DNA of 64,000 nt, from contig CAZJRM010000001.1 of NCBI GenBank assembly GCA_964547975.1, positions 5,774-69,773 on the forward strand, written 5' to 3'. Made by a program: the position numbers and the translations under genes. This DNA is from an uncultured Vicinamibacterales bacterium. Its GTDB lineage: Bacteria > Acidobacteriota > Vicinamibacteria > Vicinamibacterales > JAKQTR01. Below, in pieces: positions 1 through 64,000 of the stretch. Within the stretch, counting starts at the first letter, position 1; every line of letters begins with the position of its first letter. The notes below the pieces were generated by a model. The model was not told where the DNA came from, searched no databases, and was given only the letters and a program-made list of their open reading frames with translations.

Positions 1-165
1 CGAGCAGCAGGACGGAAGCCGCGACGGCGGCCCACGAAACGGGTCTTCGGAGGTCGTTCACCTTGGCACTCCCAGGCTGCCATTGTACGTGAGATACGCG
101 CGCGCCCCCGACGCTGGCATCTCGCGACGCGGATCCTGGCACGGCTCCGCCGCGTCCATAGGACC

Positions 166-849
166 ATGACCCGCCCCACGACCACCGCGATCGGACGCGC
201 CGCCATCACGCTGATGGTGCTGGGCGCCCTGAGTGTGAGCGCCGCCGCGCAGACGGCGCCTGCGGGGCCTGCGGCCGTGGTGGCTCGCCCGGCGTCCTCC
301 GCCCTCGAGGGATCCTCCGGCTGGTACCTCAAGGGCCGGTTCCTGGCGGGAGTCCAGGCCGGGCCCACGCTGTCGCCGTTCTTCCGCTTCAACAGCGGCC
401 GGACAGGCTGGGGGCCGACCTTTGGTCTCAATTGGACGACGACGACGCTGAGCGCGGACACCGGGACGGGCAACGTCGCCGTTGCCCGGTTGAAGCTGAG
501 GCCCGTCATGGCCGGCATCAGCTACGCGCATGTCTTCGGTCGGGTCAGGGTCAACGCCGGTGTCGTTGGTGGCTACACCTTCAACACCGTCGAGCCGGAG
601 GTCGCGTTGCCGCCGGGTGTGCAGGCCTCGGTGCGGTTGACGAACGCCTGGGCCGCCGGCCCGAAGGCCGGCGCCACGCTTGCGCTGACCAGGCGTCTCG
701 CGCTGACGGCGTCGGCCGCCTACGTCTTCACCGACCCGAAGATCGAGACTCGCGTCGTCCGGGACGGCGCGCAAGTCTACTCGTCGTCTGGCCGTGTGAG
801 AGGCGATTCGCTCTCGCTGCGCGTGGGCCTCGGCGTCTCGCTGTTCTGA
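166..849 (+). CDS. Secreted outer-membrane beta-barrel protein (OmpW/OMP_b-brl-like)
   Basis: 227-aa ORF with a signal peptide (..LGALSVSAAAQ). It shows an alternating Gly/aromatic beta-strand pattern and a terminal aromatic residue (..GVSLF) typical of BAM substrates. Confidence 0.6.
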   Translation: MTRPTTTAIGRAAITLMVLGALSVSAAAQTAPAGPAAVVARPASSALEGSSGWYLKGRFLAGVQAGPTLSPFFRFNSGRTGWGPTFGLNWTTTTLSADTGTGNVAVARLKLRPVMAGISYAHVFGRVRVNAGVVGGYTFNTVEPEVALPPGVQASVRLTNAWAAGPKAGATLALTRRLALTASAAYVFTDPKIETRVVRDGAQVYSSSGRVRGDSLSLRVGLGVSLF

Positions 850-873
850 CGACCGGCGGCCTGGCGTCCCACG

Positions 874-2148
874 TCAGAACTTGAAGCCCGCCGTCACATG
901 AACCCGGGCTCCCTTGTCGATGCCGTAGGCCACGTCGAGGTTGAGGCTGACGAGCGGCGCCCGGAGGTACCAGCCTGCGCCGACGCCGTAGTGCCACGTC
1001 GCATCGGCCAGGCGGACGTGCGAGTCGTACACCGCCGCGGCATCGCCGAACAGCGTGAAGCCGCTCTGTCCCAGGCGCATCGGCGAGTGCGTCGGGAGAC
1101 GCAGTTCGACCGACCCGGCCGCGAGCTGATCGCCGACGAACGAACCCGCGCGGAACCCGCGCAGCGTGGCCATGCCGCCGGCCATGGCCTGCTCGTAGGG
1201 CGGCAGCGGGCCGCTGGACGTGTCCGAGACGCCTCGCAGGGCCAGCACGCTCGACCCAAGCAAGCCCAGGTAGGCCTGCGCGTCGACGTGGTATCGGTTC
1301 ACGCGCGGCCCGATCTCGGGCTCGAAGGCGCGCCATCCGGCGTTGATCGCGACGGCGTTGCGCGGAAACGCCGGGTTCTGTCGCGTATCGACGATGAGGC
1401 GGGCTCCGTAGGTGGCAAAGTACTCCTTGCGGTCGCCGAAATGGACGTCCGACCATCCGCCGCCGACGGCCACCTGGACCTGGGGCCGCAGAATCGGCAC
1501 CGCGATTTCCGCCCGCAGCTCCTTCCGCTCGTCGTCGATGTCGAACGCGGGGTTCTCGCGGCTCGACCACGACGCCGCCGCGGTGAGGCGGCTGACCGGG
1601 CCGCGCGGCAGGGTCTTGTCGGCTTCGATGGCGAGCTGCTTGCGGTCGCCCCAGGTGAGCGGTACCGACAGGCGGCCTTCCCGGCCGAGCACGTGGACGA
1701 AACTCGTGCGGACGCCGTACGTGAGACCGTAGCCATCGACGTACTCGAGCGTCGGCGAGAACATCGACGTGTTGATGAACCGCTTCAGCGGGTTGGGCGG
1801 ACCCGTCGGGATGTCGATGCTGATGACGCTGCCGGGGATCTCCTGCACGATGATCACCACGGCGACGGGGCCCGATTCGTCCAGCGTGCGGAACCGGATG
1901 CGGACTTCGACCTGAACGAAGAGGTCGGACTTCTTCACCCGCGCTTCGATGGCCTGCGCGCCTCCGGGCGGCAGCGGCTGACCGACCGCGAGGCCGGACA
2001 GGCGGACGATCTCCGCGTCCGCCGTACGGTAGTTGCCGTGGATACGAACGTCGGCGACGATGGGAGAGGAAGCCGTGACCGGCACCTGCGCGACGGCAAC
2101 GCCCGCGGCCGTCAGCAGCAGCGTCAGGGACAGCACCAGGCGCCTCAT
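874..2148 (-). CDS. BamA/TamA-family Omp85 outer-membrane protein with a single POTRA domain
   Basis: I trimmed the track ORF 874..2433 to the internal ATG at 2148 ([21 protein letters not shown] signal peptide). It has a POTRA-like N-terminus, the L6-loop-type motif GGMATLRGF and a C-terminal ..TAGFKF. The start forms an ATGA overlap with the stop of the upstream gene. Confidence 0.75.
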   Translation of the reverse strand: MRRLVLSLTLLLTAAGVAVAQVPVTASSPIVADVRIHGNYRTADAEIVRLSGLAVGQPLPPGGAQAIEARVKKSDLFVQVEVRIRFRTLDESGPVAVVIIVQEIPGSVISIDIPTGPPNPLKRFINTSMFSPTLEYVDGYGLTYGVRTSFVHVLGREGRLSVPLTWGDRKQLAIEADKTLPRGPVSRLTAAASWSSRENPAFDIDDERKELRAEIAVPILRPQVQVAVGGGWSDVHFGDRKEYFATYGARLIVDTRQNPAFPRNAVAINAGWRAFEPEIGPRVNRYHVDAQAYLGLLGSSVLALRGVSDTSSGPLPPYEQAMAGGMATLRGFRAGSFVGDQLAAGSVELRLPTHSPMRLGQSGFTLFGDAAAVYDSHVRLADATWHYGVGAGWYLRAPLVSLNLDVAYGIDKGARVHVTAGFKF

Positions 2149-3191
2149 GACTGCGGCTCCCGCGGGACGTAGCCGCGAATCTTCGCGCTGACTTCGCCGC
2201 GACGGTAGTCGAAGAAGTCGCGCGAGTAGGTGAAGCGCAACGTGCCCGGCGCGAATGTCACGGCGCCGGTGAAGGTGACGTCCTTCGGCAGCCAGATGCC
2301 CTCGAAGACGCGGCCCATGGTCATGGACGCGCGACCTTCGTCCACGCGGGCAATCTGACGGCCGGGCAGGAACCCCCAGTCCAGGTTGTCGAACGTGAAG
2401 CGGACGATCTGGTATTCCTGCGGATCGATCCACATCGTCACCCGCGACGTCTTGTTCATCGCCCGGTCGATCTTCTCGTCGTCGTCGGGCGCCGGCACTT
2501 CGTTGCCGGGCTTGCGCGGTGGCGACGGTTTGCCCGCGGGTTTCGTTTCCTGAGCCGTCCCGGTCGGGGCCGTCTTCTTCTCGGTCTTCTTCGGCGGATC
2601 GTCGTCGAACATCTTCGACGGGAGGTATTCGATCTTCAGGACCTCGCGGCCATCGAGGCGCTCGCGCCCGGCGAAGTAGTAGTTGCCGGGTTCGAACCTG
2701 AACTTCATGAAGTACGCCTCCGAGATGAAACGCGGTTCGACGCCGGCGCCCGCCAGGCCGCTGAACTGCACGTCGCCGGTGACGGACATGCTGAGTTCGA
2801 CCTTGCGCGTTTCGTCCTTCTCGTTCGCGCGTTGTTCCCGTTTCTTCTCGTCGGCGAGCCAGCGTTCTTCGTACTTCGTCCGTTCCGCCTCGGCGATCTC
2901 GACCCCGTTGGCCTTGACCGGGCTGCGGATCAGGTACCCGTCGCGAATGAACCAGTGGAATTCGCGGCGCAGACCGTGCAGCGGGAATCCGCCGGGGCCC
3001 AGCACCTGAAACGTCTCGCGTTCGCTCAGGATGTAATCGTGCAGCGTACGCCAGTTCTCGTTCCGCTTCTCGAGCACCTTGGCCATGAACGTATCCAGGT
3101 CGTTCGGCATCGGTGGAGGCGCGGGGGCCTGGGCCGCAAGCACGGCCGAGCAGGCCACGACGGACGACAGGACGGCGAGACGGAAGGACAC
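2145..3191 (-). CDS. Secreted hypothetical protein, possibly with a LolA-like / lipoprotein-sorting fold
   Basis: 348-aa ORF with a signal peptide (..CSAVLAAQA) and a Lys/Glu-rich central linker. Its stop overlaps the Omp85 start. The fold assignment is only an impression from the sequence pattern. Confidence 0.5.
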
Positions 3192-3269
3192 ACGGACTCC
3201 TTGGCAGGCTGGCGCTTCAGTCTATGACGGAATCGGAGCCGTCCCGGTTCGACGCGACCCGGATTCCGG

Positions 3270-6200
3270 TCACTCCAGTTCGTCGAGGGCCGCCTCGAAC
3301 GCCTCCGACAGGCGACCGGCATCGGCCCGGGTGACGCACATCGGAGGCTTGATCTTGATCACGTTGTGGAACGGGCCGTCGGTGCTGACGAGCACCCCGC
3401 GGTCGCGCATCCGGTTCACCACCAGGCCGGCTTCGCGGTCGGCCGGCTCGAGCGACGTTCGATCGCGGACGAGTTCCACGCCGACGAACAGGCCCATCCC
3501 GCGCACGTCTCCCACCAGCGGGCGGCGAGTGGCGACGTCCCGGAGCCGCGCCAGGAGGTCGGCGCCGACCACCCGGGCGTTCTCCTGCAGGCCTTCGTCC
3601 CGGATGACGTCCAGGACGGCCAGCCCGACGGCGCACGACACGGGGTTGCCGCCGAAGGTGTTGAAGTACTCCATCCCGTTGGCGAACGCGTCGGCAATCG
3701 CCTTCGTCGTGACCACCACGCCGAGCGGGTGCCCGTTGCCGGCGGGTTTGCCCATCGTGACGATGTCCGGCACGACGTCCTGGGTCTCGAAGGCCCAGAA
3801 GTGAGAGCCAGACCGGCCGAATCCGACCTGCACTTCGTCGGCGATACACACGCCCCCGGCACGGCGCACGGCGTCGTAGCTCGCGGCGAGGTACCCCGGA
3901 GGCAGCACGACCTGTCCTCCGCAGCTCAGGATCGACTCGGCGATGAAGGCCGCCGGGGCCGTGCCCGCCTCGGTCATCCGCGAGATGGCGTCCCCGACAT
4001 GCCGCGCGTACGCGGCGGCGACGCCGGGCCCCCGATAACGGCCGCGGTACGCGTCAGGCATCGGGACCGTGTGTACCCACGGCGGCGCGCCTTGCCCGCC
4101 GGGGCCGTCGAACTTGTACGAACTGATGTCGACGATGGTCGTCGTGTTTCCGTGGTAGCCGACCTCGACGACGATCGTGTCGCGGCGGCCCGTGGCGGCC
4201 CGCGCGAGGCGCAGGGCGAGTTCGTTGGCTTCGCTGCCCGAGTTGACGAAGAAGCAGACCCGCAGCGGGTCGGGCAGCGTGTCGCACAGTCGCTCCGCGT
4301 AGCGGCCGATGGACTCGTGCAGGTACCGCGTGTTCGTGTTGAGGACGGCCATCTGTCGCTGGCCGGCGTCCACGACGCGGGGATGGCAGTGCCCGACGTG
4401 CGGAACGTTGTTGACCGCGTCGAGGTACGCGCGACCGTCCGCGTCGTAGAGGTGCTGCTTCCAGCCTCGGACGATCGTCAGCGGCCGTCGGTACGACACG
4501 CTCAGGGACGGTCCGAGACGGGCCCGCCGCTGTTCCAGCAAATCCGACGGCTCGGCGTAACGCGGGGCCCGGACGCCTTCGGGCAGCAGGGCGACGAGAT
4601 TCGGATCGGGCGACAGGCTCAGCCAGATGTCACGGGCGGCCGGGGTCGCAACGCCGGGGAAGTCGCCCCGGCGCCCGAGCAGGTCGGTGACGATCTGGAA
4701 GTGCAGGTGGGGTGGCCAGCCGCCGTTCTCCGCGGCCTCGCCGACGCGGGCGACACATTCGCCGCGGGCCACGTGACGCCCGGCCGGGAGCGCGGCGAGG
4801 GACTCGCGGGTGAGATGTCCGTAGAGGGTGTAGAAACGCGGACCTCCGTCAGCGGAGGCGTCGTGTTCGAGGATGACGGTGGGGCCGTAGTCGAACGCGC
4901 CTGCGTTGTCGGCCACGCTGTGCACCACGCCGGCGAGCGGCGCCAGCACCGGCGTGCCGGGGGCGGCGAACAGGTCGAGCCCCAGGTGCACGGTGCGCGA
5001 TTCGGGGCCGTCGTGGCCCGCGACCTCGAACACCGCACTCGAGTAGCAGGCACGGACCTCGTCGTAGCGGCCCACGCCGACCGTCGCGCCGGCGTCTTCC
5101 ATGAGGCGCCTGACGTGGCGTGAGAAACGCCCGGCGTCGGACCAGAGATCCGGCGTACCGGCCTCGGCGCTCGAGACGCTCAGGTCGATCACCCGGCGCG
5201 TCACCCGGGCGGGGTCGGGATCCAGCAGCGGGCCGATGTCCGCGCGATGGCCGGCGAGCCACGCGGTGACGCCCGAAGCCACGGGCGATGGCTCGAGACC
5301 GCAGGCATGGCGAAACGTGGCGAGCACGAGGGCCGGCGACAGCGTGTCGAACTGCGCGAGCAACGTCCACGCCGGCTGTTCCGTCACGAACAGGTACGCG
5401 TTGGCCGGGTCGACGTGACGCTGGTGAGCGGCGTTGACGACGCTGACCGACAGCCTCCGGATGACGAGCGGCCAGAGCGCGGCCCGTTCGTCGTCGGTGA
5501 GGGGGCGCGCGGCGTGATATCCCGCGACGATCGCGGCGGCGGCCGTCAGCGGATCGGGCTTGCCGAGCATCGCGTAGGCGATGGCGACGGCGAGTTCGTT
5601 GGCCGTCCACGTGCGCAGCAGGTCGCCGAAATCGATGAGGGCGGCGACGCGCTGCGCGTACGGGTCGGCCGCGTCGACGAGCACGTTGTGGTCGTTCGCG
5701 TCGTTGTAGATGACCGACACCGGCAGGCGGGGCGCGAGTGGCGTCAGCGCACCGTCGCTCCACTCGAACAGGCGTTCGACCAGCGCCCGCCGACCATCGT
5801 CGGTCACCTGCGGGAGGTAGGCGCGGATCCAGCCCGCGCGCCGCGGGTCCCATTTCAGTGAACGGTCGGCCGCCGGATGGTCGAACGACTCGAGCGCCCG
5901 ATCGAGCCGCCCGAGCACCTCGCCGAGGCCGCGGAGGAGGGCCGGAGAGTGCGGCCGGCATGCGGCGAGCGTCCGGCCGGCGACGTAGGTCAGGAGACGC
6001 ACCGTGTGCGCCCGGCCCGACGGGTCCTGCGCGGTGGTCGACGTCGCACCGCCCGCGGTGAGGACGAGGCGCGGCAGTGCCAGGTCGGGCGTCGTGCGCT
6101 CGAGATGCAGGAGCGCCTCCGTCTGCAGATCGAGCACCGCCGCGTCTTCGGTCGCGTTGGCGATCTTCAGGACGAACTGCCGGCCGTTGACCGCGTCGAT

Positions 6201-6326
6201 GCGGAAGTTCTGATCACGCTCGCTCGGCAGCGGCCGGGCCGTGCCGTCGATGGCGAAATGTTCGTGAACCAGCCGGGCGGCGTCGTGCTCGGTGAAGCGC
6301 GAGCGGGCGAAGGTGATGTCGACCAT
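3270..6326 (-). CDS. Three-domain fusion: APH-type kinase + M23 metallopeptidase-like domain + class-III PLP aminotransferase/phospho-lyase-like domain
   Basis: 1018-aa ORF. The N-terminus has kinase motifs ([20 protein letters not shown]). The centre has M23 motifs (HLGLDLFA.., [11 protein letters not shown]). The C-terminus has class-III aminotransferase motifs ([40 protein letters not shown]). Confidence 0.85.
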
Positions 6327-6430
6327 GCTGAAGCTCTCCTGCGCGTGACAGGGATCGCCGTACCAGTGTAATCCTCCAATGCGCTATGCTTCGAACCTGA
6401 GCGGTGTTCTCTCTTCGCGGGAGACCAGTC

Positions 6431-7735
6431 ATGCGTATGTGGCTCGCAGGCGTCGTCGCTGTGATCCTGGCGTCGAGCGTCGAGGGGCCGTTCGCGGCGG
6501 ACGCCCCGGCGGACCTCGCCGGCCGGGTCGAGGCCTACGTGGGACCGTACGCCCGGACGAACAATTTCAGCGGCTGCGTCCTCGTGGCCACCGGGGATGT
6601 CGTGAACGCCCGGCAGTGCTGGGGGATGGCCAACGACGAACACCGGGTTCCGAACACCCCCCGGACACGATTCCACATCGCGTCGGTGTCGAAGTCGTTC
6701 ACGGCGGCCGCCATCCTCCGCCTCGCAGACGCGGGGCGGCTGTCTGTCGACCAGCCCGTGGCGAGCGTGCTGCCCGGTTATCCGCGGGGCGAGACGATCA
6801 CGATCCACGACCTGCTCGCGCACCGATCGGGGATCCCGAACGTCAATGACCTCCCCGACTACGACCGGCGCTCCCGCGAGTCGTGGACGCCGTCCGAGAT
6901 CGTCTCGTGGTTCCAGGACCTGCCGCTCGAGTTCGAGCCCGGCTCGAGGTACCGCTACAGCAACTCGAACTACAACCTGCTGGCGCACATCATCGAGCGG
7001 GTGACGGGCCAGCGCTACGGTTCGTACCTGAGTGCGCAGGTGTTCCATCCCGCCGGACTGCGGGAGACCGGGCACGATGGACGGCCGCAGGACCTCGTGG
7101 CGAATCGTGCGGCCGGGTACCTCCCGGTCGACCTCGACGCGTTCGAAAACGCGCCGTACCTCGACTGGACCATCAAGACCGGGAACGGGTCGTTGTATTC
7201 CACCGTGGACGACCTGCACCGATGGGTGCAGGCGCTGGTCGGTGGACGGGTGCTGAGCGCCGCGTCCACCGCGAAGATGTTTGCCGACCATCGCGACGGC
7301 GCCGGCTACGGGTGGTCGGTGCGCGGCGGCGATCGCCCGTCCGCCTCCGTGACCGGGCGGTCGCCCGGATTCTCGTCCAGCGTCGAGTACTTCACCGGGT
7401 CGCGCGTGACCGTGGTGGTGACTGCCAACCTCTATTCGAGCATCGCGCAGACGATTGCCGCCGACCTCGGGGCGATCGCGCACGGAGAGGCACGCCGCGC
7501 GCTGGTGCCTGAGACGGCGATCCGGCTGGACCCGGCCGTGGCGGCACGGTTCGTGGGACGCTGGCAGTTCGGGCCCGACTTCTCGTACAACCCGAACATG
7601 CTGGCCACCGTGCGGATCCAGGACGGCGCCCTGACGATGGAGGGCAGCGGGGGCGCGGGCACTGCCTTCCTGATCCCGATTGGTGCCAACCGGTTCGTGG
7701 ACCGGCTCTACGGGAACGGTCCGGTTCGTCGTTGA
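6431..7735 (+). CDS. Serine hydrolase, beta-lactamase/PBP-like (class C family), apparently truncated by a frameshift
   Basis: SxxK motif (ASVSKSF), YxN-like YSNSNY, and a signal peptide. The start is ATG 6431, preceded by GGGAGA. The C-terminus continues in the +1 frame (see next feature). Confidence 0.75.
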   Translation: MRMWLAGVVAVILASSVEGPFAADAPADLAGRVEAYVGPYARTNNFSGCVLVATGDVVNARQCWGMANDEHRVPNTPRTRFHIASVSKSFTAAAILRLADAGRLSVDQPVASVLPGYPRGETITIHDLLAHRSGIPNVNDLPDYDRRSRESWTPSEIVSWFQDLPLEFEPGSRYRYSNSNYNLLAHIIERVTGQRYGSYLSAQVFHPAGLRETGHDGRPQDLVANRAAGYLPVDLDAFENAPYLDWTIKTGNGSLYSTVDDLHRWVQALVGGRVLSAASTAKMFADHRDGAGYGWSVRGGDRPSASVTGRSPGFSSSVEYFTGSRVTVVVTANLYSSIAQTIAADLGAIAHGEARRALVPETAIRLDPAVAARFVGRWQFGPDFSYNPNMLATVRIQDGALTMEGSGGAGTAFLIPIGANRFVDRLYGNGPVRR

Positions 7736-7856
7736 CGGGACCGGCCAGGCCACGGCGCTGGTCTGGAACTTCGGAACGGATTTCGTCGCCCGGCGGGCGG
7801 ACGGTTCGGAGTCCGCGTCGGCTCCGGTCCCGCGTGCTACGATTCCTGAACGATGA
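7722..7856 (+). other. Out-of-frame C-terminal continuation of the serine-hydrolase gene (44 codons + TGA)
   Basis: The +1 frame from 7722 reads RFVVDGTGQATALVWNFGTDFVARRADGSESASAPVPRATIPER*. Its TGA (7854-7856) forms an ATGA overlap with the ATG of the next gene (7853). Confidence 0.6.
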
Positions 7857-8293
7857 CACCAGCTGATGACGCCGTCGAACTCTTCCAGAACGGGTGTGCG
7901 TGTTCTCAGGCCGTGCTCGGGGCGTTCGCGCCGCGGTTCGGGATGGACACCGGGCAGGCGCTGCGCGTGTCCACGTGTTTTGCCGGAGGCATGCGCCGCG
8001 CCGAAACCTGCGGGGCCGTGACCGGCGCGCTGATGGTGATCGGCCTGGCGACGGCGGGGGACGAATGCCGGACCGCCGACGGCCGCGGGCCGGCGTACTC
8101 CGCGGCTGCGACCTTCGCCGATGCGTTCCGGCAGGCGCACGGCGCCCTCGAATGCCGCACGTTGCTCGGGTGTGACGTGTCCACCGAGGAGGGCAAACGG
8201 ATCGCTGCGGAGCGGAATCTCACGAAGACCCTCTGCCCGGAGTTCGTACGCTTCGCCGCGGAGTGGCTCGACCGGTCGCTGCCCGGGGAATAG
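7853..8293 (+). CDS. C_GCAxxG_C_C family (putative redox-active) protein
   Basis: 146-aa ORF with NGCACSQAVLGAF and further conserved Cys (CFAGGM..ETCGAV, ECRTLLGC, LCPEF). Confidence 0.7.
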   Translation: MTPADDAVELFQNGCACSQAVLGAFAPRFGMDTGQALRVSTCFAGGMRRAETCGAVTGALMVIGLATAGDECRTADGRGPAYSAAATFADAFRQAHGALECRTLLGCDVSTEEGKRIAAERNLTKTLCPEFVRFAAEWLDRSLPGE

Positions 8294-8305
8294 CGGGGAG
8301 GCGCG

Positions 8306-8962
8306 ATGCGCACGCTCGGACATCTGTTCGACAACAATCGCGCGTGGGCCGCCGCCATGACCGGGGAAGATCCGCAGTTCTTCGCCCGGTTATCGGCCAC
8401 CCAGACGCCGCGGTACCTGTGGATTGGCTGCTCCGACAGCCGCGTGCCCGCCAACGAAATCGTCGGGCTGCTGCCCGGCGAACTCTTCGTCCACCGGAAT
8501 GTCGCGAACGTCGTCGTGCACGCGGACCTGAACTGCCTGTCGGCCATTCAGTACGCGGTCGACGTGCTCGAGGTCGGTCACATCATCGTGTGCGGCCACG
8601 ACGGATGCGGTGGAGTGCTCGCGGCCCTGCGAGACGACCGGATCGGGCTCGCCGACAACTGGCTCCGACACGTGCAGGATGTCCGCTGGAAACACCGCGC
8701 CCAGCTCGAAGCGCTCGCGACCGAGCGCGAACGGCACGGGCGGCTGTGCGCGTTGAACGTGATCGAGCAGGTCGTCAACGTCAGCCAGACCACCGTGGTC
8801 CGCGAGGCGTGGGCTCGCGGGGCGTCCGTGGCCGTTCACGGGTGGATCTACAGCCTGCAGGACGGCCTGCTGCGAGACCTCGGGATGTGTGTGACGGGCG
8901 AGTCGGAGATTGCGGCATGCGCCGATGCCGCGCTGACCACCCTCGCGCGCCCCGCTGTGTAA
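8306..8962 (+). CDS. can: Beta-class carbonic anhydrase
   Basis: WIGCSDSRVP, FVHRNVANVV and VCGHDGCGGV zinc-ligand motifs. SD GGGGAGG lies upstream. Confidence 0.9.
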   Translation: MRTLGHLFDNNRAWAAAMTGEDPQFFARLSATQTPRYLWIGCSDSRVPANEIVGLLPGELFVHRNVANVVVHADLNCLSAIQYAVDVLEVGHIIVCGHDGCGGVLAALRDDRIGLADNWLRHVQDVRWKHRAQLEALATERERHGRLCALNVIEQVVNVSQTTVVREAWARGASVAVHGWIYSLQDGLLRDLGMCVTGESEIAACADAALTTLARPAV

Positions 8963-8997
8963 CGGTCCGGCGTGGCGGGCGCCAGGGCGGCCGATCG

Positions 8998-9666
8998 ATG
9001 AGACGGAGTGATGGCATGGGCAATCGGTGGCGGACGGCGGGTCTTCTGGCGCTCTGTCTCGCCGCGCCGGCATCGGCAGCGGCGCAGGAGGCCCCCATCG
9101 TCGTGCATGCGGCCGGCGTCGTGACGGCTCCGTTGTCGGGCACGGCCGACCACTTCAATCCCGGGCTCGGCGCGGCCGCCGGCGTCACTTGGAACTTCGC
9201 CGAATACTGGGGAGCGCGGGCCGACCTGGCCTGGTCCCGGCTGTCGGCGAAAGACGTGCCCGCGTCGATTGGCGCGCCGCTCGATGTGAGCGGCCACGTC
9301 GGGTACGCGACGGCGGACATCGTGTTTCGCGGGCAGCCCGGGGCGGCGCGGATCTACGTGCTGGCCGGCGTCGGGCTCTATCGGAGGGCGGTGAGCCTGT
9401 CCGGGAGCGGCAGCGGCCAGGTCAACGTGTGCAACCCCTGGTGGTTCGTCTGCGAGACGAAGGGTGTTCCTCTCGCGCGGGTGACAGGAGGAAGATCGAC
9501 GACCGACGTCGGCATCAACGTCGGGTTCGGCGCGACGTTCCTCCGCGATCGGGTGTTTGCCGAAGTGCGATTCCACTACGCGACCGGGCCGACCTACGAC
9601 ACGCCGCAGGGCGAGCAGATTGCGTCGGGGAAGTTCCTGCCGCTGATGGTGGGAGTGCGGTTCTAG
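8998..9666 (+). CDS. Secreted outer-membrane beta-barrel protein
   Basis: I trimmed the track ORF 8263..9666 to ATG 8998. It has a signal peptide (LLALCLAAPASAAAQ), a beta-strand pattern and a terminal ..MVGVRF. Confidence 0.6.
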   Translation: MRRSDGMGNRWRTAGLLALCLAAPASAAAQEAPIVVHAAGVVTAPLSGTADHFNPGLGAAAGVTWNFAEYWGARADLAWSRLSAKDVPASIGAPLDVSGHVGYATADIVFRGQPGAARIYVLAGVGLYRRAVSLSGSGSGQVNVCNPWWFVCETKGVPLARVTGGRSTTDVGINVGFGATFLRDRVFAEVRFHYATGPTYDTPQGEQIASGKFLPLMVGVRF

Positions 9667-9683
9667 GCGTGCCGGGCCTGGCT

Positions 9684-9710
9684 CGGGGGCTGGCTGAAGC
9701 CAGCCCCCAC
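9684..9710 (-). repeat. REP-like hairpin copy R1 (10-bp stem GGGGGCTGGC / 4-nt loop / GCCAGCCCCC, flank CGTGG on the minus strand)
   Basis: A perfect inverted repeat read directly from the sequence. It is intergenic, and the same architecture occurs at five other sites. Confidence 0.8.
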
Positions 9711-9748
9711 GATGCAGGCCGGGGGCCGAGAGCCGGATTGGAGCACGC

Positions 9749-10534
9749 GTGGCTGACGGATGGAAGGGCTGGGACGACTACGCGGCGTTCTACGACTGGG
9801 AGAACGCGCAGACGATGGGCCGGCGGGACGTCCGGTTCTGGGAGACTCTCGCCCGGCGAACCGGCGGCCACATCCTCGAACTGGGGTGCGGGACCGGGCG
9901 GATCACGCTGCCGCTGGCCCGGACGGGCGCGCGCGTCGTGGGAATCGACCGATCCGAGTCGATGCTCGCCCGGGCACACGAGCGCGTCAGGCGTTCGCGG
10001 TTGCCCGGCCGGCCTGGCCTCGTGCGCGGTGATATCACCGCCTTGCCGTTTCCCTCGTCGAGTTTCGACCTCGTGGCCGCGCCGTACGGCATCCTGCAGT
10101 CGTTGCTCGACGACCGCGTGCTGACGGCGACGTTGGCCTCGGTGGCTCGTGTGCTGAAGCCGGGCGCCACGTTTGGAATCGACCTGGTTTCGGACCTGCC
10201 GGCGTGGCAGGAGTACGAAAACCGCACCAAACTGCAGGGCACACGCGGAACCGGCCGCAACCAGGTCCGGATCACGCTGGTCGAGTCCGTCCGTCAGCAG
10301 CGCCGGAAGGGCCTGACCACGTTCGACCAGGAGTTCATCGAGCGTCGGGGCCGAGAGACGCGGCGGCATCGGTTCACGCTGTCATTCCGGACCCTGTCGG
10401 TCGAAGACATGGCGTCGCGGTTGGAGCGGGCCGGATTCCGTGTGAAAGCGGTGCTGGGCGATTACCGTGGCGGCGCGTGGGACGACCGCGCCGACGTCTG
10501 GCTGATCCTCGCCGAACGCCGCTGCCCCGCGTGA
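9749..10534 (+). CDS. Class I SAM-dependent methyltransferase
   Basis: Motif I ILELGCGTGRIT, plus the post-I and motif II/III pattern. GTG start preceded by TGGAG. Confidence 0.8.
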   Translation: MADGWKGWDDYAAFYDWENAQTMGRRDVRFWETLARRTGGHILELGCGTGRITLPLARTGARVVGIDRSESMLARAHERVRRSRLPGRPGLVRGDITALPFPSSSFDLVAAPYGILQSLLDDRVLTATLASVARVLKPGATFGIDLVSDLPAWQEYENRTKLQGTRGTGRNQVRITLVESVRQQRRKGLTTFDQEFIERRGRETRRHRFTLSFRTLSVEDMASRLERAGFRVKAVLGDYRGGAWDDRADVWLILAERRCPA

Positions 10535-10538
10535 CCCG

Positions 10539-10558
10539 AGGGTCAGGCCCCTTTTCTC
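10539..10558 (+). terminator. Weak hairpin + CCCCTTTTCTC tail immediately after the stop codon
   Basis: AGGG/CCCT stem followed by a T-run. The CCCCTTT(T)CT motif recurs after three + strand stops. Confidence 0.3.
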
Positions 10559-10588
10559 ATCTTCGTCTCATTTTGGGGAGAACCGTCC

Positions 10589-10891
10589 GTGAAGGTCCTG
10601 ATCGACATCTCCGTCGTGCCCATCGGCGTTGGGCTGTCACTCTCGAAGTACGTGGCCGCCTGCGAGCGCATCTTCGCCGACGCCGGGTTGACGACGCGTC
10701 TCCACGCCTACGGGACGAACGTCGAAGGTGAATGGGATCAAGTGTTTGCAGCGGTCAAGCGCTGTCACGAGGTCCTGCACGACATGGGAGCCCCGCGTCT
10801 CTCGACGGTGATCAAGGCCGGCACCAGGACCGACAGGTCCCAAACGCTGGACGACAAGGTTCAGAGCGTCGAGGCGAAGCTCCGGGGGTGA
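10589..10891 (+). CDS. MTH1187/YkoF-family (DUF77) thiamine-binding-like protein
   Basis: 100-aa ORF. MKVLIDISVVPIGVG..YVAAC..L..HAYGTNVEGEW matches the family pattern. Confidence 0.7.
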   Translation: MKVLIDISVVPIGVGLSLSKYVAACERIFADAGLTTRLHAYGTNVEGEWDQVFAAVKRCHEVLHDMGAPRLSTVIKAGTRTDRSQTLDDKVQSVEAKLRG

Positions 10892-10908
10892 CCCCTGACC
10901 CCTTTCTC
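10885..10908 (+). terminator. GGGG-TGA-CCCC mini-hairpin + CCCCTTTCTC tail
   Basis: The stop codon sits in the loop, and the motif is shared with 10548-10558 and 17449-17503. Confidence 0.3.
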
Positions 10909-11045
10909 CACCCAACCCGAGACGGGTCGCGGGTGTCTCACATAGCGGTCAACTCGCGCGGAACCAGCGCGTGTCCCCCGGCCAAGTCGGGACGGGCCGC
11001 TGGCTCGGGATTTGCTGCCATCCCAGCGGAGGTCGGAGGAGCATC

Positions 11046-11786
11046 ATGCGCAGACGTTCCCTGCTGTACGGCGTGGCGTTCGTCCTGTTGTGGCACGGTC
11101 TTGCCGCTGCGCAGCAGTGGCCGGCGTCGGCGCTCGCGCTCCGCACGAATGGCGGCGCGCTGAAGTCCGGCGACTGCGTCCGGTTGACCCTCGTGGCGAC
11201 CGAGGACGTGCCCGGTCCCCTCACGCCAACGGTGTCCTACGCCTTCGACCAGTCCGTGACGGTCGAGGACGAGGAGGGGCGCCGGACCCAGACAACGCGC
11301 CGGGCTACGGTCGAACGGCGCGCTGGCCCGGCCTTCGATCGCCTCATGGCCGGCAGTTCTCTCGTCCTGGACGACGCGTTCTGTTTCGGCCAGGACAGCC
11401 GGCCCGGGGTGTACGACATCTCGGTTCACCTCACGACCTCGGCGGTGCCGGTGGCGAGATTGACGACGTGTGTCAGTGTTTTCGCCGACGAGGCCACCTC
11501 GTCGGACGGGTGCGGCTTCGCCCTCCGAGGTGTCCTTCGCCGCGACGGCGACACGGTCGTCCTTGACGCGCCCGGCGGCGGCGGCGTGTTGTCGCGGGTG
11601 CTCGTCTTTCGCGGGGACGCGTTGTTGAAGGTCGTCGATCATGGCATCGCGGCCTCCGGCCCGGGTGAACTCGTCGCGCCCGCGTCGGTCTTCGACCCGC
11701 TGGGCTCGGCGCCCGTGGACCTGGTGCTGCAGGACCAGTCGGGGAACCGGTCGGCCAGCGTGGTCCGGGTGACGATCCCGCGTTGA
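11046..11786 (+). CDS. Secreted hypothetical protein
   Basis: I trimmed the track ORF to ATG 11046 (MRRRSLLYGVAFVLLWHGLAAAQQ signal peptide). I recognise no motif. Confidence 0.5.
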   Translation: MRRRSLLYGVAFVLLWHGLAAAQQWPASALALRTNGGALKSGDCVRLTLVATEDVPGPLTPTVSYAFDQSVTVEDEEGRRTQTTRRATVERRAGPAFDRLMAGSSLVLDDAFCFGQDSRPGVYDISVHLTTSAVPVARLTTCVSVFADEATSSDGCGFALRGVLRRDGDTVVLDAPGGGGVLSRVLVFRGDALLKVVDHGIAASGPGELVAPASVFDPLGSAPVDLVLQDQSGNRSASVVRVTIPR

Positions 11787-11855
11787 CGTCTTCCGAGGTT
11801 CGTTTCGCTGGCGTCGGTCGTGGGGTAGACTGTGGGCTCACACTCAGGAGCCCCG

Positions 11856-12302
11856 ATGTCTCTGCCGGAGCGCCGCCGCGCGAACTACTGGTTCGTCACC
11901 GCTTGTGTGCTGCTGTTGTTGACCGGGTTGGCGCATTCGCTCGGCCATTTCGCTGAGCCGCCGGCGGATCCTGAGACCGTGGGGCTGATCTCGGCCCTGC
12001 GCGGGTACCGGGTCCAGATGCCAGACGCGGGGCTCGGCCTGGCGCCCACCCAATGGGACGTCCACCAATCGCTGTCGCTGACGATGAGCGTCAGCCTGTT
12101 CTGGCTGGCGGTCGTGGGACTGGTGGTCGCGTTTTCCGACATGGGGCGGCGCACGGTCCAGCGTGTCACGGCGGTCTACATCCTGGCGAACGGCGTTCTT
12201 GCGGGCCTGTTTCTCTACTACAACCTGGCGCTGCCGTTTCTCTCGCTTGGACTCGTGGAACTGGTCCTGGTGACCGCCTACGCGCGCGCCCCGAGGGGCT
12301 GA
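11856..12302 (+). CDS. Hypothetical integral membrane protein (about 4 TM)
   Basis: ATG 11856 is preceded by AGGAG. Hydrophobic segments are present (YWFVTACVLLLLTGLAHSLGHF etc.). Confidence 0.5.
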   Translation: MSLPERRRANYWFVTACVLLLLTGLAHSLGHFAEPPADPETVGLISALRGYRVQMPDAGLGLAPTQWDVHQSLSLTMSVSLFWLAVVGLVVAFSDMGRRTVQRVTAVYILANGVLAGLFLYYNLALPFLSLGLVELVLVTAYARAPRG

Positions 12303-12323
12303 CGCGGGCCCGGGCCATCCAAG

Positions 12324-12353
12324 TTGTTGTCCCTAAAGCCGATATGGTAGGAT
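12324..12353 (+). promoter_or_regulatory. Candidate sigma70-type promoter for yebC-ruvCAB (TTGTTG-18-TAGGAT)
   Basis: The only AT-richer stretch upstream of yebC. The hexamers were read by eye. Confidence 0.3.
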
Positions 12354-12404
12354 TTTCAGGCACTTTTTCGCCCGAATTCCCTCTGAACAGCCTGGAGTTT
12401 CACC

Positions 12405-13151
12405 ATGTCTGGCCATTCAAAGTGGCACACCATCAAGCACAAGAAAGGCGCTGCCGACGCCAAGCGCGGCCGTGTCTTCACCCGGATCATCAAGGAACTG
12501 ACCGTGGCCGCCCGCGCCGGCGGCGGTGACCCGGAAACCAACCCGCGCCTGCGCACGATCGTGGCGGAGGCGAAGCAGGTCAACATGCCCGCCGACAACA
12601 TCAAGCGGGCCATTCGTCGGGGCACCGGTGAAGAGCCTGGCGTCCAGTACGAAGAAGTGACCTACGAAGGGTACGGTCCGGGCGGCGTGGCCTTGATGAT
12701 CGAGGCGATGACGGACAACAAGAACCGCACGGTGGGTGAGATCCGGCATCTGCTCGGCAAGTACGGCGGGAACCTGGGCGAAACCAACAGCGTGCGCCGC
12801 ATGTTCGACAAGAAGGGCTACATCGTCATCGAGAAGGCGAAGGCCTCCGAAGACACCCTGATGAACGCGGTGCTCGATGCCGGTGCGGACGACCTCGTGG
12901 ACGACGGCGACAGCTGGGAAGTGCTGAGCGCGCCGGACGCGTACCCGGCCGTCAAGGAAGCCATCGACAAGCTCGGCATCGAGACGCTCGAGGCACGCGT
13001 GTCCATGCTGCCGAACCTCACGGTGCCGCTGGAAGGCAAACCCGCGCAGAGCTGCCTCAAGCTGCTCGACATGCTCGAGGACCACGACGACGTCCAGCAC
13101 GTGTGGTCGAACGCCGACATCCCCGAGAAGGAGATCGAGGCGTTCGAGTGA
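12405..13151 (+). CDS. yebC: YebC/PmpR-family transcriptional regulator
   Basis: MSGHSKWHTIKHKKGAADAKRG.. N-terminus and full-length family pattern. Confidence 0.95.
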   Translation: MSGHSKWHTIKHKKGAADAKRGRVFTRIIKELTVAARAGGGDPETNPRLRTIVAEAKQVNMPADNIKRAIRRGTGEEPGVQYEEVTYEGYGPGGVALMIEAMTDNKNRTVGEIRHLLGKYGGNLGETNSVRRMFDKKGYIVIEKAKASEDTLMNAVLDAGADDLVDDGDSWEVLSAPDAYPAVKEAIDKLGIETLEARVSMLPNLTVPLEGKPAQSCLKLLDMLEDHDDVQHVWSNADIPEKEIEAFE

Positions 13152-13696
13152 AGGTGTTCGGGATAGATCCGGGTTCCGAGCGCACGGGATACGGCTGCAT
13201 CGAGACCGACGGCAGCCGTCACCGGCTGGTCGTCTGCGGGGCGGTGACGACATCGCCCCGCTCGTCGTTTCCGGACAAACTTCTCGTCATCCACCAGGCC
13301 CTGCGCCGGTTGCTCGCTGAGCATCGGCCCGACTGCGTGGCGGTGGAGAACGTGTTCTACGCGAAGAACGTGCGTAGCGCGCTGAAACTGGGGCACGCCC
13401 GCGGGATCGCGCTGCTGGCGGCGGTCGAGGGCGGCTATCCGCTGTTCGAATACACGCCGGCGGAGATCAAGCGAACGGTCGTCGGCTACGGCCGCGCAGA
13501 GAAACCGCAGGTGGGGGAGATGGTGCGGCTGATGCTGGGCCTCGACGCGGCGCCAACGCCGCACGACGCGTCGGACGCGCTCGCGGCGGCCATCTGCCAC
13601 GTGCACAGCACCCACGGCCTGGCGCAGGCGGCCCTGGCCGAGGCCGCGCGGGGCGCACGCAAGGCGCCGAAGAGCTGGCGCGAGTACCGGCCATGA
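13148..13696 (+). CDS. ruvC: Holliday junction resolvase RuvC
   Basis: GTG start at 13148 (GTGA overlap with the yebC stop). VFGIDPGSERTGYG and the conserved acidic catalytic pattern are present. Confidence 0.9.
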   Translation: MKVFGIDPGSERTGYGCIETDGSRHRLVVCGAVTTSPRSSFPDKLLVIHQALRRLLAEHRPDCVAVENVFYAKNVRSALKLGHARGIALLAAVEGGYPLFEYTPAEIKRTVVGYGRAEKPQVGEMVRLMLGLDAAPTPHDASDALAAAICHVHSTHGLAQAALAEAARGARKAPKSWREYRP

Positions 13697-14298
13697 TTGC
13701 CTCCCTGCGCGGGCGCCTCGCCGACAAGCAGCCGAACCGCCTGGTGGTGGACGTGAACGGCGTGGGCTACGAGGTGTTCGTCCCGCTGTCGACGTTCTAC
13801 CGCGTGGCGGACGTCGGCCAGGACGTGTCGCTGCTCGTGCACACGCACGTGCGCGAAGACACGTTGGCGCTGTATGGGTTCGGGACGTCGTTCGAGCAGC
13901 AGGTGTTCGAGCGGCTGATTGGCGTCAGCGGCATCGGTCCGCGCCTGGCGCTTGCGGTCCTGTCCGGCATCGAAGCCGGCGACTTCGTCCGGTCGGTGCA
14001 GACGGGCGATCTGGCGCGGCTTACGGCGATTCCGGGCGTCGGCAAGAAGACGGCCGAGCGCATGGTGCTCGAACTCAAGGACCGCCTGCCGCTCGGCGGC
14101 GCGCCCGGGCCGACGGCGGGGCCGGAAGACGGCGCACCCGCGGACGCCCTGCGGCGCGACCTGCTCTCGGCGCTGTTGAACCTGGGGTATCATCGCCCCC
14201 TCGCCGAGAAGGCCGTGGATGGGGCGCTCAAGCGCGCGGAGTCGCCGAGCTTCGAGACGGTGCTCAAGCAGGCGCTGCGCGACCTGGCGCGCGGATAA
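13693..14298 (+). CDS. ruvA: Holliday junction branch-migration complex subunit RuvA
   Basis: MIASLRGRL..VDVNGVGYEV, HhH motifs (IPGVGKKTAERM). ATGA overlap with ruvC. Confidence 0.95.
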   Translation: MIASLRGRLADKQPNRLVVDVNGVGYEVFVPLSTFYRVADVGQDVSLLVHTHVREDTLALYGFGTSFEQQVFERLIGVSGIGPRLALAVLSGIEAGDFVRSVQTGDLARLTAIPGVGKKTAERMVLELKDRLPLGGAPGPTAGPEDGAPADALRRDLLSALLNLGYHRPLAEKAVDGALKRAESPSFETVLKQALRDLARG

Positions 14299-14310
14299 CG
14301 GACAGGGAAC

Positions 14311-15333
14311 GTGGACGACGACGACCGACTGGTGACGCCGACGCGCGCGGACGACGACGCGCAGTACGAGGCGGGGCTGCGGCCCCGGACGCTCGACGAG
14401 TACATCGGGCAGGACCGCGTCCGCGAGAACCTCCACGTGTCGATTACCGCCGCCGTGCAGCGCCGCGAAGCGCTCGACCACGTGCTGCTCTACGGGCCGC
14501 CCGGCCTCGGCAAGACGACGCTGGCCTACGTCATCGGCAACGAACTGGGCGTGTCGGTGCGGTCCACGTCGGGCCCGGTGCTGGAGAAACCCGGCGATCT
14601 CGCGGCCATCCTGACGAACCTCAAGGAGCGCGAGGTCCTCTTCATCGACGAAATCCACCGGATGGCGCCGACGATCGAAGAGATCCTCTACCCGGCGCTC
14701 GAGGACTACGAACTCGACATCGTCATCGGCCAGGGGCCGGCGGCGCGTTCGGTGAAGGTGCCGCTGCAGAAGTTCACGCTCATCGGTGCGACGACGCGCG
14801 CGGGGCTGCTGACCTCGCCGCTGCGCAGCCGCTTCGGAATCGTGCACCGGCTGGATTTCTACACGAACCAGGACCTCGAGGAAATCGTGCGACGCTCGGC
14901 GCGGATCCTCGGTGTGCCCATCAGCGACGAGGCCGCGGGCGAGATCGCGCGCCGTTCGCGCGGGACCCCGCGTATCACGAACCGCCTGCTGCGCCGCGTG
15001 CGCGACTACGCGCAGGTGCGCGCGTCCGGGGACATCACCACCGAGGCGACGCGCGCGGCGCTCACGATGCTCGAGGTCGACGAGCACGGGTTCGACGAAA
15101 TCGACCGGCGGCTGCTGAGGACCATCATCGACAAGTTCGGCGGCGGGCCCGTCGGCGTCAATACGATCGCGGCGGCGATCAGCGAAGAGAAAGACGCCAT
15201 CGAGGACATCTACGAGCCGTTCCTCATTCAAATCGGGTTTCTCGATCGGACGCCACGGGGCCGGGTGGCCACGGCGCGTGCGTATCAGTTCTTCGGGTTG
15301 AAAGCCCCAGGGAAGGATTCGAGACTGTGGTAA
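14311..15333 (+). CDS. ruvB: Holliday junction DNA helicase RuvB
   Basis: Walker [12 protein letters not shown], Walker B LFIDEIHR, sensor motifs. Confidence 0.95.
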
Positions 15334-16334
15334 ACGCAAGACAGGTTCGACCGACACGGATCAGCGCGCTCGCGACCTACGTGCCGCCGGGCATCCTCGA
15401 CAATCACATGCTCAGCCAGATGGTCGAGACCACCGACGAGTGGATTCTGCAGCGGACCGGCATCAAGACGCGGCACATCGCCGAGAAGGGCGTGGGCACG
15501 TCCGAGCTGGCCGCCGAGGCGGCGAAGCGGGCCATCGCGCAGCGCGGCATCTCGCCGACCGCCATCGACCTGGTCATCGTCGGCACGACGACGCCGGACA
15601 TGATGTTTCCGAGCACGGCCGCGCTCGTGCAGGACAAGATCGGAGCGAAGACGTGCTGGGGGTTCGACCTCGCCGCCGCGTGCTCCGGGTTCACGTTCTC
15701 GCTGGCGGCAGCCAGCCAGATGGTGGCGACGGGCACCCACAACTGCGCGCTCGTCATCGGCGCGGACGTCATGTCGAGCATCATCGACTACACGGACCGC
15801 ACCACGTGCGTCCTGTTCGGTGACGGCGCCGGCGCCGTGCTCGTGGAACCCGCGGTCGAGGACGGCCTCGAGATCATCGACTTCGCCAACACGATCGACG
15901 GCAGCGGGCGCGATGCGCTCCAGATGCCGGGCGGCGGCAGCCTCCACCCCGCGTCTCACGAGACCGTCGACAAGAAGCTGCACTACATCCGGCAAGACGG
16001 CCAGGCTGTCTTCAAGTTCGCCGTCCGCAACACCGAGGAGATCAGCCGCACCATCATGGAGCGGAATCACGTCACGGCCGAGGACATCGCGATGTTCGTG
16101 TCGCATCAGGCCAACCGGCGCATCATCATGTCGGCGGCCGACCGTCTCGGGTTCCCCGAGTCGAAGGTGATGCTGAACATCGCCGACTACGGCAACACGA
16201 CGGCGGCGACGATTCCGCTGGCGCTCAACGACGCGCTGGCGCAGGGCCGGATCAAGAAGGGCGACCTCGTGCTGTTGACATCGGTGGGAGCCGGCTTCAC
16301 GGTCGGGTCCGTGTTGCTGCGCTGGGCGTTCTAG
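15327..16334 (+). CDS. fabH: 3-oxoacyl-ACP synthase III (FabH)
   Basis: TSDEWI-like [12 protein letters not shown], active-site Cys in AAACSGF, HQAN, GNTTAAT. The start is uncertain (GTG 15327 overlaps the ruvB end). Confidence 0.9.
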
Positions 16335-16347
16335 GCGGCGGACAGGG

Positions 16348-16373
16348 CGTGGGGCAGGCCTTTCAGGCCTGCC
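16348..16373 (+). repeat. REP-like hairpin copy R2 (CGTGG + GGCAGGCC / TTTCA / GGCCTGCC)
   Basis: Inverted repeat between the fabH stop and the queA start, read directly. Confidence 0.8.
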
Positions 16374-16384
16374 AGACTCGATAC

Positions 16385-17431
16385 GTGAAGGTCTCCGACT
16401 TCGTTTTCGACCTCCCCGAGCGCCTGATCGCGCAGTTCCCGCCCGAGGTCCGCGGCGCATCGCGGTTGCTCGTCCTCGAGCGGGCGCCCGGCGCCGTCAC
16501 GCACGCGTCGATGGCCGACCTGCCGCGCTGGCTGCGTCCCGGCGACGTGCTCGTGGCCAACGACACGCGCGTGTTCCCGGCGCGCCTGCTCGGGACGCGC
16601 GAGCCCGGCGGCGGCGAAGTCGAGTGCCTGCTGGTCTCTCGGGTAGACGAGGCGCACTGGGAGGCGCTCGTGCATCCCGGGCAGCGGATGAAGCCCGGGC
16701 GCCGCCTGCGATTCGAGCGGGCCGGGTTCGTCCTTCACGGCGAGGTGCTCGAGCAGCGATTCTTCGGCCGGCGCCTCGTGCGACTGTGGACCGACGGGGC
16801 GGGGCCGGTGATGCCGGTCGTCGAGGCCATCGGACACATCCCGCTGCCACCCTATATCCACCGACCGGACCTCGACCTCGATCGCGACCGGTATCAGACG
16901 GTATTCGCGCGCGAGACCGGTTCGATCGCGGCGCCGACGGCAGGTCTGCATTTCACGCCGGAGTTGCTGGCTTCGCTTGAGGCGATGGGCGTCGAGCGCG
17001 TGCATGTCACGCTGCACGTGGGTTACGGCACGTTCAAGCCCGTCCGCGTGGAGGACGTCGAGACGCACACCGTGGACCCGGAGCGGTATTCGATTTCGCC
17101 AGACGCGGCGGCGTCCATCAACCGCGCGCTCGACCAGGGGCGGCGCGTGGTGGCGGTGGGGACGACGACGACCCGGGCGCTGGAGTCGTCAGCGCTGGCG
17201 GGGGGCGGAAGAGTCGTGGCGGGCGAGGCCGAGGCGTCGCTGTTCATCTACCCCGGGCATGGGTTTCAGGTGGTCGGCGCCCTGGTCACGAACTTCCACC
17301 TGCCCGGGTCGTCGCTGCTGATGCTGGTGGGGGCGTTCGGGGGCGTGGACCCCGTCATGCGCGCCTACGCTGAAGCTGTGAGGCAGGAATACCGATTCTA
17401 CAGCTACGGGGATGCCACGCTCGTGGTGTGA
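16385..17431 (+). CDS. queA: S-adenosylmethionine:tRNA ribosyltransferase-isomerase QueA
   Basis: GTG start. VSDFVFDLPERLIAQ.P, HFTPELL, AVGTTTTRALES, FYSYGDA. Confidence 0.9.
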   Translation: MKVSDFVFDLPERLIAQFPPEVRGASRLLVLERAPGAVTHASMADLPRWLRPGDVLVANDTRVFPARLLGTREPGGGEVECLLVSRVDEAHWEALVHPGQRMKPGRRLRFERAGFVLHGEVLEQRFFGRRLVRLWTDGAGPVMPVVEAIGHIPLPPYIHRPDLDLDRDRYQTVFARETGSIAAPTAGLHFTPELLASLEAMGVERVHVTLHVGYGTFKPVRVEDVETHTVDPERYSISPDAAASINRALDQGRRVVAVGTTTTRALESSALAGGGRVVAGEAEASLFIYPGHGFQVVGALVTNFHLPGSSLLMLVGAFGGVDPVMRAYAEAVRQEYRFYSYGDATLVV

Positions 17432-17502
17432 CCTAAAAGGGGGCCTGTCCCCCTTTCTGTTGGCGGGCGGTCAGACCTAAAAGGGGGCCTGTCCCCCTTT
17501 CT
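17430..17502 (+). terminator. Tandem duplicate (44-nt offset) of a 29-nt unit; each copy holds an AAAGGGGG-CCTGT-CCCCCTTT hairpin
   Basis: The units at 17430-17458 and 17474-17502 are identical. Each has a perfect 8-bp stem. The first copy starts inside the queA stop codon. Confidence 0.6.
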
Positions 17503-17515
17503 CCGCGGTCGGGCT

Positions 17516-18439
17516 TTGCGGATCGTGCGGCCGCGGCGTAACATTCGTCGAACGAGGGCCATACCTGTCGTGACTTCGACTCTTCCTCCGACTCCATCCG
17601 GCGAATGGCAGTCTCCTGACGACCCGTTCGCCTGGCTGTCGGGCTCACAGAGCCTGGCGGTTCCCGCGCTGCCCGACGTGGCGCAACGGGTCGTGTCGCT
17701 GACGTCCGACCCGGAGATCCCCGTCTTCCGGCTGTCGGACCTCGTCGCCAAGGACCAGGTGCTGGCGTCGCGCGTGCTGGCCATGGCCAACTCCGCGTTC
17801 AGTTCGCCGGCGATGTTCATCTCCACGATCCAGGACGCGGTCGTCCGCCTCGGCACCGGCGCGGTGCGCAACGTCGTGCTCGCCGTCAGCCTGACGTCGC
17901 GGATGCAGGACAAGAACGTCTACGGCTCGCGCGGGCGCGACCTGTTCGATCACGCGCTCGGAGCCGCCTACATGGCGCGCCTGATTGCCTCGGATGTCGA
18001 CGTCGACGCCGACGAGGCCTTCCTCTGCGGGTTGATGCACGACATCGGCAAGCTGGTCATCCTGAAACTCGCCTACGATCACAACCGCGCGCACGACGAC
18101 AAGGTGACCGACGCCGTCCTCGACCAGGCGCTGAAGGAACGGCACGCGATGATGGGCGGCCTGGCCCTACGCCGATGGCACATGCCCGAGTCGGTCGACG
18201 ACCCGGTGATGTTCCATCACGACTTCCTGTCGGCGCCGCGCCGTCAGCGGGAAGCCGCGGTCTGCTACCTCGGCAACCGGCTGTGCCACCGCTACGGGTT
18301 CGGTTGCCCTAAAGACGAGGAGAGCGACCTCGAATCGGACCCGGTGCTCGCGTATCTCGGCCTGACCGCCGAGTGGCTGGCCGCCGCTGACGCGAAGGCG
18401 CCCGGCCTCTTCAGTGTCGCTCGCTCCACGATGGGGTAA
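17516..18439 (+). CDS. HDOD domain-containing signalling protein
   Basis: LPALPDVAQRVVSLTSDPE..LSDLVAKDQVLASRVLAMANSA and LCGLMHDIGKLV motifs. The start codon is uncertain (TTG 17516). Confidence 0.7.
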   Translation: MRIVRPRRNIRRTRAIPVVTSTLPPTPSGEWQSPDDPFAWLSGSQSLAVPALPDVAQRVVSLTSDPEIPVFRLSDLVAKDQVLASRVLAMANSAFSSPAMFISTIQDAVVRLGTGAVRNVVLAVSLTSRMQDKNVYGSRGRDLFDHALGAAYMARLIASDVDVDADEAFLCGLMHDIGKLVILKLAYDHNRAHDDKVTDAVLDQALKERHAMMGGLALRRWHMPESVDDPVMFHHDFLSAPRRQREAAVCYLGNRLCHRYGFGCPKDEESDLESDPVLAYLGLTAEWLAAADAKAPGLFSVARSTMG

Positions 18440-18474
18440 CCCCCAGAGGGCCCCGCCACCACCCGGGAGACCGC

Positions 18475-19431
18475 GTGAGCCAGTTTCCGTACGAAGAGTT
18501 CGACCTCTCGGGCGTCCGCACGTATCCGCTCGCCTCGCGCAAGAGCAAGGCGAACGCCGCCGATTTCGGCCGCCCGTACGCGCGCGGCTCCGGCGTCGCC
18601 GCGTGGCTCGACAGCCTGCCCAACATGCTCGGCGCCGCGGACTTGCGGGCCGTCGTCACGGCGATCCTCCAGACGCGCGCACGCGGCGGAGGCATCATCT
18701 GGGGATTCGGTGGCCACGTCATCAAGACCGGCCTCGCGCCGGTCCTCATCGACCTCGCGGAACACGGGTTCGTGTCGGCGTTCGCCACCAACGGCGCGGG
18801 CATCATCCACGACTTCGAGATCGCCCTCGGCGGCGCGACCTCCGAAGACGTCGATGACGCACTGGGGCCGGGGCAGTTCGGCATGGCCGACGAAACCGGG
18901 CGGCTGCTCAACCGCGCGATCAACGACGGCGCGAGGGCCGGTCTCGGTCTCGGCCAGGCGGTCGGCGCGTTTCTGAAGGCCAGCGACGCACCGTACGCGC
19001 ATCTCAGTCTCGCGGCGTCCGCGGCGCGCCTCGGTCTTCCGCTGACGGCGCACGTCGCCCTGGGCACCGACATCATTCACATGCACCCGGACGCGTCCGG
19101 CTCCGCCATCGGAGAGACGAGCCTGCGGGACTTCCGCTACTTCGTGTCGAACGTCGCCCGGCTCGACGGCGGTGTCTACCTGAACTGCGGCTCGGCCGTC
19201 GTACTGCCCGAAGTCTTCCTGAAGGCCGTCGCGCTGGCGCGCAATCAGGGCCGTCCCCTGACCGGATTGACGACGGTCAACCTGGACTTCATGCGGCTCT
19301 ACCGTCCGATGACGAACGTGGTGGTGCGTCCGCCGAAGGGGACCGGCGGCAAGGGCTACAGCCTGGTCGGTCACCACGAGATCCTGATCCCGCTCCTCGC
19401 GGCGGCGCTGATCGAGGGACTCGAGCGCTAG
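18475..19431 (+). CDS. Deoxyhypusine synthase-like family protein
   Basis: 318-aa ORF. GFGGHVIKTGLAPVLIDL..FATNGAGIIHDFE resembles the Rossmann-type pattern of bacterial DHS-like proteins. The assignment is from memory of the family. Confidence 0.55.
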   Translation: MSQFPYEEFDLSGVRTYPLASRKSKANAADFGRPYARGSGVAAWLDSLPNMLGAADLRAVVTAILQTRARGGGIIWGFGGHVIKTGLAPVLIDLAEHGFVSAFATNGAGIIHDFEIALGGATSEDVDDALGPGQFGMADETGRLLNRAINDGARAGLGLGQAVGAFLKASDAPYAHLSLAASAARLGLPLTAHVALGTDIIHMHPDASGSAIGETSLRDFRYFVSNVARLDGGVYLNCGSAVVLPEVFLKAVALARNQGRPLTGLTTVNLDFMRLYRPMTNVVVRPPKGTGGKGYSLVGHHEILIPLLAAALIEGLER

Positions 19432-20045
19432 ATCGCTTTCGGCAGCAGCGCGAGAATCTCGCCGGCGGCCTCCCCGAGCGACGCCCCGAACGCGATGACG
19501 CCGTCCCTGTGCCCGGCCATCACGATGCAGCCCTTCTTCCCGATCGCCAGGCGTTTGTGCAGGCGGATCATCTCGTACGCCATTTCCGGCGTCCCGTACG
19601 CGACGTCGGGCTTCGTCGTCGGCAGCCGGTTCAGGTGGGTCTCCCACAACACGGCCGAATGAACGTGGACGACCGCTCGAACTGCCGCGTCCACCTGGTA
19701 GAGTGCCGCGTGCGTCAGTGCCTCCGACGACGGGGGCGTTTCCCCTGTCGACCTGAGGACGTTGCGGTCGAGATCGACGACGGTCACGGCGGCGAAGTGC
19801 CGGCGATCGACCTCGAGCAGGCCGCTCGACTGGCTGCCCGTGATGAAGAAGCGCGGTGACGAGTGCAGCCGCACGCTGAGGTTCCCGTACCCGACGCCCT
19901 GGGCGTCTGCGCCAATGAGATTCAGGGCACGCAGCTGCCCCCGCCAGTGGAGCAGGTCGTCGAACTGGGGCGGAACCGCCACCGGTCCGGCGACGTGCCT
20001 GAGCGTGTACTTGATGACACCTTCCTGTTCGCGAGGTCGCGTCAT
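19428..20045 (-). CDS. Class II aldolase/adducin-family protein
   Basis: I trimmed the track ORF to ATG 20045. GNLSVR..FFITGSQS, PSSEALTHAALY and VVHVHS metal-ligand-type motifs are present. ATGA overlap with the upstream dam-like gene. Confidence 0.8.
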   Translation of the reverse strand: MTRPREQEGVIKYTLRHVAGPVAVPPQFDDLLHWRGQLRALNLIGADAQGVGYGNLSVRLHSSPRFFITGSQSSGLLEVDRRHFAAVTVVDLDRNVLRSTGETPPSSEALTHAALYQVDAAVRAVVHVHSAVLWETHLNRLPTTKPDVAYGTPEMAYEMIRLHKRLAIGKKGCIVMAGHRDGVIAFGASLGEAAGEILALLPKAI

Positions 20046-20908
20046 GGTTCGTCCTTCGCGATCGGACCGGTGTGCCGGCCGCGGGCCGGGCCCCGGTCGA
20101 GATTCCGAATCGCCAGCACTTCGCGTGCGGGCGTGCGGTTGCCGGTGCAGGCGATCATGCGCGGCGCCTTCAGGTAGCGCACGCGGAAGCCGAGCTTGCG
20201 ATACAGCGCCACGACGCGCGGCGTTGCCTGGTTGGCCAGCACCACGGGGCCCGGATGACGAGCCAGCCACTCGGCGGCACGCACCTGGTCGTCCCAGGTG
20301 AACCGCGTGCGGGCGTACTGCGTAAACGGTACGTCGTATGGCGGATCGGCGTAGACGAAATCGTCCGGCTTCAGGGCCAGGGCCTCGAAGTCGAGGCTCG
20401 AGAACTCCCAGCGCGCGAACACCGGCTTGTACGTCGTGAAATCGCGCTGGTACGCGATCCGGGCGTAGCTGCCGAACGGCACGTTGTACTCGCCGCGGCC
20501 GTTGAACCGGCACAGGCCGTTGTACCCGGTGCGGTTCAGGTAATAGAAGAGCGACGCGGCCTCGACGGTGTGGCTCCGGCCGGCCGCCAGCAGCGCGTTG
20601 AACAACTGCCGGTACGCGTAGTACGTCTCGCCGTGGTTCTCCATCGGCAGGTTGATCGTGAAACCGCGCTTCAGATGCCGGTAGAAGTTGACGAGATGCG
20701 GATTGACGTCGTTCAGCAGCGCGCGCCTCGGCCCGATGCCGAGCGAGATGGCCAGGCCTCCGCAGAACGGCTCCACGAGCCGCCGGTGTTCGTGGCCCGT
20801 CCACAGGCGCTTCACGTGCGGCACCTGCCACCGCTTGCCGCCGGCCCACTTCAGGGGCGGGCGCGGGTGCGTCGCGGTGTCGGTCTGGGGCGCAGCGTCG
20901 CGGGCCAT
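20042..20908 (-). CDS. dam: Dam-family N6-adenine DNA methyltransferase
   Basis: Collinear with E. coli Dam as I recall it: LKWAGGKR, EPFCGG (SAM-binding), YLNRTGYNGLCRFN, catalytic DPPY. Confidence 0.9.
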   Translation of the reverse strand: MARDAAPQTDTATHPRPPLKWAGGKRWQVPHVKRLWTGHEHRRLVEPFCGGLAISLGIGPRRALLNDVNPHLVNFYRHLKRGFTINLPMENHGETYYAYRQLFNALLAAGRSHTVEAASLFYYLNRTGYNGLCRFNGRGEYNVPFGSYARIAYQRDFTTYKPVFARWEFSSLDFEALALKPDDFVYADPPYDVPFTQYARTRFTWDDQVRAAEWLARHPGPVVLANQATPRVVALYRKLGFRVRYLKAPRMIACTGNRTPAREVLAIRNLDRGPARGRHTGPIAKDEP

Positions 20909-20956
20909 GTGGGTTCAGTATATGTCTGCTATTCTTCCACGGGAGGACCCGTCATC

Positions 20957-23900
20957 ATGCGAGTGGTTCGATTCCTGGCGACCGCGATCGCGGCCCTGGC
21001 CCTGGCGTCTGTCACGGCTGGCGCGCAACCCGACACCCGTGACACCCGGCTGCTGGCGCAGCCGGCGACCAACGGCACGCACGTGGCGTTCGTCTACGCC
21101 GACGACCTCTGGGTGGCTCGCCTCGACGGCACGGATGTCCGCCGTCTCACGACCGATGATGGCGCCGAGACGTCGCCGGCGTTCTCGCCGGACGGCCGGC
21201 TGATCGCGTTCAACGCGCAGTACGACGGCAACATCGACGTCTACGTCGTGCCCGCCGAAGGCGGGGTGCCGCGCCGGCTGACGTGGCACCCCGGCCCGGA
21301 CGTCGTGCAGGGATTCTCTTTCGACGGTCAGCGCGTGTTGTTCACATCGGGGCGCGCGGCCTTCACGGCGGCGTACCGGCACCTCTACACCGTGCCGGTC
21401 GGTGGCGGCCTGGAAGAGCGGCTGCCGATTCCGAACGCCTACCAGGCGACGTATTCGCCCGATGGCCAGCGGATCGCCTACAACCCGCTGCCGCCGGCCT
21501 TCGACCAGTGGAAGCAGTATCGCGGCGGTCGCGTCTCGCGCCTCTGGCTCTACCGTTCCGCCGACCACGCCATCGAGAAGGTGCCGCAGCCCGCATCGCG
21601 CGCGAACGACGTCGATCCGATGTGGATTGGCGATACGGTCTACATGCGCTCCGACCGTGACGGCGAGTTCAACCTCTACGCCTACGACACGAAGACGAAG
21701 CAGGTGCGCCGCCTGACGAACCACGACGACTTCCCGGTGATGAAGGCCTCGTCGGGCGGCGGGAAGATCGTCTACGAGCAGGCCGGCTCGCTGCACCTGT
21801 TCGACCCGACGACGGGTCGGGCGAAGAAGCTGACGATCGGGATCGCGGCCGACCTGCGTGAGATCCGGCCGCGCTACGTGAAGGGGAGCGAGTACATCCG
21901 TAACGTTTCGCTGTCGCCGTCCGGCGCGCGCGCGGTGTTCGAAGTCCGCGGCGAAATCGTGACCGTACCGGCCGAGAAGGGCGACGCGCGCAACCTGACG
22001 GCCACCGTGGCGGCGCACGAACGGTCGCCGCAGTGGTCGCCCGACGGCACGCGCATCGCCTACGTCTCGGACGCCTCCGGCGAATACGAACTCCACGTGG
22101 CGCCCCAGGATGGCAAGGGCGACGTCAAGAAGTACAGGCTCGGCGGCGCGGGATTCTACTCGAGCCTCCAGTGGTCGCCCGACAGCCGGAAGATCGCCTT
22201 CGTCGACAACTCGCAGAGCGTCTTCGTCCTCGACCTCGGTACCGGAGCGGTGAAACGGCTGGGCGGCAACCGCGTCTACACGCCGGCGCCGCAGATCGGG
22301 TTCGACTGGTCGCCGGATTCGAAGTGGATCGCGTACGTCGTGGACACGCAGCCCCTCGTCACGACGGTCTTCGCGTATTCCGTCGAACAGGACAAGTCCT
22401 TTGCGTTGACGGACGGCTTGAGCGAAGTGACCGAACCCGTCTTCGACAAGGGCGGCAAGTACCTCTACCTGCTGGGCTCGACGGATGCCGGCCCGGTGCA
22501 GGACTGGTTCGCGCAATCGAATGCCGACATGCGGCGCACTCGCAACCTCTACCTCGTCGTCTTGCGCAAGGGCGTGCCGTCGCCGCTCGCGAAGGAGAGC
22601 GACGAGGAGAAGCCGAAGAAGGCCGACGCCGGGGACAAGAAGCCGGAGGAGTCGAAGAAGACGGAGGATCCGTTCTCGATCGACGTGGTCGGCATCCAGC
22701 ACCGCATCCTCGCGCTGCCGATTCCCGCGGGCGACCTGTCGAACCTCCAGGCGGGCGACGCGGGCTACCTGTACTACCTGCGGCGGGACGGGCGCGAGTC
22801 GTCGCTCCACCGGTACGATCTCGGGAAGCGCAAGGACGAGACGCCGCTGGCCGCGCTCGACACGTACCTGCTGTCGGCCGACGGGAAGAAGATCCTCTAC
22901 ATGAACGCCCGCCAGTGGTTCATCGCGGCTGCCGGCCCGAAGGTCGCGCCGGGCGAAGGTCGCCTGGCCGTCGCCGACATTGAGGTGCGCATCGACCCGC
23001 GCGCCGAGTGGACGCAGATCTTCAACGAGGCGTGGCGGATCAACCGTGACTACTTCTACGCGCCCAACATGCACGGCGTCGACTGGCCGGCGATGAAGAC
23101 GAAGTACGGCGCGTTTCTGCCGGACCTCGCCACGCGCGCCGACCTGAATCGCGTCATCCAGTGGATGTGCAGCGAGATTGCCGTCGGCCACCACCGCGGC
23201 GGCGGCGGCGACCGCCTCGAGCAGGCGCGTAACGTCCCCGGCGGCCTGCTCGGCGCCGACTACGAGGTGGCGAACGGCCGCTACCGGTTCACACGCGTGC
23301 TCGGGGGCCTGAACTGGACCCCGGACCTGCGCGCGCCGCTCACCGAGCCGGGCGTGGACGTCCAGACGGGCGAGTACCTGCTGGCCGTGAACGGCCGCGA
23401 CGTGAAGCCGCCGGCCAACCTCTACAGCTTCTTCGAGAACACCGCCGGGAAGCTCGTGGAACTCTCGGTCGGGCCCACGCCCGATGGCGCCAATGCCCGT
23501 ACCGTCACGGTGGTGCCGATTGCCAACGAATCGGCGCTGCGGAACCGTGACTGGGTCGAAGGCAACCTGAAGAAGGTCGACCAGGCCACGGGCGGGCGCG
23601 TGGCGTACGTGTACGTCCCGAATACGGCCGGCGCGGGCCACACGTACTTCAAGCGTTACTTCTTCCCGCAAGCTCACAAGGACGCCGTCATCGTCGACGA
23701 GCGGTTCAACGGCGGCGGGTCCGTGGCCGACTACTACATCGACATCCTCCGGCGGCCGTTCATCAGCCACTGGGCGATGCGCTACGGCGACGACCTCAAG
23801 ACGCCGACGGCGTCGATCCAGGGACCGAAGGTCATGATCATCGACGAAGCTGCCGGGTCGGGCGGTGACCTGCTGCCGTGGATGTTCCGCACGTTCAAGG

Positions 23901-24223
23901 TCGGCACGCTCGTCGGCCAGCGAACCTGGGGCGGTTTGGTCGGCGTGCTCGGGTTCCCGGTCCTCATGGACGGCGGGTCGATCACCGCGCCGAATCTCGC
24001 CATCTGGACGCCCGAGGAAGGCTGGATCGTCGAAAACGAAGGCGTCGCGCCGGACATCGAGGTCGAGCAGACGCCGGCCGACGTGATTGCCGGCCGCGAT
24101 CCGCAGCTCGAGAAGGCCATCGACGTGGCCCTGGCCGAGCTGAAGAAGAATCCGCCGCCGAAGGACAAGCGACCGGCCTATCCGGTGCGGGGCAAGACCC
24201 TGCGCGGCACGGTTCGCAAGTAG
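20957..24223 (+). CDS. Tricorn-protease-like S41 peptidase with TolB-like beta-propellers
   Basis: I trimmed the track ORF 20072..24223 to ATG 20957 (SD GGGAGGA, signal peptide). It has repeated SPDG propeller motifs (SPAFSPDG, YSPDGQRIAY, WSPDGTRIAY, WSPDSRKIAF, WSPDSKWIAY) and a C-terminal S41-like region (DERFNGGGSVADY, AGSGGDLLP). Confidence 0.85.
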   Translation: MRVVRFLATAIAALALASVTAGAQPDTRDTRLLAQPATNGTHVAFVYADDLWVARLDGTDVRRLTTDDGAETSPAFSPDGRLIAFNAQYDGNIDVYVVPAEGGVPRRLTWHPGPDVVQGFSFDGQRVLFTSGRAAFTAAYRHLYTVPVGGGLEERLPIPNAYQATYSPDGQRIAYNPLPPAFDQWKQYRGGRVSRLWLYRSADHAIEKVPQPASRANDVDPMWIGDTVYMRSDRDGEFNLYAYDTKTKQVRRLTNHDDFPVMKASSGGGKIVYEQAGSLHLFDPTTGRAKKLTIGIAADLREIRPRYVKGSEYIRNVSLSPSGARAVFEVRGEIVTVPAEKGDARNLTATVAAHERSPQWSPDGTRIAYVSDASGEYELHVAPQDGKGDVKKYRLGGAGFYSSLQWSPDSRKIAFVDNSQSVFVLDLGTGAVKRLGGNRVYTPAPQIGFDWSPDSKWIAYVVDTQPLVTTVFAYSVEQDKSFALTDGLSEVTEPVFDKGGKYLYLLGSTDAGPVQDWFAQSNADMRRTRNLYLVVLRKGVPSPLAKESDEEKPKKADAGDKKPEESKKTEDPFSIDVVGIQHRILALPIPAGDLSNLQAGDAGYLYYLRRDGRESSLHRYDLGKRKDETPLAALDTYLLSADGKKILYMNARQWFIAAAGPKVAPGEGRLAVADIEVRIDPRAEWTQIFNEAWRINRDYFYAPNMHGVDWPAMKTKYGAFLPDLATRADLNRVIQWMCSEIAVGHHRGGGGDRLEQARNVPGGLLGADYEVANGRYRFTRVLGGLNWTPDLRAPLTEPGVDVQTGEYLLAVNGRDVKPPANLYSFFENTAGKLVELSVGPTPDGANARTVTVVPIANESALRNRDWVEGNLKKVDQATGGRVAYVYVPNTAGAGHTYFKRYFFPQAHKDAVIVDERFNGGGSVADYYIDILRRPFISHWAMRYGDDLKTPTASIQGPKVMIIDEAAGSGGDLLPWMFRTFKVGTLVGQRTWGGLVGVLGFPVLMDGGSITAPNLAIWTPEEGWIVENEGVAPDIEVEQTPADVIAGRDPQLEKAIDVALAELKKNPPPKDKRPAYPVRGKTLRGTVRK

Positions 24224-24289
24224 CGGCGCCGACGCCACGCGTTTGTCCGGGTCAGCCGTTCGGGCTGGCGTCCGGCGTCGAACCCCTGA

Positions 24290-24295
24290 TAGAAT
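24290..24295 (+). promoter_or_regulatory. -10 box TAGAAT for the tRNA gene
   Basis: It lies 11 nt upstream of the mature tRNA 5' end. The same TAGAATAG octamer occurs upstream of queE. Confidence 0.5.
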
Positions 24296-24306
24296 AGGGG
24301 TTTGTC

Positions 24307-24383
24307 GCCGGTGTAGCTCAGTTGGTTAGAGCACGCGGCTCATATCCGCGGAGTCCGGGGTTCAAGTCCCTGCACCGGCACCA
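24307..24383 (+). tRNA. tRNA with anticodon CAT (elongator Met-like; the Ile2/lysidine alternative is not excluded), encoded CCA end
   Basis: 77 nt. Acceptor stem GCCGGTG/CACCGGC, D-arm GTAGCTCAGTTGGTTAGAGCAC, anticodon stem-loop CGCGG-CTCATAT-CCGCG, T-arm CGGGG-TTCAAGT-CCCTG. G1-C72 argues against an initiator. Confidence 0.9.
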
Positions 24384-24429
24384 GAAGACGAGAGGGGTCG
24401 CGCGTTCAACGTTCGACCCCTCTTCGTCT
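24384..24429 (+). terminator. Hairpin after the tRNA (GAAGACGAGAGGGGTCG ... CGACCCCTCTTCGTCT)
   Basis: A stem of about 15 bp with one bulge, directly 3' of the CCA. Confidence 0.6.
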
Positions 24430-24444
24430 ATGTGCCTGACCTCA

Positions 24445-24470
24445 GGGCCGGCTGAAGCCGGCCCGCCACG
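24445..24470 (-). repeat. REP-like hairpin copy R3 (GGGCCGGC / TGAA / GCCGGCCC, flank CGTGG on the minus strand)
   Basis: Perfect 8-bp inverted repeat just upstream of the tilS start. Confidence 0.8.
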
Positions 24471-24475
24471 GCTCG

Positions 24476-25906
24476 GTGGTCCCTATGTCGACTCTGCTCG
24501 AACGCGTCGGCGACACCGTCGAGCGCAGCGGCCTGCTGCCGCCGGGCGCACGAGTGCTCGTGGCCGTGTCGGGCGGTTCGGATTCCGTCGCGCTGCTCCA
24601 TCTGCTGGTGACCCTCGCCCCCACCTGCGGCTTCGTCGTCGCTGGTGTCGCCCACCTGAACCACCAACTGCGCGGTGCCGACAGCGACGCCGACGAGGCG
24701 TTCTGCCGGACGCTCGCGGAACAGCTCGGCCTGCCGGCGGTCGTCGAACGCATCGACGTGGGCAGCCAGGCACGCGCCCACCGCGTCTCGATGGAGGTGG
24801 CGGCCCGCCGGGCGCGGTACCGGTTCCTCGAGCGGGCGGCGGAGCGGGTCGATGCCGACACCATCGCCACCGGCCATACGCGTGACGACCAGGCCGAGAC
24901 CTTCCTGCTGCGACTGCTCCGCGGCGCTGGCGCCACCGGGCTGGCCGCGATTCCGCCACGCCGGGGTCTCGTCGTGCGACCCATCCTGGGCGAACGCCGC
25001 GCGGAACTCCGAGCGTTTCTTGCCGAGCGCGGTTCTTCCTTTCGAGAGGACGCGACCAACGCCGACACCGCGATTCCCCGCAACTGGGTTCGCCACGTCC
25101 TTCTTCCGCGACTCGGTGCCCATCTCGGCGGGGATGTGACGGACCTCCTCGCCCGCGAATCCGCGCTGCTGCGTGACGACGGGGTTCTCCTCGACGAGAT
25201 CGCCGACGAGACGGCGCGCCGGGTCCTTCGCGAAACCCGCCCCGGCACCATTGTCGTCGCGAGCGCGGACCTGGAAGCGTTGCCCCCGGCCCTGGCGCGG
25301 CGGGTGGTCCGGCGAGCGCTCGCGCGTGTCAGTCCCGCGTTCCAGGGGGCGGTCCACGTCGAACGAGTGCTCGCCCTGGCAGAAGGGCGCGAGGGCAGCC
25401 GATTCGACCTTCCGGGCGCCCGTGTGGAACGAAATGGCGAAAACGTAGTCCTATATACCAGGGAAGGTCGTGGATTCCGGCCGGCCGTGGCGTTCCGCCA
25501 TGGACTTCCGGTACCGGGCCGCGTGCCGATTCCCGAGGCGGAACGCGTGATTGAATCGGAGAACCTGCCTGTCGAGGTGGCGCAAATCATTCAGGACAAG
25601 CAGGTTATCGGTGAGGGGGCTGGGGTGGTGGATGCGGGGGTAGCCGCCGACGGGCTGTGGGTGCGCTCCAGGAAACCCGGGGACACATTTCGTCCGCTGG
25701 GGCTCGGCCGCCGCCGAAAGCTGCAGGACGTGTTCATCGACCGCAAAGTGCCCCGTGACCGTCGCGATGCGGTGCCGCTCGTCGTCGACGCCCGCGACAG
25801 GATCGTGTGGGTGGCGGGGCTCGGTCCGAGCGACGATGCGCGGGTGACGCCGGCCACGCAAAGCGTGGTAACCTTGAGAGTTAGCCGAATGGGAGACTTG
25901 GGGTGA
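24476..25906 (+). CDS. tilS: tRNA(Ile)-lysidine synthase TilS
   Basis: PP-loop [35 protein letters not shown]-terminal substrate-binding domain. The start is ambiguous (GTG 24476 or ATG 24485). Confidence 0.85.
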
Positions 25907-27822
25907 ACTCCACACTGCGGAGCCTGTTGTTCTGGATGGTGCTCGTCATCGTCGCCGTCCTGGTCTGGAACTTCTCCACGACGTTCCAGACGAGGGAGCG
26001 GGCGGTGACGTTCAGCGACTTCATGTCCTGGGTCGAGTCGGGCAACGTGACGACGGTCACCATTGCGGGCAACGAGATTTCGGGCACGACCAAGGCCGAC
26101 GAAACGTTCCGGACCTACGCGCCGCCGCAGTACGAGGGGCTGGCGAACAAGCTCGTCGAGCGCAACGTCGCGATTACGGCGAAAGAGGCCCAGGCCAGCC
26201 CGTGGGCGTCCCTGCTGTACTCGTGGGCGCCGGCGCTGCTGATGATCGGGTTCTGGATCTTCTTCATGCGCCAGATGCAGAGCGGCGGCAACAAGGCGCT
26301 GTCGTTCGGCAAGAGCAAGGCCAAGTTGTCGTCCGGCGCCCAGAAGAAGGTGACGTTCAAGGACGTCGCCGGCGTCGATGAAGCGAAAGAAGAGCTCCAG
26401 GAAATCATCGAGTACCTGAAAGAACCCCAGAAGTTCCAGAAACTCGGCGGCCGCATCCCGAAGGGCGTCCTGTTGATGGGGCCTCCCGGAACCGGCAAGA
26501 CGCTGCTGGCGCGCGCCGTGGCCGGCGAAGCGAACGTGCCGTTCTTCTCGATCAGCGGCTCGGACTTCGTCGAGATGTTCGTCGGCGTGGGCGCGTCCCG
26601 CGTACGCGACCTGTTCGAACAGGGCAAGAAGAACGCGCCGTGCATCATCTTCATCGATGAAATCGACGCCGTCGGCCGGCATCGTGGCGCGGGCCTCGGG
26701 GGCGGTCACGACGAACGCGAGCAGACGCTGAACCAGCTGCTCGTCGAGATGGACGGCTTCGAGTCGAACGAAGGCGTGATCCTGATGGCGGCGACGAACC
26801 GCCCGGACGTCCTCGATCCGGCGCTGCTGCGCCCGGGCCGGTTCGATCGGCGCGTCATCGTGAATCGCCCCGACGTGCGTGGCCGCGAGGGCATCCTCGT
26901 GGTGCACACGCGCAAGATCCCATTGGCCGACGACGTGGATCCGAGCGTGCTGGCGCGCGGCACGGCGGGGTTCTCGGGCGCTGACCTGGCGAACCTGGTC
27001 AACGAAGCGGCGCTCAGCGCGGCCCGGCTGAACCAGAAGGCCGTGAAGATGGCGGACTTCGAGTACGCCAAGGACAAGGTCATGATGGGCAGCGAGCGTC
27101 GCTCGATGGTCATCAGCGAAGCCGAGAAGCGGGTGACGGCGGTGCACGAAGCCGGCCACGCGCTGCTGGCGGTCATCCTGCCGCACGCCGATCCGATCCA
27201 CAAGGTGACGATCATCCCGCGCGGCATGGCGCTCGGCCTGACGCAGCAGCTGCCGACCGACGAGAAACACAACTACTCGCGCGATTACCTGATGGATCAG
27301 ATCGCGATCCTGCTCGGCGGGCGGCTGGCGGAAGAGATCTGCCTGGGCAACATCACGACGGGCGCCGGCAACGACATCGAGCGCGCGTCGGATCTGGCCC
27401 GGAAGATGGTCTGCGAGTGGGGCATGAGCGACGTCATGGGTCCGCTGGCGTTCGGCAAGAAGGAGGAGCAGATCTTCCTCGGCCGCGAGATCGCCCAGCA
27501 CCAGGACTACAGCGAAGACACGGCAGTGATGATCGACAAGGAAGTGCGCGGCATGGTGCAGGCCGCCCACGACAAGGCCAAGGCGATCCTGGTCGAACAC
27601 AAGGACGCCCTGCTGAAGATGGCCGACGAACTGCTGACGCGCGAAGTGCTCGATGGCGACCAGGTGCGGCGGATCGTCGCGGGCGAACCCCTGGGCGAAA
27701 GCTCCCTGGCGGATTCGCCGGTGCCGACGGTCACGGTGGGAGAGACGGGCGACGCGCCGTCCCCGTCGGCCACCGGGCTCGTGCCGCCGGCCGTGCCGGC
27801 GTCGATTCCCCAGGGGCAGTAG
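25903..27822 (+). CDS. ftsH: ATP-dependent zinc metalloprotease FtsH
   Basis: Two N-terminal TM helices, Walker [15 protein letters not shown] region, HEAGHA zinc site. GTGA overlap with tilS. Confidence 0.97.
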
Positions 27823-27948
27823 CCGCTTCGGAACGACGGCGCCAGCGCGCAGGGCCCGGGTGACCGGGCTCTGCGTGTGTACGGCGCGTCTGCGGTGCCC
27901 GCGTCTGCTGCTGCATCCGCCCCGGATGTCTGCGACAATGACGGGGCC

Positions 27949-28815
27949 ATGGCCACCATTCACTCCCGACCGTCCTTTACCGTTCCGCTCGCCCACGGGC
28001 GCCGCCTGGAACTGGGCGATCGTACGCTCGTGATGGGCGTCATCAACGTCACGCCCGACTCGTTTTCGGGAGGCCTGACCGACGTGCGCAGCGCCGTCGC
28101 CGCCGCCGTGCAGATGGAGGCCGATGGCGCCGACATCCTCGATATCGGCGGAGAGTCGACCCGGCCCGGTGCGGGCGCGGTCGACGAACACGAGGAACTC
28201 GAACGGGTGATTCCGGTACTCGAGCGGCTGCGAGACCGGGTGTCGGTGCCGATCTCGGTCGACACCTACAAGGCGTCGGTGGCCGAGGCCGCGATTCGGG
28301 CTGGCGCCTCTATCGTGAACGATATCAGCGGTTTAGGGTATGATCCGTTGACGGCCGGGGTCGTGGCGCGTACGGGGGCCGGTGTCATTCTGATGCACAC
28401 GCGCGGCCGCTCGAGCGACATGTATCGTGAGGCGGTCTACGGTGATGTCGCCGCTGACATCGCGGTCGAACTGCAGATGGCGGCGGCCCGGGCGGCGGTG
28501 GCCGGTGTCGACCGCGCGCGAATCATCCTCGATCCCGGCCTCGGTTTCGCGAAACGGTCGGAACACAGCTGGGCCGCCCTGGCGGCCTTGCCGAAACTTG
28601 CGGTACTCGATCGCCCGCTGCTCGTCGGGCCGTCGCGCAAGTCGTTTCTCACCGCGGCCATCGGCGACGTGCCTCCCGGCGAGCGGGACTGGGGCACGGC
28701 GGCGGCGGTCACGGTGTCGGCGCTGCTGGGCGCGCACATCGTGCGCGTGCACGCGGTGAAAGCGATGGTCCAGGCCGTGCGCGTCGCCGACGCACTGCGG
28801 CATTACGCCCGGTAG
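27949..28815 (+). CDS. folP: Dihydropteroate synthase
   Basis: VMGVINVTPDSFSGG, DIGGESTRPG, SVDTYK, GPSRKSF. The start is ATG 27949, or the upstream alternative at 27877. Confidence 0.9.
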   Translation: MATIHSRPSFTVPLAHGRRLELGDRTLVMGVINVTPDSFSGGLTDVRSAVAAAVQMEADGADILDIGGESTRPGAGAVDEHEELERVIPVLERLRDRVSVPISVDTYKASVAEAAIRAGASIVNDISGLGYDPLTAGVVARTGAGVILMHTRGRSSDMYREAVYGDVAADIAVELQMAAARAAVAGVDRARIILDPGLGFAKRSEHSWAALAALPKLAVLDRPLLVGPSRKSFLTAAIGDVPPGERDWGTAAAVTVSALLGAHIVRVHAVKAMVQAVRVADALRHYAR

Positions 28816-28865
28816 AGCACGGGCGCTCCCGCCCCGGACGGCGGGGCGAGGGGCATCTCGACGAC

Positions 28866-29681
28866 ATGATCGAACGGCTCGCCAGCGTCTTCCGTCATCC
28901 GGGCGTCGGGTGGTCCGACGCGATCGACGTCCTGATCGCGGCGGTCGTGATCTACGAGCTCCTGAAGCTCATCCGGGGCACGCGCGCGGTGCAGATGGGG
29001 CTGGGCGTCGGCGTGCTCGTCGGCCTCTACTACCTGTCGGGCTGGGCGCGGTTCGAAACGGTCAACTGGCTCATCCGCAACCTCGCCGGCTACGTGGTCT
29101 TCGCCGCTATCGTGCTGTTCCAGACCGAGATCCGCCGGACGCTGGCGAACCTCGGCCGGGCGCGGCTCTTCCGGTACTTCTCCCGATCGGTGTCGGCCAG
29201 CGAACAGATCGAAGAACTGGTCGTCGCGACCACGGTGCTGGCGAGCCAGCGCACCGGCGCGATCATCGCCGTCGAGCGCGAAATCGGGCTGCGGAACTAC
29301 ATCGAGGGCGGCATCCCCCTCGACGCGACGGTGACGTCCGACCTGCTCATCAGCATCTTCCAGACGAAGTCGCCGCTGCACGACGGCGCGGTCATCATCC
29401 AGGGCGACCGCCTGGCCGCCGCCGCCTGCTTCCTTCCGCTGACCGTGAACCCGGCCATCAGCAAGGACTTCGGCAGCCGCCACCGCGCGGCCATCGGCCT
29501 GACGGAGGAAAGCGACGCGGTGACCCTCGTGGTCTCGGAGGAGACGGGGCGCATCTCGATCGCGCTTGACGGGCACGTGGAGACCGGCGTGGATGCGGAT
29601 CGGCTGCGCGCGCGCCTGCGGGCGCTGGTGCCCCAGCGGCGCCAGTTGCTCGAGGCCAAAGCCGCGGGAGGGTTCGACTGA
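28866..29681 (+). CDS. cdaA: Membrane-anchored diadenylate cyclase CdaA (DisA_N/DAC domain)
   Basis: Three N-terminal TM helices. DAC motifs HDGAVII and GSRHRAAIG. Confidence 0.9.
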   Translation: MIERLASVFRHPGVGWSDAIDVLIAAVVIYELLKLIRGTRAVQMGLGVGVLVGLYYLSGWARFETVNWLIRNLAGYVVFAAIVLFQTEIRRTLANLGRARLFRYFSRSVSASEQIEELVVATTVLASQRTGAIIAVEREIGLRNYIEGGIPLDATVTSDLLISIFQTKSPLHDGAVIIQGDRLAAAACFLPLTVNPAISKDFGSRHRAAIGLTEESDAVTLVVSEETGRISIALDGHVETGVDADRLRARLRALVPQRRQLLEAKAAGGFD

Positions 29682-30592
29682 TGGCGTACAACCCCCTGCG
29701 CCGGTTCGGCCTGAAGGTACTCTCGGTCGTCATCGCCGTCATGCTGTGGCTGGCGGTCGGCGGCGAGCAGGAGGTGGAGCGGACCCTGCGATCGCCGCTC
29801 GAACTCCAGAACATCCCCGAGGGACTCGAGGTCGTCGGCGAAGCGCCCAGCACGGTCGATGTCCGGGTGCGCGGCACCTCGACCACGCTGGGTCAGTTGT
29901 CGGCCGGCGACGTCGTGACCGTCCTCGACGCCGCGTCGGCCAAACCGCGCCGGCAGTTGTTCCACCTCGGGCCCGACCAGGTCCGCGTGCCGTTTGGTGT
30001 CGAGGTGACGTTCGTCGGCCCCACGACGATTCCGCTGCTCTTCGAGCGGCAGTCCACCAAGAGCGTACCCGTCGCGCCTGCAATCGAAGGACAGCCCGCG
30101 GCGGGATATTTCATCGAGCGCGTGACGGTCGAGCCCGCCGAGGTCGAGGTGATCGGGCCGGAGTCGGCGCTGCGCGCCGTGCAGCAGGCCGCCACCGAGA
30201 CGGTGGAACTCACGGGCGCGACGGGCCCGATCCGCGAAACGGTCAATATCGGTCTTCCCGACAGTTCCGCGCGCCTGCGGATGCCGCACACGGCGCGGGT
30301 CACCGTCAGCATCGCACCTGTCCGATCGGAACGCACCCTGAGCGCCGTGCCCGTGCGGATGCGGAGTCTGCGCGCCGGCCTCTCGGCCAGCGCCTCGCCA
30401 TCCAACGTGGCCGTGACGCTCCGCGGCCCGGACGACGCCCTGCGGGCGTTGACGACGGATCAGGTCGAGGTCTCCGTCGACCTGGCCGGCCTGGGACCCG
30501 GCCGCTACACCCTCGATGTCCGGACGTCGTCGCTCCGGTCGCTCGGTGTCGTGCGGTCCGCACCGCAGCAGGTTCAGATCATCATCCGATGA
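29681..30592 (+). CDS. cdaR: YbbR-domain protein, CdaA regulator CdaR-like
   Basis: N-terminal TM helix followed by repeated beta-rich YbbR-like segments. It sits between cdaA and glmM with overlaps at both ends. Confidence 0.7.
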   Translation: MAYNPLRRFGLKVLSVVIAVMLWLAVGGEQEVERTLRSPLELQNIPEGLEVVGEAPSTVDVRVRGTSTTLGQLSAGDVVTVLDAASAKPRRQLFHLGPDQVRVPFGVEVTFVGPTTIPLLFERQSTKSVPVAPAIEGQPAAGYFIERVTVEPAEVEVIGPESALRAVQQAATETVELTGATGPIRETVNIGLPDSSARLRMPHTARVTVSIAPVRSERTLSAVPVRMRSLRAGLSASASPSNVAVTLRGPDDALRALTTDQVEVSVDLAGLGPGRYTLDVRTSSLRSLGVVRSAPQQVQIIIR

Positions 30593-31932
30593 CCCACTCA
30601 CTCTTCGGCACCGACGGCGTGCGCGGGCGCGCCGGCACGTACCCGCTCGACGGCGACACGATTCGCCGCCTCGGCACCGCCCTGGTTCGGGCGTTGCCGC
30701 ACTCGGCGGAACCGACTCACCTCCTGATCGGCCGCGACACCCGCGAGTCGGGCGAGTGGATCGAACGTGAGCTGGCGTTCGGCGCGAGGTCGGCCGGCGC
30801 GGAGGTCGTCAGCGCCGGGGTGATTCCGACACCGGCCGTGGCGGTCCTGACCGGCAGCCAGCACTTCGTCGCGGGGATCGTCATCTCGGCCTCGCACAAT
30901 CCGTTCGAAGACAACGGCATCAAGGTGTTTGCCGGCACCGGCGAGAAGTACACCGAGGCGCTGGAATCCGAAGTCGAGGCCATCGTCGCCGACCGATCGT
31001 GGGCGACCCCGGAGGGTGAGGCCGGACCGGTGCCGTTGACCGACTATTCGGCCGCCTACCTCGCGCACGCCCGCGCGACGCTCGGCGGCACGGCGCCGCC
31101 GCACGCCGTGCGCGTGGCGATGGACTGCGCGAACGGCGCGACCTTCGAGGTCGCGCCCGCGCTGTTCCGCGACCTGGGCTTCGACCTCGTCACGATGGGC
31201 ACCTCGCCCAACGGGCGCAACATCAACCTGGACTGCGGATCGACCCATCCGGAGCGCCTCGCCCGCGTGGTCGTCGAATCCGGGTGCGCCCTGGGAGTCG
31301 CCTTCGACGGCGACGGAGATCGCGCGCTCTTCGTCGACGCATCGGGTCGCATGGTCGATGGCGACGCGGTGATGTACCTCTGCGCGAAACGGATGGCGGA
31401 GCGCGGCACGCTGCGCGGCGGGGCCGTCGCGGCGACGGTCATGAGCAACATCGGCCTGGAAATCGCGCTTCGCGATCTCGGGATCGGGATGCTCCGCTGC
31501 CCGGTCGGCGACAAGTACGTGATGGAAGAGATGATGCAGCGAGGACTTGCCATCGGCGGCGAGCAGTCCGGCCACATCATCTTCATGGACACGCTGTTCA
31601 CGGGAGACGGCATCGTCACGGCGCTCAACGTGCTGCGGGTGATGGCGGAAACCGGGCGGTCGCTGGCCGAGCTGGCCCAGGGCTACCGGGCGTTCCCGCA
31701 GGTCCTGCTCAACGTGCGGGTTCGCGAGAAGCGGGACTGGAAGGGCGTGCCGGCCATCGCCGATGCGGTGGCAAGCGTCGAGACCCGCCTGGCGGGCCGC
31801 GGCCGGCTGCTGGTGCGGTATTCGGGAACCGAACCGCTCCTGCGCGTGATGATCGAAGGCGAACGCGACGACGAGATTGCGGCGTGGGCGAGGGAGATTG
31901 CCGACGCGGTCGGCGCCGCGCTCGGCGCGTGA
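30589..31932 (+). CDS. glmM: Phosphoglucosamine mutase GlmM
   Basis: I trimmed the track ORF 29566..31932 to ATG 30589 (ATGA overlap). LFGTDGVRG, phosphoserine loop [19 protein letters not shown]. Confidence 0.95.
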
Positions 31933-31975
31933 CCGCGCCGGGGCCCGGACTCGGACGGGCCGGCAGGTGGAGACG

Positions 31976-32686
31976 ATGATGCGACTGGGAGTGAATATCG
32001 ATCACATCGCGACGATCCGGCAGGCGCGTCGGGCGTCCGAGCCGGACCCCGTGGCGGCGGCGGTCATCGCCGAACTGGCCGGGGCCGAGGGCATCACCGT
32101 GCATCTGCGCGGAGACCGGCGCCACATCCAGGACCGCGACGTCGACCTGCTGCGGCAGACGCTGCGGACGAGGCTGAACATCGAGATGGCGGCCACGGAG
32201 GACATGGTGGCCATCGCCGCCCGCGTGCGGCCGTACCAGGTGACGCTCGTGCCGGAACGGCCGGAAGAGGTGACGACGACCGGCGGGCTCGACGTCGCCC
32301 ACCATGCCGCGGCCGTCCGGCGAGCCGTCGAGGTGTGCCGGCCGCTCGGCATCAAGGTCAGCCTCTTCGTCGACGCCTTCGATGAACAGGTGGAGGCGTC
32401 GAAGGCCGCCGGCGCCGATGCGATCGAGATCAACACCGGGCCCTACGCGGACGCGCCGGACGGAGACAAGCCCGCGCAGATCGGGCGCCTGCGGCGCACG
32501 GCGGAACGCGCCTCGGCCGAAGGGCTGGAGGTGCTGGCGGGACACGGCCTCACGTACTTCAACGTGCGGCCCGTCGTGGCGCTGCCGCATATCGTGGAGT
32601 TGAACATCGGCCACAGCATCGTGTCCCGCGCGGCGCTCGTCGGTCTCGACCGGGCCGTGCGCGAGATGGTGGCGCTGCTGCAATGA
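31976..32686 (+). CDS. pdxJ: Pyridoxine 5'-phosphate synthase PdxJ
   Basis: [35 protein letters not shown]-like AGHGLTY. Confidence 0.9.
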
Positions 32687-33459
32687 CCGGGTATGCCCGT
32701 GCGATGGCGATCGTGATGGTGGCCGTTGCCGCATCCGGCTCGCTCGTGGCGTCCGGCTTCCTGCGACCGGGCTCAGGGCCGGTCAGCCGGACGACGATGG
32801 CCGTCTCGACCGACGTCCAGTCCGTGACGTTCGCGGCGCGCGACGGCGTCACTGTCTTCGGTACGATCTACCTGCCCGAACGGCTGCCCGCGCCTGCCGT
32901 GCTGCTGCTGCCGATGGCGGGACGCACCCGGCAGGAGTGGGATGATGGCGCGAACGCCCTGGCGCGGGCCGGGATGGCGGCCCTGGCGATCGACTTCCGG
33001 CGCGGCGGCGGGCCCTCCGGCGGCGACGGCACCGGAGAGGGCGAGTCGTACGCCGACCTCGTGTTCGACGCCGAGGCGGCTCGCGCCTATCTGGCCGCCC
33101 GTCCCGACATCGTGGCGTCGCGAATCGGCATCGCCGGGGCATCGCTCGGCGCCAACGTCGCGGTCCTGGCGGCGGCCAACGATCCCATGGTGCGATCGCT
33201 GGCGTTGCTGTCCGTATCGCTCGAGTACCGCGGCCTCAGGATCGAGCAGGCCATGGTGAAGTTCGGCAACCGTCCCGCGCTGCTCGTGTCGAGTTCTGAA
33301 GACTACTACGCGTGGCGTTCGGCGCGCACGCTCGTGACCGCCGGTGACGGCCCCCGGGAACTGCGCGTCCTGTCCGACGCGGGCCACGGGATGGTGATGC
33401 TGGCGCGCCATCCCGAACTGGTCGACGCGGTTGTGGACTGGTTCGCGCGCACGTTATGA
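32683..33459 (+). CDS. Alpha/beta hydrolase (dienelactone-hydrolase/S9-like)
   Basis: Nucleophile elbow GIAGASLGA and a C-terminal His (DAGHGM). ATGA overlap with pdxJ. Confidence 0.65.
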
Positions 33460-33480
33460 TCGAGACAAAGGTCCCTCATC

Positions 33481-34077
33481 ATGAAATCTGAGTCTGTGGT
33501 GTACGCCATCGCTGGCACGTTGTTCGGGTTCATCATCGGTTGGATCGTCGGCACGCAGCAGGCGCCGGGACACGTGGCGGCGGGCGTGCCGAACACCGCG
33601 GCGAGCCAGGCGTCCGCGCCGGCGCAGGCGGGCGCGATGCCGCCCGCGTCGCAGCCGATGCTCGACGAAGCCCAGGTGACGGCCATGCGGAACGTGGCCG
33701 ACCGCGATCCGAAGAACGTGGAATCGCGCATCCAGTTGGGCAACATGTACTTCGACGCCGAGCGGTACCAGGACGCGATCCGTTGGTACCAGGACGCGCT
33801 CGCGCTGAAGCCGAATGACCCCGATGTCAGCACCGATCTGGCCATCTGCTTCTACTACACCAGCCAGGTCGACAAGTCGCTCGCGCAGTTCGAGCAGTCG
33901 CTCGCCATGAGCCCGTCGCACGTGAAGACGTACCTGAACATGGGCGTGGTCAAGAACTTCGGCAAGCAGGACGTCGCGGGTGCGCGGGCGGCGTGGCAGA
34001 AAGTCCTCTCGCTCGCCCCGGGAACGCAGGAGGCCCAGGCGGCCCAGCGGTTTCTCGACAGCGTGGCCGGCAAGTAG
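33481..34077 (+). CDS. Membrane-anchored TPR-repeat protein
   Basis: N-terminal TM helix, then TPR pattern (LGNMYFDAERYQDAIRWYQDALALKPNDPD..). Confidence 0.7.
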   Translation: MKSESVVYAIAGTLFGFIIGWIVGTQQAPGHVAAGVPNTAASQASAPAQAGAMPPASQPMLDEAQVTAMRNVADRDPKNVESRIQLGNMYFDAERYQDAIRWYQDALALKPNDPDVSTDLAICFYYTSQVDKSLAQFEQSLAMSPSHVKTYLNMGVVKNFGKQDVAGARAAWQKVLSLAPGTQEAQAAQRFLDSVAGK

Positions 34078-34092
34078 ACGGTCCGGCGGCCC

Positions 34093-34374
34093 ATGCTCAC
34101 GCGATTCCTCCTCTGGGCGCTGCTGCTGACGCTCGTGTTCCGCGCCATCGGGCGGATCATTCGCGGCATCGCCGAAGGCGCAGGCGGGGCGCCGCCGCGC
34201 CGCCGGGAGGGCGGCCGGTCCTCCACGACGACGCCGGCGAAAGGGGAGTTGATGGCGCGCGACCCCGTGTGTGGCACGTACGTCGTGCAGTCGCGCGCCG
34301 TGTCGGCCCGGGGGCGCGACGGCGTGCAATACTTCTGTTCGGAGAAGTGCCGCAGCGAGTACCTGAAGTCGTAG
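34093..34374 (+). CDS. Small membrane-anchored TRASH/YHS-type metal-binding domain protein
   Basis: N-terminal TM helix. C-x21-C-x3-C spacing (DPVCG...YFCSEKC). Confidence 0.6.
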   Translation: MLTRFLLWALLLTLVFRAIGRIIRGIAEGAGGAPPRRREGGRSSTTTPAKGELMARDPVCGTYVVQSRAVSARGRDGVQYFCSEKCRSEYLKS

Positions 34375-34424
34375 CCCGCTTCCGAAGCGGTCCGATCGTC
34401 TGATTGGCGTGGCGGGGCGACTGG

Positions 34425-34449
34425 CGTGGGGCAGGGCTTCAGCCCTGCC
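34425..34449 (+). repeat. REP-like hairpin copy R4 (CGTGG + GGCAGGGC / TTCA / GCCCTGCC)
   Basis: Perfect 8-bp inverted repeat in the spacer before the dehydrogenase gene. Confidence 0.8.
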
Positions 34450-34490
34450 TGACAAGAGGCAGCGCGACTCCGCGACAGGATGACCCGCTC

Positions 34491-35447
34491 ATGAGCCAAC
34501 CCCGAGTCCTCGTCACGCGCCGTATTCCCGCGTCCGTCCTCGCGCGCCTCGAGGCGTCCTGTGACGTGGATGTCTACAGGGGGACCGGCGCCATCCCCCG
34601 CGACGAGCTGCGCGCCGGCCTGCGCGACAAGCTGGGCCTGGTCTGCGTGCTGACGGATCGGATCGACGGTGAGGTCCTCGACGCGGCCCCGGCGCTGCGG
34701 GTGGTCGCCAACATCGCCGTCGGCTACGACAACTTCGACGTGGCGGCCGCGAACGCGCGCGGCGTCATCATGACGAACACGCCGGACGTGCTGACCGAAG
34801 CCACGGCCGACCTCACCTGGGCGCTGATCCTCGGCATCATGCGCCGCGTCACCGAAGGTGATCGCCTGATCCGCCGGGGCGGGTGGACCGGGTGGGCGCT
34901 CGACTTCATGCTGGGCTCGGACCTCCGCGGCAAACAGCTGGGGATCGTCGGCCTGGGCCGTATCGGTTCGGCGGTCGCCCGCCGGGCTGCCGCCTTCGGC
35001 ATGCGCGTGGCGTACGCCACGCTGCCGGGCGCGCCGCCGGCGGCGACGTCGGGATTCGCGGCGCTGGGCTTCGACGAACTCCTCGCCTCGTCCGACGTCG
35101 TGTCGTTGCACGTGCCGCTGACGCCGGAGACACGCGGTCTCATCGATCGCACGGCGCTCGCGCGAATGAGACGCAGCGCGTATCTCGTCAACACCTCGCG
35201 CGGGCCGGTCGTGGACGAAGAGGGGCTCGCCTGGGCGCTGCGTGAAGGTCTCATCGCCGGGGCCGCGCTCGACGTCTTCGAACGCGAACCCCTCGTGCAC
35301 CCCGACCTCGTGGGGATCGAGAACGTCCTGCTCGCCCCGCATCTCGGTAGCGCGACGATCGAAACACGCACCGCGATGGCCGATCTCGCCGTCTCCAACG
35401 TGCTCGCCGTGCTCGCCGGTCAACCGCCGATCACGCCCATCGCCTGA
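34491..35447 (+). CDS. D-isomer-specific 2-hydroxyacid dehydrogenase (glyoxylate/hydroxypyruvate reductase-like)
   Basis: I trimmed the track ORF to ATG 34491. NAD-binding GIVGLGRIGSAVARR, SRGPVVDE and HLGSAT catalytic region. Confidence 0.85.
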   Translation: MSQPRVLVTRRIPASVLARLEASCDVDVYRGTGAIPRDELRAGLRDKLGLVCVLTDRIDGEVLDAAPALRVVANIAVGYDNFDVAAANARGVIMTNTPDVLTEATADLTWALILGIMRRVTEGDRLIRRGGWTGWALDFMLGSDLRGKQLGIVGLGRIGSAVARRAAAFGMRVAYATLPGAPPAATSGFAALGFDELLASSDVVSLHVPLTPETRGLIDRTALARMRRSAYLVNTSRGPVVDEEGLAWALREGLIAGAALDVFEREPLVHPDLVGIENVLLAPHLGSATIETRTAMADLAVSNVLAVLAGQPPITPIA

Positions 35448-35451
35448 CGCC

Positions 35452-36132
35452 ATGCCACCACGCGCGCTGCCCCTGCCGAATCCCCGGGACGTCGAGTGGA
35501 CCATGCGCCGCCTGGCGCGTGCCATCACCGGCCTCGAGCTCCCCGTCGTCGAGAAGATCGCCGAAGCCCAGAAGGAAGACGCCTTCCAGGTGCTCATCGC
35601 GACATTGCTGTCGGCGCGTACGCAGGATGCGACCACGGCGGCGGCGTCCGGACGCCTGTTCGCGGCGGCTCCGGACGCGAAGACAATGGCGACGTTGCCG
35701 GTGAAGCGGATCGAGAAGCTGATCTATCCCGTGAGCTTCTATCGGACGAAAGCCGTCCACGTGAAGGAGACGTGCCGTCTCCTCCTCGACACCTTCGGTG
35801 GGCGGGTGCCGGGCACGATGGACGAGCTGCTGACGCTGCCGGGCGTCGGCCGGAAGACGGCAAACCTCGTGCTGATCCTGGGCTTCAAGAGCCTGCGCAA
35901 CATCTGCGTCGACACGCACGTGCACCGCATCTCGAACCGTATGGGCTGGGTGCGGACCCGCACGCCCGACGAGACCGAGCAGGCGCTCTACGAGCGGACG
36001 CCGGCCCGCTGGTGGCCGTATATCAACCTGTACCTCGTGACGTGGGGCCAGAACGTCTGCCGCCCGATCACGCCGAAGTGCGGCGAGTGCGTGCTGGTGG
36101 AGCGATGCCCGAGGCTGGGGACTGGCACCTAG
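35452..36132 (+). CDS. nth: Endonuclease III (Nth)
   Basis: I trimmed the track ORF to ATG 35452. HhH-GPD (LPGVGRKTANLVL, VDTHVHR) and a 4Fe-4S Cys cluster C-x6-C-x2-C-x5-C (CRPITPKCGECVLVERC). Confidence 0.85.
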   Translation: MPPRALPLPNPRDVEWTMRRLARAITGLELPVVEKIAEAQKEDAFQVLIATLLSARTQDATTAAASGRLFAAAPDAKTMATLPVKRIEKLIYPVSFYRTKAVHVKETCRLLLDTFGGRVPGTMDELLTLPGVGRKTANLVLILGFKSLRNICVDTHVHRISNRMGWVRTRTPDETEQALYERTPARWWPYINLYLVTWGQNVCRPITPKCGECVLVERCPRLGTGT

Positions 36133-36133
36133 C

Positions 36134-36279
36134 GCCTGGAGCCTGGGGCCTGGAGCCTGAACTGAGCTCGACCTGAAGCCGGAGTCGTGCGGGATCCTGG
36201 CTCTGCAGGCCGAGAGCCGTGCGCCTCCACGAGCCGCCAACCGCCAACCGCGAGCCGCGAGCCGTGAGCCATGAGCCTG
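36134..36279 (+). repeat. Heptanucleotide tract A: GCCTGGR x4 (36134-36161) and GAGCCGC-type x7 (36231-36279)
   Basis: Read directly: GCCTGGA GCCTGGG GCCTGGA GCCTGAA; then GAGCCGC CAACCGC CAACCGC GAGCCGC GAGCCGT GAGCCAT GAGCCTG. Confidence 0.8.
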
Positions 36280-36282
36280 ATG

Positions 36283-36288
36283 TATCAT
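36283..36288 (+). promoter_or_regulatory. -10-like box TATCAT (context ATGTATCAT) downstream of tract A
   Basis: It shares the TGTAT..T context with the boxes at 38030-38037 (minus strand) and 60530-60537. No -35 is recognisable. Confidence 0.35.
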
Positions 36289-36347
36289 TCCCCCGTCGGG
36301 AGCGTATCGGTACGCCACCCGGCGCGTTTCTTTCAAGGAGTGAACTC

Positions 36348-36896
36348 ATGCGGCAGGTTTCTCGTGTCGTCGTGGCGCTGGCGTGTGCCGCGTCGTGGGC
36401 GGTTGGGGCCGGAATCGCGTCGGCGCAGCCGGCGCCCGCGGCAGGCAACCCCATCGTCGTGATCGAATTGCCCAGGGGCTCCGTCACCATCGAGCTGTAT
36501 CCGGCGGAGGCACCCAAGACCGTCGAGAACTTCCTGAAGCTGGTCAAGTCCAACTTCTACAACCGTCAGCACTTCCACCGGGTCGAGGGCTTCGTCGTCC
36601 AGGTCGGCGACCCCGATTCGAAGAGTCTCGATCGCAAGGACAGCTGGGGCCGTCGCGGCAACGGCAAGCCCATTGGCGTGGCCGAGATCAGCAAGAAGCT
36701 GAAGCACATCAAGGGTGCCGTGGGGATGGCGCACGCCGGCGATGCCACGAAGGCCGACAGCCAGTTCTACATCACCAAGCTGCCGAGAAAGATCCCCGAA
36801 GGGCAGTACGCGATATTCGGACAGGTCATCTCGGGGATGGATGTGGTCGACAAGATCGAATTGGGGGATCTGATCAAGCGGATGTATGTAAAATAG
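36348..36896 (+). CDS. ppiA: Periplasmic cyclophilin-type peptidyl-prolyl isomerase
   Basis: I trimmed the track ORF to ATG 36348 (SD AAGGAG, signal peptide). FHRVEGFVVQVGDP, FYIT, FGQVISGMDVVDKI. Confidence 0.9.
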   Translation: MRQVSRVVVALACAASWAVGAGIASAQPAPAAGNPIVVIELPRGSVTIELYPAEAPKTVENFLKLVKSNFYNRQHFHRVEGFVVQVGDPDSKSLDRKDSWGRRGNGKPIGVAEISKKLKHIKGAVGMAHAGDATKADSQFYITKLPRKIPEGQYAIFGQVISGMDVVDKIELGDLIKRMYVK

Positions 36897-36997
36897 GCTT
36901 GTCCGGCAGGGCGCGCAGCGACCCAGAGGCGAATCCGGGAACGACCTGTCACCACCGATGTGGTTGGCGTTCCGGCGAATCAACTTTGAGCCAGCGA

Positions 36998-38023
36998 CTA
37001 CTCCTCTGAGTCAGCGTCCCCTGCCGGCTCTTCTGTCTCTGTCCCGTCCATGCCCTCGAATAGCCCTTCTGGCGGCCTTCGCGTTTCCGCGGCCGCGAAC
37101 GGCCGCATGAACGGGTAACGCTTCAGCATCTCCTCCGAGTACCGTCCCGCGACCGGCTCTCCAATCTGGTGTTTCATGGTCGCCGCGTTGGCGACCGCCT
37201 TCGCCGCGAAGTGGTTGTTCATGAAGACGTAGATCTTCTGGACCAGGCGACGGACGTTCGAGACGATGTCGCTGAACTCCGAGACTTCCGACGGCGAGTA
37301 CAGGTAGTTGTACCGTTCGTCTTGATGGTCGTGGGCCCACCACTTCTCGGCGTTGCGGCCGTGCAGCCGCATGTAGTAGAGACCGCGCAGGTTGGGAAGG
37401 TGGTTCTGACGGATGGAGAAGCGGAACTTGGGCTCGTCGATCTGGGCCCACGCGGCACCCAGGCCGTTGAGCAGCCCGAGGGTCTCGACGACCCGATCGC
37501 TCCAGCTCCGGTGCCGGAGTTCCACCGCCACCGGGTAGGCCCTGAATGCCTCGAGCAGCCAGGCGAGGTACGCGCGTGTATCGGGGGCATCGCGGAAACT
37601 CGGTGGGAATTGCGCCAGGAGGGCGCCGATCTTGCCCGCGCGGGCCAGCGGATCGATGGCGGTTCTGAACGCGTCCACATCCGCCATCGAGACCACCGGC
37701 AAGGCCGACGTGACCGCGTCGGCCGGGGGCGCGCCGCCGTGGGCGTGTTGGTACATGGCCGGGTGCGTGAACTTCTGGAAGAGCTTCATCGCGAAGTCGA
37801 AGTCGGCTGGCGTTCGTTTCGCCCACGCGCGCGTCGTGTCGGGGGTCGGAAGGCGGTAGAAGCTCGAATTCACCTCGACCGTGTTGAAATGTTCGGCGTA
37901 ATACGCCAGTTCGTCGAAACGCCTGCCCCCGGAAGACCGGGAAGCCGGATAGAAGATCCCGTTCCACGTCCCCTGCCCGGACGGATAACTCCAACCGGAG
38001 GTGCCGATGCGCACGTCGCCCAT
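36998..38023 (-). CDS. DUF72 (UPF0759) family protein
   Basis: I trimmed the track ORF 36998..38161 to ATG 38023. The extension only translates the repeat tract (PFPVPYRLFPFP..). It has the family N-terminus VRIGTSGWSYPS and an acidic C-terminal tail. Confidence 0.85.
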   Translation of the reverse strand: MGDVRIGTSGWSYPSGQGTWNGIFYPASRSSGGRRFDELAYYAEHFNTVEVNSSFYRLPTPDTTRAWAKRTPADFDFAMKLFQKFTHPAMYQHAHGGAPPADAVTSALPVVSMADVDAFRTAIDPLARAGKIGALLAQFPPSFRDAPDTRAYLAWLLEAFRAYPVAVELRHRSWSDRVVETLGLLNGLGAAWAQIDEPKFRFSIRQNHLPNLRGLYYMRLHGRNAEKWWAHDHQDERYNYLYSPSEVSEFSDIVSNVRRLVQKIYVFMNNHFAAKAVANAATMKHQIGEPVAGRYSEEMLKRYPFMRPFAAAETRRPPEGLFEGMDGTETEEPAGDADSEE

Positions 38024-38029
38024 GGGGGG

Positions 38030-38035
38030 ACTATA
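38030..38035 (-). promoter_or_regulatory. -10 box TATAGT (context GTGTATAGT) 6 nt upstream of the DUF72 ATG; predicts a leaderless mRNA
   Basis: The minus strand reads CGTGTATAGTCCCCCCATG. Confidence 0.45.
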
Positions 38036-38244
38036 CACGGAGGGGAAAGGGAATAGGCGATAGGGAACTGGGAAAGGAAAGGGGAAGGGGAATAGGCGAT
38101 AGGGAACAGGGAAAGGGAACCGGGAACAGGGAAGAGGGATCAGGCGAGAGGCTAGAGGCAACGGCCGCGTGCCGGAAGCCGGAAGGCGAGCGCCTGGGGT
38201 CGGTGAGCAAGGTCGAAAGCCTGAAGCCGCGAGCCACGAGCCGG
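38036..38244 (+). repeat. Heptanucleotide tract B, filling the divergent DUF72/queE intergenic region
   Basis: A 20-bp perfect direct repeat GGGAATAGGCGATAGGGAAC occurs at 38049-38068 and 38088-38107. The stretch 38119-38244 reads as 18 heptamers in one register (ACCGGGA ACAGGGA AGAGGGA TCAGGCG AGAGGCT AGAGGCA ... AAGCCTG AAGCCGC GAGCCAC GAGCCGG). Confidence 0.8.
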
Positions 38245-38250
38245 TAGAAT
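38245..38250 (+). promoter_or_regulatory. -10 box TAGAAT 12 nt upstream of the queE ATG (near-leaderless)
   Basis: GGTAGAATAGTACCGTCGCCATG. The same TAGAATAG octamer appears in the tRNA promoter. Confidence 0.45.
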
Positions 38251-38262
38251 AGTACCGTCGCC

Positions 38263-38904
38263 ATGTTGACGATCAGCGAGATCTTCCATTCGATTCAGGG
38301 CGAGTCGTCGTACGCCGGCTTGCCGTGTGTCTTCGTGCGCCTCGCGGCCTGTGATCTGCGATGTGCCTGGTGCGACACGCCGTACGCGTTCACCGGCGGC
38401 ACGAAGATGTCGATCGACGACGTGATCGCGTCGGTCGAGCGGACCGGTTGCCGGATCGTCGAGGTAACGGGCGGCGAGCCGCTCCTGCAGGACGACGTCT
38501 ACCCGCTGATGGCGGCCCTTCGGGACCGGGGCCTGACGGTGCTGCTGGAAACGGGCGGCCACCTGCCCATCGACCGCGTACCCGCCGGCGTCGTGCGAAT
38601 CGTCGACGTGAAATGCCCGGCGAGCGGCGAGTCGGCGCGCAACCACTGGCCCAATCTCGAGGTGTTGCGCCCGTCCGACGAGGTGAAGTTCGTGATCCAG
38701 GACCGCGCCGACTACGATTTCGCGAAGCAGGTCGTGAAGCGGCACCACCTCGCGGGACGCTGCGCGGGCGTGCTGTTCTCGCCGGTTCACGGCGTCCTGG
38801 CGCCGGCACAGCTGTCGGAGTGGATCCTGGCCGACCGCCTGGACGTGCGGCTGCAGCTGCAGGTGCACAAGTACATCTGGGCGCCGGACACGCGCGGAGT
38901 CTGA
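38263..38904 (+). CDS. queE: 7-carboxy-7-deazaguanine synthase QueE (radical SAM)
   Basis: [10 protein letters not shown] and Cys cluster [12 protein letters not shown]. Confidence 0.9.
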
Positions 38905-38905
38905 C

Positions 38906-39577
38906 GTGAACGCCGTACTGCTGTTGAGCGGGGGCCTCGATTCCTACACCGCCGGCGCGATGGCCCGCGCCGAGGGGTTCGATCTGCACGCCCTCAGCGT
39001 CGTCTACGGACAGCGCCACGCCATCGAACTCGAGGCGGCCCGCCGCGTCGCCTCGGCGCTGGGCGTCACCCGCCACGTCGAGCTGTTCCTCGACCTGTCC
39101 GCGTTCGGCGGATCGTCCCTCGTCGGCGACGGCGCAGTGCCCAAGGATCGGGCCGTCGATGCCCGGGACATCCCGAGCACGTACGTGCCGGCGCGGAACA
39201 CGATCTTCCTGTCGCTGGCGCTGGGATGGGCCGAGTCGCTCGGGGCGCGCGACATCGTCATCGGCGTGAACGCGCTCGACTACTCGGGCTACCCGGACTG
39301 CCGGCCCGAGTTCGTCCGGGCATTCGAGCACCTCGCGAGCGTCGCGACGCGCGCCGGCGTGGAAGGACGGCGCGTCAGGGTGCACACGCCCCTCATCGAG
39401 ATGACCAAGGGCCAGATCATCCGGCGGGGCCTCGAACTGGGGCTCGACTACGGCCTGACCCACAGCTGCTACGACCCCGGCGACGCCGGGAGGCCGTGCG
39501 GCCGCTGTGACAGTTGCCTGCTGAGAGCGCGCGGATTTGCAGAGGCCGGCGTGCCGGACCCTGTCCTGTCGCGTTGA
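38906..39577 (+). CDS. queC: 7-cyano-7-deazaguanine synthase QueC
   Basis: PP-loop LLLSGGLDS and C-terminal zinc Cys cluster ([12 protein letters not shown]). GTG start. Confidence 0.9.
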
Positions 39578-39580
39578 ACA

Positions 39581-39635
39581 CGTGGCGTCCGGCTTCAGCC
39601 GGACGCGGCAGGGCTGGCTGAAGCCAGCCCCCACG
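39581..39635. repeat. REP-like doublet R5/R6 in inverted orientation
   Basis: CGTGGC-GTCCGGC/TTCA/GCCGGAC (39581-39604) and GGGCTGGC/TGAA/GCCAGCCC-CCACG (39611-39635). Confidence 0.8.
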
Positions 39636-39669
39636 CGAGCCGAAAGTCGCGAGCCGAAAGCCGAAAGCC
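39635..39669 (+). repeat. Heptanucleotide tract C (5 units)
   Basis: GCGAGCC GAAAGTC GCGAGCC GAAAGCC GAAAGCC, ending 6 nt before the ATG at 39676. Confidence 0.75.
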
Positions 39670-39675
39670 GTCCCT

Positions 39676-40878
39676 ATGACCGATCGTCTCTACTACTCCG
39701 ATTCGAACGGCCTCGAATTCGACGCCATCGTGCAGGCCTGCGAGACCGTGGATGGCCGCAGCCAGGTCACGCTGGACAGGACCGCGTTCTACCCGACCTC
39801 CGGCGGCCAGCCGTACGACACCGGCACGCTCGGTGACGCGTCCGTGACCGACGTCATCGATCTCGACGATGGGCGCATCGCGCACGTGGTCGATCGCCCG
39901 CTCGCGCCGGGCGCGACGGTGCGCGGGCGCATCGATGCCGCGCGGCGGTTCGATCACATGCAGCAGCACACCGGCCAGCACATCCTCTCGGCCGCGTTCG
40001 ACCGCCTGTCCGGTGCTCGCACGGTGGGATTCCACCTCGGGGCCGTCGTCTCGTCGCTGGACCTGGACAAGGTGCTGTCAGCGGAATCGCTGGCGGCCGC
40101 CGAGGACGAAGCCAATCGGATCGTCTGGGAGAACCGTCCTGTGGCCATTCGGTACGCCACGCCGGAGGACGCCGCCGGACTGCAGCTGAGGAAAGAGCCG
40201 ACCCGCACCGGGCCCCTGCGCATCGTGGAAGTGCCGGACTTCGACCGGTCGGCGTGCGGCGGGACCCACGTCGCGCACACCGCGCAGGTGGGTGTCGTGG
40301 CGATTCGATCGTGGGAGAAGCTGCGCGGCGGCCTCCGGATCGAGTTCGTGTGCGGCGGGCGCGCGGTCCGGGAGTTCCGCCGCCTGCGCGACACGGTCGC
40401 CGGCGCGATCCGCTACGTTTCGGTATCGCCCGAAGAACTGCCGGCCGCGATCGAACGCCTGCAGCTGGACAGCAAGGCACAGCAGAAGGCGCTGCGGGGA
40501 TTCCAGGAGCAGCTCGCGGCTCACGAAGCGGCGGCGATGGTCAGCCGGGGCGTGAAACAGGGGGACGTCACGGTCGTCGTCGAGGCGCCCGACGGCTGGG
40601 ATCAGTCGGGCCTCAAGGCGCTGGTGTCGCAGGCCATTGCACAACCTGGCGTCGTGGTCGCGGCCCTGTCCGCGTCCGAGCCGCGCGCGATCGTCATCGG
40701 CCGTTCCGCCGGCGTGGCGGCGGACGCCGGCGCGATCCTGAAGGACCTGGTCGCGCAGTTCGGCGGGAAGGGGGGCGGGCGCCCCGACCTCGCGCAGGGC
40801 GGCGGACTGTCTGGCTCGATCGACACGGTGCGGTCCGCGGCGCTGGCCGCCATCGGACGGTCGCTCAGCGGCGGCTGA
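39676..40878 (+). CDS. alaX: Alanyl-tRNA editing protein, AlaX-L type (AlaRS second-additional domain + DHHA1-like)
   Basis: FYPTSGGQPYDTG, zinc motifs HTGQH and CGGTHV, C-terminal GGKGGGRPDLAQGGG. Confidence 0.8.
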   Translation: MTDRLYYSDSNGLEFDAIVQACETVDGRSQVTLDRTAFYPTSGGQPYDTGTLGDASVTDVIDLDDGRIAHVVDRPLAPGATVRGRIDAARRFDHMQQHTGQHILSAAFDRLSGARTVGFHLGAVVSSLDLDKVLSAESLAAAEDEANRIVWENRPVAIRYATPEDAAGLQLRKEPTRTGPLRIVEVPDFDRSACGGTHVAHTAQVGVVAIRSWEKLRGGLRIEFVCGGRAVREFRRLRDTVAGAIRYVSVSPEELPAAIERLQLDSKAQQKALRGFQEQLAAHEAAAMVSRGVKQGDVTVVVEAPDGWDQSGLKALVSQAIAQPGVVVAALSASEPRAIVIGRSAGVAADAGAILKDLVAQFGGKGGGRPDLAQGGGLSGSIDTVRSAALAAIGRSLSGG

Positions 40879-40896
40879 CGCCTGTCATCCCCCTGT

Positions 40897-43032
40897 CTAC
40901 CGCGTCATGACACGCAGTTCGGCACGCCCGAACATCGCGGGCGCGCCGTCCTTCACGATCGTCTCTTCCAGTCTTGGCGCGAGGCCGTTCGCGTGGACGA
41001 CGGCCAGCCGGCGCACGCGGTACCGACCACGCTCGTAGTCGAACGTGCGCCCGTCGTCTTCGTGCAGGTCGAACCGCCCGCCGCCGCTGCCGTAGTAGCG
41101 CACCTCGAGGGCCGCGCCATACGCCCGGGCGGTGCGCGAGACCGCCTGCGCCAGCATCGGAATCACGGCACCGTCGCGGACGAAGAGCGGGAGACGCCCG
41201 CGCTCGGCACTGACCGTGATGCGCCCGCCGTCTCCCGCGAGGGCACCGGTGTAGAAGTCGTACCACCTGCCCGGCGGCAGCAGGACTTCGCGCGACCAGC
41301 CGGTCTGGTCGGAATAGGGCGCCACCAGGATCGACGGCCCGAACATGAACTGGTCTTCGGCGCGCGCGAGGGCGAGACCCTCGAGCACCATGGGCCGCAG
41401 CGGCGGCAACCCCTCGAAGTGGTACGCGGCAAACGCGCTGTAGAGGTACGGCAGCAGGCGCATCCGAAGTTCCAGCGCCTCGCGCACCGCAGGTGTCAAG
41501 GCGGGGAAGTGCCACGGCGTGGCGCCGGAGGCCCAGGCGTTGAGCTGGGCCAGCGCCGAGACGCTGACGACCTGCATCCGGTTGAGCCAGTCCCGCTCGC
41601 TGCGCGCGTCGCGGATCTCAGGTGCCCACAGCACGCCGGCGATCCCGGCCGCCGAGATGCCCGTGATGTACTCGCGCAGGTCGTACGCATCGCTGTAGAT
41701 CGCGAACGGGTACCCGGCCGCGATCCCGTTACTCGCGCGGACGAGGCCGTACGTGCGCTGGTTGCGTGCCTTGAACAGGCCGTTGAAAAACAGGTGCTGC
41801 ATGATCAGCCCGTAGGCCTGACGCATGGCGGGCGCCGGCGTCCCGGACGGGAACGACGCATGATCGGGCCACAGCCAGACGTCGAAGCCATCGACCTCGT
41901 CGATCTTGTACCCGCTCACGCCGATGCCGACGTGCTCGCGGCTGTGCTGCTGGAGAATAGCCTGGCGCGCGGCCGGCAGGGTGTAATCCGGGACGAGGCC
42001 CAGCCACACCATGTGCGACGCGGACAGCGGGTACATCGTGTCGTGCAGCCCGCTCTCCGGCGAAACGTACGGGTTCTCCCAGAGATTGACACGAATGCCC
42101 CTGGCGAGCAGCGACGACACGAAACCCTCGGGATCGGGGAATCTCGCCTTCTGCCACTCGAACGTGCACGGGTAGGACTTCGTCATCCATCCCGGCTCCA
42201 GGCCGATGACATCGAGCGGGATCCCGTTCGCATCGAACGCCGCCACCTCTCTGCGGATCTGCTCGGCGTCGGCCGTCGCGTGGACACGATGCCAGAACCC
42301 GAGACCCCACAGGGGCGGCAGCGCGCCGCCGCCGCCGAACAGATTGAAGCGGGACACCACGTCGGCGAGGTCGTCGCCTGCGAGGATGACGACCTCCGCC
42401 CCTGGGCCGTCGATGAACAGTTCGACGGCATCGCTGAGGGGCTGCGCCTGCCAGCGTGAGACCGGCGCGCCCGGCGGCGGGTTTCGGTCCACCGGCGGCG
42501 GGTTGTTCGGGGAATCCTTGCGGTTTCCGACCCGCGCGTAGACCTTGAGGAAGCGGGCCGTGTCGACGAACACCCCGTAACCGCGGCTGGAGACGTAGAA
42601 CGGCACCGGGGCGTGCGTGCGCCCGCCACCGCTCGACCAGTGATCCACGTTCAGCGTCAGAACCGCCTGGCTCTTGTCGAGTCCGTCGAACTGGAGCCCG
42701 AATCCAAAGAGCTTCTCACCGGGCTCGCTCGGGACACGAATCACCACGCGCCCGTCCGCCGTCCGTGCGAAGGATACGGGAGACGCGGCGAACGGGAACG
42801 GCGGCCTCGACCGCCGCGCGAGCGCGTCCAGTCGCGGCGGCGCCGCGGCCAGGTCCGTGTACCGCAGTTCGCGGCTGGCGTCGCCGACCGTCGCGCGCCA
42901 GATCCCCGGCGCGATCGGGGCCCACGCGGTGACGGGGGTGAGACCTGGGGGCGGATTGCCAGGCGGCAGGGCGGCTGGCGAAACCGTGAGCAGGCCGGCG
43001 GCAATCAGGCAGGCAGCGAGGATGGTGCGCAC
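40897..43032 (-). CDS. Secreted glycoside hydrolase family 31 (alpha-glucosidase/xylosidase-like)
   Basis: Signal peptide. GIPLDVIGLEPGWM and the GYKIDEVDG nucleophile-region pattern, at GH31-typical length. Confidence 0.8.
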   Translation of the reverse strand: MRTILAACLIAAGLLTVSPAALPPGNPPPGLTPVTAWAPIAPGIWRATVGDASRELRYTDLAAAPPRLDALARRSRPPFPFAASPVSFARTADGRVVIRVPSEPGEKLFGFGLQFDGLDKSQAVLTLNVDHWSSGGGRTHAPVPFYVSSRGYGVFVDTARFLKVYARVGNRKDSPNNPPPVDRNPPPGAPVSRWQAQPLSDAVELFIDGPGAEVVILAGDDLADVVSRFNLFGGGGALPPLWGLGFWHRVHATADAEQIRREVAAFDANGIPLDVIGLEPGWMTKSYPCTFEWQKARFPDPEGFVSSLLARGIRVNLWENPYVSPESGLHDTMYPLSASHMVWLGLVPDYTLPAARQAILQQHSREHVGIGVSGYKIDEVDGFDVWLWPDHASFPSGTPAPAMRQAYGLIMQHLFFNGLFKARNQRTYGLVRASNGIAAGYPFAIYSDAYDLREYITGISAAGIAGVLWAPEIRDARSERDWLNRMQVVSVSALAQLNAWASGATPWHFPALTPAVREALELRMRLLPYLYSAFAAYHFEGLPPLRPMVLEGLALARAEDQFMFGPSILVAPYSDQTGWSREVLLPPGRWYDFYTGALAGDGGRITVSAERGRLPLFVRDGAVIPMLAQAVSRTARAYGAALEVRYYGSGGGRFDLHEDDGRTFDYERGRYRVRRLAVVHANGLAPRLEETIVKDGAPAMFGRAELRVMTR

Positions 43033-43045
43033 GTGCGCATTCTAA

Positions 43046-43906
43046 CTACCGCCGCAGGCGGACCGGCGACTCTTCTTCGACGGGCACCGGTTTCGGCCGG
43101 GGATTCCGGCCGAGGCGATCGATCCACTCCCAGTCGGCCGCGGGTACTGCCGGCGCCGACGCGATCGTCTCGGCGCGCACCTTGACCGCGCGCAGCCACA
43201 TCAGGCGGATCAGGCCGCTGCCCGGCGCGATGACGCGCCAATACCGGGCGAACGTAGCCCGCGAGGCGTCGTCGGTCGCGTCCACGCGTGTGTCCGTCCG
43301 CAACATCGTCATGCCGCCCCGGCCGGGTGAGATCCGGAAACCAATGGTGGCTTTGGCGAACCCGGGCTGCAGCAGCGCCTTGAACGACTCGGGCGTCGAG
43401 CCAAGAGCCAGGCGGACACCGGCCGGCGCCAGGACCACCGCCCCAATGACGTGCTCGACTCCAGGGGTGGTCGCGAGCGTGATGAACGACGTCCGCGTGG
43501 CCACCTGGAGGAGGGGCACGCCGTCCGGCGGGTTCAGGATGCTCTCCGGGCCTTCGGCGGCGCCACGCCGGATCCACACCAGCGTCCTGTACAGCGGGAT
43601 CTCGTCCGCACTGACGCTCAGCAGGGCGCTGTAGACCTGGCCTGCGCTTGCGCGGATCGGGATCTCGTGGTGTTCGTCGAACTGGTAGACCGGGGCGAAC
43701 TCGTCGAGCGCCGTGGTGCCGCCGACGACCGACATCTCGTCAGCGGGCCAGCCGGTCACCGTCGAGACGCTGACCGCTCCGGCCAGCGTCACGGCGCCCG
43801 CGACCCAGCGGTTCCTGATACCAGCGACGCGCAACGGGACGACCAGCGAGATGACGCCGATGGCCGTGACGGCCGCCGACACGTACAGCAGAACCGACAG
43901 CAGCAT
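43046..43906 (-). CDS. Hypothetical membrane-anchored protein
   Basis: 286-aa ORF with two N-terminal TM helices. It is tightly packed between dacB (1-nt overlap) and GH31 (13-nt gap). I recognise no motif. Confidence 0.5.
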   Translation of the reverse strand: MLLSVLLYVSAAVTAIGVISLVVPLRVAGIRNRWVAGAVTLAGAVSVSTVTGWPADEMSVVGGTTALDEFAPVYQFDEHHEIPIRASAGQVYSALLSVSADEIPLYRTLVWIRRGAAEGPESILNPPDGVPLLQVATRTSFITLATTPGVEHVIGAVVLAPAGVRLALGSTPESFKALLQPGFAKATIGFRISPGRGGMTMLRTDTRVDATDDASRATFARYWRVIAPGSGLIRLMWLRAVKVRAETIASAPAVPAADWEWIDRLGRNPRPKPVPVEEESPVRLRR

Positions 43907-45417
43907 CAGCGGCGCCGGAACTGCGCCAGACGGGCCACCATTCGATCGACGATGGCGTCGGCATCGGACTGCGGCACGTTGAAGTTGTTGACGACGAACG
44001 AGAAGACGAGTGGCTCGCCGTCGGCGGAGGTCACGTAGCCGGACAACGCGCGGGCGTTGGCGATGGATCCCGTCTTGGCACGGGCGTTGTTTTCGGCCTT
44101 CGTGCCCTTCAGGCGGCCGCCAATCGTGCCGTCCACTCCCGCGTTGGGCAGCGCGTCCGTGTAAGGACCGCGATGCGCCGGATCATCGTACATCCGCGTG
44201 AGGACGCGCACGAGGAGATCCGCCGTGAGGTAGTTGTAGCGCGAGAGTCCCGATCCGTCGGCCTGCAGATACCGATCCGGCGCGATGCCCCACGCGGCCA
44301 GCGTGTCCGCCACGACCTTGCGCCCCGCCGATGCCGACCCCTGCGGCAGCGTGCCGTCCGGTGCCGGCTGCCGGCCCGCCAGCGCGAGCATCGTGTCCGC
44401 GTAGAGGTTCTGGCTCACCTTCAGCAGCACCTTGAGGATCTCCGCCAGCGGCGGCGAGGTCCACGTCGCCAGTGTGCGTGCGGCGGTCATGTCTGGCGGT
44501 TGCGGCAGCGCATCGATATCGAACGCGTCGCCATCCACCCGGACGCCGCGTTCGACCAGGGCGGCCCTGAGCACGCCGGCCGTGAACAGCGTCGGGTTGT
44601 CGACCGAGACCGATCGCGTCACGTCCTTCCGTCCCGCGGGCAACGTGCCCGTCACCGTCAGTTCGGAGCTTCCTGGCAGTCGTCGGTATTCGAGACTGAC
44701 GGGCGCATCGGCGGAGCCGGTCGTCACGCCGCTGACGATCGTCAGCCCGTGGCCGGCGGGGAATCCCTCGATGGCCACGCGGTCGCCCACGGCCGCGCCC
44801 GGCGTGAAACGCAACTGGATCACGTTCTCGTTGAACGAGAGGCCACTGGTCGGCGCCGCGTACCCCGCGGACAGGTAGTCCCACGACCACCCCTGGCCGA
44901 GCCCCACGTCATCGAGCACGTTGTCGTCACCGACAATCCGCCCGGCGATCCTGGAAACACCCGCCGCCCGCAACTGTGCCGTCCAGGCGTCGAGCACCTC
45001 CGCGGCGGACGACGGACGCCCGCCGAGCGACGGGTCCCCGCTGCCGACGATGACGAGGTCGCCGGCCAGGACGCCGTTCTCGATCGGGCCGGCAGACACG
45101 AGCCGCGTGTCGAAGGTCCGAGACCAGCCCAGGCGTTCGGCCGCGACGGCGGCGGTGACGATCTTCATGTTGGACGCCGGCATGACGAACGTACCGGGGT
45201 TCAGCGCGAAGAGGGTTTCGCGGGTTCGCAGCGAGGCGACCTCGACGCCCCACACAGCGTTGGCGAACGCGGGCGCGCGGAACGCGGCGGCCATGTCGGC
45301 CCGCAGGGCCGCCAGGCCGGGCTTTGGCGGGACGGGCGTCGTGACGACTCTCGGCGTCCTGGCGCAACCGGCCGCCAGCACGAGCAACAGAACAGGAGCG
45401 AGGCGCGTACGACGCAA
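43906..45417 (-). CDS. dacB: D-alanyl-D-alanine carboxypeptidase/endopeptidase, PBP4 (S13) family lipoprotein
   Basis: Lipobox LAAGC, SxxK (ASNMK), KTG (KTGSI). Confidence 0.85.
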   Translation of the reverse strand: MRRTRLAPVLLLVLAAGCARTPRVVTTPVPPKPGLAALRADMAAAFRAPAFANAVWGVEVASLRTRETLFALNPGTFVMPASNMKIVTAAVAAERLGWSRTFDTRLVSAGPIENGVLAGDLVIVGSGDPSLGGRPSSAAEVLDAWTAQLRAAGVSRIAGRIVGDDNVLDDVGLGQGWSWDYLSAGYAAPTSGLSFNENVIQLRFTPGAAVGDRVAIEGFPAGHGLTIVSGVTTGSADAPVSLEYRRLPGSSELTVTGTLPAGRKDVTRSVSVDNPTLFTAGVLRAALVERGVRVDGDAFDIDALPQPPDMTAARTLATWTSPPLAEILKVLLKVSQNLYADTMLALAGRQPAPDGTLPQGSASAGRKVVADTLAAWGIAPDRYLQADGSGLSRYNYLTADLLVRVLTRMYDDPAHRGPYTDALPNAGVDGTIGGRLKGTKAENNARAKTGSIANARALSGYVTSADGEPLVFSFVVNNFNVPQSDADAIVDRMVARLAQFRRR

Positions 45418-45421
45418 CAGC

Positions 45422-46750
45422 CTACTTCAGCGCGTCGAGGGCCGCGAGCGCCTCATCGAACCTCGCTGCCTCCACCCTGGCGGCGCCGGGTTCGCCGGCG
45501 CGTGTGGCCACGACTTCGGACCCGATCTTCAGGAACTCGATCCGCTCCTGCCGTTTGCCGTCGTCGAAGACCACGGTCGCGGTGAGGGCGGAGGCCGCGT
45601 CGCCCTTCGGCAGCGCGTCGAGGTACGTCCCGACCTGCAGGCCGGACAACGCGTTCAGCAGGGCGTCCACCTTGTCGCTGGGCAACGTCTTTGCCGGCTG
45701 CGCCAGCGTCCAGACCGCGGCGCCGTCCTTGCCCGTCGCGCGGGAGAACACCTGCGTCGTCCCGTTGCGGGTGAGTTCGAGGCGGGAGGCCTGGAAGGGT
45801 CGGAAGTCGAAGACGTCCTTCGGGCGGTACTCGGAGGCTTTGCGGCGCAGATCGTCGGCCAGCGACTTCTCGACCGTGAAGACCATCGGCCGCGCGGCAT
45901 CGCGCGCGTAGACGTTGCCCTGCCCGTCGTCCTTGCCCAGCGTCAGCGTGGCCCGCGCGCTGCCCGCGCCGACGTGGACGGTCAACGAAGGGACGCCGAG
46001 GCCCCACGTCGCGAGCTGTTCCGGCGTGGGCTCGGCGGCGGCAATCGACTTCATCTGCCCGGTCTGCAGCCGTCCGATGAGCCCTTCGACCACCGCGATG
46101 TCCGCGCGGCCGGTGAAGGGGGCCTCGATGGCCCATCGCTCGGGCCCCTTCTTCACGCGCAGCGTCACCTCGGCGGAGGCGACGTCAATCTGATCGACCT
46201 TCTCCCTGGCGAACGAGAGTATGGTCTTGTCGCGCAGATCGAACGTGGTCCGGTCGAACGACGTCTCGACGAACGACGGCACCAGGAACACCTTCCGCTC
46301 CCCCGGCAACTTCGCATAGAGGTCGCTGCCGGTGGCGGTCTTGTCGCCGATCAGGACACGGCTGATGGTCTTGTCGCCAGTCAGCCCGAACCCGAGTTCG
46401 AGGCGCGCGGGCTCCAGTCCGTACTGGGCGAGGTCGGACGGGTTCTCGTCGACGATCCGCTGGACTTCGAGCGAGGCCAGATTCGAAATCAGGCCCGACA
46501 CTTCCGTTTCGTCGGCCTTGACCTCCAGCGGCGCCGTCAGATGCCACGTCCCGTCCTTCCGGGCGAGGGCGGAGGTTTCCCCCTTCGAGGACTTCACCTG
46601 CAGGGTGTCGATCTTGTCCACCTCGATGGTGAAGACCCGGGGTTTCTGATCCGTCGTCGGCGCCGAGCCGGGCTTCATGACGTAGTAGATGTAGCCCAGA
46701 AGCCCGGCGAGGACGGCGAGCAGGACGAGCGTGGAACGGAAGCCGCGCAT
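45422..46750 (-). CDS. DUF4340 domain protein
   Basis: N-terminal TM helix, then a repeated beta-rich pattern typical of the protein found downstream of GldG-type genes. Confidence 0.7.
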   Translation of the reverse strand: MRGFRSTLVLLAVLAGLLGYIYYVMKPGSAPTTDQKPRVFTIEVDKIDTLQVKSSKGETSALARKDGTWHLTAPLEVKADETEVSGLISNLASLEVQRIVDENPSDLAQYGLEPARLELGFGLTGDKTISRVLIGDKTATGSDLYAKLPGERKVFLVPSFVETSFDRTTFDLRDKTILSFAREKVDQIDVASAEVTLRVKKGPERWAIEAPFTGRADIAVVEGLIGRLQTGQMKSIAAAEPTPEQLATWGLGVPSLTVHVGAGSARATLTLGKDDGQGNVYARDAARPMVFTVEKSLADDLRRKASEYRPKDVFDFRPFQASRLELTRNGTTQVFSRATGKDGAAVWTLAQPAKTLPSDKVDALLNALSGLQVGTYLDALPKGDAASALTATVVFDDGKRQERIEFLKIGSEVVATRAGEPGAARVEAARFDEALAALDALK

Positions 46751-48352
46751 CTACCGCCTCCGCCACCAGGTGTGGACGCCCAGCGCGAAGATGGCGCCGG
46801 GGAAGATGAACAACGCGAGCCAGCCGAGCGTACGGCTCTGGTCGGCCGTCAGCGTGAGGCGGCGATCGCCGGGTTCTTTCGGGCGAATCGCGATCAGATT
46901 CTCCTGCTGGGTGAGCCAGCCGGCGATATTCATGAACAGGTCGCGGTTGCCCTGGATGTTGATGGCGTAGTTGGCGGCGAAGTCTGAGTCGCCGATGACG
47001 GCGACGCGCGTCTCGGGTTTCTTCGCGTCCTTGGCCGCGGCGGCGGCCAGTTCGGAGCCCGCCGGCTGGGTGTCCGCGGGGGCCGCCGCTGACGCGGCAA
47101 TCGACACGGGGCCCATTTCGTCGCCCTTGGCCTGGTCGAAGGTCACTTCGCCGCTCTTCAGGAGGCCGGCGATGTCGGTCTCGGCCCAACTGCGCTCGCC
47201 GGTCTGCACGAAACTCTCGGCGTTGTGCCCGTTGATGCCGCCGGTGATGGGCTTCACCGACCGCGCGAGCGGATAGGCCGTCAGCACACCGAACCGCTCC
47301 GTAATCGGATGGGGCGGGTAGCTGGCGGCGACCGGCACCGACGCATCGGTGCCGATGAGGCGGCCGATGCCGCTGGCGTCGACGACGACGTTGCGGCCGA
47401 CCTCCATGCCCCAGTCGCGCGCGAGGCCGTGGATAGCGGTCAGGTCGGCGCTGTCGGCCTTCTCGGGCGGGTCGATCATCAGCAGGAGTTTGCCGCCCTT
47501 GCCCAGGTACGCTTTCAAGGCGTCGACTTCCGGCGGCAGCAGGTCGGTGCGCGCGCCGGCCACGATGACGGCGGCGGCATCGGTCGGCACCTGGCCCTTC
47601 TGGACGAGCACCAGCGAGTCGGTCGCGTAATTCTCCCGTTCGAGCGCCGCCTTGATCGTGCTGTACCCGCTCCGATCGCTGCTGAGCAGGTCGCGTTCGC
47701 CGTGACCGGCCAGGAAGTACAACTTTCGCTGGGTACCGGTGACGGCCTTGATGATGCCGTTCGTCAGGTCCTGCTCGTCGCTGCCGGTCACACGTTCGGT
47801 ACGGCCTTTGTACTCGAACACGACGGTGCCGTACGCCTGGATGCCGTACTGCCGTGTCAGGGTAGGCTTGCGGTCCGCATCGACGTACTCGACCGAGACC
47901 TGCTTGGAGAGGTACTCGTACTCGCGCAGCCGGTCCTTGAACTTCTCCAGGGCGGAACTCTGATCGAAGACCAGCACCTTGAGTGGCGCGTCGAGTGTCC
48001 GCAGGACGTTCTTCGTCTGGTCGGAGAGCGTGAACTGGCTGCCTTCCGTGAGGTCCCAGCGCGTGTTCTGGCGCACGCCGATGTAGTTGATCGCCACCAG
48101 GATGCCCAGCACGGCGACGATACTGATCGTGGCCATGGTGCCCAGGCGCGTCTGGCGTTTGCGGAAGGCCAGTGCGATCTCCTGCCACTGGGACAACGTG
48201 TAGATGAGGATGCAGACGAGTCCGGCCCACGCGGCCCAGTACGCGTAGTCGTTCCAGGCCGGCTTCAGGAACCGGATGGCGACTGCGCCAAAGACGAGCG
48301 CCGTGCCGACCCAGCCGATGATTCCGCCAATCTTCTTGATCATCCGCGCCAC
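46751..48352 (-). CDS. gldG: GldG-family ABC-transporter auxiliary protein
   Basis: N- and C-terminal TM anchors and a large periplasmic domain. It directly abuts the DUF4340 start. Confidence 0.75.
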   Translation of the reverse strand: MARMIKKIGGIIGWVGTALVFGAVAIRFLKPAWNDYAYWAAWAGLVCILIYTLSQWQEIALAFRKRQTRLGTMATISIVAVLGILVAINYIGVRQNTRWDLTEGSQFTLSDQTKNVLRTLDAPLKVLVFDQSSALEKFKDRLREYEYLSKQVSVEYVDADRKPTLTRQYGIQAYGTVVFEYKGRTERVTGSDEQDLTNGIIKAVTGTQRKLYFLAGHGERDLLSSDRSGYSTIKAALERENYATDSLVLVQKGQVPTDAAAVIVAGARTDLLPPEVDALKAYLGKGGKLLLMIDPPEKADSADLTAIHGLARDWGMEVGRNVVVDASGIGRLIGTDASVPVAASYPPHPITERFGVLTAYPLARSVKPITGGINGHNAESFVQTGERSWAETDIAGLLKSGEVTFDQAKGDEMGPVSIAASAAAPADTQPAGSELAAAAAKDAKKPETRVAVIGDSDFAANYAINIQGNRDLFMNIAGWLTQQENLIAIRPKEPGDRRLTLTADQSRTLGWLALFIFPGAIFALGVHTWWRRR

Positions 48353-49107
48353 CGCTCGCTGTCCACCGACTTCGCCGTCAGGAACAGCCCGAAAGTCATG
48401 AAGCTCACGTAGTAAATCACGTGCTTGGTGTCGATGATGCCCTTCGCGAAATCATCGAAGTGCTGCGTCACCGACAGGTACGTCACGACGGGTTCGAGCG
48501 TCGGCCCGGCCAGTGTGCCGATCCAGTCGATGACCCACAGCAGGAGGAAGACGCCGAAGGTCAGCATGCCGGCGACGATCTGGTTCTTGGTCAGCGACGA
48601 AACCAGCAGGCCGACCGAGATGAACGACCCGCCGAGCAGCAGCAGCCCCAGGTACGCCGTCACGACCGGCTTCCACTCGGGCGTGCCGAAGAAGAACAGC
48701 ACGCCCACGTAGACGAGCGTCACCGCCAGCATGGTCGCGTAGAGCGTCATCGCGCCGAGGAACTTGCCCAGGATGATCTGGAGATCCGTCAGCGGCGAGG
48801 TCAGCAGCAGTTCGATGGTCCCCGAACGTTTTTCCTCGGAGTACGTGCGCATCGTGATCATCGGGAGGACGAACAGCAGCACGACCGTCATGTTGAGGAG
48901 CAGCGGCCGGATCATCTGCTGGTTCACGTTCATCGTCACCGGGCCCATGCCCATGGCCATCTGCGTGCCCTGCCGGACGAACCAGTCCAGGATGGCTACG
49001 TAGAAGTAGCCGAACAGCAGGGCGAACAGGCCGATGACGATGTAGGCGATCGGTGACGCGAAATACGAACGGATTTCCTTGTGGGCGATGGCCAGGACGT
49101 TGTTCAT
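48340..49107 (-). CDS. ABC-2 type transporter permease (GldF-like)
   Basis: I trimmed the track ORF 48340..50397 to ATG 49107 (MNNVLAIAHKEIRSYFASPIAY). About 6 TM helices. Confidence 0.8.
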   Translation of the reverse strand: MNNVLAIAHKEIRSYFASPIAYIVIGLFALLFGYFYVAILDWFVRQGTQMAMGMGPVTMNVNQQMIRPLLLNMTVVLLFVLPMITMRTYSEEKRSGTIELLLTSPLTDLQIILGKFLGAMTLYATMLAVTLVYVGVLFFFGTPEWKPVVTAYLGLLLLGGSFISVGLLVSSLTKNQIVAGMLTFGVFLLLWVIDWIGTLAGPTLEPVVTYLSVTQHFDDFAKGIIDTKHVIYYVSFMTFGLFLTAKSVDSERWRG

Positions 49108-50075
49108 ACGGGGACCTCCGTCGGCGCGTCGGTCTTCTGCGCGGGTTCCTCGGTGGTCACCTGCAGGAAGATCTCCTCGAGGCTCATCCGCAGCGGCCGG
49201 AGTTCGAGCAGGCCCCAGCCGCGGGTGACCACGGCGTTGGCCAGATCGCGCCGGATGTCGTGACCGCGCACGCTCTCGACCTCCCAGCCCACCGCGTCGC
49301 CGTGGCGATCCGCCTGGTGCACACCCGTCACGCCGGCCACGCGCGTCAGCGCGTCGGTGGCGTCCGCGCCGCCGGCGTCGATCTGCAGGTACATCGTCTC
49401 GGCACCGCGCAGCCGGCGGGTGAGGTTGTCCGGCGTGTCGACCGCGACCACCTTGCCCTTGTTGATGATGACGACGCGCTGGCAGGTCTGGGCGACCTCG
49501 GGCAGGATGTGCGTGCTCAGCACGATTGTATGGCTGCCCGCGAGCTCCTTGATGAGCTGGCGCGTCTCGATGATCTGCTTCGGGTCGAGACCCGCCGTCG
49601 GCTCGTCCAGCACCAGCACGTCGGGGTTGTGCAGGATCGCCTGCGCCAGGCCGACACGTTGCCGGTAGCCTTTCGACAGCTTCGCGCAGTGGCGTTCGGC
49701 CATGTCCGCGACCCAGACACGCTTCATCACCGAGGCGACGCGCGAGGTCCGTTCGGCGGCCGGCACGCCCTTGATGCGCGCCACGAACGTCAGGTACTCG
49801 CGCACGGTCATGTCGGGGTAGAGCGGCGGCACTTCCGGCAGGTAGCCCGTCCGTCGCTTGGCTTCGATGGGCTGCTCGAAGACGTCGAAGCCCGCCACGA
49901 CGACCTTGCCGTCGGTCGGTGGCATGTAACCCGTGATGACCCGCATGGTCGTCGTCTTGCCCGCGCCGTTCGGCCCGAGGAAGCCGAGGATTTCTCCCCG
50001 TTCCACCCGGAACGTCACGTCGCTGACGGCGGTGACGGGACCGTAGTGTTTCGTGAGGTGCTGGACCTCGATCAC
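49104..50075 (-). CDS. ABC transporter ATP-binding protein (GldA-like)
   Basis: GTG start at 50075 preceded by GGAG. Walker A GPNGAGKTT, signature LSKGYRQR, Walker B VLVLDEP. ATGA overlap with the permease. Confidence 0.9.
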   Translation of the reverse strand: MIEVQHLTKHYGPVTAVSDVTFRVERGEILGFLGPNGAGKTTTMRVITGYMPPTDGKVVVAGFDVFEQPIEAKRRTGYLPEVPPLYPDMTVREYLTFVARIKGVPAAERTSRVASVMKRVWVADMAERHCAKLSKGYRQRVGLAQAILHNPDVLVLDEPTAGLDPKQIIETRQLIKELAGSHTIVLSTHILPEVAQTCQRVVIINKGKVVAVDTPDNLTRRLRGAETMYLQIDAGGADATDALTRVAGVTGVHQADRHGDAVGWEVESVRGHDIRRDLANAVVTRGWGLLELRPLRMSLEEIFLQVTTEEPAQKTDAPTEVPV

Positions 50076-50225
50076 TGAACGTCTCCGTGGTTGCAGGTTG
50101 CGATGTCCGTCGGCGTCCCGCGTGCGCAGACCGATGCGGGCGGGGCCCATCTTCGGACGATCGTCGTGTCCATCTGGCCGTGAAGGAATGTCGGGCGGCT
50201 GCGTCCACGCCGCCACCAAGGCAGG

Positions 50226-50255
50226 ATCGTACCCAGACCCCGGAGAAGGTGTCAA
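50226..50255 (-). promoter_or_regulatory. Sigma70-type promoter TTGACA-18-TACGAT for the ABC operon
   Basis: The minus strand reads GGTTGACACCTTCTCCGGGGTCTGGGTACGATCC. This predicts a leader of about 140 nt. Confidence 0.5.
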
Positions 50256-50291
50256 CCGACGTCTGCAGCCTGGCGTCCCGGAGGCGGCCGG

Positions 50292-51002
50292 TCAGCGGCC
50301 GTCGCGCTGCTTGTCGACGAAGTCGTCGATGGCGGCCTGGTCGGCGGCGTCGATGCGTTCGAACTCGAGGCCCATGCCCACCTGCCGGTCGGCCCACGCG
50401 ACGCGAGCTTCGGTGTCGATGTCCCGCTTCGAGTTCGGTAGCCGGAAGCGGACACGCGCCCGGGCGGCCGGATCGAGCGGGGCCAGCGTCCGGATGGCGA
50501 TGCCGCCCTTGCCGAGGTTCAGCGTCACCGCCGCGGCAATCGAGTTGGCGTGGCGGTACGCCACCGGGATGCCCATCACGACTCTGACGCTACCGCGCCG
50601 GTTGAAGCTGTCGGGGAACAGGTGCGGCGCCAGCGCCGGCAGGATGTGCGACTCCGGGCTGAACTCGTTGATGTAGCCCGACACGCCGAGTTCGGCCAGT
50701 TCCCGGACCTGCACGGCCGCGTTGATCGTGCCGCTGAACACCAGGATCGGGAGGCGGCCCCCGTCGAGGCGCCGGACCGCCCGCACGAGGTCGACGCCTT
50801 CGTCGGGCGGCAGGCGCAGATCCAGGACCACGAGGTCGATCGCGCTCATGTCGACGCGGATTCGTGCCAGCATTTCCGCCGCGCTGCGCGCTTCGAACGC
50901 CCGGTGCCCGGCCTGAACCAGGGCGGACAGGAATCGTTCCCGGACGACTGGCGTATCATCGGCAATGAGGACGGTCTTGTGCGGGACACCAAGCGCGGTC
51001 AT
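50292..51002 (-). CDS. Response regulator: receiver domain + PilZ-like domain
   Basis: REC pattern (VLIADDTP.., phospho-acceptor in VVLDLRLP, ..SG). C-terminal PilZ RxxxR (RRGSVR) and a degenerate (D/N)xSxxG (NLGKGG). Confidence 0.75.
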   Translation of the reverse strand: MTALGVPHKTVLIADDTPVVRERFLSALVQAGHRAFEARSAAEMLARIRVDMSAIDLVVLDLRLPPDEGVDLVRAVRRLDGGRLPILVFSGTINAAVQVRELAELGVSGYINEFSPESHILPALAPHLFPDSFNRRGSVRVVMGIPVAYRHANSIAAAVTLNLGKGGIAIRTLAPLDPAARARVRFRLPNSKRDIDTEARVAWADRQVGMGLEFERIDAADQAAIDDFVDKQRDGR

Positions 51003-51070
51003 TCTGTAGACATATCGGCAACGTGGTTGCCGACGATTAGTGCGACGGCCCGCCGTGCCGCGTCGGCGCG

Positions 51071-51099
51071 TTGCAGGGCATGGGACCTGTCGCTATAAT
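51071..51099 (+). promoter_or_regulatory. Near-consensus sigma70 promoter TTGCAG-17-TATAAT
   Basis: Hexamers at 51071-51076 and 51094-51099, about 55 nt upstream of the ATG at 51155. Confidence 0.6.
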
Positions 51100-51154
51100 C
51101 CAGGCTCCGTCACCGTGCCCGCCGATCGGGCGCGCGCCGTCTCGAGGAGGGGAT

Positions 51155-51385
51155 ATGGCCACCTGTCCGGAATGCGACTTCGAAATCGACATCGACGAGT
51201 ACGATGCCGACAAGGGCGACACGCTCGAATGTGACAACTGTGGCGTGCGCCTGGAAGTCGTCAGCCTGAATCCCATCGAACTCGACGTCGTGGCCGACGA
51301 AGACGAAGAGGACGACGACGAGGACGAGGACGAGGACGAAGACGAAGAAGACGACGACGACGATGACGAGGACTGGGACCAGTGA
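51155..51385 (+). CDS. LysW/amino-group-carrier-protein-like zinc ribbon with a 26-residue poly-Asp/Glu tail
   Basis: I trimmed the track ORF 51071..51385 to ATG 51155 (SD GAGGAGG). MATCPECDFEI..GDTLECDNCGVRLEVVSLNPIELDVV, then a D/E run, then the terminal EDWDQ. Confidence 0.7.
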   Translation: MATCPECDFEIDIDEYDADKGDTLECDNCGVRLEVVSLNPIELDVVADEDEEDDDEDEDEDEDEEDDDDDDEDWDQ

Positions 51386-52242
51386 TCGACGCTGACGGCC
51401 CGGCGGCGTTCGGCGTCGACCGGGACCGCCTTGCCGGGAAGGAGACGCGGCTCCGGGCGTCGTTGTCGGCCCTCGACTCCGTGCTCGTGGCCTTCAGCGG
51501 CGGAGTCGACAGCGCGTACCTCGCCTGGGTGGCCCACGACGTGCTCGGCGACCGGGCGCTGGCCGTGACGGCCGACAGCGCCAGTTACCCCGCCAGGCAC
51601 CGCGCCGTGGCGGTGCGCCTGGCGGCCGACTTCGGATTCCGCCACGAGTTCATCGACACCGCCGAGATGGACAACCCGGCCTACCTGGCGAACGAACCCG
51701 ACCGCTGTTACCACTGCAAACACGAACTGTTCGGCCGTCTCGCGTCGCTGGCCCGCGCGCGCGGGGTCGCCGCCGTGCTCGACGGCGCCAACGCCGACGA
51801 CCGCGGCGACTACCGGCCCGGGCGGCAGGCCGCCCGCGAGTTCGGCGTCCGCAGCCTGCTCGACGAAGCGGACCTGTCGAAGGCCGAGATCCGCGAGTTG
51901 TCCCGGCTGGCCGGACTGCCGACCTGGGACGAACCGGCGTCTGCCTGCCTGTCGTCGCGCATCCCGTACCATTCGTCGGTCAGCCCCGAGAAGCTCCGGA
52001 TGATCGAGCAGGCGGAAGACGTGCTCATCGGCCTCGGCTACCGGGGGTGCCGGGTGCGTCATCACGACGACCTGGCGCGGATCGAGTTGCAGCCCGCTGA
52101 CTTCGCTCGTGCGATTCAGGAGGCGGATCGCCTGACCATCGTGGAATCGCTCAAGGCGATCGGCTACCGGTACGTCTCGCTCGACCTGCAGGGCTACCGC
52201 ACCGGCAGCCTCAACGAGGGCATCGCCCTCAGGCCCGTCTAG
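51382..52242 (+). CDS. larE: LarE-type (TIGR00268-like) PP-loop ATP pyrophosphatase / sulfur transferase
   Basis: PP-loop AFSGGVDSAY, DGANADDRGDYRPG, three Cys (CYHCK + ACLSSRIPY), VRHHDDLARIE. GTGA overlap with the upstream ORF. Confidence 0.85.
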   Translation: MIDADGPAAFGVDRDRLAGKETRLRASLSALDSVLVAFSGGVDSAYLAWVAHDVLGDRALAVTADSASYPARHRAVAVRLAADFGFRHEFIDTAEMDNPAYLANEPDRCYHCKHELFGRLASLARARGVAAVLDGANADDRGDYRPGRQAAREFGVRSLLDEADLSKAEIRELSRLAGLPTWDEPASACLSSRIPYHSSVSPEKLRMIEQAEDVLIGLGYRGCRVRHHDDLARIELQPADFARAIQEADRLTIVESLKAIGYRYVSLDLQGYRTGSLNEGIALRPV

Positions 52243-52255
52243 ACGGAACGAGGTC

Positions 52256-54592
52256 ATGGTGTCCATCCCCAGGGACCGGCGCGGCCTCACGGCCTGGTGG
52301 CCGGCCCTCGCGCTCGCGGCGATCTTCCTGGCCGCCCACCTTCCGTTCCTCGCTTCGACCCTCGAAGACGTCGATTCGATCAACTTCGCCCTCGGTGTCC
52401 GCGACTTCGATCCGGGCCAGCACCGGCCGCATCCGCCGGGCTACCCGGTCTATATTGCCCTGGCGAAGGTTGCCCGCCTCGTCCTGAGCGAGCCGCACGC
52501 CCTGGCGGTGTGGGCCGCGCTGTTCGGTGCGCTGGCCGTGTTCCCGCTGTGGCGGTTCTACCAGGCGCTCGACGATCTCGAGGCGGGGCCGAACGAGACG
52601 TCGGGGCCGGCATCGCGATGGTCGGTGGCGTGGCTGGCCACGCTGGTCGCGGCGGTGTCGCCGTTGTACTGGATGACGGCCGTGCGACCCATGAGCGATA
52701 GTGTCGGCCTGGCCGCGTCGCTCCTGGGCCAGGCGCTCCTGGCGACAGCGTTCGTCCGGCAGTTTCGCGATATTCCAGCGGCGGGGGCGCGGCTCGAATC
52801 CTCCGTCGTGGCGCCGTCGGCGCGCCTCATCCTGCTCGGCGCCCTGGTCGCCGGCTTCTCGGTCGGCATTCGCTCCCAGGTCCTCTGGCTGACCGCCCCC
52901 CTGCTCGTGGTCGTCCTGGTGTCACGGGTCGGCCGCGGCGCCGCCGGGGCATTCATCGGGGCGGTCGCGTGGTTCGCTGCGGGCGCGCTCCTCTGGTTCG
53001 TCCCGCTCATCATCGCCAGCGGAGGGCCATCGGCGTACCTGGCGGCGCTCGGATCGCAGGCTGGTGAGGACTGGACCGGCGTCGACCTCCTGGTCACGCA
53101 TCCGACGCCCCGCCGGCTGGCGTTCGGCCTGCTCGACACCTTCATCACGCACTGGGCCGGGCTGGGCTGGGTGGTCCTCGCCTGTGCGGTCGTTGGCGCC
53201 GTGGTCCTGGTCCGGCGTGGACGACGATCGCTCGGCCTGCTCGTGGCCGCCTTTGCCCCCTACGCGGTATTCCATCTGCTGTTCCAGGAGTCATTCACCA
53301 CCCGCTACGCGCTGCCGCTCGTCGTGCCGGTGGCCTACCTCGCCGTGCGAGGCGTCCGGACGCTGGGGTCCTGGCCGGTCCGCGTCGCCGTCGTGGCGTG
53401 CGCGGCGGTGTCCCTCGTGCGCGTGGTGCCGGTGACGGTGCAGTACTCGAGGGTCGGCAGCCCGGCGTCGCGCGCGATCGCGGACGTGACCGCCGAGGCG
53501 GCTCGCAGCGGACCGGTCACGCTTGGCCGGCATTTCATGTTCGCCAGGGCGCTCGAGGCCGAACTCGACTCCCCGAACGTCAGCGTGCTCGACAGCCGCC
53601 CGAGGGAGGCGTGGCAGGCGCTCTCCCGCCACATGGTGACGGACGGCCGGTCACCGCTCTGGGTGTTCGTGACGCCCCGCCAGACGAAGATCTCACTCTC
53701 CGATCCCCGGTCACGGATCTTGCGGCGGGCCTACCGCTGGCCGTTCGACACCGCCACGTTTCTGGGCGGCGTGCGACCGGGGAACGTCGACTGGATGGAA
53801 CTCCGTGACCCGGGGTGGATCGCGCTGGACGGCTGGCACCTGACGCCGGATGCTGCGGGGCTCGCGCAGGCCACCGGCAAGGGGCTCGGATCGGGACCGA
53901 TCACGGCCATGCTGCGCCCGCGGCAGGAGGCCGCGGCCGTACTCGTTGGCGGGCGGCATCTCGGGGCGGCGTCCGATCCCGCGCTCGTCTTCACGCTGCG
54001 CCTGGCGGAGCGTGTGATCGACACCTGGACGGTCGCCCCGTCCTCACCGTTCTTCTTGCGGGTGTTGCCGCTGCCCGCCGGCACGCTCGTGTCGGGCGCG
54101 CGCTGGATTCCGCTGACCATCGAGGCGCGTGACTCGGCCACCGGGCGGCATTCGCCGGCCGGTGCCATCGAGCAGTTCGACCTGGCTCCGGCCACGGGAC
54201 TGATGGTCGGGTACGACGCAGGGTGGAACGAACAGGAACTGGAACCGAGGACCGGTCGATCGTGGCGCTGGTCGAGCGCTCGGTCCGACATGCGGGTCGT
54301 GTCGCCGGGCGGCGACGTGGTGCTAAGCATCAGCGGCGAGTCGCCGCTGAAATCCTTCGACCGCCCGTCGCGGGTGACCGTGCGTGTCGGGGACCGTGTG
54401 CTGCTGGACCAGTCCGTGTCCGAGGACTTCGAGTGGGACGTGCGCGTCTCCGGCACGGACCTCGCGGCATCCGGCGGCCTCGTGACCGTGACGACGGATC
54501 AGACGTTCTCGCCGTACGAACGGGGTGAGAACGCCGATCACCGCACGCTCGGGTTGCGCGTCTTCGGTGTGTCGATCAGGCCGGCTTCGTAG
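52256..54592 (+). CDS. Polytopic GT-C-fold glycosyltransferase-like membrane protein (DUF2723/ArnT/PMT-like) with a C-terminal periplasmic domain
   Basis: 778-aa ORF, 13 nt after larE. N-terminal loop motif EDVDSINFALGVRDFD..HPPGYPVY, about 10 or more TM helices, and a soluble beta-rich C-terminus. Confidence 0.55.
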   Translation: MVSIPRDRRGLTAWWPALALAAIFLAAHLPFLASTLEDVDSINFALGVRDFDPGQHRPHPPGYPVYIALAKVARLVLSEPHALAVWAALFGALAVFPLWRFYQALDDLEAGPNETSGPASRWSVAWLATLVAAVSPLYWMTAVRPMSDSVGLAASLLGQALLATAFVRQFRDIPAAGARLESSVVAPSARLILLGALVAGFSVGIRSQVLWLTAPLLVVVLVSRVGRGAAGAFIGAVAWFAAGALLWFVPLIIASGGPSAYLAALGSQAGEDWTGVDLLVTHPTPRRLAFGLLDTFITHWAGLGWVVLACAVVGAVVLVRRGRRSLGLLVAAFAPYAVFHLLFQESFTTRYALPLVVPVAYLAVRGVRTLGSWPVRVAVVACAAVSLVRVVPVTVQYSRVGSPASRAIADVTAEAARSGPVTLGRHFMFARALEAELDSPNVSVLDSRPREAWQALSRHMVTDGRSPLWVFVTPRQTKISLSDPRSRILRRAYRWPFDTATFLGGVRPGNVDWMELRDPGWIALDGWHLTPDAAGLAQATGKGLGSGPITAMLRPRQEAAAVLVGGRHLGAASDPALVFTLRLAERVIDTWTVAPSSPFFLRVLPLPAGTLVSGARWIPLTIEARDSATGRHSPAGAIEQFDLAPATGLMVGYDAGWNEQELEPRTGRSWRWSSARSDMRVVSPGGDVVLSISGESPLKSFDRPSRVTVRVGDRVLLDQSVSEDFEWDVRVSGTDLAASGGLVTVTTDQTFSPYERGENADHRTLGLRVFGVSIRPAS

Positions 54593-55322
54593 CCCGGCAG
54601 AGCAGCGAACTGCCGAACGGCAGCGGCACCCGCCGCTGCACCGCCGCTTCCACACGCAGCATGGCGGACAGCACGGCGTTGACCGGTGCCGCCGGGACCG
54701 TGATTTCCGCCGTCGCCTCGTCTTCAGGCGCGAATCCGGCGACCCGCTGGGCGAGGCGCACCGCGAGCATGGCGGGGAAGATGGCCGCGTTGGTGTAGGA
54801 GATCCACTCGACGCCGAACCCCTGCCGCTCCAGCAGGCCGCGCAGGCTGCCGCGCGTGTAGCGGCGCACCTCGGCCGAGAGCACCGAGTGATTGCCCTTC
54901 AGGAGGGGCATGGCCGCCACGTTCACGATGGCCGAACCGCCCGGCTTGAGGACGCGCCACATCTCCGCGACCGCGGCACGCTCCACCGCGGGTTCAAGAC
55001 AGTAGAGCACGTCGAAGGACGTGACGATATCGAATGTCTCCGCCGGAAACGGCACGTCACCGACCGACGCGCGGGCCACGCGTGTGAAGCCCTGCGATCT
55101 GGCGACGTCGAGTCCCGTCCACGTCAGGTCGAAACCCCACGCCGTCCCGTAAGCCCCGAGGAGGCCGAGGTTGGCCCCGGTGCCGCATCCGCAGTCCAGC
55201 AGGCACAGTCCGGACCTGCCGCGCGCCGCGTCGGCCAGCAGTGGCGTGACGAACCGGCGAAACCCGCGGAACCAGAAGTGATCGCGCTCGGCGCGTGCGG
55301 TGGCTTCGAGCAGTCGGTCCAC
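54576..55322 (-). CDS. Class I SAM-dependent methyltransferase
   Basis: Motif I LLDCGCGTGANL and motif II/III pattern. Its 3' end overlaps the convergent GT-C gene by 17 nt. Confidence 0.8.
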   Translation of the reverse strand: MDRLLEATARAERDHFWFRGFRRFVTPLLADAARGRSGLCLLDCGCGTGANLGLLGAYGTAWGFDLTWTGLDVARSQGFTRVARASVGDVPFPAETFDIVTSFDVLYCLEPAVERAAVAEMWRVLKPGGSAIVNVAAMPLLKGNHSVLSAEVRRYTRGSLRGLLERQGFGVEWISYTNAAIFPAMLAVRLAQRVAGFAPEDEATAEITVPAAPVNAVLSAMLRVEAAVQRRVPLPFGSSLLCRATKPA

Positions 55323-55352
55323 GCGCGCATTGTACTTCGTGGTGAGTAGTGG

Positions 55353-55381
55353 TTGACACGGCCGCGGTCAGCCGATAGAGT
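55353..55381 (+). promoter_or_regulatory. Sigma70 promoter TTGACA-17-TAGAGT for pal
   Basis: Hexamers at 55353-55358 and 55376-55381. Confidence 0.55.
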
Positions 55382-55455
55382 CGCGGCATTACTCCCGCGG
55401 CGAGCACGCGGCGCCGCGTGTCCTGTTTGCTGATTCCTCTGGAGGTCCTAAGACG

Positions 55456-56031
55456 ATGCACCGCTGGACTCGATTGGCCGTTATTGCGGTCGCCTGCCTG
55501 GTGGTAGGGCTGTCTGTTTCGTGCGCGAAGAAGGCCCCTGCCGCGGCGCCTGCTCCACCGCCGCCGGCGCCCACCACTCCGCCACCGCCGCCACCACCAC
55601 CGCCGCCACCACCACCGCCTCCGGCTCCGGCGCCGAAGCCGCTGACCGAGGACGAGGTGTTTGCCAACAAGTCGCTCGACCAGGTGAATGCCGAGAAGCC
55701 GCTGCAGGACGTGTCGTACGACTACGACAAGGCCGAGTTGAGCGAGGCGGCACGCGCGGCTCTGCAGAAGAACGCCGAGTGGCTGCGCCGCTGGCCGAGC
55801 ACCCGGATCACGATCGAGGGTCACTGCGACAATCGCGGGACCAACGAGTACAACATCGCGCTGGGTGACCGGCGCGCGGCCGCTGCCCGCGATTACCTGG
55901 TGACGCTCGGGATCCCGACGACGCGGATTCTGTCGGTCTCCAAGGGCGAAGAGTCGCCGTTCTGCACCGAGGACACCGAGGCCTGCTTCGCGCAGAACCG
56001 CCGCGGCCACTTCGTCGTGACGGCAAAGTAG
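55456..56031 (+). CDS. pal: Peptidoglycan-associated lipoprotein Pal (OmpA-like C-terminal domain) with a poly-Pro linker
   Basis: Lipobox LSVSC, Pro-rich linker, OmpA_C motifs (GHCDNRGTNEYNIALGDRRA). SD GGAGG. Confidence 0.85.
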   Translation: MHRWTRLAVIAVACLVVGLSVSCAKKAPAAAPAPPPPAPTTPPPPPPPPPPPPPPPAPAPKPLTEDEVFANKSLDQVNAEKPLQDVSYDYDKAELSEAARAALQKNAEWLRRWPSTRITIEGHCDNRGTNEYNIALGDRRAAAARDYLVTLGIPTTRILSVSKGEESPFCTEDTEACFAQNRRGHFVVTAK

Positions 56032-56043
56032 GGTACGAAGGAA

Positions 56044-56072
56044 GGGCCGTCGAACATGGTGTTCGACGGCCC
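56044..56072. terminator. Perfect 13-bp hairpin between the convergent pal and pyrF genes
   Basis: GGGCCGTCGAACA-TGG-TGTTCGACGGCCC. Confidence 0.6.
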
Positions 56073-56138
56073 GTCGTGTGTCGGTCGGCTCTCGGCGTTC
56101 GGCCCTCGGCCTCGTCCTTCACGCCTCCCGCCTCTTCC

Positions 56139-56864
56139 CTATCCCCTGATCTCCGCGTTCAAGGCTTCCGCTGCGGCGCGCGGATCGGCGGCGGCCACGA
56201 TGGGACGTCCCACGACAATGTAACTCGCGCCCGCTCGCACGGCATCCCCGGCGCTCAGGGTTCGCGCCTGGTCGTCCTTCGGCCTGGCGCCTTCCGGCGA
56301 GGCCGGCCTGATGCCGGGCGTGACGAGGATGAAGTCGTGTCCGCAGGCCCGGCGCACCTGGCCGATTTCCTGCGGCGACGCGACGACGCCATCGAGGCCC
56401 GCGTCTTGCGCCAGGCGGGCGAGGGCGTCGACTTGATCGACCACCGGGCGTGTCACGCCGATCGAACCGAGGGTGGCCTGGTCGAAACTCGTGAGCACCG
56501 TGATGGCGATCACCAGCGGCGCGGTGTGGCCGGCCCTGGCCGCGGCGTCGTGCGCCGATTCGCGCGCGGCGCGCATCATCGCGGCGCCGCCCGCGGCGTG
56601 GACGTCGAAGAGCCACACGCCCAGGCGGGCCGCCTCGGCGGCCGCGCCGGCGACGGTATTCGGGATGTCGTGGTACTTCAGGTCGAGGAACACGCGGAGC
56701 CCCGTGTCGACGAGCTGGGACACGATCCGCGGCCCCGCCGCCGTGAAGAGCTGGCTGCCGACCTTCACGGCGCCGACAGCCCCCCGGAGGGTATCGGCCA
56801 GGGCGAGCGCGCGATCGGCGCTGTCGACATCGAGCGCGACAATGATGCGGTTGTCGTCGGTCAT
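56139..56864 (-). CDS. pyrF: Orotidine 5'-phosphate decarboxylase
   Basis: IVALDV, DLKYHDIPNTV, VTPGIR. Confidence 0.9.
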   Translation of the reverse strand: MTDDNRIIVALDVDSADRALALADTLRGAVGAVKVGSQLFTAAGPRIVSQLVDTGLRVFLDLKYHDIPNTVAGAAAEAARLGVWLFDVHAAGGAAMMRAARESAHDAAARAGHTAPLVIAITVLTSFDQATLGSIGVTRPVVDQVDALARLAQDAGLDGVVASPQEIGQVRRACGHDFILVTPGIRPASPEGARPKDDQARTLSAGDAVRAGASYIVVGRPIVAAADPRAAAEALNAEIRG

Positions 56865-56888
56865 TCGGACGGTACCTCGCTGGCGGGA

Positions 56889-57809
56889 TCAGGCCCGCGG
56901 CGGAATCTCGATCGACCCCACGAGATCGCCAACCCGCGCGATGCCGTGGCGTGTCATGTACTCCGTCAGCCCGGCCGTCAGCTTGGGCCAGATGAACGGA
57001 TCGGTGAAGGTGGCGGTCCCGACCTGGACGGCCGAGGCGCCGGCAATCATGAACTCGATCGCGTCACGCGCGCTGGCAATCCCGCCCATGCCGATGACCG
57101 GGATCGTCACGAGCTTCGCGCACTCGTAGACCATGCGGACCGCAATGGGCCGGATCGCCGGCCCGCTGAGCCCGCCCATCACGTTCGTGACCTTCGGCCG
57201 CCGCGTCTCGACGTCGATGACCATCGCCAGGAACGTGTTGACGAGCGACACGGCGTCCGCGCCCGCATCTTCTGCCGCCTTGGCGAACGACGAGACACTG
57301 GTGACGTTCGGGGTGAGCTTGGGGATCAGGGGCAGCCGCGTCACACGACGCACGGCGCTCACGACGTCGAACGTGCTCGTCAGGCTGCAGCCGAACTGGA
57401 TCCCGCCTTCCTTGATGTTCGGGCAGGAGATGTTGAGCTCGAGCGCGTGGACGCCGTCCACATCCGACAGGATGCGCGCCAGCTCGACGTACTCGTCGAG
57501 CGAACTTCCGCAGATGTTGACGATGACCGTGGCGCCGAGGCGGCGCAGCTCGGGCATCTTGTCGTCGATGAACGGCCGGACGCCGATGCCCTGCAGCCCG
57601 ATGGCATTCAACATGCCGGATGGTGTCTCGACTACCCGAGGCGGCGGGTGCCCTTCCCTCGGGTTGAGGTACAAGCCCTTGACGGCAATGCCGCCGAGGC
57701 TGGCGAGGTCGACGAGGTGCGCGTACTCGACGCCGTAGCCAAAGCAGCCGCTGGCGGCGATGAACGGATTCCGCAGGTGGAGCGAGCCGATTGTGACGCT
57801 GAGGTCCAC
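56889..57809 (-). CDS. pyrD: Dihydroorotate dehydrogenase, class 1B catalytic subunit
   Basis: I trimmed the track ORF 56889..58652 to GTG 57809. NPFIAASG, LELNISCPN, GMGGIAS. Confidence 0.9.
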   Translation of the reverse strand: MDLSVTIGSLHLRNPFIAASGCFGYGVEYAHLVDLASLGGIAVKGLYLNPREGHPPPRVVETPSGMLNAIGLQGIGVRPFIDDKMPELRRLGATVIVNICGSSLDEYVELARILSDVDGVHALELNISCPNIKEGGIQFGCSLTSTFDVVSAVRRVTRLPLIPKLTPNVTSVSSFAKAAEDAGADAVSLVNTFLAMVIDVETRRPKVTNVMGGLSGPAIRPIAVRMVYECAKLVTIPVIGMGGIASARDAIEFMIAGASAVQVGTATFTDPFIWPKLTAGLTEYMTRHGIARVGDLVGSIEIPPRA

Positions 57810-57811
57810 CG

Positions 57812-58630
57812 TTACTCCCAGATGATCGCGTCGCCGCTGAAGACCGGACCGTTGACGCACGACCGGACGAAGTGCCCCTCGGGCGAGCCGTCCCGCACCC
57901 GCACCACGCAGCTGTAGCACCCGCCGAGGCCGCACCCCATGATCCGCTCGGTGGACACCTGCGACGGGCGTCCGTGCCCGGCTGCCAGCGCGGCGACCGC
58001 CTTCAGCATGGGTTCGGGGCCGCACGCGAACAGCGTGACGGGCGCGTCGGCCGGACGGGCGTCGAGATCCCGGGCGAGCGGACGCGTGACGCGGCCGTGC
58101 ACCCCGCGGCTGCCGTCCTCGGTGGCGAGTTCGAGGCGGACACCGCGGCTCGCGAACCAGTCCAGGTAGAACAGGTCGCGGTCGGTGCGTCCGCCGTAAT
58201 ACAACACCGCCGGCACGCCGGCGGCTTGCGCGGCTTCGGCAAGCGCGGCGAACGGCGCGAGGCCGACGCCGCCGGCCACCATCCACGCCTCGGCGGGTGG
58301 GACCGGCAGCTCGAATGGCGTACCGAGCGGGCCGAGGCAAGCGAAGCGGTCGCCCGCGCGCGCATCGTAGAGCCGCGAACTTCCCGGACCGACCCGCTTG
58401 ATCAGCAGCGAGATCGCGACCGCGTCGCCGGCGGGCGACCGGAGGATCTCGAAGACCGAGAACGGGCGCCGAAGCAGCGGGTCCGTGCCGGTGGTCGTAC
58501 GCACCATCACGAACTGGCCCGGCCGCGCGGACGCGGCGATCGGCGGGACCGAGAGCACGAGCACGTTGTAGTCGGGTGACAACCGGGTGTTGCTCGCCAC
58601 CTCGGCGTCGATGTCGACCGGGACGACCAT
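57812..58630 (-). CDS. pyrK: Dihydroorotate dehydrogenase electron-transfer subunit PyrK
   Basis: FAD/NAD-binding pattern (RPFS, GGVGLAP) and a C-terminal 2Fe-2S motif MGCGLGGCYSCVV. Confidence 0.85.
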   Translation of the reverse strand: MVVPVDIDAEVASNTRLSPDYNVLVLSVPPIAASARPGQFVMVRTTTGTDPLLRRPFSVFEILRSPAGDAVAISLLIKRVGPGSSRLYDARAGDRFACLGPLGTPFELPVPPAEAWMVAGGVGLAPFAALAEAAQAAGVPAVLYYGGRTDRDLFYLDWFASRGVRLELATEDGSRGVHGRVTRPLARDLDARPADAPVTLFACGPEPMLKAVAALAAGHGRPSQVSTERIMGCGLGGCYSCVVRVRDGSPEGHFVRSCVNGPVFSGDAIIWE

Positions 58631-58637
58631 GGCGCTC

Positions 58638-58646
58638 AGTATAACA
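58638..58646 (-). promoter_or_regulatory. Extended -10 TGTTATACT 7 nt upstream of the pyrK ATG; predicts a leaderless pyrK-pyrD-pyrF mRNA
   Basis: The minus strand reads GAGTTGTTATACTGAGCGCCATG. Confidence 0.5.
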
Positions 58647-58687
58647 ACTCACGCCCCATGTCCCATGCCCCTGCCTCCGTTGTGCGG

Positions 58688-58695
58688 TAGAGTAT
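58688..58695 (+). promoter_or_regulatory. -10-like TAGAGTAT 7-9 nt upstream of the ATG at 58703 (leaderless or near-leaderless)
   Basis: GGTAGAGTATCGTCGAGATG. Confidence 0.4.
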
Positions 58696-58702
58696 CGTCG
58701 AG

Positions 58703-60436
58703 ATGCGCTACGCGAGGATGCTCACAAACGCGATGCTGGGCGGCTTCGCCTTGGCCGCCTACCTGACGATGCTCGTCCTGCATCTCAATCCGCGGTATCC
58801 GCTCGGGGCGATGCCCTACCTGGCCGGGACGCTGGTGGCCTCGTACGGGCTCAACATCACCGCGGCCTTCTACGGCCTGATCGTCCTTCGGCAGCTGCTG
58901 TCGACCGAAGTCCTGTCGCCCGGGTGGATCAGCTACCGGTTTCTCGTCTGGCTCTCGGCGGTCGCGACCACGCTGGGCACCGCGCTCATGTGGGCGAACC
59001 TCCGCGGCTTTCGCAACGTCCTGAGTGAGCCGTCGGTCCGGCGCATGGCCGGCGCGGCCGCGGCCCTGACGCTGTGCGCGGCCATCTGCATCGTACTGGT
59101 CGTCATCCACCGCGTGTCCGGTCGGCGCAGCACCAAGGGGCGCGCGGCCGTCCTCGGGGTCACGATGATCGCGTCGATGGCCGTGCCGCTGACGTTACGA
59201 GGGCCCGGCATCGGGGCGGGCCGGCCGGCCCGCGTGCCCCCGCCGATGGCCGCCATCGGGCCCGCGTCATCCGACGCCCGAGTCGTCGTCGTGGCCCTGG
59301 AAGGCGCGTCGCTCGACATCATCGTCCCGGCGGCCGCCCAGGGCCGGCTGCCGCACCTCGCCCGCATCCTGCAGTCCGGCGCGTGGCTGCACATGGCCAC
59401 GATCAAGCCGACCCAGCCGAGCACCGTCTGGACCGCGGCCGCGACGGGCAAGCTGCCCGTCCGCAACGGCGTCCGCTCGGCGGCGACGTACTTCCCCATC
59501 GGCAGCCGCGACGGCCTCGAGATGCTGCCGGACTACTGTTTTGCCCACGCCCTCGTGCGGTTCGGATTCGTGACCGAGCGGGCACACGAGAGCGGTGACC
59601 TGGCGGCCCTGCCGCTGTGGAGCATCCTGTCGAACCAGGGCGTGAGCGTCGGCGTCGTGAACTGGTCGGTCACGCAGCCGGCCAGGCCCGTACTGGGGTA
59701 CCTGGTCTCGGATCGGTTCAAGGCCGGCTTCGAGGCCTCGCTCGAGCTGATCGGCTCGAACGCCATCTGGCCGCGCGAGGCCGTGACGACGGCCGTGGCG
59801 GCGGCCCAGCGGCGTCCGGCCGCCGACGGGCGGCCGGCGGCGCAGCCGCTCAAAGCCCCGGCCGCCGCGCGGTGCGAAGCGGATCGCATCTTCGATCGGA
59901 TGACCGGTGACCTCGAAACGCAGATGCCCGCCCGGTTCCGTGCCGTGCGCTACGAGTGTCTGAACGCGGTCGGGCAGTTCTACCTGCGCTTCACCGTGCC
60001 GGGGGCGTTCGGTGACGTGACGGAAGAAGAACTACGCCGCTTCGGAGGCGTTCTCACCTCGCAGTACATCAACGCGGACACGATCGTCGGGCGCGAGTTG
60101 GACGCCCTCCGTCCCGGTGACCTGCTCATGGTCGTGTCGGGCTACGGCGTCGAGCCTCTCGACCCTGGCAAACGGCTGCTGGAACGCCTCATGGGGAATC
60201 CCGACCTGACGGGAACCCACGAACGCGCGCCCGACGGATTCCTGATGGCGTTCGGCACGGAAGTGAAGCCCGGCCACTACCCGCGGTCGTCGATCGTCGA
60301 CCTCGCGCCAACCCTGCTGTACTACCTCGGCCTGCCGGTCGGCCGCGACATGGACGGCTACGCCCGGACGGACCTCTTCCATCGCACGTTCACCGACGCC
60401 CGTCCGATGACGTTCATTCCCACGTACGAAAGATAG
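58703..60436 (+). CDS. Membrane-anchored alkaline-phosphatase-superfamily protein (type I phosphodiesterase/NPP-like)
   Basis: About 5 N-terminal TM helices, then VVVALEGASLD..LPHL and PTQPSTVWTAAATGKLPVRNGV, which resembles the NPP nucleophile region. Confidence 0.55.
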   Translation: MRYARMLTNAMLGGFALAAYLTMLVLHLNPRYPLGAMPYLAGTLVASYGLNITAAFYGLIVLRQLLSTEVLSPGWISYRFLVWLSAVATTLGTALMWANLRGFRNVLSEPSVRRMAGAAAALTLCAAICIVLVVIHRVSGRRSTKGRAAVLGVTMIASMAVPLTLRGPGIGAGRPARVPPPMAAIGPASSDARVVVVALEGASLDIIVPAAAQGRLPHLARILQSGAWLHMATIKPTQPSTVWTAAATGKLPVRNGVRSAATYFPIGSRDGLEMLPDYCFAHALVRFGFVTERAHESGDLAALPLWSILSNQGVSVGVVNWSVTQPARPVLGYLVSDRFKAGFEASLELIGSNAIWPREAVTTAVAAAQRRPAADGRPAAQPLKAPAAARCEADRIFDRMTGDLETQMPARFRAVRYECLNAVGQFYLRFTVPGAFGDVTEEELRRFGGVLTSQYINADTIVGRELDALRPGDLLMVVSGYGVEPLDPGKRLLERLMGNPDLTGTHERAPDGFLMAFGTEVKPGHYPRSSIVDLAPTLLYYLGLPVGRDMDGYARTDLFHRTFTDARPMTFIPTYER

Positions 60437-60530
60437 GGAATAGGGAACAGGCGATAGGGAAGAGGGAAAGGGAAGAGGCGAGGGGCGAGAGGCGAGAGGC
60501 GCAAGCCGAGAGCCGAGAGCCGAAAGCCGT
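60433..60530 (+). repeat. Heptanucleotide tract D (14 units in one register)
   Basis: ATAGGGA ATAGGGA ACAGGCG ATAGGGA AGAGGGA AAGGGAA GAGGCGA GGGGCGA GAGGCGA GAGGCGC AAGCCGA GAGCCGA GAGCCGA AAGCCGT. It begins at the stop codon of the upstream gene. Confidence 0.85.
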
Positions 60531-60531
60531 G

Positions 60532-60537
60532 TATACT
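60532..60537 (+). promoter_or_regulatory. -10 box TATACT (context GTGTATACT) for the pyrR operon
   Basis: It directly follows the last heptamer. The PyrR-type hairpin begins about 8 nt downstream. Confidence 0.45.
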
Positions 60538-60541
60538 GTAA

Positions 60542-62185
<1,644 letters not shown>

Positions 62186-62202
<17 letters not shown>

Positions 62203-63517
62203 GGGCGTACGCCTGGTGGACCCGGCGTCCGGCATCGACGGCGTGCGGGACATCCTCATCGATGGCGACCGGATCGCCCGCGTGGACGTGAGCCTCCCGA
62301 TGCCGGAAACCGGGCACGTGGACGTCGTGGACCTCGGCCCCGGCGTGGTCGTGTGCCCCGGGTTCGTCGACATGCACGTGCACTTGCGGGAGCCTGGCTA
62401 CGAGCACAAGGAAACCGTGGCCTCGGGCGTGGCGGCAGCCGTCGCCGGCGGATTCACCGCCGTCGCCTGCATGCCGAATACGAAGCCGGTCAACGACAGT
62501 GCCAGCGTGACGCGGTTCATTCTCAAGCAGGCGGACGTGGCCGGGCTCGCGCGGGTCTATCCCATCGGCGCGGTGACGATCGATTCGAAGGGCGAACAGC
62601 TCGCCGAAATCGCCGATTTGCGCGACGCGGGCTGCGTGGCCATCTCGGACGATGGCAAGCCGGTGGCGACCGCGCTCATCATGCGGCGCGCGCTCGAGTA
62701 CGCCGGGATGTTCGGGATGCCCGTGATCGACCACTGCGAAGACAAGTCGCTCGCGGGCGAAGGTGTCGCGCACGAGAGTTACATCACCGGGCAGCTCGGC
62801 CTGCGCGGCATTCCTTCGGCGGCCGAGGACGTGATGGTGGACCGCGACATCGTGCTCGCGGCCATGACCGGCTCGGCGGTGCACATCGCGCACCTCAGCA
62901 CGGCGGGCGCGCTGCGTTCGGTGCGCGACGGCAAGGCCCGGGGGACCAGGGTCACCTGCGAGGTGACCCCGCACCACTTCACGCTCATCGACGAGCAACT
63001 GGCGACGCCGATGACGTACGACACGCGGCTCAAGATGAATCCGCCGCTGCGGGAGCACCACGACCGCGACGCGCTCGTCGCCGGACTGCGCGATGGCAGC
63101 ATCGACGTCATCGCCACCGACCACGCGCCGCACCACGAAGACGAGAAGAGCGTGGAATTCGACCGTGCGCCGTTCGGCATCGTCGGGCTCGAAACGGCGG
63201 TGTCCCTGGGCCTCGACAAACTCGTCCACGCCGGTGTCGTCAGCCTGTCCCGGTTCGTCGAGTTGATGTCCACGAATCCGGCCCGGATCCTCGGTGTGCC
63301 CGGCGGCCGCCTCGCCGAAGGCGACGTGGCCGACCTCACCCTCATCGCGCCGGACCTGCGTGTGACCGTCGATGCGGCATCGTTCAGGTCCAGATCCCGC
63401 AATACCCCGTTCGACGGATGGACGCTCCGCGGCGGCGTTGCGGCAACCATCGTCGGCGGCCGCACGTTGTTCGTGAATCCTGGCGTGGCCGTCGTCGCCG
63501 GATTGGCAAGGAGCTGA
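62186..63517 (+). CDS. pyrC: Dihydroorotase
   Basis: I trimmed the track ORF to ATG 62186 (SD GGAGGAGG). [24 protein letters not shown]. Confidence 0.9.
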
Positions 63518-63519
63518 CC

Positions 63520-64000
63520 GTGAGCCGGAAGGACGAAATCCGCGACAAGGCGTTGGAAGACCTGCAGCGTTTCGAAGTGCTGATGATCGACGGGCACTTC
63601 GACTACGGCAACGGCTACCACGGCAAGGTGTACCTCAATCCGCACCAGCTGTTTCGTTACCCCTCGACGATCTGGCGTTTCGCCCAGGATCTGATCGACC
63701 TGATGCCGACCACGCTCATCGAACAGACGGACCTCGTGGCCGGGCCCGTGACCGGGGGCGCGCTGCTCGCACACACGATCGCGGGACTGCTCGATTCGCG
63801 GCGCCAGTTGACCGCGCCGGCGTGCCTCTTCGCGCCGTTCGCGCCGGATCCGGTGGCCGGACACGCGTTGCGCTCGTTCTACCGCAGCCAGATGGCCGGA
63901 AAACGGGTCCTGCTGGCCGACGACGTGCGCAACACCGGGCAGACGTTCGAACGCTGCGCGGCACTGGTGAAGGAAGCCGGCGGCACGGTGGTCGGCACCG
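63520..64000 (+). CDS. Type I phosphoribosyltransferase, PyrE-like (partial; runs off the window)
   Basis: Not in the ORF track because it has no stop in the window. GTG 63520 follows SD AAGGAG. My translation gives ..MIDGHFDYGNGYHGKVYLNPHQLF.. and the PRPP motif VLLADDVRNTGQT. Confidence 0.7.
   Translation, partial: MSRKDEIRDKALEDLQRFEVLMIDGHFDYGNGYHGKVYLNPHQLFRYPSTIWRFAQDLIDLMPTTLIEQTDLVAGPVTGGALLAHTIAGLLDSRRQLTAPACLFAPFAPDPVAGHALRSFYRSQMAGKRVLLADDVRNTGQTFERCAALVKEAGGTVVGT

Follow-up and report, generated by a model that had tools for sequence, protein, structure and literature searches.

The 1018-residue protein described here belongs to the PRK06148 family and is probably a catabolic enzyme of the cytoplasm, made as a single polypeptide in which a kinase and a phospho-lyase would handle a 5-hydroxylysine-like substrate, and in which the M23 peptidase domain between them is most likely hydrolytic. 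Judging from homology, the APH-fold kinase would phosphorylate the hydroxyl of a vicinal amino-alcohol, and the PLP domain would eliminate phosphate and ammonia from the phosphorylated product, leaving a carbonyl compound. The likeliest substrate class would be a basic hydroxy-amino acid, e.g., 5-hydroxylysine, which would be converted to 2-aminoadipate semialdehyde. The M23 domain physically bridges the two catalytic domains; its own step, the least certain of all, may be to release the amino-alcohol from an N-acyl conjugate or from a small peptide that perhaps contains glycine.

The fusion gene and its family

The gene lies in a stretch of 64,000 nucleotides, which is referred to as the window. 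The gene and its domains are as follows.

3270..6326, reverse strand: whole gene, ORF of 1018 aa for a predicted kinase / M23 / phospho-lyase fusion, NCBIfam NF004799 (PRK06148) family
5292..6326, reverse strand: N-terminal small-molecule kinase domain, residues 1-345 (Pfam APH, 3.9e-21; model; residue conservation)
4527..5291, reverse strand: middle domain with M23 core, residues 346-600 (Pfam Peptidase_M23; motif alignment)
3285..4484, reverse strand: C-terminal class-III-fold PLP domain, predicted phospho-lyase subgroup, residues 615-1014 (Pfam Aminotran_3, 2.6e-75; PDB matches)

The strand of the ORF, a detail absent from the preliminary description, is the reverse one. Its start codon is ATG, with an AGGAG-like Shine-Dalgarno sequence about 9-13 nt 5' of it, and the stop codon occupies 3270-3272. 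The preliminary description had read a single ORF carrying APH-type kinase, M23 and class-III PLP motifs. This reading holds, as all of the quoted motifs are present and the three Pfam domains score above their gathering cut-offs.

Membership in NF004799 (PRK06148) is defined by a whole-protein score equal to or above the curated cut-off of 1128 bits together with an end-to-end alignment. The fusion protein belongs to the family on both counts, scoring 1281.7 bits with residues 1-1016 aligned to positions 1-1010 of the 1015-position model. It falls outside NF004800 (PRK06149), with 861.9 bits against a cut-off of 973, and the middle region alone matches that model weakly (35.6 bits).

The spread of the tri-domain form had been raised in the preliminary description. 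The form proved to be widespread and is already catalogued as NF004799, with more than 2,600 homologues and more than 580 genome matches ranging from Acidobacteriota to Alphaproteobacteria and Asgard archaea. All 118 full-length proteins among the 120 best database homologues share this architecture of about 1020 residues, as does every complete copy among 80 genome loci from many phyla; this agreement rules out a misassembly or a chance ORF. The two loci whose copies look split (L078 and L048) owe this to frameshifts in long-read MAGs and do not carry true genes for kinase and M23 only. Members of NF004799 match the fusion protein in domain order and length (about 1015 aa) without architectural difference, and those on S. 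meliloti pSymB, at L081:8935-11961, and on a Shinella plasmid carry the same Pfam domains. The protein is thus an ordinary member of a large catalogued family whose architecture was already known. The family is labelled "hypothetical protein" or "aminotransferase class III-fold PLP-dependent enzyme". The literature search found no enzyme assay for any bacterial member, and searches on the bacterial fusion, PRK06148/PRK06149, A1RDF1 and bacterial hydroxylysine catabolism returned no relevant characterisation.

Kinase domain

The Pfam APH match spans residues 30-277 (nt 5496-6239) with 76.3 bits against a gathering cut-off of 23.2, and the domain is modelled with a pLDDT of 92.3. The motifs NDANDHN (residue 208) and IDFGD (residue 231) are present, and the ATP-binding lysine, catalytic Asp, Mg-binding Asn and DFG-like Asp expected of an APH kinase were all found:

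nt 6165-6167, reverse strand: kinase catalytic residue K54
nt 5700-5702, reverse strand: kinase catalytic residue D209
nt 5685-5687, reverse strand: kinase catalytic residue N214
nt 5631-5633, reverse strand: kinase catalytic residue D232

These four residues are invariant in homologues, save for one K54R in each of two sets. Comparison with PDB sequences, a set without HYKK, gave no meaningful match, and relatives were obtained from fold comparison alone. These are kinases acting on hydroxyls of small molecules, namely homoserine kinase II (2ppq), amicoumacin kinase (6sui) and aminopropanol kinase (6ef6). The last has the best TM-score (0.72/0.75) at a sequence identity of only 18%. An HYKK-type identity is a candidate assignment, based on what Veiga-da-Cunha et al. 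reportedly found in 2012 and on the source annotation of one relative.

C-terminal PLP domain

The Pfam Aminotran_3 match covers the whole domain with 254.1 bits against a gathering cut-off of 30.5. Both PLP-binding residues are present and invariant in homologues, the lysine within a TMGKP motif at residue 857, which places the domain in the fold:

nt 3747-3749, reverse strand: K860, PLP (Schiff-base) lysine
nt 3837-3839, reverse strand: D830, PLP-pyridine aspartate

The best PDB match is human ETNPPL (6tor, E = 2.3e-141), followed by Arthrobacter A1RDF1 (5g4i, E = 5.7e-97), while the best non-lyase class-III relative, dialkylglycine decarboxylase, reaches an E-value of about 1e-58, and all class-III enzymes other than these two lie at 3e-58 or weaker. 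Foldseek places the same two structures on top (6tor with 52% identity and TM 0.92; 5g4i with 42% identity and TM 0.91). Among class-III enzymes, the nearest to the domain are thus the characterised phospho-lyases. These values indicate that it is specifically of the phospho-lyase type, with no transaminase comparably close. The bacterial class-III-fold phospho-lyase of Arthrobacter aurescens (A1RDF1; 5g4i/5g4j) resembles it but differs from the fusion protein in being a stand-alone protein of 446 aa, lacking kinase and M23 domains.

The automatic labels "aminotransferase class III-fold PLP-dependent enzyme" and "4-aminobutyrate aminotransferase-like" would agree with an ordinary omega-transaminase beside a functionally unrelated kinase, with no consecutive chemistry. 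We consider this very improbable, given that the E-value against ETNPPL, a characterised phospho-lyase, is lower than that against any transaminase by more than 80 orders of magnitude, and that the linkage of kinase and lyase is preserved across three independent gene arrangements.

Recurrence of the kinase and lyase pair

Forms without M23 were found in Rhodococcus, where kinase and lyase are separate overlapping genes, on Klebsiella plasmids, where the two genes are adjacent, and in Pannonibacter, as a two-domain fusion of 801 aa. The reading of the fusion as a kinase followed by a phospho-lyase is well supported by homology because the PLP domain is of the phospho-lyase type and the pair recurs as adjacent genes or a two-domain fusion. 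The preliminary description had proposed precisely this order of chemistry on an amino-alcohol, and it is borne out at the level of sequence, with 6tor and 5g4i far ahead of other structures and the pairing recurrent.

Two known systems follow a similar logic. In the RMM system of Mycobacterium/Rhodococcus, too, an APH-fold kinase of amino-alcohols, the aminopropanol kinase 6ef6, has a class-III-fold PLP enzyme as its partner, and the kinase gene shares a locus with that of a class-III aminotransferase-like enzyme (PMC4207490). Unlike the fusion protein, that system consists of separate genes in a microcompartment context, without M23. The animal enzymes HYKK/AGPHD1, PHYKPL/AGXT2L2 and ETNPPL/AGXT2L1 perform the same two chemistries as those predicted here, yet the hydroxylysine kinase and the phospho-lyases are separate proteins without M23. 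Bacterial bi- and trifunctional fusions with an APH-type kinase reportedly prompted Veiga-da-Cunha et al., in 2012, to identify these animal enzymes. That 2012 work is cited as a gene-fusion-based discovery in a passage of PMC12138971, and is also cited in a passage of PMC5714238. The kinase/lyase logic of the preliminary description is sound, but it reverses the direction of an argument already published.

The M23 domain

Pfam Peptidase_M23 (PF01551) matches residues 446-546 (nt 4689-4991) with 57.8 bits against a gathering cut-off of 28.7, which makes the domain a member of the family. Its motifs are VHLGLD (residue 446), YGHL (residue 502) and HLHFQ (residue 540). YGHL is an additional M23 motif, absent from the preliminary list. 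The HxxxD, xxHL and HxH motifs can be aligned position by position with those of the solved M23 peptidases 2hsi, 9gy1 and 9m7n, and the catalytic set (HxxxD, third His and HxH) is complete:

nt 4986-4988, reverse strand: H447, predicted Zn ligand
nt 4974-4976, reverse strand: D451, predicted Zn ligand
nt 4815-4817, reverse strand: H504, predicted catalytic His
nt 4707-4709, reverse strand: H540, predicted catalytic His
nt 4701-4703, reverse strand: H542, predicted Zn ligand

By analogy with LytM/lysostaphin-type peptidases, with which the motifs are shared, H504 and H540 would be catalytic histidines and not zinc ligands. The HDHHH set is kept in 120/120 homologues (two exceptions at H504), in 78/78 (one exception, His504→Arg) and in 146/150. 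When cluster representatives were searched with the middle domain, 505 clusters were obtained at E ≤ 1e-30; most matches begin near residue 340, and many of the listed entries are shorter than full length.

The sister family NF004800 (PRK06149), an actinobacterial "aminotransferase" of about 970 aa, has the same layout of kinase, spacer and phospho-lyase as the fusion protein, but its middle domain is about 60 residues shorter and has no Pfam M23 match. One source names an actinobacterial relative [quoted passage not shown]. The preliminary description had made the role of M23 hinge on retention of its ligands across homologues, and the outcome is divided: the ligands are near-invariant in the PRK06148 family, yet all are lost in actinobacterial PRK06149, where none of the 118 proteins examined has an intact set of the five catalytic residues while 117 of the 118 keep the kinase and PLP residues. 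Being absent from the two-domain and two-gene forms and, by its residues, dead in PRK06149, the M23 domain is predicted to be dispensable for the two-step kinase/lyase chemistry.

These observations would also suit a bifunctional enzyme whose M23 domain is a structural scaffold or spacer, with a zinc site that serves folding stability or substrate docking and no cleavage. PRK06149 retains a shortened middle domain without its catalytic set, versions lacking M23 exist, and the AF2 model of the whole protein (pLDDT 87.7, pTM 0.87) predicts a single compact body, which fits a packing role. However, a structural zinc site needs neither His504 nor His540, both catalytic by the LytM/lysostaphin analogy, and these are near-invariant from Acidobacteriota to Asgard archaea and rhizobia. 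Moreover, conservation is stronger in the M23 domain than in the kinase domain, with 32 of 130 positions of the former shared by at least 98% of sequences. A purely structural role is therefore possible but rather doubtful.

In the reading preferred here, the M23 domain of the PRK06148 family is at least a scaffold and probably catalytic, because its residues are kept in PRK06148 and lost in the shortened, dead domain of PRK06149. Given that the complete predicted zinc-peptidase set is kept, the domain most likely contributes a further step, a hydrolysis. Classical members of M23 act outside the cytoplasm, secreted or in the periplasm, where they hydrolyse peptidoglycan or glycyl bonds. The M23 domain of the fusion is, in contrast, presumably cytoplasmic, since its flanking domains need nucleotide triphosphate and PLP. 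That this third activity is specifically a cytoplasmic zinc amidase or peptidase, freeing a hydroxylysine-type amino-alcohol from imported peptides or N-acyl conjugates, is put forward tentatively. Its candidate substrates would be glycine-flanked Hyl peptides from collagen-like proteins, or N-acyl conjugates.

Gene neighbourhoods and substrate

In the window, the fusion gene has unrelated neighbours, which encode a member of the beta-lactamase family, an uncharacterised secreted protein and an Omp85 protein. The gene immediately downstream is the following.

2145..3191, reverse strand: 348-aa secreted protein, no Pfam family, possibly co-transcribed with the fusion gene and at most a candidate for the same functional unit

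No terminator-like site was found between 3270 and 3191. The 348-aa protein, for which no Pfam match was obtained, is 56% identical to the product of a gene that overlaps the tri-domain stop codon by 4 nt in a relative (L091), where a POTRA-Omp85 gene then follows.

No neighbour is universally conserved: the 248 nearest flanking ORFs from about 70 loci fall into more than 120 Pfam families, none of which occurs in more than six loci. A universal operon partner was ruled out by all-against-all clustering of flanking ORFs, which yielded only antisense artefacts and lineage-restricted neighbours.

Scattered neighbourhoods are informative about the substrate. In Rhodothermales (L030) and Saprospiraceae (L035) the tri-domain gene lies inside 4-hydroxyproline catabolic clusters, with an epimerase scoring above its cut-off, a D-amino-acid dehydrogenase and a Pyr2C/Pip2C reductase, and in the latter also a DapA-family protein and an ALDH. 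A Pro_racemase-family gene is found 18 nt downstream of the tri-domain gene at one locus (L089) and nearby at another (L067). In Latescibacterota the gene is adjoined by an L-piperideine-6-carboxylate dehydrogenase (772.9 bits, cut-off 730) and by a PhyH-family dioxygenase. Amino-acid ABC transporters and an Lrp/AsnC regulator lie beside it in rhizobia, and the two-gene kinase/lyase form is accompanied by a lysine/arginine/ornithine (LAO)-type ABC transporter. Hydroxylysine-like compounds are the most likely substrate class, to which these scattered neighbourhoods alone point.

Ethanolamine or 1-amino-2-propanol would instead follow the classical route of amino-alcohol kinase and O-phosphate phospho-lyase to acetaldehyde or propanal. 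The closest solved lyase relatives, 6tor and 5g4i, act on phosphoethanolamine, the kinase that superposes best is 6ef6, the aminopropanol kinase of a microcompartment, and an OpuAC-type (quaternary-amine) transporter adjoins the tri-domain gene at one locus. The structural comparison is, however, biased towards ethanolamine enzymes, since hydroxylysine-specific enzymes have no solved structure. Furthermore, no recurrent ethanolamine-utilisation, aldehyde/alcohol dehydrogenase or microcompartment genes were found beside the tri-domain gene, and the informative contexts are amino-acid transport and hydroxyproline/lysine catabolism. Such a simple amino-alcohol is thus an unlikely substrate, and a hydroxylysine-like one is preferred.

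Discussion

Gene-fusion logic of this sort has already served to assign the animal enzymes, and the fusion described here is nothing unusual within its very large, catalogued family. The puzzle is why a cytoplasmic metabolic enzyme contains a zinc peptidase of the peptidoglycan-hydrolase type whose catalytic set is perfect. Its retention spans Acidobacteriota, rhizobia and Asgard archaea, while the sister family let the domain die and kept it as a spacer. If the M23 domain does release the amino-alcohol, one polypeptide would run hydrolysis, phosphorylation and phospho-elimination in sequence, and the 2-aminoadipate semialdehyde formed would feed lysine catabolism, alongside hydroxyproline degradation. 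An answer on M23 would assign a substrate and a pathway to more than 500 sequence clusters annotated only as "aminotransferase", and might define a bacterial route of hydroxylysine breakdown next to hydroxyproline catabolism.

Domain architecture and family membership

The fusion gene is a single ORF of 1018 aa on the minus strand (3270..6326), whose ATG start has an AGGAG-like ribosome-binding site immediately 5' of it. The preliminary description, made from sequence alone, had placed a kinase, an M23 zinc peptidase and a class-III aminotransferase in this ORF. All three score above their Pfam gathering scores, and the motifs it had listed are all found: NDANDHN at residue 208, IDFGD at 231, VHLGLD at 446, HLHFQ at 540 and TMGKP at 857. 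An additional M23 motif, the canonical YGHL, lies at residue 502. The domains are distributed as follows.

Residues 30-277, APH
Residues 446-546, Peptidase_M23
Residues 615-1014, Aminotran_3

AF2 predicts the full-length protein as a single compact body (pTM 0.87). G+C content is ~68-70% across the window, whose nearest genome relatives are Vicinamibacterales (Acidobacteriota) MAGs. The NCBIfam model NF004799 (PRK06148, 'hypothetical protein') is matched end to end, with a score of 1281.7 bits (cut-off 1128); this match places the protein in PRK06148.

The spread of the three-domain form, which the preliminary description had proposed checking, proved large: 2,623 proteins matched at E ≤ 1e-20 in the protein database search, and at least 583 loci in many phyla were found in a genome scan with one genome per species. 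The length is ~1020 aa in 118 of the 120 best database homologues, and precomputed Pfam annotation shows the three domains in nearly all of them. The best 80 of the at least 583 loci are distributed among Acidobacteriota, Chloroflexota, Gemmatimonadota, Bacteroidota, Desulfobacterota, Latescibacterota and Thor-/Promethearchaeota, and their complete copies are all three-domain proteins of 1007-1128 aa. Rhizobial replicons, S. meliloti pSymB among them, carry members as well, and the middle domain as sole query yielded 505 clusters (50% identity) at E ≤ 1e-30. The fusion is genuine, of ancient origin and very broadly distributed.

Six Thorarchaeota/Promethearchaeota MAG loci (L042, L043, L051, L055, L058 and L075) hold full-length three-domain copies, ~40% identical over residues 1-600, in which the M23 HxH motif is intact; the copies that entered the alignment have the full M23 catalytic set. 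This suggests inter-domain transfer, or MAG contamination. Two apparent split genes in long-read MAG assemblies (L078:9974-12871 and L048:9992-13182), read in two or three frames, were rejected as probable sequencing frameshifts.

Kinase and phospho-lyase-type domains

The N-terminal domain, confidently modelled (pLDDT 92.3), has the APH catalytic residues K54, D209, N214 and D232, which are invariant in homologues. Its best superpositions are with small-molecule hydroxyl kinases, namely homoserine kinase II, amicoumacin kinase and the microcompartment aminopropanol kinase 6ef6 (TM 0.72/0.75).

The top solved relative of the C-terminal domain is human ethanolamine-phosphate phospho-lyase 6tor (E 2.3e-141, 52% identity, TM 0.92), and the other best one is Arthrobacter phospholyase A1RDF1 (5g4i, E 5.7e-97), whereas dialkylglycine decarboxylase and all transaminases reach 1e-58 or weaker. 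Homologues show no variation at D830 or at the PLP lysine, K860. The C-terminal domain stands apart from generic class-III enzymes.

The two predicted activities also recur together in other arrangements: as separate, overlapping genes on a Rhodococcus plasmid, as adjacent genes in 39 Klebsiella plasmid records, and as a two-domain fusion of 801 aa in Pannonibacter. An actinobacterial relative bears the name 'hydroxylysine kinase / 5-phosphonooxy-L-lysine phospho-lyase' in one source annotation. Given the lyase-type C-terminal domain, the APH catalytic residues and this recurrent pairing, the central proposal of the preliminary description, a predicted kinase step followed by a phospho-lyase step, is well supported by homology, gene fusion and neighbourhood logic. 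The predicted action has its counterpart in the animal HYKK and PHYKPL/ETNPPL pair, and likewise resembles bacterial amino-alcohol kinase/phospho-lyase pairs.

The two-gene form also occurs in at least one E. coli plasmid record. On the Klebsiella pneumoniae IncF plasmid NZ_CP016160.1 (48628-55933), a phosphotransferase and a class-III 'aminotransferase' are accompanied by a lysine/arginine/ornithine-type ABC transporter, a GntR regulator and an EamA exporter. The Klebsiella form looks like a mobile catabolic module in clinical isolates.

In 2012, Veiga-da-Cunha et al. were reportedly led to the animal enzymes by bacterial bi- or tri-functional proteins in which a lyase homologue is joined to an APH-type kinase. 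Passages in two sources present that work as an example of enzyme function revealed by gene fusion (PMC12138971) and as an identification assisted by comparative genomics (PMC5714238). Given this precedent and the PRK06148 membership, the finding is correct and the architecture already known; the literature search found no paper that characterises the fusion in bacteria or the M23 domain within it.

Gene neighbourhoods and the likely substrate

The neighbours of the fusion gene in the window are listed below.

874-2433 (-), Omp85-family gene, downstream of the secreted-protein gene
2145-3191 (-), 348-aa secreted protein without a Pfam family, directly downstream of the fusion gene
6404-7735 (+), secreted serine hydrolase of the beta-lactamase family, in divergent orientation to the fusion gene
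8306-8962 (+), beta-carbonic anhydrase
9749-10534 (+), class-I methyltransferase
12405-16334, YebC-, RuvA-, RuvB- and FabH-like genes

No terminator-like site was found between the fusion gene and the 2145-3191 gene. The same secreted-protein and Omp85 block follows the fusion gene in L091, a relative with 65% identity; there, the fusion gene's stop lies within a 4-nt overlap with the secreted-protein counterpart (56% identical). The genes at 6404-16334 are ordinary housekeeping context, syntenic with L091.

Hydroxylated or basic amino-acid genes are absent from the window neighbours, and no universal neighbour was found among the genes flanking the relatives. In several independent lineages, the fusion gene lies among genes for such amino acids. 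Two Bacteroidota/Rhodothermota-type MAG clusters, L030:936-11050 (Rhodothermales) and L035:4665-19053 (Saprospiraceae), look like 4-hydroxyproline catabolic clusters: they contain 4-hydroxyproline epimerase (597.7 and 609.8 bits, respectively; cut-off 376), a D-amino-acid dehydrogenase-family protein and, just upstream, an ornithine-cyclodeaminase-family gene, which in L035 scores as a Pyr2C/Pip2C reductase (410.9 bits, cut-off 322). A DapA-family protein is also encoded in L035, as is an aldehyde dehydrogenase. A Pro_racemase-family gene lies 18 nt downstream of the fusion gene in L089, and another nearby in Gemmatimonadota locus L067. An S9 dipeptidyl-peptidase-like gene is found in L030 as well, together with a GntC/VioD-like PLP enzyme; enzymes of the latter type are known to act on hydroxy-arginine.

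In Latescibacterota, the fusion gene is convergent with a PhyH-family dioxygenase and L-piperideine-6-carboxylate dehydrogenase (772.9 bits, cut-off 730), whose substrate, 2-aminoadipate semialdehyde, is the product of 5-phosphohydroxylysine phospho-lyase. The Klebsiella two-gene form adjoins its basic amino-acid transporter, and rhizobial copies adjoin amino-acid ABC transporters and an Lrp/AsnC regulator, yet one locus has an OpuAC-type transporter, a clue against a hydroxylysine-like substrate. Such a substrate is the single most likely option, tentatively, at slightly under an even chance.

The M23 domain: catalytic or scaffold

The five residues H447, D451, H504, H540 and H542 align with the corresponding motifs in solved M23 peptidases. 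By analogy with LytM and lysostaphin, H447, D451 and H542 would be the zinc ligands, and H504 and H540 the catalytic His. The set is intact in 120/120 close homologues (two exceptions at H504), in 78/78 full-length proteins from the genome loci and rhizobia (one His504→Arg), and in 146/150 cluster representatives collected without a motif filter. Mean column identity is higher in the M23 domain than in the kinase domain (0.73 versus 0.66).

In comparison with PRK06148, the actinobacterial sister family PRK06149 (NF004800) retains a middle domain that is ~60 residues shorter. The sample comprised a Streptomyces plasmid protein (L084:6944-9904; 1317 bits, cut-off 973) and 120 further clusters (P0271-P0390). 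In this sample, the middle domain has no Pfam M23 match and all five catalytic residues are lost, the set being kept in 0/118 proteins, whereas kinase and PLP residues are conserved in 117/118. M23 is hence dispensable for the two-step chemistry. The preliminary description had taken degenerate ligands in most homologues as the mark of a pure linker, and here the outcome is split: the ligands are intact in PRK06148 and degenerate in PRK06149. Since the middle domain is retained even when dead, PRK06149 points to a scaffold role. In PRK06148, the strict retention of H504 and H540, non-ligand His by analogy, argues for M23 being truly catalytic.

PRK06149 can serve as a naturally occurring 'dead-domain' control for M23 function, and the residual interest lies in the strictly conserved M23 active site of a presumably cytoplasmic enzyme.

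Follow-up and report, generated by a model that had tools for sequence, protein, structure and literature searches.

The 239-bp spacer (38024-38262) between the divergent DUF72 and queE genes in the window, the whole 64,000-nucleotide stretch of DNA that was analysed, is built from 7-base repeats. This tract, here called tract B, is a heptanucleotide SSR: its 7-nt units run head to tail, it is non-coding, it belongs to a dispersed family and it varies between relatives. Judged from sequence comparison, with a probability of roughly 0.6, it would be one of a lineage-wide set of intergenic heptanucleotide arrays and would act mainly as variable spacer DNA between two self-sufficient promoters that have a -10 box only. 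The features concerned are collected in Table 1.

Table 1. Coordinates of the flanking genes, the parts of tract B and the other repeat sites of the window.
Feature	Position	Strand	Basis or remark
Small site with shared unit family	9717-9734		
Tract A, GGAGCCT / GAGCCGn heptamers	36133..36277	+	
DUF72 gene	36998..38023	-	Pfam PF01904, E 3.9e-56
39-nt higher-order unit, two copies	38041..38118	+	GGGAATAGGCGATAGGGAAC in each: 38049-38068, 38088-38107
nnnGGGA-type heptamers	38091..38139	+	Register table; at least 85% purine on + strand
nnAGGCn heptamers (TCAGGCG AGAGGCT AGAGGCA)	38140..38160	+	Register table, pattern matches
Degenerate GC-rich centre, register kept (GAAGCCG GAAGGCG ...)	38161..38216	+	Without significant secondary structure
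nAGCCnn heptamers (AAGCCTG AAGCCGC GAGCCAC GAGCCGG)	38217..38244	+	Adjoin queE -10 box
queE, 7-carboxy-7-deazaguanine synthase type radical-SAM gene	38263..38904	+	Pfam Radical_SAM
queC	38906-39577		Directly after queE; Pfam QueC
Tract C, GAGCCGA / AAGCCGA heptamers	39634..39670	+	After two hairpins
Tract E, GGGA > GGCG > GCCG order	56080..56140	-	Convergent spacer
Mini-array GCCCCAT, 3.4 copies	58653..58675	+	Within 72-bp spacer
Tract D, ATAGGGA > AGAGGCG > AGAGCCG heptamers	60433..60529	+	

The 7-nt periodicity that an earlier note had read from the letters of this spacer is borne out, with a lag-7 self-match of 0.54 compared with 0.32 in dinucleotide shuffles (z 7.8, 0/1000) and further signals against such shuffles at lag 14 (z 6.2) and lag 21 (z 4.4). 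TRF describes the tract as period 7 with 15.3 copies and 70% matches. A 39-nt tandem duplication at 38041-38137 (TRF period 39, 2.4 copies, 86% matches), the units of which form family D2 in the repeat search (89%), holds both copies of the 20-mer GGGAATAGGCGATAGGGAAC, which does occur twice as the note had said, starting at 38049 and 38088. The 13-mer AGGCGATAGGGAA likewise starts at 38055 and 38094 and again at 60449, in tract D. The claim of 18 heptamers in a single register from 38119 was right about the unbroken register but placed its beginning too late, as it starts at 38091 and continues to 38244 (22 units); the progression of unit types described for those heptamers is in register, although its centre, from 38161 to 38216, is weakly periodic. 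In the register table the unit hardly varies at positions 1, 3 and 4 (A-n-A-G), and the order of blocks, from GGGA through GGCG or GGCn to GCCn and then a -10 hexamer, is common to tracts B and D, as had been noticed.

Six sites in the 64 kb (tracts A to E and the site at 9717-9734) share AGGGA, AGGCG and AGCCG units, the unit patterns matching 21, 15 and 22 times where 1.9, 0.9 and 5.1 matches are expected, far above chance, and all tracts of the window are intergenic. Tract A begins 1 nt past the stop codon of an HhH-GPD (endonuclease III-type) gene and ends 5 nt before a TATCAT hexamer (36283-36288), while tract D starts within the stop codon of the phosphodiesterase-family gene upstream of it and runs to 2 nt before TATACT (60532-60537). 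Arrays A, B and D all stop 0-5 nt upstream of a -10-like hexamer, always with AGCC-type units proximal to it. Tract E begins at the pyrF stop codon (the TAG inside ATAGGGA) and is followed by a terminator-like hairpin at 56044-56072. Tract C ends 5 nt before the ATG (39676) of an AlaX-like gene, and both its position and its unit family are kept in L081, the closest relative. Tracts B and D share 84% identity over 44 nt and, in an ungapped alignment of 101 nt, 70%; tract E is 78% complementary to tract D over 37 nt (repeat family I4), and tract C and the 9717 site carry an identical 25-nt hairpin followed by AGCCG units. The mini-array lies between divergent -10-like hexamers, TATACT on the minus strand and TAGAGT on the plus strand, which is the arrangement of tract B at small scale. 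The start of tracts D and E at a TAG prompted the idea that units with a stop codon (ATAGGGA) act as three-frame translational backstops after genes; it was dropped because, on inspection, most units in relatives have no stop codon.

The DUF72 gene starts at the ATG at 38023-38021 on the minus strand (MGDVRIGTSGW...), and the tblastn alignments of its orthologues begin at residues 1-4. An extension of this gene to TTG-38161 merely translates the repeats and orthologue alignments start at ATG-38023; similarly, a 77-aa minus-strand reading frame at 38031-38264 is the 7-nt repeat in translation. Both coding readings were rejected because of this repeat translation and because most orthologues lack such DNA.

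Both -10 hexamers lie where they had been placed: TATAGT on the minus strand (ACTATA at 38030-38035), 6 nt from the DUF72 ATG, and TAGAAT on the plus strand at 38245-38250, 12 nt before the queE ATG at 38263. The lack of -35 boxes also holds, as there is no sigma-70 -35/-10 pair, in which a TTGACA-like hexamer would stand 16-18 nt upstream of the -10, in 35900-39900 and the best queE -35 by eye has 3/6 matches; moreover, a classical promoter and terminator scan predicted none inside the spacer. In related loci, TAnAAT is found 5-20 nt before the queE start in 65/156 cases, where 1.5 would be expected, with a modal gap of 11-12 nt as in the window, and a TAGAAT-type hexamer at an equal distance is present in L001, L082, L090, L092, L117, L024, L025, L028 and others. 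DUF72 orthologues have TANNNT 6-21 nt from the start. Across the data set TANNNT peaks 6-7 nt before start codons, and an SD-like core is seen at 16% of starts. From the conserved TAnAAT and TANNNT hexamers and the low use of SD sequences, both genes very probably have -10-only promoters, in agreement with the earlier proposal. The 6-nt spacing predicts a transcription start that would very probably leave the DUF72 mRNA leaderless, and queE is very probably near-leaderless, with a predicted leader of ~5 nt. The context of the queE -10, TAGAATAGTA (38245-38254), reads TACTAT on the minus strand and in this resembles the overlapping divergent -10 regions of relatives.

The comparison set comprised 160 orthologous queE loci and 1.21 Mb of related loci. 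The divergent DUF72/queE pair is conserved in relatives; with the window included, its spacers measure 14 to 239 bp, and their repeat units are unrelated. Most orthologous spacers lack the tract: 46 of 76 direct DUF72/queE spacers are no longer than 60 bp, commonly 20-30 bp, and these short spacers often hold a single overlapping -10 region and no repeats, the '-35' position falling within the neighbouring gene. At a lag-7/8 self-match threshold of 0.45 for calling repeat spacers, longer spacers exceed it in 9/16 cases at 61-100 bp and in 5/14 at >100 bp; L001, L092 and L090 fall slightly under it (0.44, 0.41 and 0.36), yet their arrays are visible on inspection. The arrays of relatives lie upstream or downstream of the conserved -10 and in either strand orientation, being downstream and inside the 5' UTR in L004, L047, L121 and L146. 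In the nearest genomes, L001 and L090, inverted array pairs sit exactly between the two -10 boxes and are probably not transcribed. L081, the closest metagenome contig (89% identity), carries the orthologous tract C, but it begins inside queE and so provides no orthologous upstream spacer. The conserved -10 boxes, together with the short repeat-free spacers in relatives, argue that both promoters are real and self-sufficient and that the tract is not required for promoter function.

Heptamer arrays are abundant throughout the related loci. A check for enrichment of the periodicity, which the earlier note had called for, shows period 7 to be by far the commonest tandem period that is not a multiple of 3: the counts in the 1.21 Mb are ~130 arrays for period 7, 43 for period 8, 29 for period 13 and 4 for period 10, while period 5 is absent. 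Period-7 arrays thus occur at roughly 1 per 9 kb, and 119/128 are intergenic by a crude gene caller, the 9 'coding' arrays probably being over-extended start codons. They occupy 67/346 tandem, 21/123 divergent and 11/61 convergent spacers, about 18% in each class, and many start 0-16 nt past a stop codon and fill the whole spacer. Unit sequences vary between genomes and recur within a genome, as seen in the array pairs sharing a repeated 7-mer (13/65, or 20%, within a locus, compared with 310/8038, or 3.9%, between loci). An inverted partner array accompanies 56/128 arrays (44%), and a 51-nt indel that separates L036 from L030 and L141 adds an inverted arm. Between closely related genomes, the arrays and the third codon positions diverge at about the same rate (0.879 against 0.884 for L070/L073 and 0.889 against 0.928 for L030/L036, array identities from the BLAST-based comparison being inflated because repeats align in any register and the alignable parts alone are counted). 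The hairpin-type arrays of the distant L046 and L051 are alignable at 81% identity, where third codon positions are at 54%, near saturation; some arrays may therefore be constrained, but this identity is inflated in the same way and distant-pair values were not used as evidence of constraint.

These observations are consistent with a history in which arrays would lengthen and be altered through replication slippage and local duplication, such as the 39-nt duplication in tract B, and in which template switching would probably turn single arrays into inverted pairs. The arrays of this genome use a single unit family, in which GGA, GCG or CCG comes after A-n-A-G. The two promoters flanking tract B would be older than the tract, which would have pushed them about 210 bp apart and would replace neither a -35 nor an UP element. 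The reading of tract B as mainly variable spacer DNA, probably with no sequence-specific role, follows from the overlap of these promoters within 20-30 bp in many relatives. However, nothing tested accounts for the 7-nt unit length, and further observations run counter to this reading. Tracts B, D and E share a unit family, the 13-mer and the block order, which slippage in situ alone would not predict; mutational adjacency (GGGA-GGCG-GCCG) forces that order and leaves polarity alone free, and both D and E would match the polarity of B by chance in about 1/4 of cases. Another is that the arrays of tracts A, B and D stop so close to their -10-like hexamers.

A shared promoter-upstream module, as the earlier note suggested, is half upheld, since B, D and E align as a shared composite module, whereas its placing upstream of promoters is not. 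If the heptamers were regulator or RNA polymerase sites in place of a -35 or UP element, the end of tracts A, B and D just short of a -10-like hexamer with AGCC-type units proximal, the missing -35 and the nearly invariant A-n-A-G positions would be explained. However, 46 of the 76 orthologous spacers are too short to accommodate an upstream element, which speaks against the tract as a substitute for the -35. Moreover, the units of relatives are unrelated, run in either orientation and stand on both sides of the -10, including inside the 5' UTR, convergent spacers carry arrays equally often, and tract E lies in a 3' region after the pyrF stop; a spacer of 62% G+C, purine- and G-rich, also does not match the A/T-rich UP element at about -40 to -60. 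Such a role is very unlikely. The sharing of order, 13-mer and sequence among B, D and E, and of the hairpin with following AGCCG units between tract C and the 9717 site, would also suit a dispersed copy-and-paste (selfish) module of the form [GGGAAnA]n-[AGGCGAn]n-[AGCCGAn]n, spread REP/REPIN-like by recombination or a mobilising activity, as would the genome-specific unit families and the common inverted doublets. This is nevertheless quite improbable, as the tracts show neither defined ends nor target-site duplications or terminal inverted repeats, no associated gene was seen with them, their copy numbers and boundaries are ragged, the unrelated units in orthologous spacers fit turnover in situ, and tract B is not palindromic.

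Structure in DNA or RNA offers other readings. G4, triplex or slipped structures under negative supercoiling could take up or sense the supercoils that transcription generates and in this way tune or insulate the divergent promoters, with inverted-pair arrays of relatives acting likewise through cruciforms. Xanthomonas GGGAATC-type heptamers form G4 in vitro (PMC4692102). Tract B has a canonical G4 motif (G3N1-7 x4) at 38102-38138, its only one and one of three in the 64 kb, and tracts B and D alone have 60-nt stretches with a purine content of 85% or more, each with a 23-nt pure purine run; the frequency of inverted partners in the lineage (44%) and the inverted pairs between both -10 boxes in L001 and L090 also point this way. 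However, the remainder of the tract, mostly GGCG and GCCG units, and most arrays of relatives lack G3 runs, most orthologous promoters have no such element, and the same module is found in the 3' convergent spacer of tract E. H-DNA needs a homopurine-homopyrimidine mirror repeat whose arms reach some 10-15 nt or more, and its formation here, raised in the earlier note, is weakly supported: the scan gave no mirror arms of at least 8 nt, the longest pure purine run is the 23 nt at 38070-38092, and the sole mirror repeat seen by eye in tract B is 14 nt (GGGAAAG/GAAAGGG). Neither strand of tract B has secondary structure beyond that of shuffles (z -0.02 for DNA, -0.14 for RNA of the minus strand), and a non-B element is on balance unlikely. 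The same folding result counts against a transcribed RNA element, either a C-rich, unstructured DUF72 leader (Rho-loading or protein-binding) made from a distal minus-strand -10 (TACTAT within TAGAATAGTA) or by read-through, or a GGA-rich sponge RNA from the plus strand. Arrays do reach up to the start codon in the queE 5' UTR of L004, L047, L035, L121 and L146, where the 5'-UTR arrays of relatives fold strongly (z -3.4 to -6), a minus-strand transcript of tract B would be very C-rich and G-poor as read from the sequence, and Beggiatoaceae TAACTGA repeats are placed immediately before start codons, where RBSs are few (PMC4679880). However, the two conserved -10 boxes are both oriented away from the tract, the scan gave no terminator or promoter pair inside it, and Rfam yielded a tRNA alone at gathering score in the window and, in 37950-38330 with E values up to 10, no relevant family such as a CsrB/RsmZ-type GGA sponge or a riboswitch. 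This possibility is highly improbable.

It is also rather unlikely that the arrays form a lineage-wide functional system instead of slippage debris. In such a system they could be cruciform, slipped-strand or G4 switches coupling supercoiling to the -10-only leaderless promoters that characterise the lineage; alternatively, a dedicated heptamer-specific activity could write and maintain them. Tract B would in that case be a variant with one arm, insulating two divergent promoters that ancestrally overlapped. This proposal rests on the presence of an array in about 1/5 of spacers, on nearly half of the arrays being inverted pairs and on arms that co-vary between species.

The closest known counterparts of these arrays are the G-rich heptameric SSRs of Xanthomonas (GGGAATC) and Nostoc PCC 7120 (GGGGAYT), for which no regulatory role was identifiable (Rehm et al. 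2015, PMC4692102). According to that paper, an origin by polymerase slippage has been proposed for heptamer repeats. Here as there, tandem 7-nt units are strongly confined to non-coding DNA, many dispersed arrays of one unit family occur per genome, units of the GGGAAnn type have G4 potential, arrays lie near the ends of ORFs, inverted pairs occur, length and sequence vary at the same spacer between related genomes, and there is no tie to functional classes of genes. The orientation agrees as well: downstream of a gene the G-rich strand is the coding one (D and E), and upstream it is the non-coding one (B relative to DUF72). In contrast, the arrays described here belong to another phylum (Acidobacteriota, Vicinamibacterales), their units are heterogeneous, graded within an array (GGGA > GGCG > GCCG) and mostly without a G3 run, related genomes have widely different unit families, inverted pairs are not occasional but involve 44% of arrays, and divergent spacers, depleted of arrays in Xanthomonas, are not depleted here. 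Taking the Xanthomonas campestris genome to be about 5 Mb, which is our assumption, the density found here, about 1 per 9 kb, is roughly three times that of this species. X. campestris has 186 heptamer arrays per genome (PMC4692102). The intergenic heptanucleotides of Cyanobacteria were first described in Calothrix PCC 7601, in work cited by PMC4692102. Literature searches found no report of heptamer arrays in Acidobacteria.

The cyanobacterial class is termed STRR (short tandemly repeated repetitive) and resembles the present arrays in being intergenic, tandem, dispersed and of several unit types, but STRR have low-GC units and belong to another phylum, and no link between them and leaderless -10-only promoters has been described. 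The TAACTGA direct repeats found in marine Beggiatoaceae and in some Cyanobacteria and Bacteroidetes (MacGregor 2015, PMC4679880) are also intergenic heptamers that often end a few nt before a start codon without a canonical RBS, a placement found here in tract C and many arrays of relatives. However, they consist of one heptamer conserved across genomes, in 2-6 copies per set and with almost no inverted sets, whereas units here are diverse, arrays longer, and tract B is not part of a leader but stands upstream of both promoters. REP/REPIN elements are abundant extragenic repeats, often hairpin-forming inverted doublets, with genome-specific families. The present arrays share the abundance, the frequent inverted doublets and the genome-specific sequence families, but their arms are tandem heptamers instead of a single palindromic unit of 20-40 nt, and tract B folds like shuffles. 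Phase-variable contingency SSRs, which are near-perfect repeats within an ORF or between -35 and -10 and switch expression through their copy number, are not matched either, as the units are heterogeneous and the tract lies outside ORFs and outside both -10-to-start intervals. In Actinobacteria and Deinococcus, -10-only promoters with TANNNT 6-7 nt before the start, no -35 and no SD drive leaderless mRNAs, and the present data set resembles them in its peak at 6-7 nt and its low use of SD sequences. As far as the searchable literature shows, such promoters have not been documented in Vicinamibacterales.

Since 2007, heptanucleotide repeats have been noted to be over-represented in the intergenic DNA of bacteria, still without an explanation (PMC4692102). 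The arrays described here suggest that uncultured soil Vicinamibacterales may be among its densest and most diverse cases. For annotation, the lesson is that heptamer tracts give rise to long ORFs that are spurious and to N-terminal extensions that are false, the TTG-38161 'start' of DUF72 being an example. The DUF72/queE spacer itself is a natural series, from overlapping divergent promoters in 20 bp to a repeat-filled 239 bp around the same two genes, so that the effect of arrays on promoter output, supercoil coupling and mRNA leaders is directly testable.

The sequence description in the earlier note, of a DUF72/queE spacer made up of heptamers, was confirmed. The 20-mer GGGAATAGGCGATAGGGAAC is present in two copies, at 38049 and 38088, both contained in a 39-nt higher-order duplication, and the 13-mer AGGCGATAGGGAA is common to tract B (the heptamer array of this spacer) and tract D (a further array in the window), starting at 38055, 38094 and 60449. 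From 38091 to 38244 the heptamers of tract B keep a single register without a break, their units passing from nnnGGGA through nnAGGCn and a degenerate centre to nAGCCnn. The 7-nt periodicity is clear (lag-7 self-match 0.54 vs 0.32 in dinucleotide shuffles, z 7.8, 0/1000) and has harmonics at lags 14 and 21. Both proposed -10 boxes are where they were said to be, TATAGT on the minus strand (ACTATA at 38030-38035) 6 nt from the DUF72 ATG and TAGAAT at 38245-38250, 12 nt from the queE ATG, and the reported lack of -35 boxes agrees with a promoter scan of 35900-39900, which found no sigma-70 -35/-10 pair.

Heptamer tracts of the window and the genes and spacer around tract B
Feature	Position	Strand	Remarks
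DUF72 gene	36998-38023	minus	Pfam PF01904, E 3.9e-56
DUF72/queE spacer	38024-38262		239 bp
queE, radical-SAM	38263-38904	plus	queC directly 3'
Tract A	36133-36277		TRF and lag-7 scan
Tract B	38041-38244		TRF and lag-7 scan
Tract C	39634-39670		TRF and lag-7 scan
Tract D	60433-60529		TRF and lag-7 scan
Tract E	56080-56140	minus	found by reading all intergenic spacers
Small heptamer site	9717-9734		found by reading all intergenic spacers
Mini-array flanked by two divergent -10-like hexamers	58631-58702		found by reading all intergenic spacers

The -10-only promoters predicted for DUF72 and queE are well supported by comparison, since the -10 boxes are conserved in many of the related loci found through QueE (numbered with the prefix L). 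Of 156 loci, 65 have TAnAAT 5-20 nt upstream of the queE start, where chance would give 1.5. In the nearest relatives (L001, L082, L090, L092 and L117) it lies 11 nt from the queE start, and TACAAT, TAGAAT or TAAGAT lies about 20 nt upstream of the DUF72 start. Among all starts with a spacer of at least 25 nt, which are mostly those of queE and DUF72 orthologues, an SD-like core is found at 16% and TANNNT peaks 6-7 nt from the start codon, which is the signature of leaderless mRNAs.

The two genes are divergent in 126 loci. In about 50 related loci a small extra ORF (ending ...FGFDKDRYGKL; e.g. L007:3642-3990, minus), absent from the window, separates them. The 76 direct spacers measure at most 60 bp in 46 cases, 61-100 bp in 16 (nine with period-7 repeats) and more than 100 bp in 14, that of the window being the longest. 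Short spacers are commonly 20-30 bp, with one AT-rich element forming a -10 hexamer on both strands (e.g. CTAAAATAGTAGG, CATAGAATAGTGA); such gaps are common among Vicinamibacterales relatives (L024, L025, L028, L116, L133, L144 and others) and make compact divergent promoter regions from which both mRNAs would start leaderless or nearly so. The TAGAATAGT motif is kept in the window at the same distance from the queE ATG as in L024, 12 nt. Most orthologous spacers have no repeats, and where repeats do occur the units are unrelated and stand in either orientation and either position: between both -10 boxes in the window, L001, L090, L092 and L117, or 3' of the -10 and reaching the start codon in L004, L047, L035, L121 and L146.

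Period-7 arrays are widespread in the 160 related loci obtained by QueE-based scans, 80 from genome collections (labelled nearly all as Vicinamibacterales or Acidobacteriota MAGs) and 80 from metagenomes without organism label, with best QueE matches of 76% and 89% identity, respectively. These values point to an unsampled Vicinamibacterales as the source of the window. TRF applied to the whole 1.21 Mb returned 130 arrays of period 7, far more than for any other period indivisible by 3 (43 for period 8, 29 for 13, 16 for 11, 4 for 10 and none for 5). Period 8 ranks second in this class, and period-8 arrays (CAATCCTG, GCAGGATT) sit upstream of queE in L103, L026 and L100 where heptamers are otherwise found. 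A crude GC3-based gene caller, which agreed with ORF/Pfam genes in the checked parts of the window (33-42 kb and beyond 57 kb), placed 119 of the 128 arrays between genes; the share of spacers that bear one is about 18% whatever the gene orientation (tandem 67/346, divergent 21/123, convergent 11/61). Arrays often start 0-16 nt past the upstream stop codon and then fill the spacer entirely; tract B is one of the longest in a set with a median of 34 nt. Units vary widely between genomes (CCAACCT, GATCCCT, CACTTGG, CAGAAGC, GGGATYS and others), recurring in 20% of comparisons between spacers of one genome vs 3.9% between genomes. An inverted partner array lies near 56 of 128 arrays, vs 1 in a reversed-not-complemented control. 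Arrays paired in this way have strong predicted folds (z -3.4 to -6), whereas tract B shows no excess over shuffles on either strand (z ~0). Some form long hairpins from the -10 box to the queE start; long array hairpins occur in L047, L035, L157 and L039 (upstream of queE, ~85-115 nt), L071 and L151:1890-1960.

In close genome pairs the divergence of the arrays is close to that of third codon positions (identities 0.879 vs 0.884 for L070/L073 and 0.889 vs 0.928 for L030/L036). In L036 (366-450), compared with L030 and L141 at a third-codon identity of 0.90-0.93, a lone 51-nt indel gives a single-orientation array an inverted arm and loop, so that arrays and hairpin pairs are able to appear or vanish in a single step. 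The closest relative, L081, has tract C in place with the nGAGCCn family of the window; at L081:1330-1387 the queC frame enters a heptamer array, and a repeat unit supplies the TAA stop. The hairpin arrays of the distant orthologues L046 and L051, 81% identical with third positions near saturation, hint that some hairpin-type arrays may be constrained, a value not relied on because repeat alignments are biased upward. Hairpin-arm units shift jointly between species (GGGATCC/GGATCCC, GGGACTC/GAGTCCC), either because pairing is selected or because template switching keeps the two arms alike.

Tract B shows the traits that define intergenic heptanucleotide SSR arrays, for which the nearest described systems are the Xanthomonas GGGAATC and Nostoc GGGGAYT repeats, the cyanobacterial STRR heptamers and the Beggiatoaceae TAACTGA repeats. 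The Xanthomonas and Nostoc repeats are intergenic, dispersed, G4-forming in vitro and variable between related genomes, with no regulatory role identified (PMC4692102), and the TAACTGA repeats end just 5' of start codons without an RBS (PMC4679880). The Vicinamibacterales arrays differ in phylum, in their graded heterogeneous units, in density, in that divergent spacers are not depleted and in a high share of inverted pairs. No report of heptamer arrays in Acidobacteria was found in the searchable literature.

We infer that tract B is a heptanucleotide array belonging to the AnAG(GGA/GCG/CCG) family of this genome, probably made by slippage or duplication, and that it fills the gap separating two -10-only promoters that are older and self-sufficient; its chief effect may be to set them ~210 bp apart, and it would have no sequence-specific function. 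A 7-nt preference has been ascribed to the polymerase active site in a proposal of Mrazek et al. 2007, as cited in PMC4692102. The earlier note's interpretation is partly supported: the bracketing promoters stand as predicted, while a protein-binding array or -35 substitute, ranked third among the alternatives, is at odds with relatives whose orthologous spacers mostly lack the tract, the sequence half of what had been named as counting against a promoter module. The first-ranked alternative, a supercoil-responsive non-B-DNA element, draws on one canonical G4 motif in tract B (38102-38138), on a purine content of at least 85% confined to tracts B and D, and on the inverted array pairs between both -10 boxes in L001 and L090. 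A transcribed RNA element ranks fourth.

Second-ranked is a dispersed copy-and-paste module, favoured by the likeness among tracts B, D and E and by a hairpin plus array common to ~9690 and 39611. Three unit-type patterns have 21, 15 and 22 matches in the window (1.9, 0.9 and 5.1 expected), essentially limited to its heptamer-tract sites. Tracts B, D and E are mutually alignable, with 84% identity over 44 nt between B and D and 78% complementarity over 37 nt between E and D. Most telling is tract E, which repeats the GGGA>GGCG>GCCG order of tract B but starts at the pyrF stop codon and lies in a convergent spacer opposite an OmpA-family gene, leading into a terminator-like hairpin, so the module is not confined to promoter-upstream positions. 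The shared order is also weaker evidence than it appears: because GGGA, GGCG and GCCG neighbour one another mutationally, GGCG has to stand in the middle and polarity alone can vary, with a chance of ~1/4 that D and E both share the polarity of B.

Other repeats were seen in the window. In tracts D and E the first ATAGGGA unit includes the TAG stop codon of the preceding gene. A 25-nt hairpin, GGGCTGGCTGAAGCCAGCCCCCACG, is identical in two intergenic spacers (9690-9714 and 39611-39635) and followed at both by AGCCG-type heptamers; GC-rich hairpins of related type, centred on GCTGAAGC or GCTTCAGC, stand after other genes (39586-39605, ~24450-24470, ~34440-34460), and the whole set resembles a REP-like or terminator hairpin family that shares the GAAGCC/GGCTTC motif with the heptamers. 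A terminator-like hairpin, ACCTAAAAGGGGGCCTGTCCCCCTTTCT, has two tandem copies, 94% identical, in a single intergenic region (17425-17458 and 17469-17502). Low-complexity repeats in coding sequence (51296-51381 and 55540-55619), one an Asp/Glu-rich GACGAA/GAGGAC run and the other a Pro/Ala-rich CCACCGCCG run upstream of an OmpA domain, repeat with periods divisible by 3, in contrast to the intergenic heptamers.

As a single locus, tract B is of moderate to low interest; it would gain in interest if the lineage-wide heptamer arrays prove functional, which we consider quite unlikely.

Follow-up and report, generated by a model that had tools for sequence, protein, structure and literature searches.

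The tract of degenerate tandem heptanucleotides upstream of pyrR in a Vicinamibacterales genome (Acidobacteriota) is best explained, with a probability of about 0.62, as a tandem-repeat array of hypervariable heptanucleotides, which belongs with the long simple-sequence repeats of the STRR or Xanthomonas GGGAATC kind and expands into unconstrained DNA. It does not appear to be a sequence-specific promoter element and, as one of many fast-changing intergenic arrays in this group, probably has no special part in the promoter. The stretch of DNA analyzed, hereafter the window, is 64,000 nucleotides long and contains at least six such arrays. Judged by anatomy, the pyrR array appears to match the heptameric intergenic repeats known from Xanthomonas, Nostoc, Calothrix and the Beggiatoaceae, here in a new lineage.

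The array upstream of pyrR

The array and its surroundings comprise the following features:

58703 to 60436, plus strand: upstream gene of 577 amino acids, type I phosphodiesterase/nucleotide pyrophosphatase family, whose stop codon bounds the array on the left
60433 to 60530, plus strand: composite heptamer array of 14 units
60532 to 60537, plus strand: TATACT, very probably the −10 box for pyrR, at which the array ends on the right; the TAtaaT hexamer is conserved in 146 relatives
60542 to 60672, plus strand: putative PyrR-binding leader (attenuator), with a match to RF00515, a conserved box and predicted hairpins
60701 to 61252, plus strand: pyrR (phosphoribosyltransferase domain), followed by pyrB at 61249 to 62202

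The initial annotation had divided this tract into 14 heptamers in a single register followed by GTATACT, and the division is exact. Six units of the GGGA type (60433 to 60474) are followed by four of the GGCGA type (60475 to 60502) and four of the GCCGA type (60503 to 60530). At the left end, the TAG at 60434 to 60436 is indeed the stop codon of the upstream gene (ORF 58703 to 60436) and lies inside the first unit, while at the right end GTATACT occupies 60531 to 60537, placing the last unit 1 nt before TATACT. Identity at lag 7 within the tract is 0.76, in comparison to 0.36±0.05 (maximum 0.505) in 1000 dinucleotide shuffles of the tract, and is at most 0.40 at the other lags from 3 to 12. 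Over the whole window, the highest lag-7 score is 0.833, versus a maximum of 0.667 over 100 window shuffles. The window arrays are also picked up by TRF, and they fall outside the genes called from codon statistics, in agreement with their annotation as non-coding.

A CRISPR array, with repeats of 24–48 nt and unique spacers of similar length, is ruled out, as the initial annotation had held, because the units are 7 nt long and contiguous, with no spacers. REP, BIME and REPIN elements, which have an imperfect palindromic unit of 20–40 nt dispersed in intergenic DNA and are linked to a RAYT transposase, are likewise ruled out, since the units here repeat in direct tandem orientation and are not palindromic, and a reading as an UP element was rejected on anatomy. 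A search of Rfam at gathering thresholds returned tRNA only and no RNA family over the arrays; low-score matches over the tract (Pyrobac-1, UCA1, sR53) were dismissed as noise. The description of the tract as not hairpin-forming is right in that no long inverted repeats are found, but the GGCGA and GCCGA blocks are predicted to pair periodically as GGC:GCC (−24 kcal/mol, z = −2.7). These two blocks contain no G3 runs, and the GGGA block has G3 runs with loops of 4, 11, 4 and 3 nt (60437 to 60473). A complementary C-rich arm, present in the pyrR leaders of relatives such as L003, L004 and L016, is absent from that of the window.

The pyrR promoter and the position of the array

The array sits on the DNA where a −35 element would be, as had been noted, but the further claim that it replaces the −35 is not supported, as the orthologous pyrR promoters have no conserved −35 to be replaced. 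In 146 relatives, these promoters share an extended −10 (TGnTAnnnT) located 7–9 nt upstream of the PyrR-binding hairpin or box, with TG at −3/−2 in 102 of the 146, and positions −40 to −6 carry at most 0.13 bits each. The PyrR-binding box, CTCTTTAA...AAGAG, occurs once each in 146 of 161 sequences. In the window, TG directly adjoins the hexamer (GTG-TATACT) instead of standing at the correct spacing. The position of TATACT relative to this conserved arrangement makes it very probably the true −10 of pyrR. The leader downstream is predicted to consist of a binding hairpin at about 60544 to 60582, an antiterminator pairing of 60556 to 60563 with 60639 to 60646, and then a terminator-like hairpin with a T-rich run; its match to RF00515 is full-length and scores 26.5 bits, under the gathering score of 54.

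At the orthologous pyrR site, the −10 lies 0 to 396 nt from the upstream stop codon. Of 76 syntenic pyrR loci, 21 carry an array, and none does so among the 20 whose spacer is shorter than 30 nt; among coding control segments, 3 of 1212 score as arrays. The closest relative, L001 (87% PyrR identity), has a spacer of 22 nt and no array. In combination, the lack of a conserved −35, the range of spacer lengths and the missing array in L001 suggest that the array fills unconstrained DNA and is not a substitute for a −35. Given a conserved −10, usually with TGn, and no conserved −35, the DNA occupied by the array would be free to vary, and by extension from the relatives the window's own pyrR promoter may be independent of a −35.

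Other arrays in the window

Additional arrays and associated features in the window are as follows:

36111 to 36159, plus strand: array of GCCTGGR units (the GAGCCTG register), starting at the stop codon TAG (36130 to 36132) of an HhH-GPD (endonuclease III-like) gene
36221 to 36279, plus strand: GCCG-type array (CGAGCCG and CCAACCG units) upstream of a cyclophilin gene, ending just before TATCAT (36283 to 36288)
38036 to 38244, plus strand: longest composite array, in the order GGGA, GGCNA, GCCG, between a divergent DUF72 gene and queE
38245 to 38250, plus strand: TAGAAT, a −10-like box as read from the sequence of this single genome, 12 nt before the queE ATG
39634 to 39670, plus strand: GCCG-type array (GAGCCGA and AAGCCGA units), 5 nt ahead of the start codon of an AlaX-like gene (ATG, 39676)
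56044 to 56072, no strand assigned: perfect 13-bp hairpin, terminator-like, between convergent genes (z = −4.4)
56085 to 56147, minus strand: composite array starting in the stop codon of pyrF, in the order GGGA, GGCG, GCCGA, in a convergent gap
58653 to 58679, plus strand: small C-rich array (GCCCCAT, GTCCCAT, GCCCCTG, CCTCCG) in a divergent gap, just upstream of the start of the 577-amino-acid gene

All four loci of the initial annotation are present as described, including the recurrent GCCG-type blocks at 36221 to 36279 and 39634 to 39670, but they are not the only ones: the minus-strand array at 56147 to 56085 and those at 36111 to 36159 and 58653 to 58679 had been missed. The recurrence of the block order was confirmed by alignment, in which the array at 38036 to 38244, flanked by the DUF72 gene (minus strand, start at 38023) and queE (ATG at 38263), is collinear with 60433 to 60530. 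This longer array also contains a canonical G-quadruplex motif, at 38102 to 38124. A 13-mer, AGGCGATAGGGAA, is found in three exact copies in the window arrays, versus 0.04 expected. In addition, −10-like boxes follow the arrays at three loci (TATCAT, TAGAAT and TATACT), and a sigma-70 scan detected no −35/−10 pair at the window array loci, consistent with the annotation of these boxes as lacking a −35.

The composite array next to pyrF shows that the arrays are not, as had been supposed, specific to promoters. Its minus-strand units, read from 56147 to 56085, are AGGGGAT, AGGGAAG, AGGCGGG, AGGCGTG, AAGGACG, AGGCCGA, GGGCCGA, ACGCCGA and GAGCCGA. They begin in the pyrF stop codon (TAG, 56141 to 56139), in a gap between convergent genes that contains the terminator-like hairpin and has no promoter downstream. 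The stop codon of the other convergent gene (TAG, 56029 to 56031) is followed by a short G-rich run on the plus strand, TAGGGTACGAAGGAAGGG, and this convergent gap (56032 to 56147) holds the only inverted array pair in the window, with none at pyrR. Three window arrays start at stop codons (stops at 60434, 56141 and 36130), and the flanking genes are of the housekeeping kind: pyrR/pyrB, queE/queC, pyrF, and the cyclophilin and AlaX-like genes, along with the DUF72 gene.

A 24-nt hairpin repeat at 39612 to 39635 precedes the array at 39634 to 39670. It is found exactly at two sites, each followed by GCCG units, and is REP-like but separate from the array.

Arrays in related genomes

A scan for 7-nt periodicity covered the window and 160 related loci (1.77 Mb), all of the latter taken around pyrR, such that orthologous gaps are counted repeatedly. 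Intergenic arrays with a TRF score of at least 50 number 68 at period 7, 39 at period 14 and 20 at period 21, in comparison to 0, 16, 4 and 0 at periods 6, 8, 9 and 10, respectively; periods 7, 14 and 21 together account for about half of the strong intergenic tandem arrays. Period 7 is characteristic of intergenic repeats throughout the clade, and the family of degenerate heptamer arrays is real. By autocorrelation over 1.47 Mb, 59 of 69 period-7 tracts are intergenic, where intergenic DNA makes up 12% of the sequence, and no tracts were found at periods 4, 5 or 11. The arrays of the relatives follow stop codons, occupy 5′ leaders or separate convergent genes.

Across 164 tracts the units are highly diverse, with no common motif, and the commonest unit family accounts for only five tracts. 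Units bearing GGG or CCC are enriched (38% versus 22%), while 62% of the units in the clade contain neither. Stepwise series of blocks, as in the window, are also found in relatives, such as GGGGCTG to GGGACTG to GGGACTC in L016 and GGAAGCA to GGCAGTA to GACAGTA in L001. Within one locus, array pairs at least 500 nt apart match in unit, with at most one mismatch, in 14% of cases, versus 4% of pairs between loci. The GCCGA block was also considered as a clade-wide module adjoining promoters and rejected: among 1024 pentamers, AGCCG at 7-nt spacing comes only 35th, with seven loci.

It had further been noted that the purine-rich strand is the sense strand of the downstream gene at all four loci. 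As a general rule this fails in the relatives, in which 37 arrays are G-rich and 45 C-rich in the sense orientation, and a positional polarity holds instead. Among 82 tracts, 30 lie within 12 nt of a stop codon, and these stop-abutting arrays are G-rich on the coding strand by 23:7; the ratio for stop-adjacent arrays is 23:8 (p = 0.011) when the pyrR gap and near-duplicate loci are removed. In co-directional gaps, the coding strand is mostly G-rich where the array lies near a stop (31:16) and mostly C-rich where it lies near a start (29:6; Fisher p = 1.4e-5). Neighboring arrays separated by less than 500 nt share their units in 57% of cases, and of these 20 matching pairs 14 are inverted. A role as three-frame stop barriers was rejected as too weak, with a stop triplet on the coding strand in 11 of 39 units versus 16% expected.

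Turnover of the arrays

Repeat polymorphism was judged from close genome pairs other than the window's species: a search for same-species sequence found none, the exact QueE product is not on record, and the best PyrR identity is 87% in genomes and 82% in metagenomes. Between genomes that are 95–98% identical, the tracts carry 4–10 times more substitutions and 15–30 times more indels per kb than the rest of the sequence; whether indel lengths are multiples of 7 is uninformative, as repeats align ambiguously and change by the substitution of whole units instead of a gain or loss of copies. At orthologous sites, units can be entirely swapped between genomes about 95% identical, and in such genomes both arms of inverted pairs change together (L003, L081 and L082; L040 and L064).

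Such turnover may proceed by slippage or unequal exchange in a 7-nt register, combined with point mutation and subsequent re-amplification of the mutant unit. Re-amplified mutant units would produce blocks that are one base apart, the “gradient” of the initial annotation, and arrays could be partly homogenized or copied between sites of one genome, for which the three exact copies of the 13-mer and the unit matches within loci speak. Expansion would be possible into any unconstrained non-coding DNA up to functional boundaries, and the arrays would then end exactly at such boundaries, as the pyrR array does with the stop codon of the preceding gene on one side and the −10 box on the other. Any effect of an array on expression would be generic, through spacing, insulation or the structure of the G-rich coding strand. 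Of the earlier proposal of a promoter-upstream element, the option of a slippage-generated tract is retained, but the promoter role is not, as arrays also lie at sites without a promoter. Slippage alone leaves several features unexplained: the G-rich coding strand at stop codons, a polarity recurrent in three unrelated phyla; the joint change of both arms of inverted pairs; and the enrichment of GGG/CCC units. These suggest selection or a directed process.

Comparison with known heptamer repeats

The initial annotation stated that nothing known matches these tracts, which is contradicted by intergenic heptamer repeats of the same anatomy in Xanthomonas, Nostoc, Calothrix and the Beggiatoaceae. 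The GGGAATC repeats of Xanthomonas and the GGGGAYT repeats of Nostoc PCC 7120 are tandem heptamers, about 90% intergenic and located near the preceding ORF (Rehm et al., 2015; PMC4692102). Their G-rich strand coincides with the coding strand after an ORF and with the non-coding strand before one, many of them form inverted pairs, and they occupy the same intergenic sites in related species with varying length and sequence, next to housekeeping genes and with no established function (PMC4692102). The window and its relatives resemble them in having tandem heptamers in period-7 excess in non-coding DNA, G-rich coding strands next to stop codons, inverted pairs, and conserved sites with variable content. 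The Xanthomonas-like units GGGGATT, GGGATTC and GGGACTG are also found in relatives of the window. However, Xanthomonas has essentially one unit family per genus, whereas the arrays of this clade comprise many families, with units swapped between genomes about 95% identical. Unlike the Xanthomonas and Nostoc repeats, the window arrays are composite, with later blocks (GGCGA, GCCGA) that have no G3 runs and cannot form G-quadruplexes.

The unit of STRR1, which we take to be CCCCAGT, is also the unit in the pyrR leader of L003. In Calothrix PCC 7601, of another phylum, several different tandem heptanucleotides (STRR, short tandemly repeated repetitive sequences) are reported to be dispersed in the non-coding DNA of one genome (Mazel et al., 1990). 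Neither a gradient nor composite arrays nor adjacency to promoters is known to have been described for them. Heptamers are reported to be the most abundant of the 5–11-nt repeats of prokaryotes, lineage-specific and non-coding, in a survey that predates the Vicinamibacterales genomes and that proposed polymerase slippage with a 7-nt footprint as the cause (Mrázek, Guo and Shah, 2007). TAACTGA direct repeats are found in marine Beggiatoaceae, some cyanobacteria and Bacteroidetes (MacGregor, 2015; PMC4679880). These are likewise intergenic heptamer arrays, often directly before start codons, mixed with other heptamers and variable in close relatives, but with one dominant A/T-rich unit, mostly in 2–6 copies, and a proposed translational role (PMC4679880). 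The phase-variable (ATCTTTC)n of Haemophilus influenzae hmw1A/2A is also a tandem 7-nt repeat upstream of a gene, and its hairpin with a complementary G-rich partner, which also drives copy-number change, recalls the pairs of G-rich and C-rich arms in the relatives (PMC12721329). In contrast to the pyrR array, which is degenerate, has no full complementary arm and precedes the −10 of a housekeeping operon, the hmw1A/2A repeat has a single perfect unit, is transcribed as part of the 5′ UTR of a surface adhesin gene, and has a demonstrated effect of copy number (PMC12721329). No literature on heptamer repeats in Acidobacteria or Vicinamibacteria was found.

Since 1990 and 2007, heptanucleotides have been known to dominate the long simple repeats of some bacteria, while their function and mechanism are not established. 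With the Vicinamibacterales, the same anatomy of stop-codon arrays, G-rich coding strands and inverted pairs is seen in a fourth, unrelated lineage, one with far greater unit diversity and hundreds of closely related genomes, such that the complementarity of arms, the spread of units within a genome and selection on polarity become testable by comparison. In addition, the arrays inflate intergenic length and can be misread as regulatory sites or open reading frames. The host group consists of soil Acidobacteria, and the arrays are likely trouble spots for the assembly of soil metagenomes.

Alternative explanations

It is conceivable, though doubtful, that the arrays serve as structural punctuation of gene boundaries, in which an array that is G-rich on the coding strand follows the stop codon and is often matched by a complementary C-rich arm ahead of the next start; it would form a G-quadruplex, R-loop or long RNA hairpin that insulates, pauses, processes or stabilizes transcripts between neighboring genes, the sequence being free to change if skew and complementarity are kept. 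The polarity in co-directional gaps and at filtered stop-adjacent arrays, the matching and mostly inverted array pairs less than 500 nt apart, the co-varying arms in the two groups of close genomes, the enrichment of GGG/CCC units and the canonical G-quadruplex motif at 38102 to 38124 are consistent with this, as is the predicted periodic pairing of blocks 2 and 3 of the window tract. Xanthomonas repeats form G-quadruplexes in vitro and are mostly transcribed, yet no regulatory effect of them was seen (Rehm et al., 2015; PMC4692102), and the hmw1A repeat acts through a 5′-UTR hairpin cut by RNase III (PMC12721329). However, two of the three blocks of the window tract and 62% of the clade units have no G3 or C3 run, the pyrR leader of the window contains no arm complementary to the array, and most orthologous gaps, including every one with a short spacer, contain no array. 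A broader form, which we consider unlikely, is a lineage-wide system of boundary marking in which a G-rich arm at the stop and a C-rich arm before the next start are kept complementary and rewritten genome-wide by an active templated or conversion process, separating transcription units through a putative hairpin (RNase III), G-quadruplex or R-loop; if this were true, the same logic would account for the Xanthomonas and cyanobacterial heptamer repeats. A slippage-driven expression tuner, or contingency locus, in which unit number alters the output of pyrR, queE and other promoters in the manner of the phase-variable heptamer repeats of pathogens, would fit the very high indel rates of the tracts, the contact of the array with the −10 and the precedent of hmw1A (PMC12721329), but is quite improbable: such repeats sit between −35 and −10 or in the 5′ UTR, where copy number alters promoter spacing or the leader, whereas the array lies wholly upstream of the −10 with no −35 whose spacing could shift, arrays are also found at 3′ ends and in convergent gaps, the units themselves and not just their copy numbers are swapped between relatives, and the flanking genes are housekeeping rather than surface, virulence or restriction-modification genes.

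Sites of SARP regulators consist of two to three copies of a conserved heptamer recurring every 11 bp, on the same helix face, at a fixed distance to the −10. A role as activator sites (SARP-like or of another type), with the bound activator bringing in RNA polymerase instead of a −35, was suggested by the position of the pyrR array (−12 to about −105 relative to the −10), by direct repeats adjoining the −10 at three loci, and by the reported binding of SARP regulators to heptameric direct repeats near the −10 (PMC5930380). This reading is scarcely credible. A period of 7 rather than 11 bp puts successive units on different helix faces, the units are not conserved at orthologous promoters and the array is missing in many relatives, the upstream region of 146 promoters carries no information, the same composite array is found at a site without a promoter (56147 to 56085), and the 164 tracts have many different units. 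Dispersal as a mobile or enzyme-written element, with a dedicated activity (REP/RAYT-like, template-switching or of the reverse-transcriptase type) placing copies of composite arrays at further gene boundaries, is very improbable. Three collinear copies of the composite array in 64 kb with an exact 13-mer in common, genome-specific unit families, the rewriting of both arms in concert and the exact 24-nt hairpin followed by GCCG units at two sites all speak for it; against it, there was no sign of terminal repeats, target duplications or an associated enzyme gene, and the arrays of relatives occupy the same gaps with different units, which fits turnover in place. Gene conversion between existing arrays is the simpler account of the sharing.

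Promoter architecture around the arrays

Aside from the arrays, the pyrR data suggest a −35-less type of promoter in the little-studied Acidobacteriota, with a conserved −10 that is often extended by TGn. At queE, where TAGAAT stands 12 nt before the ATG, a Shine-Dalgarno sequence is lacking and the mRNA is thus probably near-leaderless; at least two promoters in the window other than that of pyrR look leaderless.

The pyrR tract and its flanking genes

The composite heptamer array at 60433-60530 on the plus strand, upstream of pyrR, is a real and well-observed feature. On re-reading 60433-60537, the 14 heptamers and the following GTATACT described in the initial annotation were recovered exactly, with the stop codon of the upstream gene (TAG 60434-60436; ORF 58703-60436) inside the first unit, as had been noted. 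Identity within the tract at a lag of 7 nt is 0.76, compared with 0.36±0.05 (maximum 0.505) in 1000 dinucleotide shuffles of the tract itself, and is at most 0.40 at other lags. The top lag-7 score of any 42-nt segment in the window (0.833) exceeds the maximum of 100 whole-window shuffles (0.667), Tandem Repeats Finder (TRF) recovers the same arrays, and in a period scan of the window only the regions named in the initial annotation stand out.

Pfam matches assign the gene upstream of the tract to the type I phosphodiesterase family and the genes downstream to pyrR and pyrB. The neighbors of the other arrays in the window are DUF72, queE, queC, AlaX-like, cyclophilin, endonuclease III-like and pyrF genes, and every array-flanking gene in the window has a housekeeping function. 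The interval from TATACT to the pyrR ATG (60701) contains a sub-threshold match along the full length of the PyrR-binding leader family RF00515 (leader 60542-60672; 26.5 bits, gathering score 54), with antiterminator pairing of 60556-63 with 60639-46 and predicted hairpins. The PyrR binding box, CTCTTTAA…AAGAG, is kept in 146 of 161 related sequences, and Acidobacteriota may be under-represented in the Rfam model.

Other arrays in the window

The remaining loci of the initial annotation (the same block order at 38036-38244, GCCG-type blocks alone at 36231-36279 and 39635-39669) match their description. The array at 38036-38244 is collinear with 60433-60530 on alignment, and the 13-mer AGGCGATAGGGAA, common to both long arrays, occurs in three exact copies, where 0.04 would be expected, with an additional minus-strand copy carrying one mismatch at 56135-56147. 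The list of loci was incomplete, however, having missed the following arrays:

56147->56085, minus strand: nine-unit array (AGGGGAT AGGGAAG AGGCGGG AGGCGTG AAGGACG AGGCCGA GGGCCGA ACGCCGA GAGCCGA)
36111-36159: GCCTGGR array, beginning at the stop of the gene ending at 36132
58653-58679: small C-rich array (GCCCCAT), just upstream of the 577-aa gene (58703-60436) that precedes the main tract

The nine-unit array starts within the pyrF stop codon (TAG 56141-56139) and again runs from GGGA through GGCG to GCCGA. The genes on either side are convergent, a perfect 13-bp hairpin (56044-56072) comes after the array, and the convergent gap has no promoter downstream of it. That this gradient is seen three times in the window, with an exact 13-mer in common, argues for copying or conversion from one array to another, as opposed to three separate histories. 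Of the 25 intergenic gaps of at least 40 nt in the window, six have a lag-7 signal that is clear or moderate.

Period-7 arrays across the clade

Relatives were collected by PyrR-based scans as 80 genome and 80 metagenome loci, all sampled around pyrR and nearly all labelled Vicinamibacterales, Vicinamibacteria or Acidobacteriota; the species of the window itself is not among them, the best identity being 87%. A scan for 7-nt periodicity, of the kind that the initial annotation had proposed, found 69 period-7 tracts in 1.47 Mb, 59 of them intergenic by our own codon-statistics gene calls (intergenic DNA makes up 12%), with many loci coming from metagenome assemblies, where mis-assembly of repeats can occur. 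Periods 4, 5 and 11 gave no tracts in the same 1.47 Mb, and tracts of period 3, 6, 9 and 12 were mostly coding. Among intergenic arrays with a TRF score of at least 50 in 1.77 Mb, period 7 (n = 68) and its multiples 14 (n = 39) and 21 (n = 20) were found alongside periods 8 (n = 16) and 9 (n = 4), with none of period 6 or 10. The arrays are a feature of the whole clade, and their period is specifically 7. Units are diverse, the commonest unit family accounting for only five of 164 tracts, and 38% of units contain GGG or CCC, versus 22% of random intergenic heptamers.

Several individual loci (L numbers denote related loci collected around pyrR) deserve mention. L061 (JBLMXQ010000140.1) is labelled Betaproteobacteria; its PyrR is 77% identical to that of the window, and it shares its upstream-gene end, PyrR box and heptamer arrays with the Vicinamibacterales loci; the contig is probably mis-binned. 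The array at L034:3528-3642 consists of CCCTAAT in about 13 near-perfect copies (complement ATTAGGG, a unit like the plant-type telomere repeat TTTAGGG); it lies between co-directional genes and overlaps both called gene ends. In L006, a masked run of N (locus ~9890-9990), some 115 nt before pyrR, occupies exactly the place where other relatives have promoter and arrays.

The pyrR promoter

In an alignment of 146 relatives anchored on the PyrR box, the window included, the box has a TAtaaT hexamer 7-9 nt before it, and this hexamer is preceded by T at -3 in 104 and G at -2 in 128 sequences, with a complete TGn in 102. No -35 signal was detected, information being at most 0.13 bits at every position from -40 to -6. 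This pattern is that of an extended -10 promoter. Promoters of this kind can act without a -35 element in E. coli and B. subtilis. In the window's own box, GTG-TATACT, the TG is displaced by one base, an arrangement seen in only five of the 146 including the window.

Across 76 loci sharing the same upstream gene, the spacer from stop codon to -10 varies from 0 to 396 nt. Among loci whose spacer measures at least 60 nt, 20 of 44 carry an array, and none of the 20 loci with a spacer below 30 nt does; in L001, the closest relative, the spacer is 22 nt long and array-free. The initial annotation had proposed that the array replaces the -35 region, and it does occupy that place. However, given the lack of -35 information in the 146 relatives and the array-free loci, there would be nothing to replace, and the array appears to be dispensable over evolutionary time.

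Elsewhere in the window, the divergent gap 58631-58702 contains two -10-like boxes 7-9 nt from start codons, without Shine-Dalgarno sequences:

58646->58638, minus strand: -10 box TGTTATACT, before ATG 58630
58688-93: -10 box TAGAGT, before ATG 58703

This arrangement suggests that extended -10 promoters in the gap give rise to leaderless mRNAs, and queE looks similar (TAGAAT 38245-50, ATG 38263).

Turnover and unit sharing

Between genomes 95-98% identical, the tracts carry 4-10 times the substitutions and 15-30 times the indels per kb of the rest of the alignment, and side-by-side views of orthologous sites show units replaced wholesale. Upstream of pyrR, for example, the units are GGGACTC in L003, GGGGATT in L081 and GGCGCTA in L082, and each of these genomes has a further array in its pyrR leader, made of the genome's own unit in reverse complement. 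With a match defined as agreement within one mismatch, 57% of array pairs less than 500 nt apart share a unit (14 of 20 matches being inverted), compared with 14% of same-locus pairs at least 500 nt apart and 4% of pairs from different loci. Stepwise block series are common in relatives, as in L016 (GGGGCTG to GGGACTG to GGGACTC), and thus the gradient of the main tract appears to be what mutation and subsequent local amplification ordinarily leave behind.

The pairing of a G-rich array after the upstream stop with a reverse-complementary C-rich leader array is seen at L003:9707-9980, L081:2747-2980 and L082:2673-2980, and likewise upstream of pyrR in L004, L005 and L016. In these relatives the complementary arms flank the conserved -10, PyrR hairpin and terminator, and a comparison of genomes about 95% identical shows the two arms changing to a new unit in step (GGGACTC/CCCCAGT, GGGGATT/AATCCCC, GGCGCTA/TAGCGCC). 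At another site, L040:3133-3288 and L064:7806-7953 (95% identical) hold inverted pairs of wholly different units, GGACTCT/GAAGTCT and GGTGCTC/GGCACCA, respectively, both surrounding a conserved central GACACGCGTG palindrome.

Polarity and structure

The purine-rich strand had been described as the sense strand of the downstream gene, a rule that does not extend to relatives, where there is no overall preference (37 G-rich versus 45 C-rich). Polarity depends instead on position. Where neighboring genes are co-directional, a G-rich coding strand prevails among arrays closer to the upstream stop (31:16; 23:7 for those abutting the stop) and a C-rich one among arrays closer to the downstream start (29:6; Fisher p = 1.4e-5 for the stop/start contrast). 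With the pyrR gap and near-duplicate loci removed, the stop-adjacent bias remains (23:8, p = 0.011) and the start-adjacent trend is not significant (21:11). Arrays start within 12 nt of the stop codon in 30 of 82 cases in co-directional gaps, and the window obeys the polarity rule at three stops (60434, 56141 and 36130).

The main tract has no long inverted repeat, in keeping with its earlier description as not hairpin-forming, but its GGCGA and GCCGA blocks can pair periodically, because GCC, a single G-to-C step from GGC, is its reverse complement. The predicted fold has GGC:GCC pairing every 7 nt with purine internal loops between (-24 kcal/mol, z = -2.7). A strict G-quadruplex motif occurs only at 38102-38124.

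Relation to known heptameric repeats

Heptameric repeats have been described in Xanthomonas (GGGAATC) and Nostoc (GGGGAYT), where they are about 90% intergenic, have mean distances of 28 nt to the upstream ORF and 160 nt to the downstream one, form 70-75 inverted pairs per genome, and occupy the same sites with species-specific length and sequence (Rehm et al., 2015; PMC4692102). Their G-rich strand is the coding one after an ORF and the non-coding one before an ORF. They neighbor housekeeping genes and fold into G4 structures in vitro, and the study detected no regulatory role for them (Rehm et al., 2015). As cited in Rehm et al. (2015) and MacGregor (2015; PMC4679880), three heptamers are known from Calothrix, and Mrázek (2007) found that in many prokaryotes heptanucleotides outnumber all other long repeats, with polymerase slippage as a possible cause. 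The best-understood functional case is (ATCTTTC)n of H. influenzae hmw1A, which is transcribed, pairs with a G-rich partner and is cut by RNase III, its hairpin also driving copy-number change (PMC12721329). A literature search found no paper on heptamer arrays in Acidobacteria, and this lineage is newly reported here as carrying heptameric intergenic repeats.

We favor, with a probability of about 0.6, the reading that the pyrR array belongs to this known class of hypervariable intergenic repeats and fills a stretch free of constraint that separates a stop codon from a promoter independent of a -35 element. Passive filling leaves three features unexplained: the G-rich coding-strand polarity at stop codons, in which the Vicinamibacterales arrays are like those of two other phyla, the concerted change of inverted-pair arms, and the fact that arrays of one genome have units in common. 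These features keep in play a structural role of the arrays at gene boundaries, which we regard as unlikely, and, less likely still, an active copying process that writes the arrays. An array of activator sites, as the initial annotation had entertained, and classical phase variation are both disfavored.

Other repeats and calls in the window

A 24-nt hairpin-forming sequence, GGCTGGCTGAAGCCAGCCCCCACG, occurs exactly at 9688-9711 and 39612-39635, where no copies are expected; both copies are intergenic and followed by GCCG-type heptamers, and the sequence looks like a small REP-like dispersed element. ARAGORN calls a tRNA-Ser(GGA) at 37741-37833 (plus strand) within the DUF72 gene (minus strand, 36998-38023), which is absent from Rfam matches at the gathering score and is probably a false positive. 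Two tandem repeats belong to classes other than the heptamer arrays. That at 55540-55619 (period 3/12/15, CCA/CCG-rich) is intergenic by codon-statistics calls (gap 55323-55656) and is spanned by a mechanical ORF at 55456-56031. The other, at 51296-51373 (period 6/12, GACGAA/GACGACGAGGAC), lies where two called genes, 51155-51385 and 51382-52242, meet; its probable product is a run of acidic repeats.
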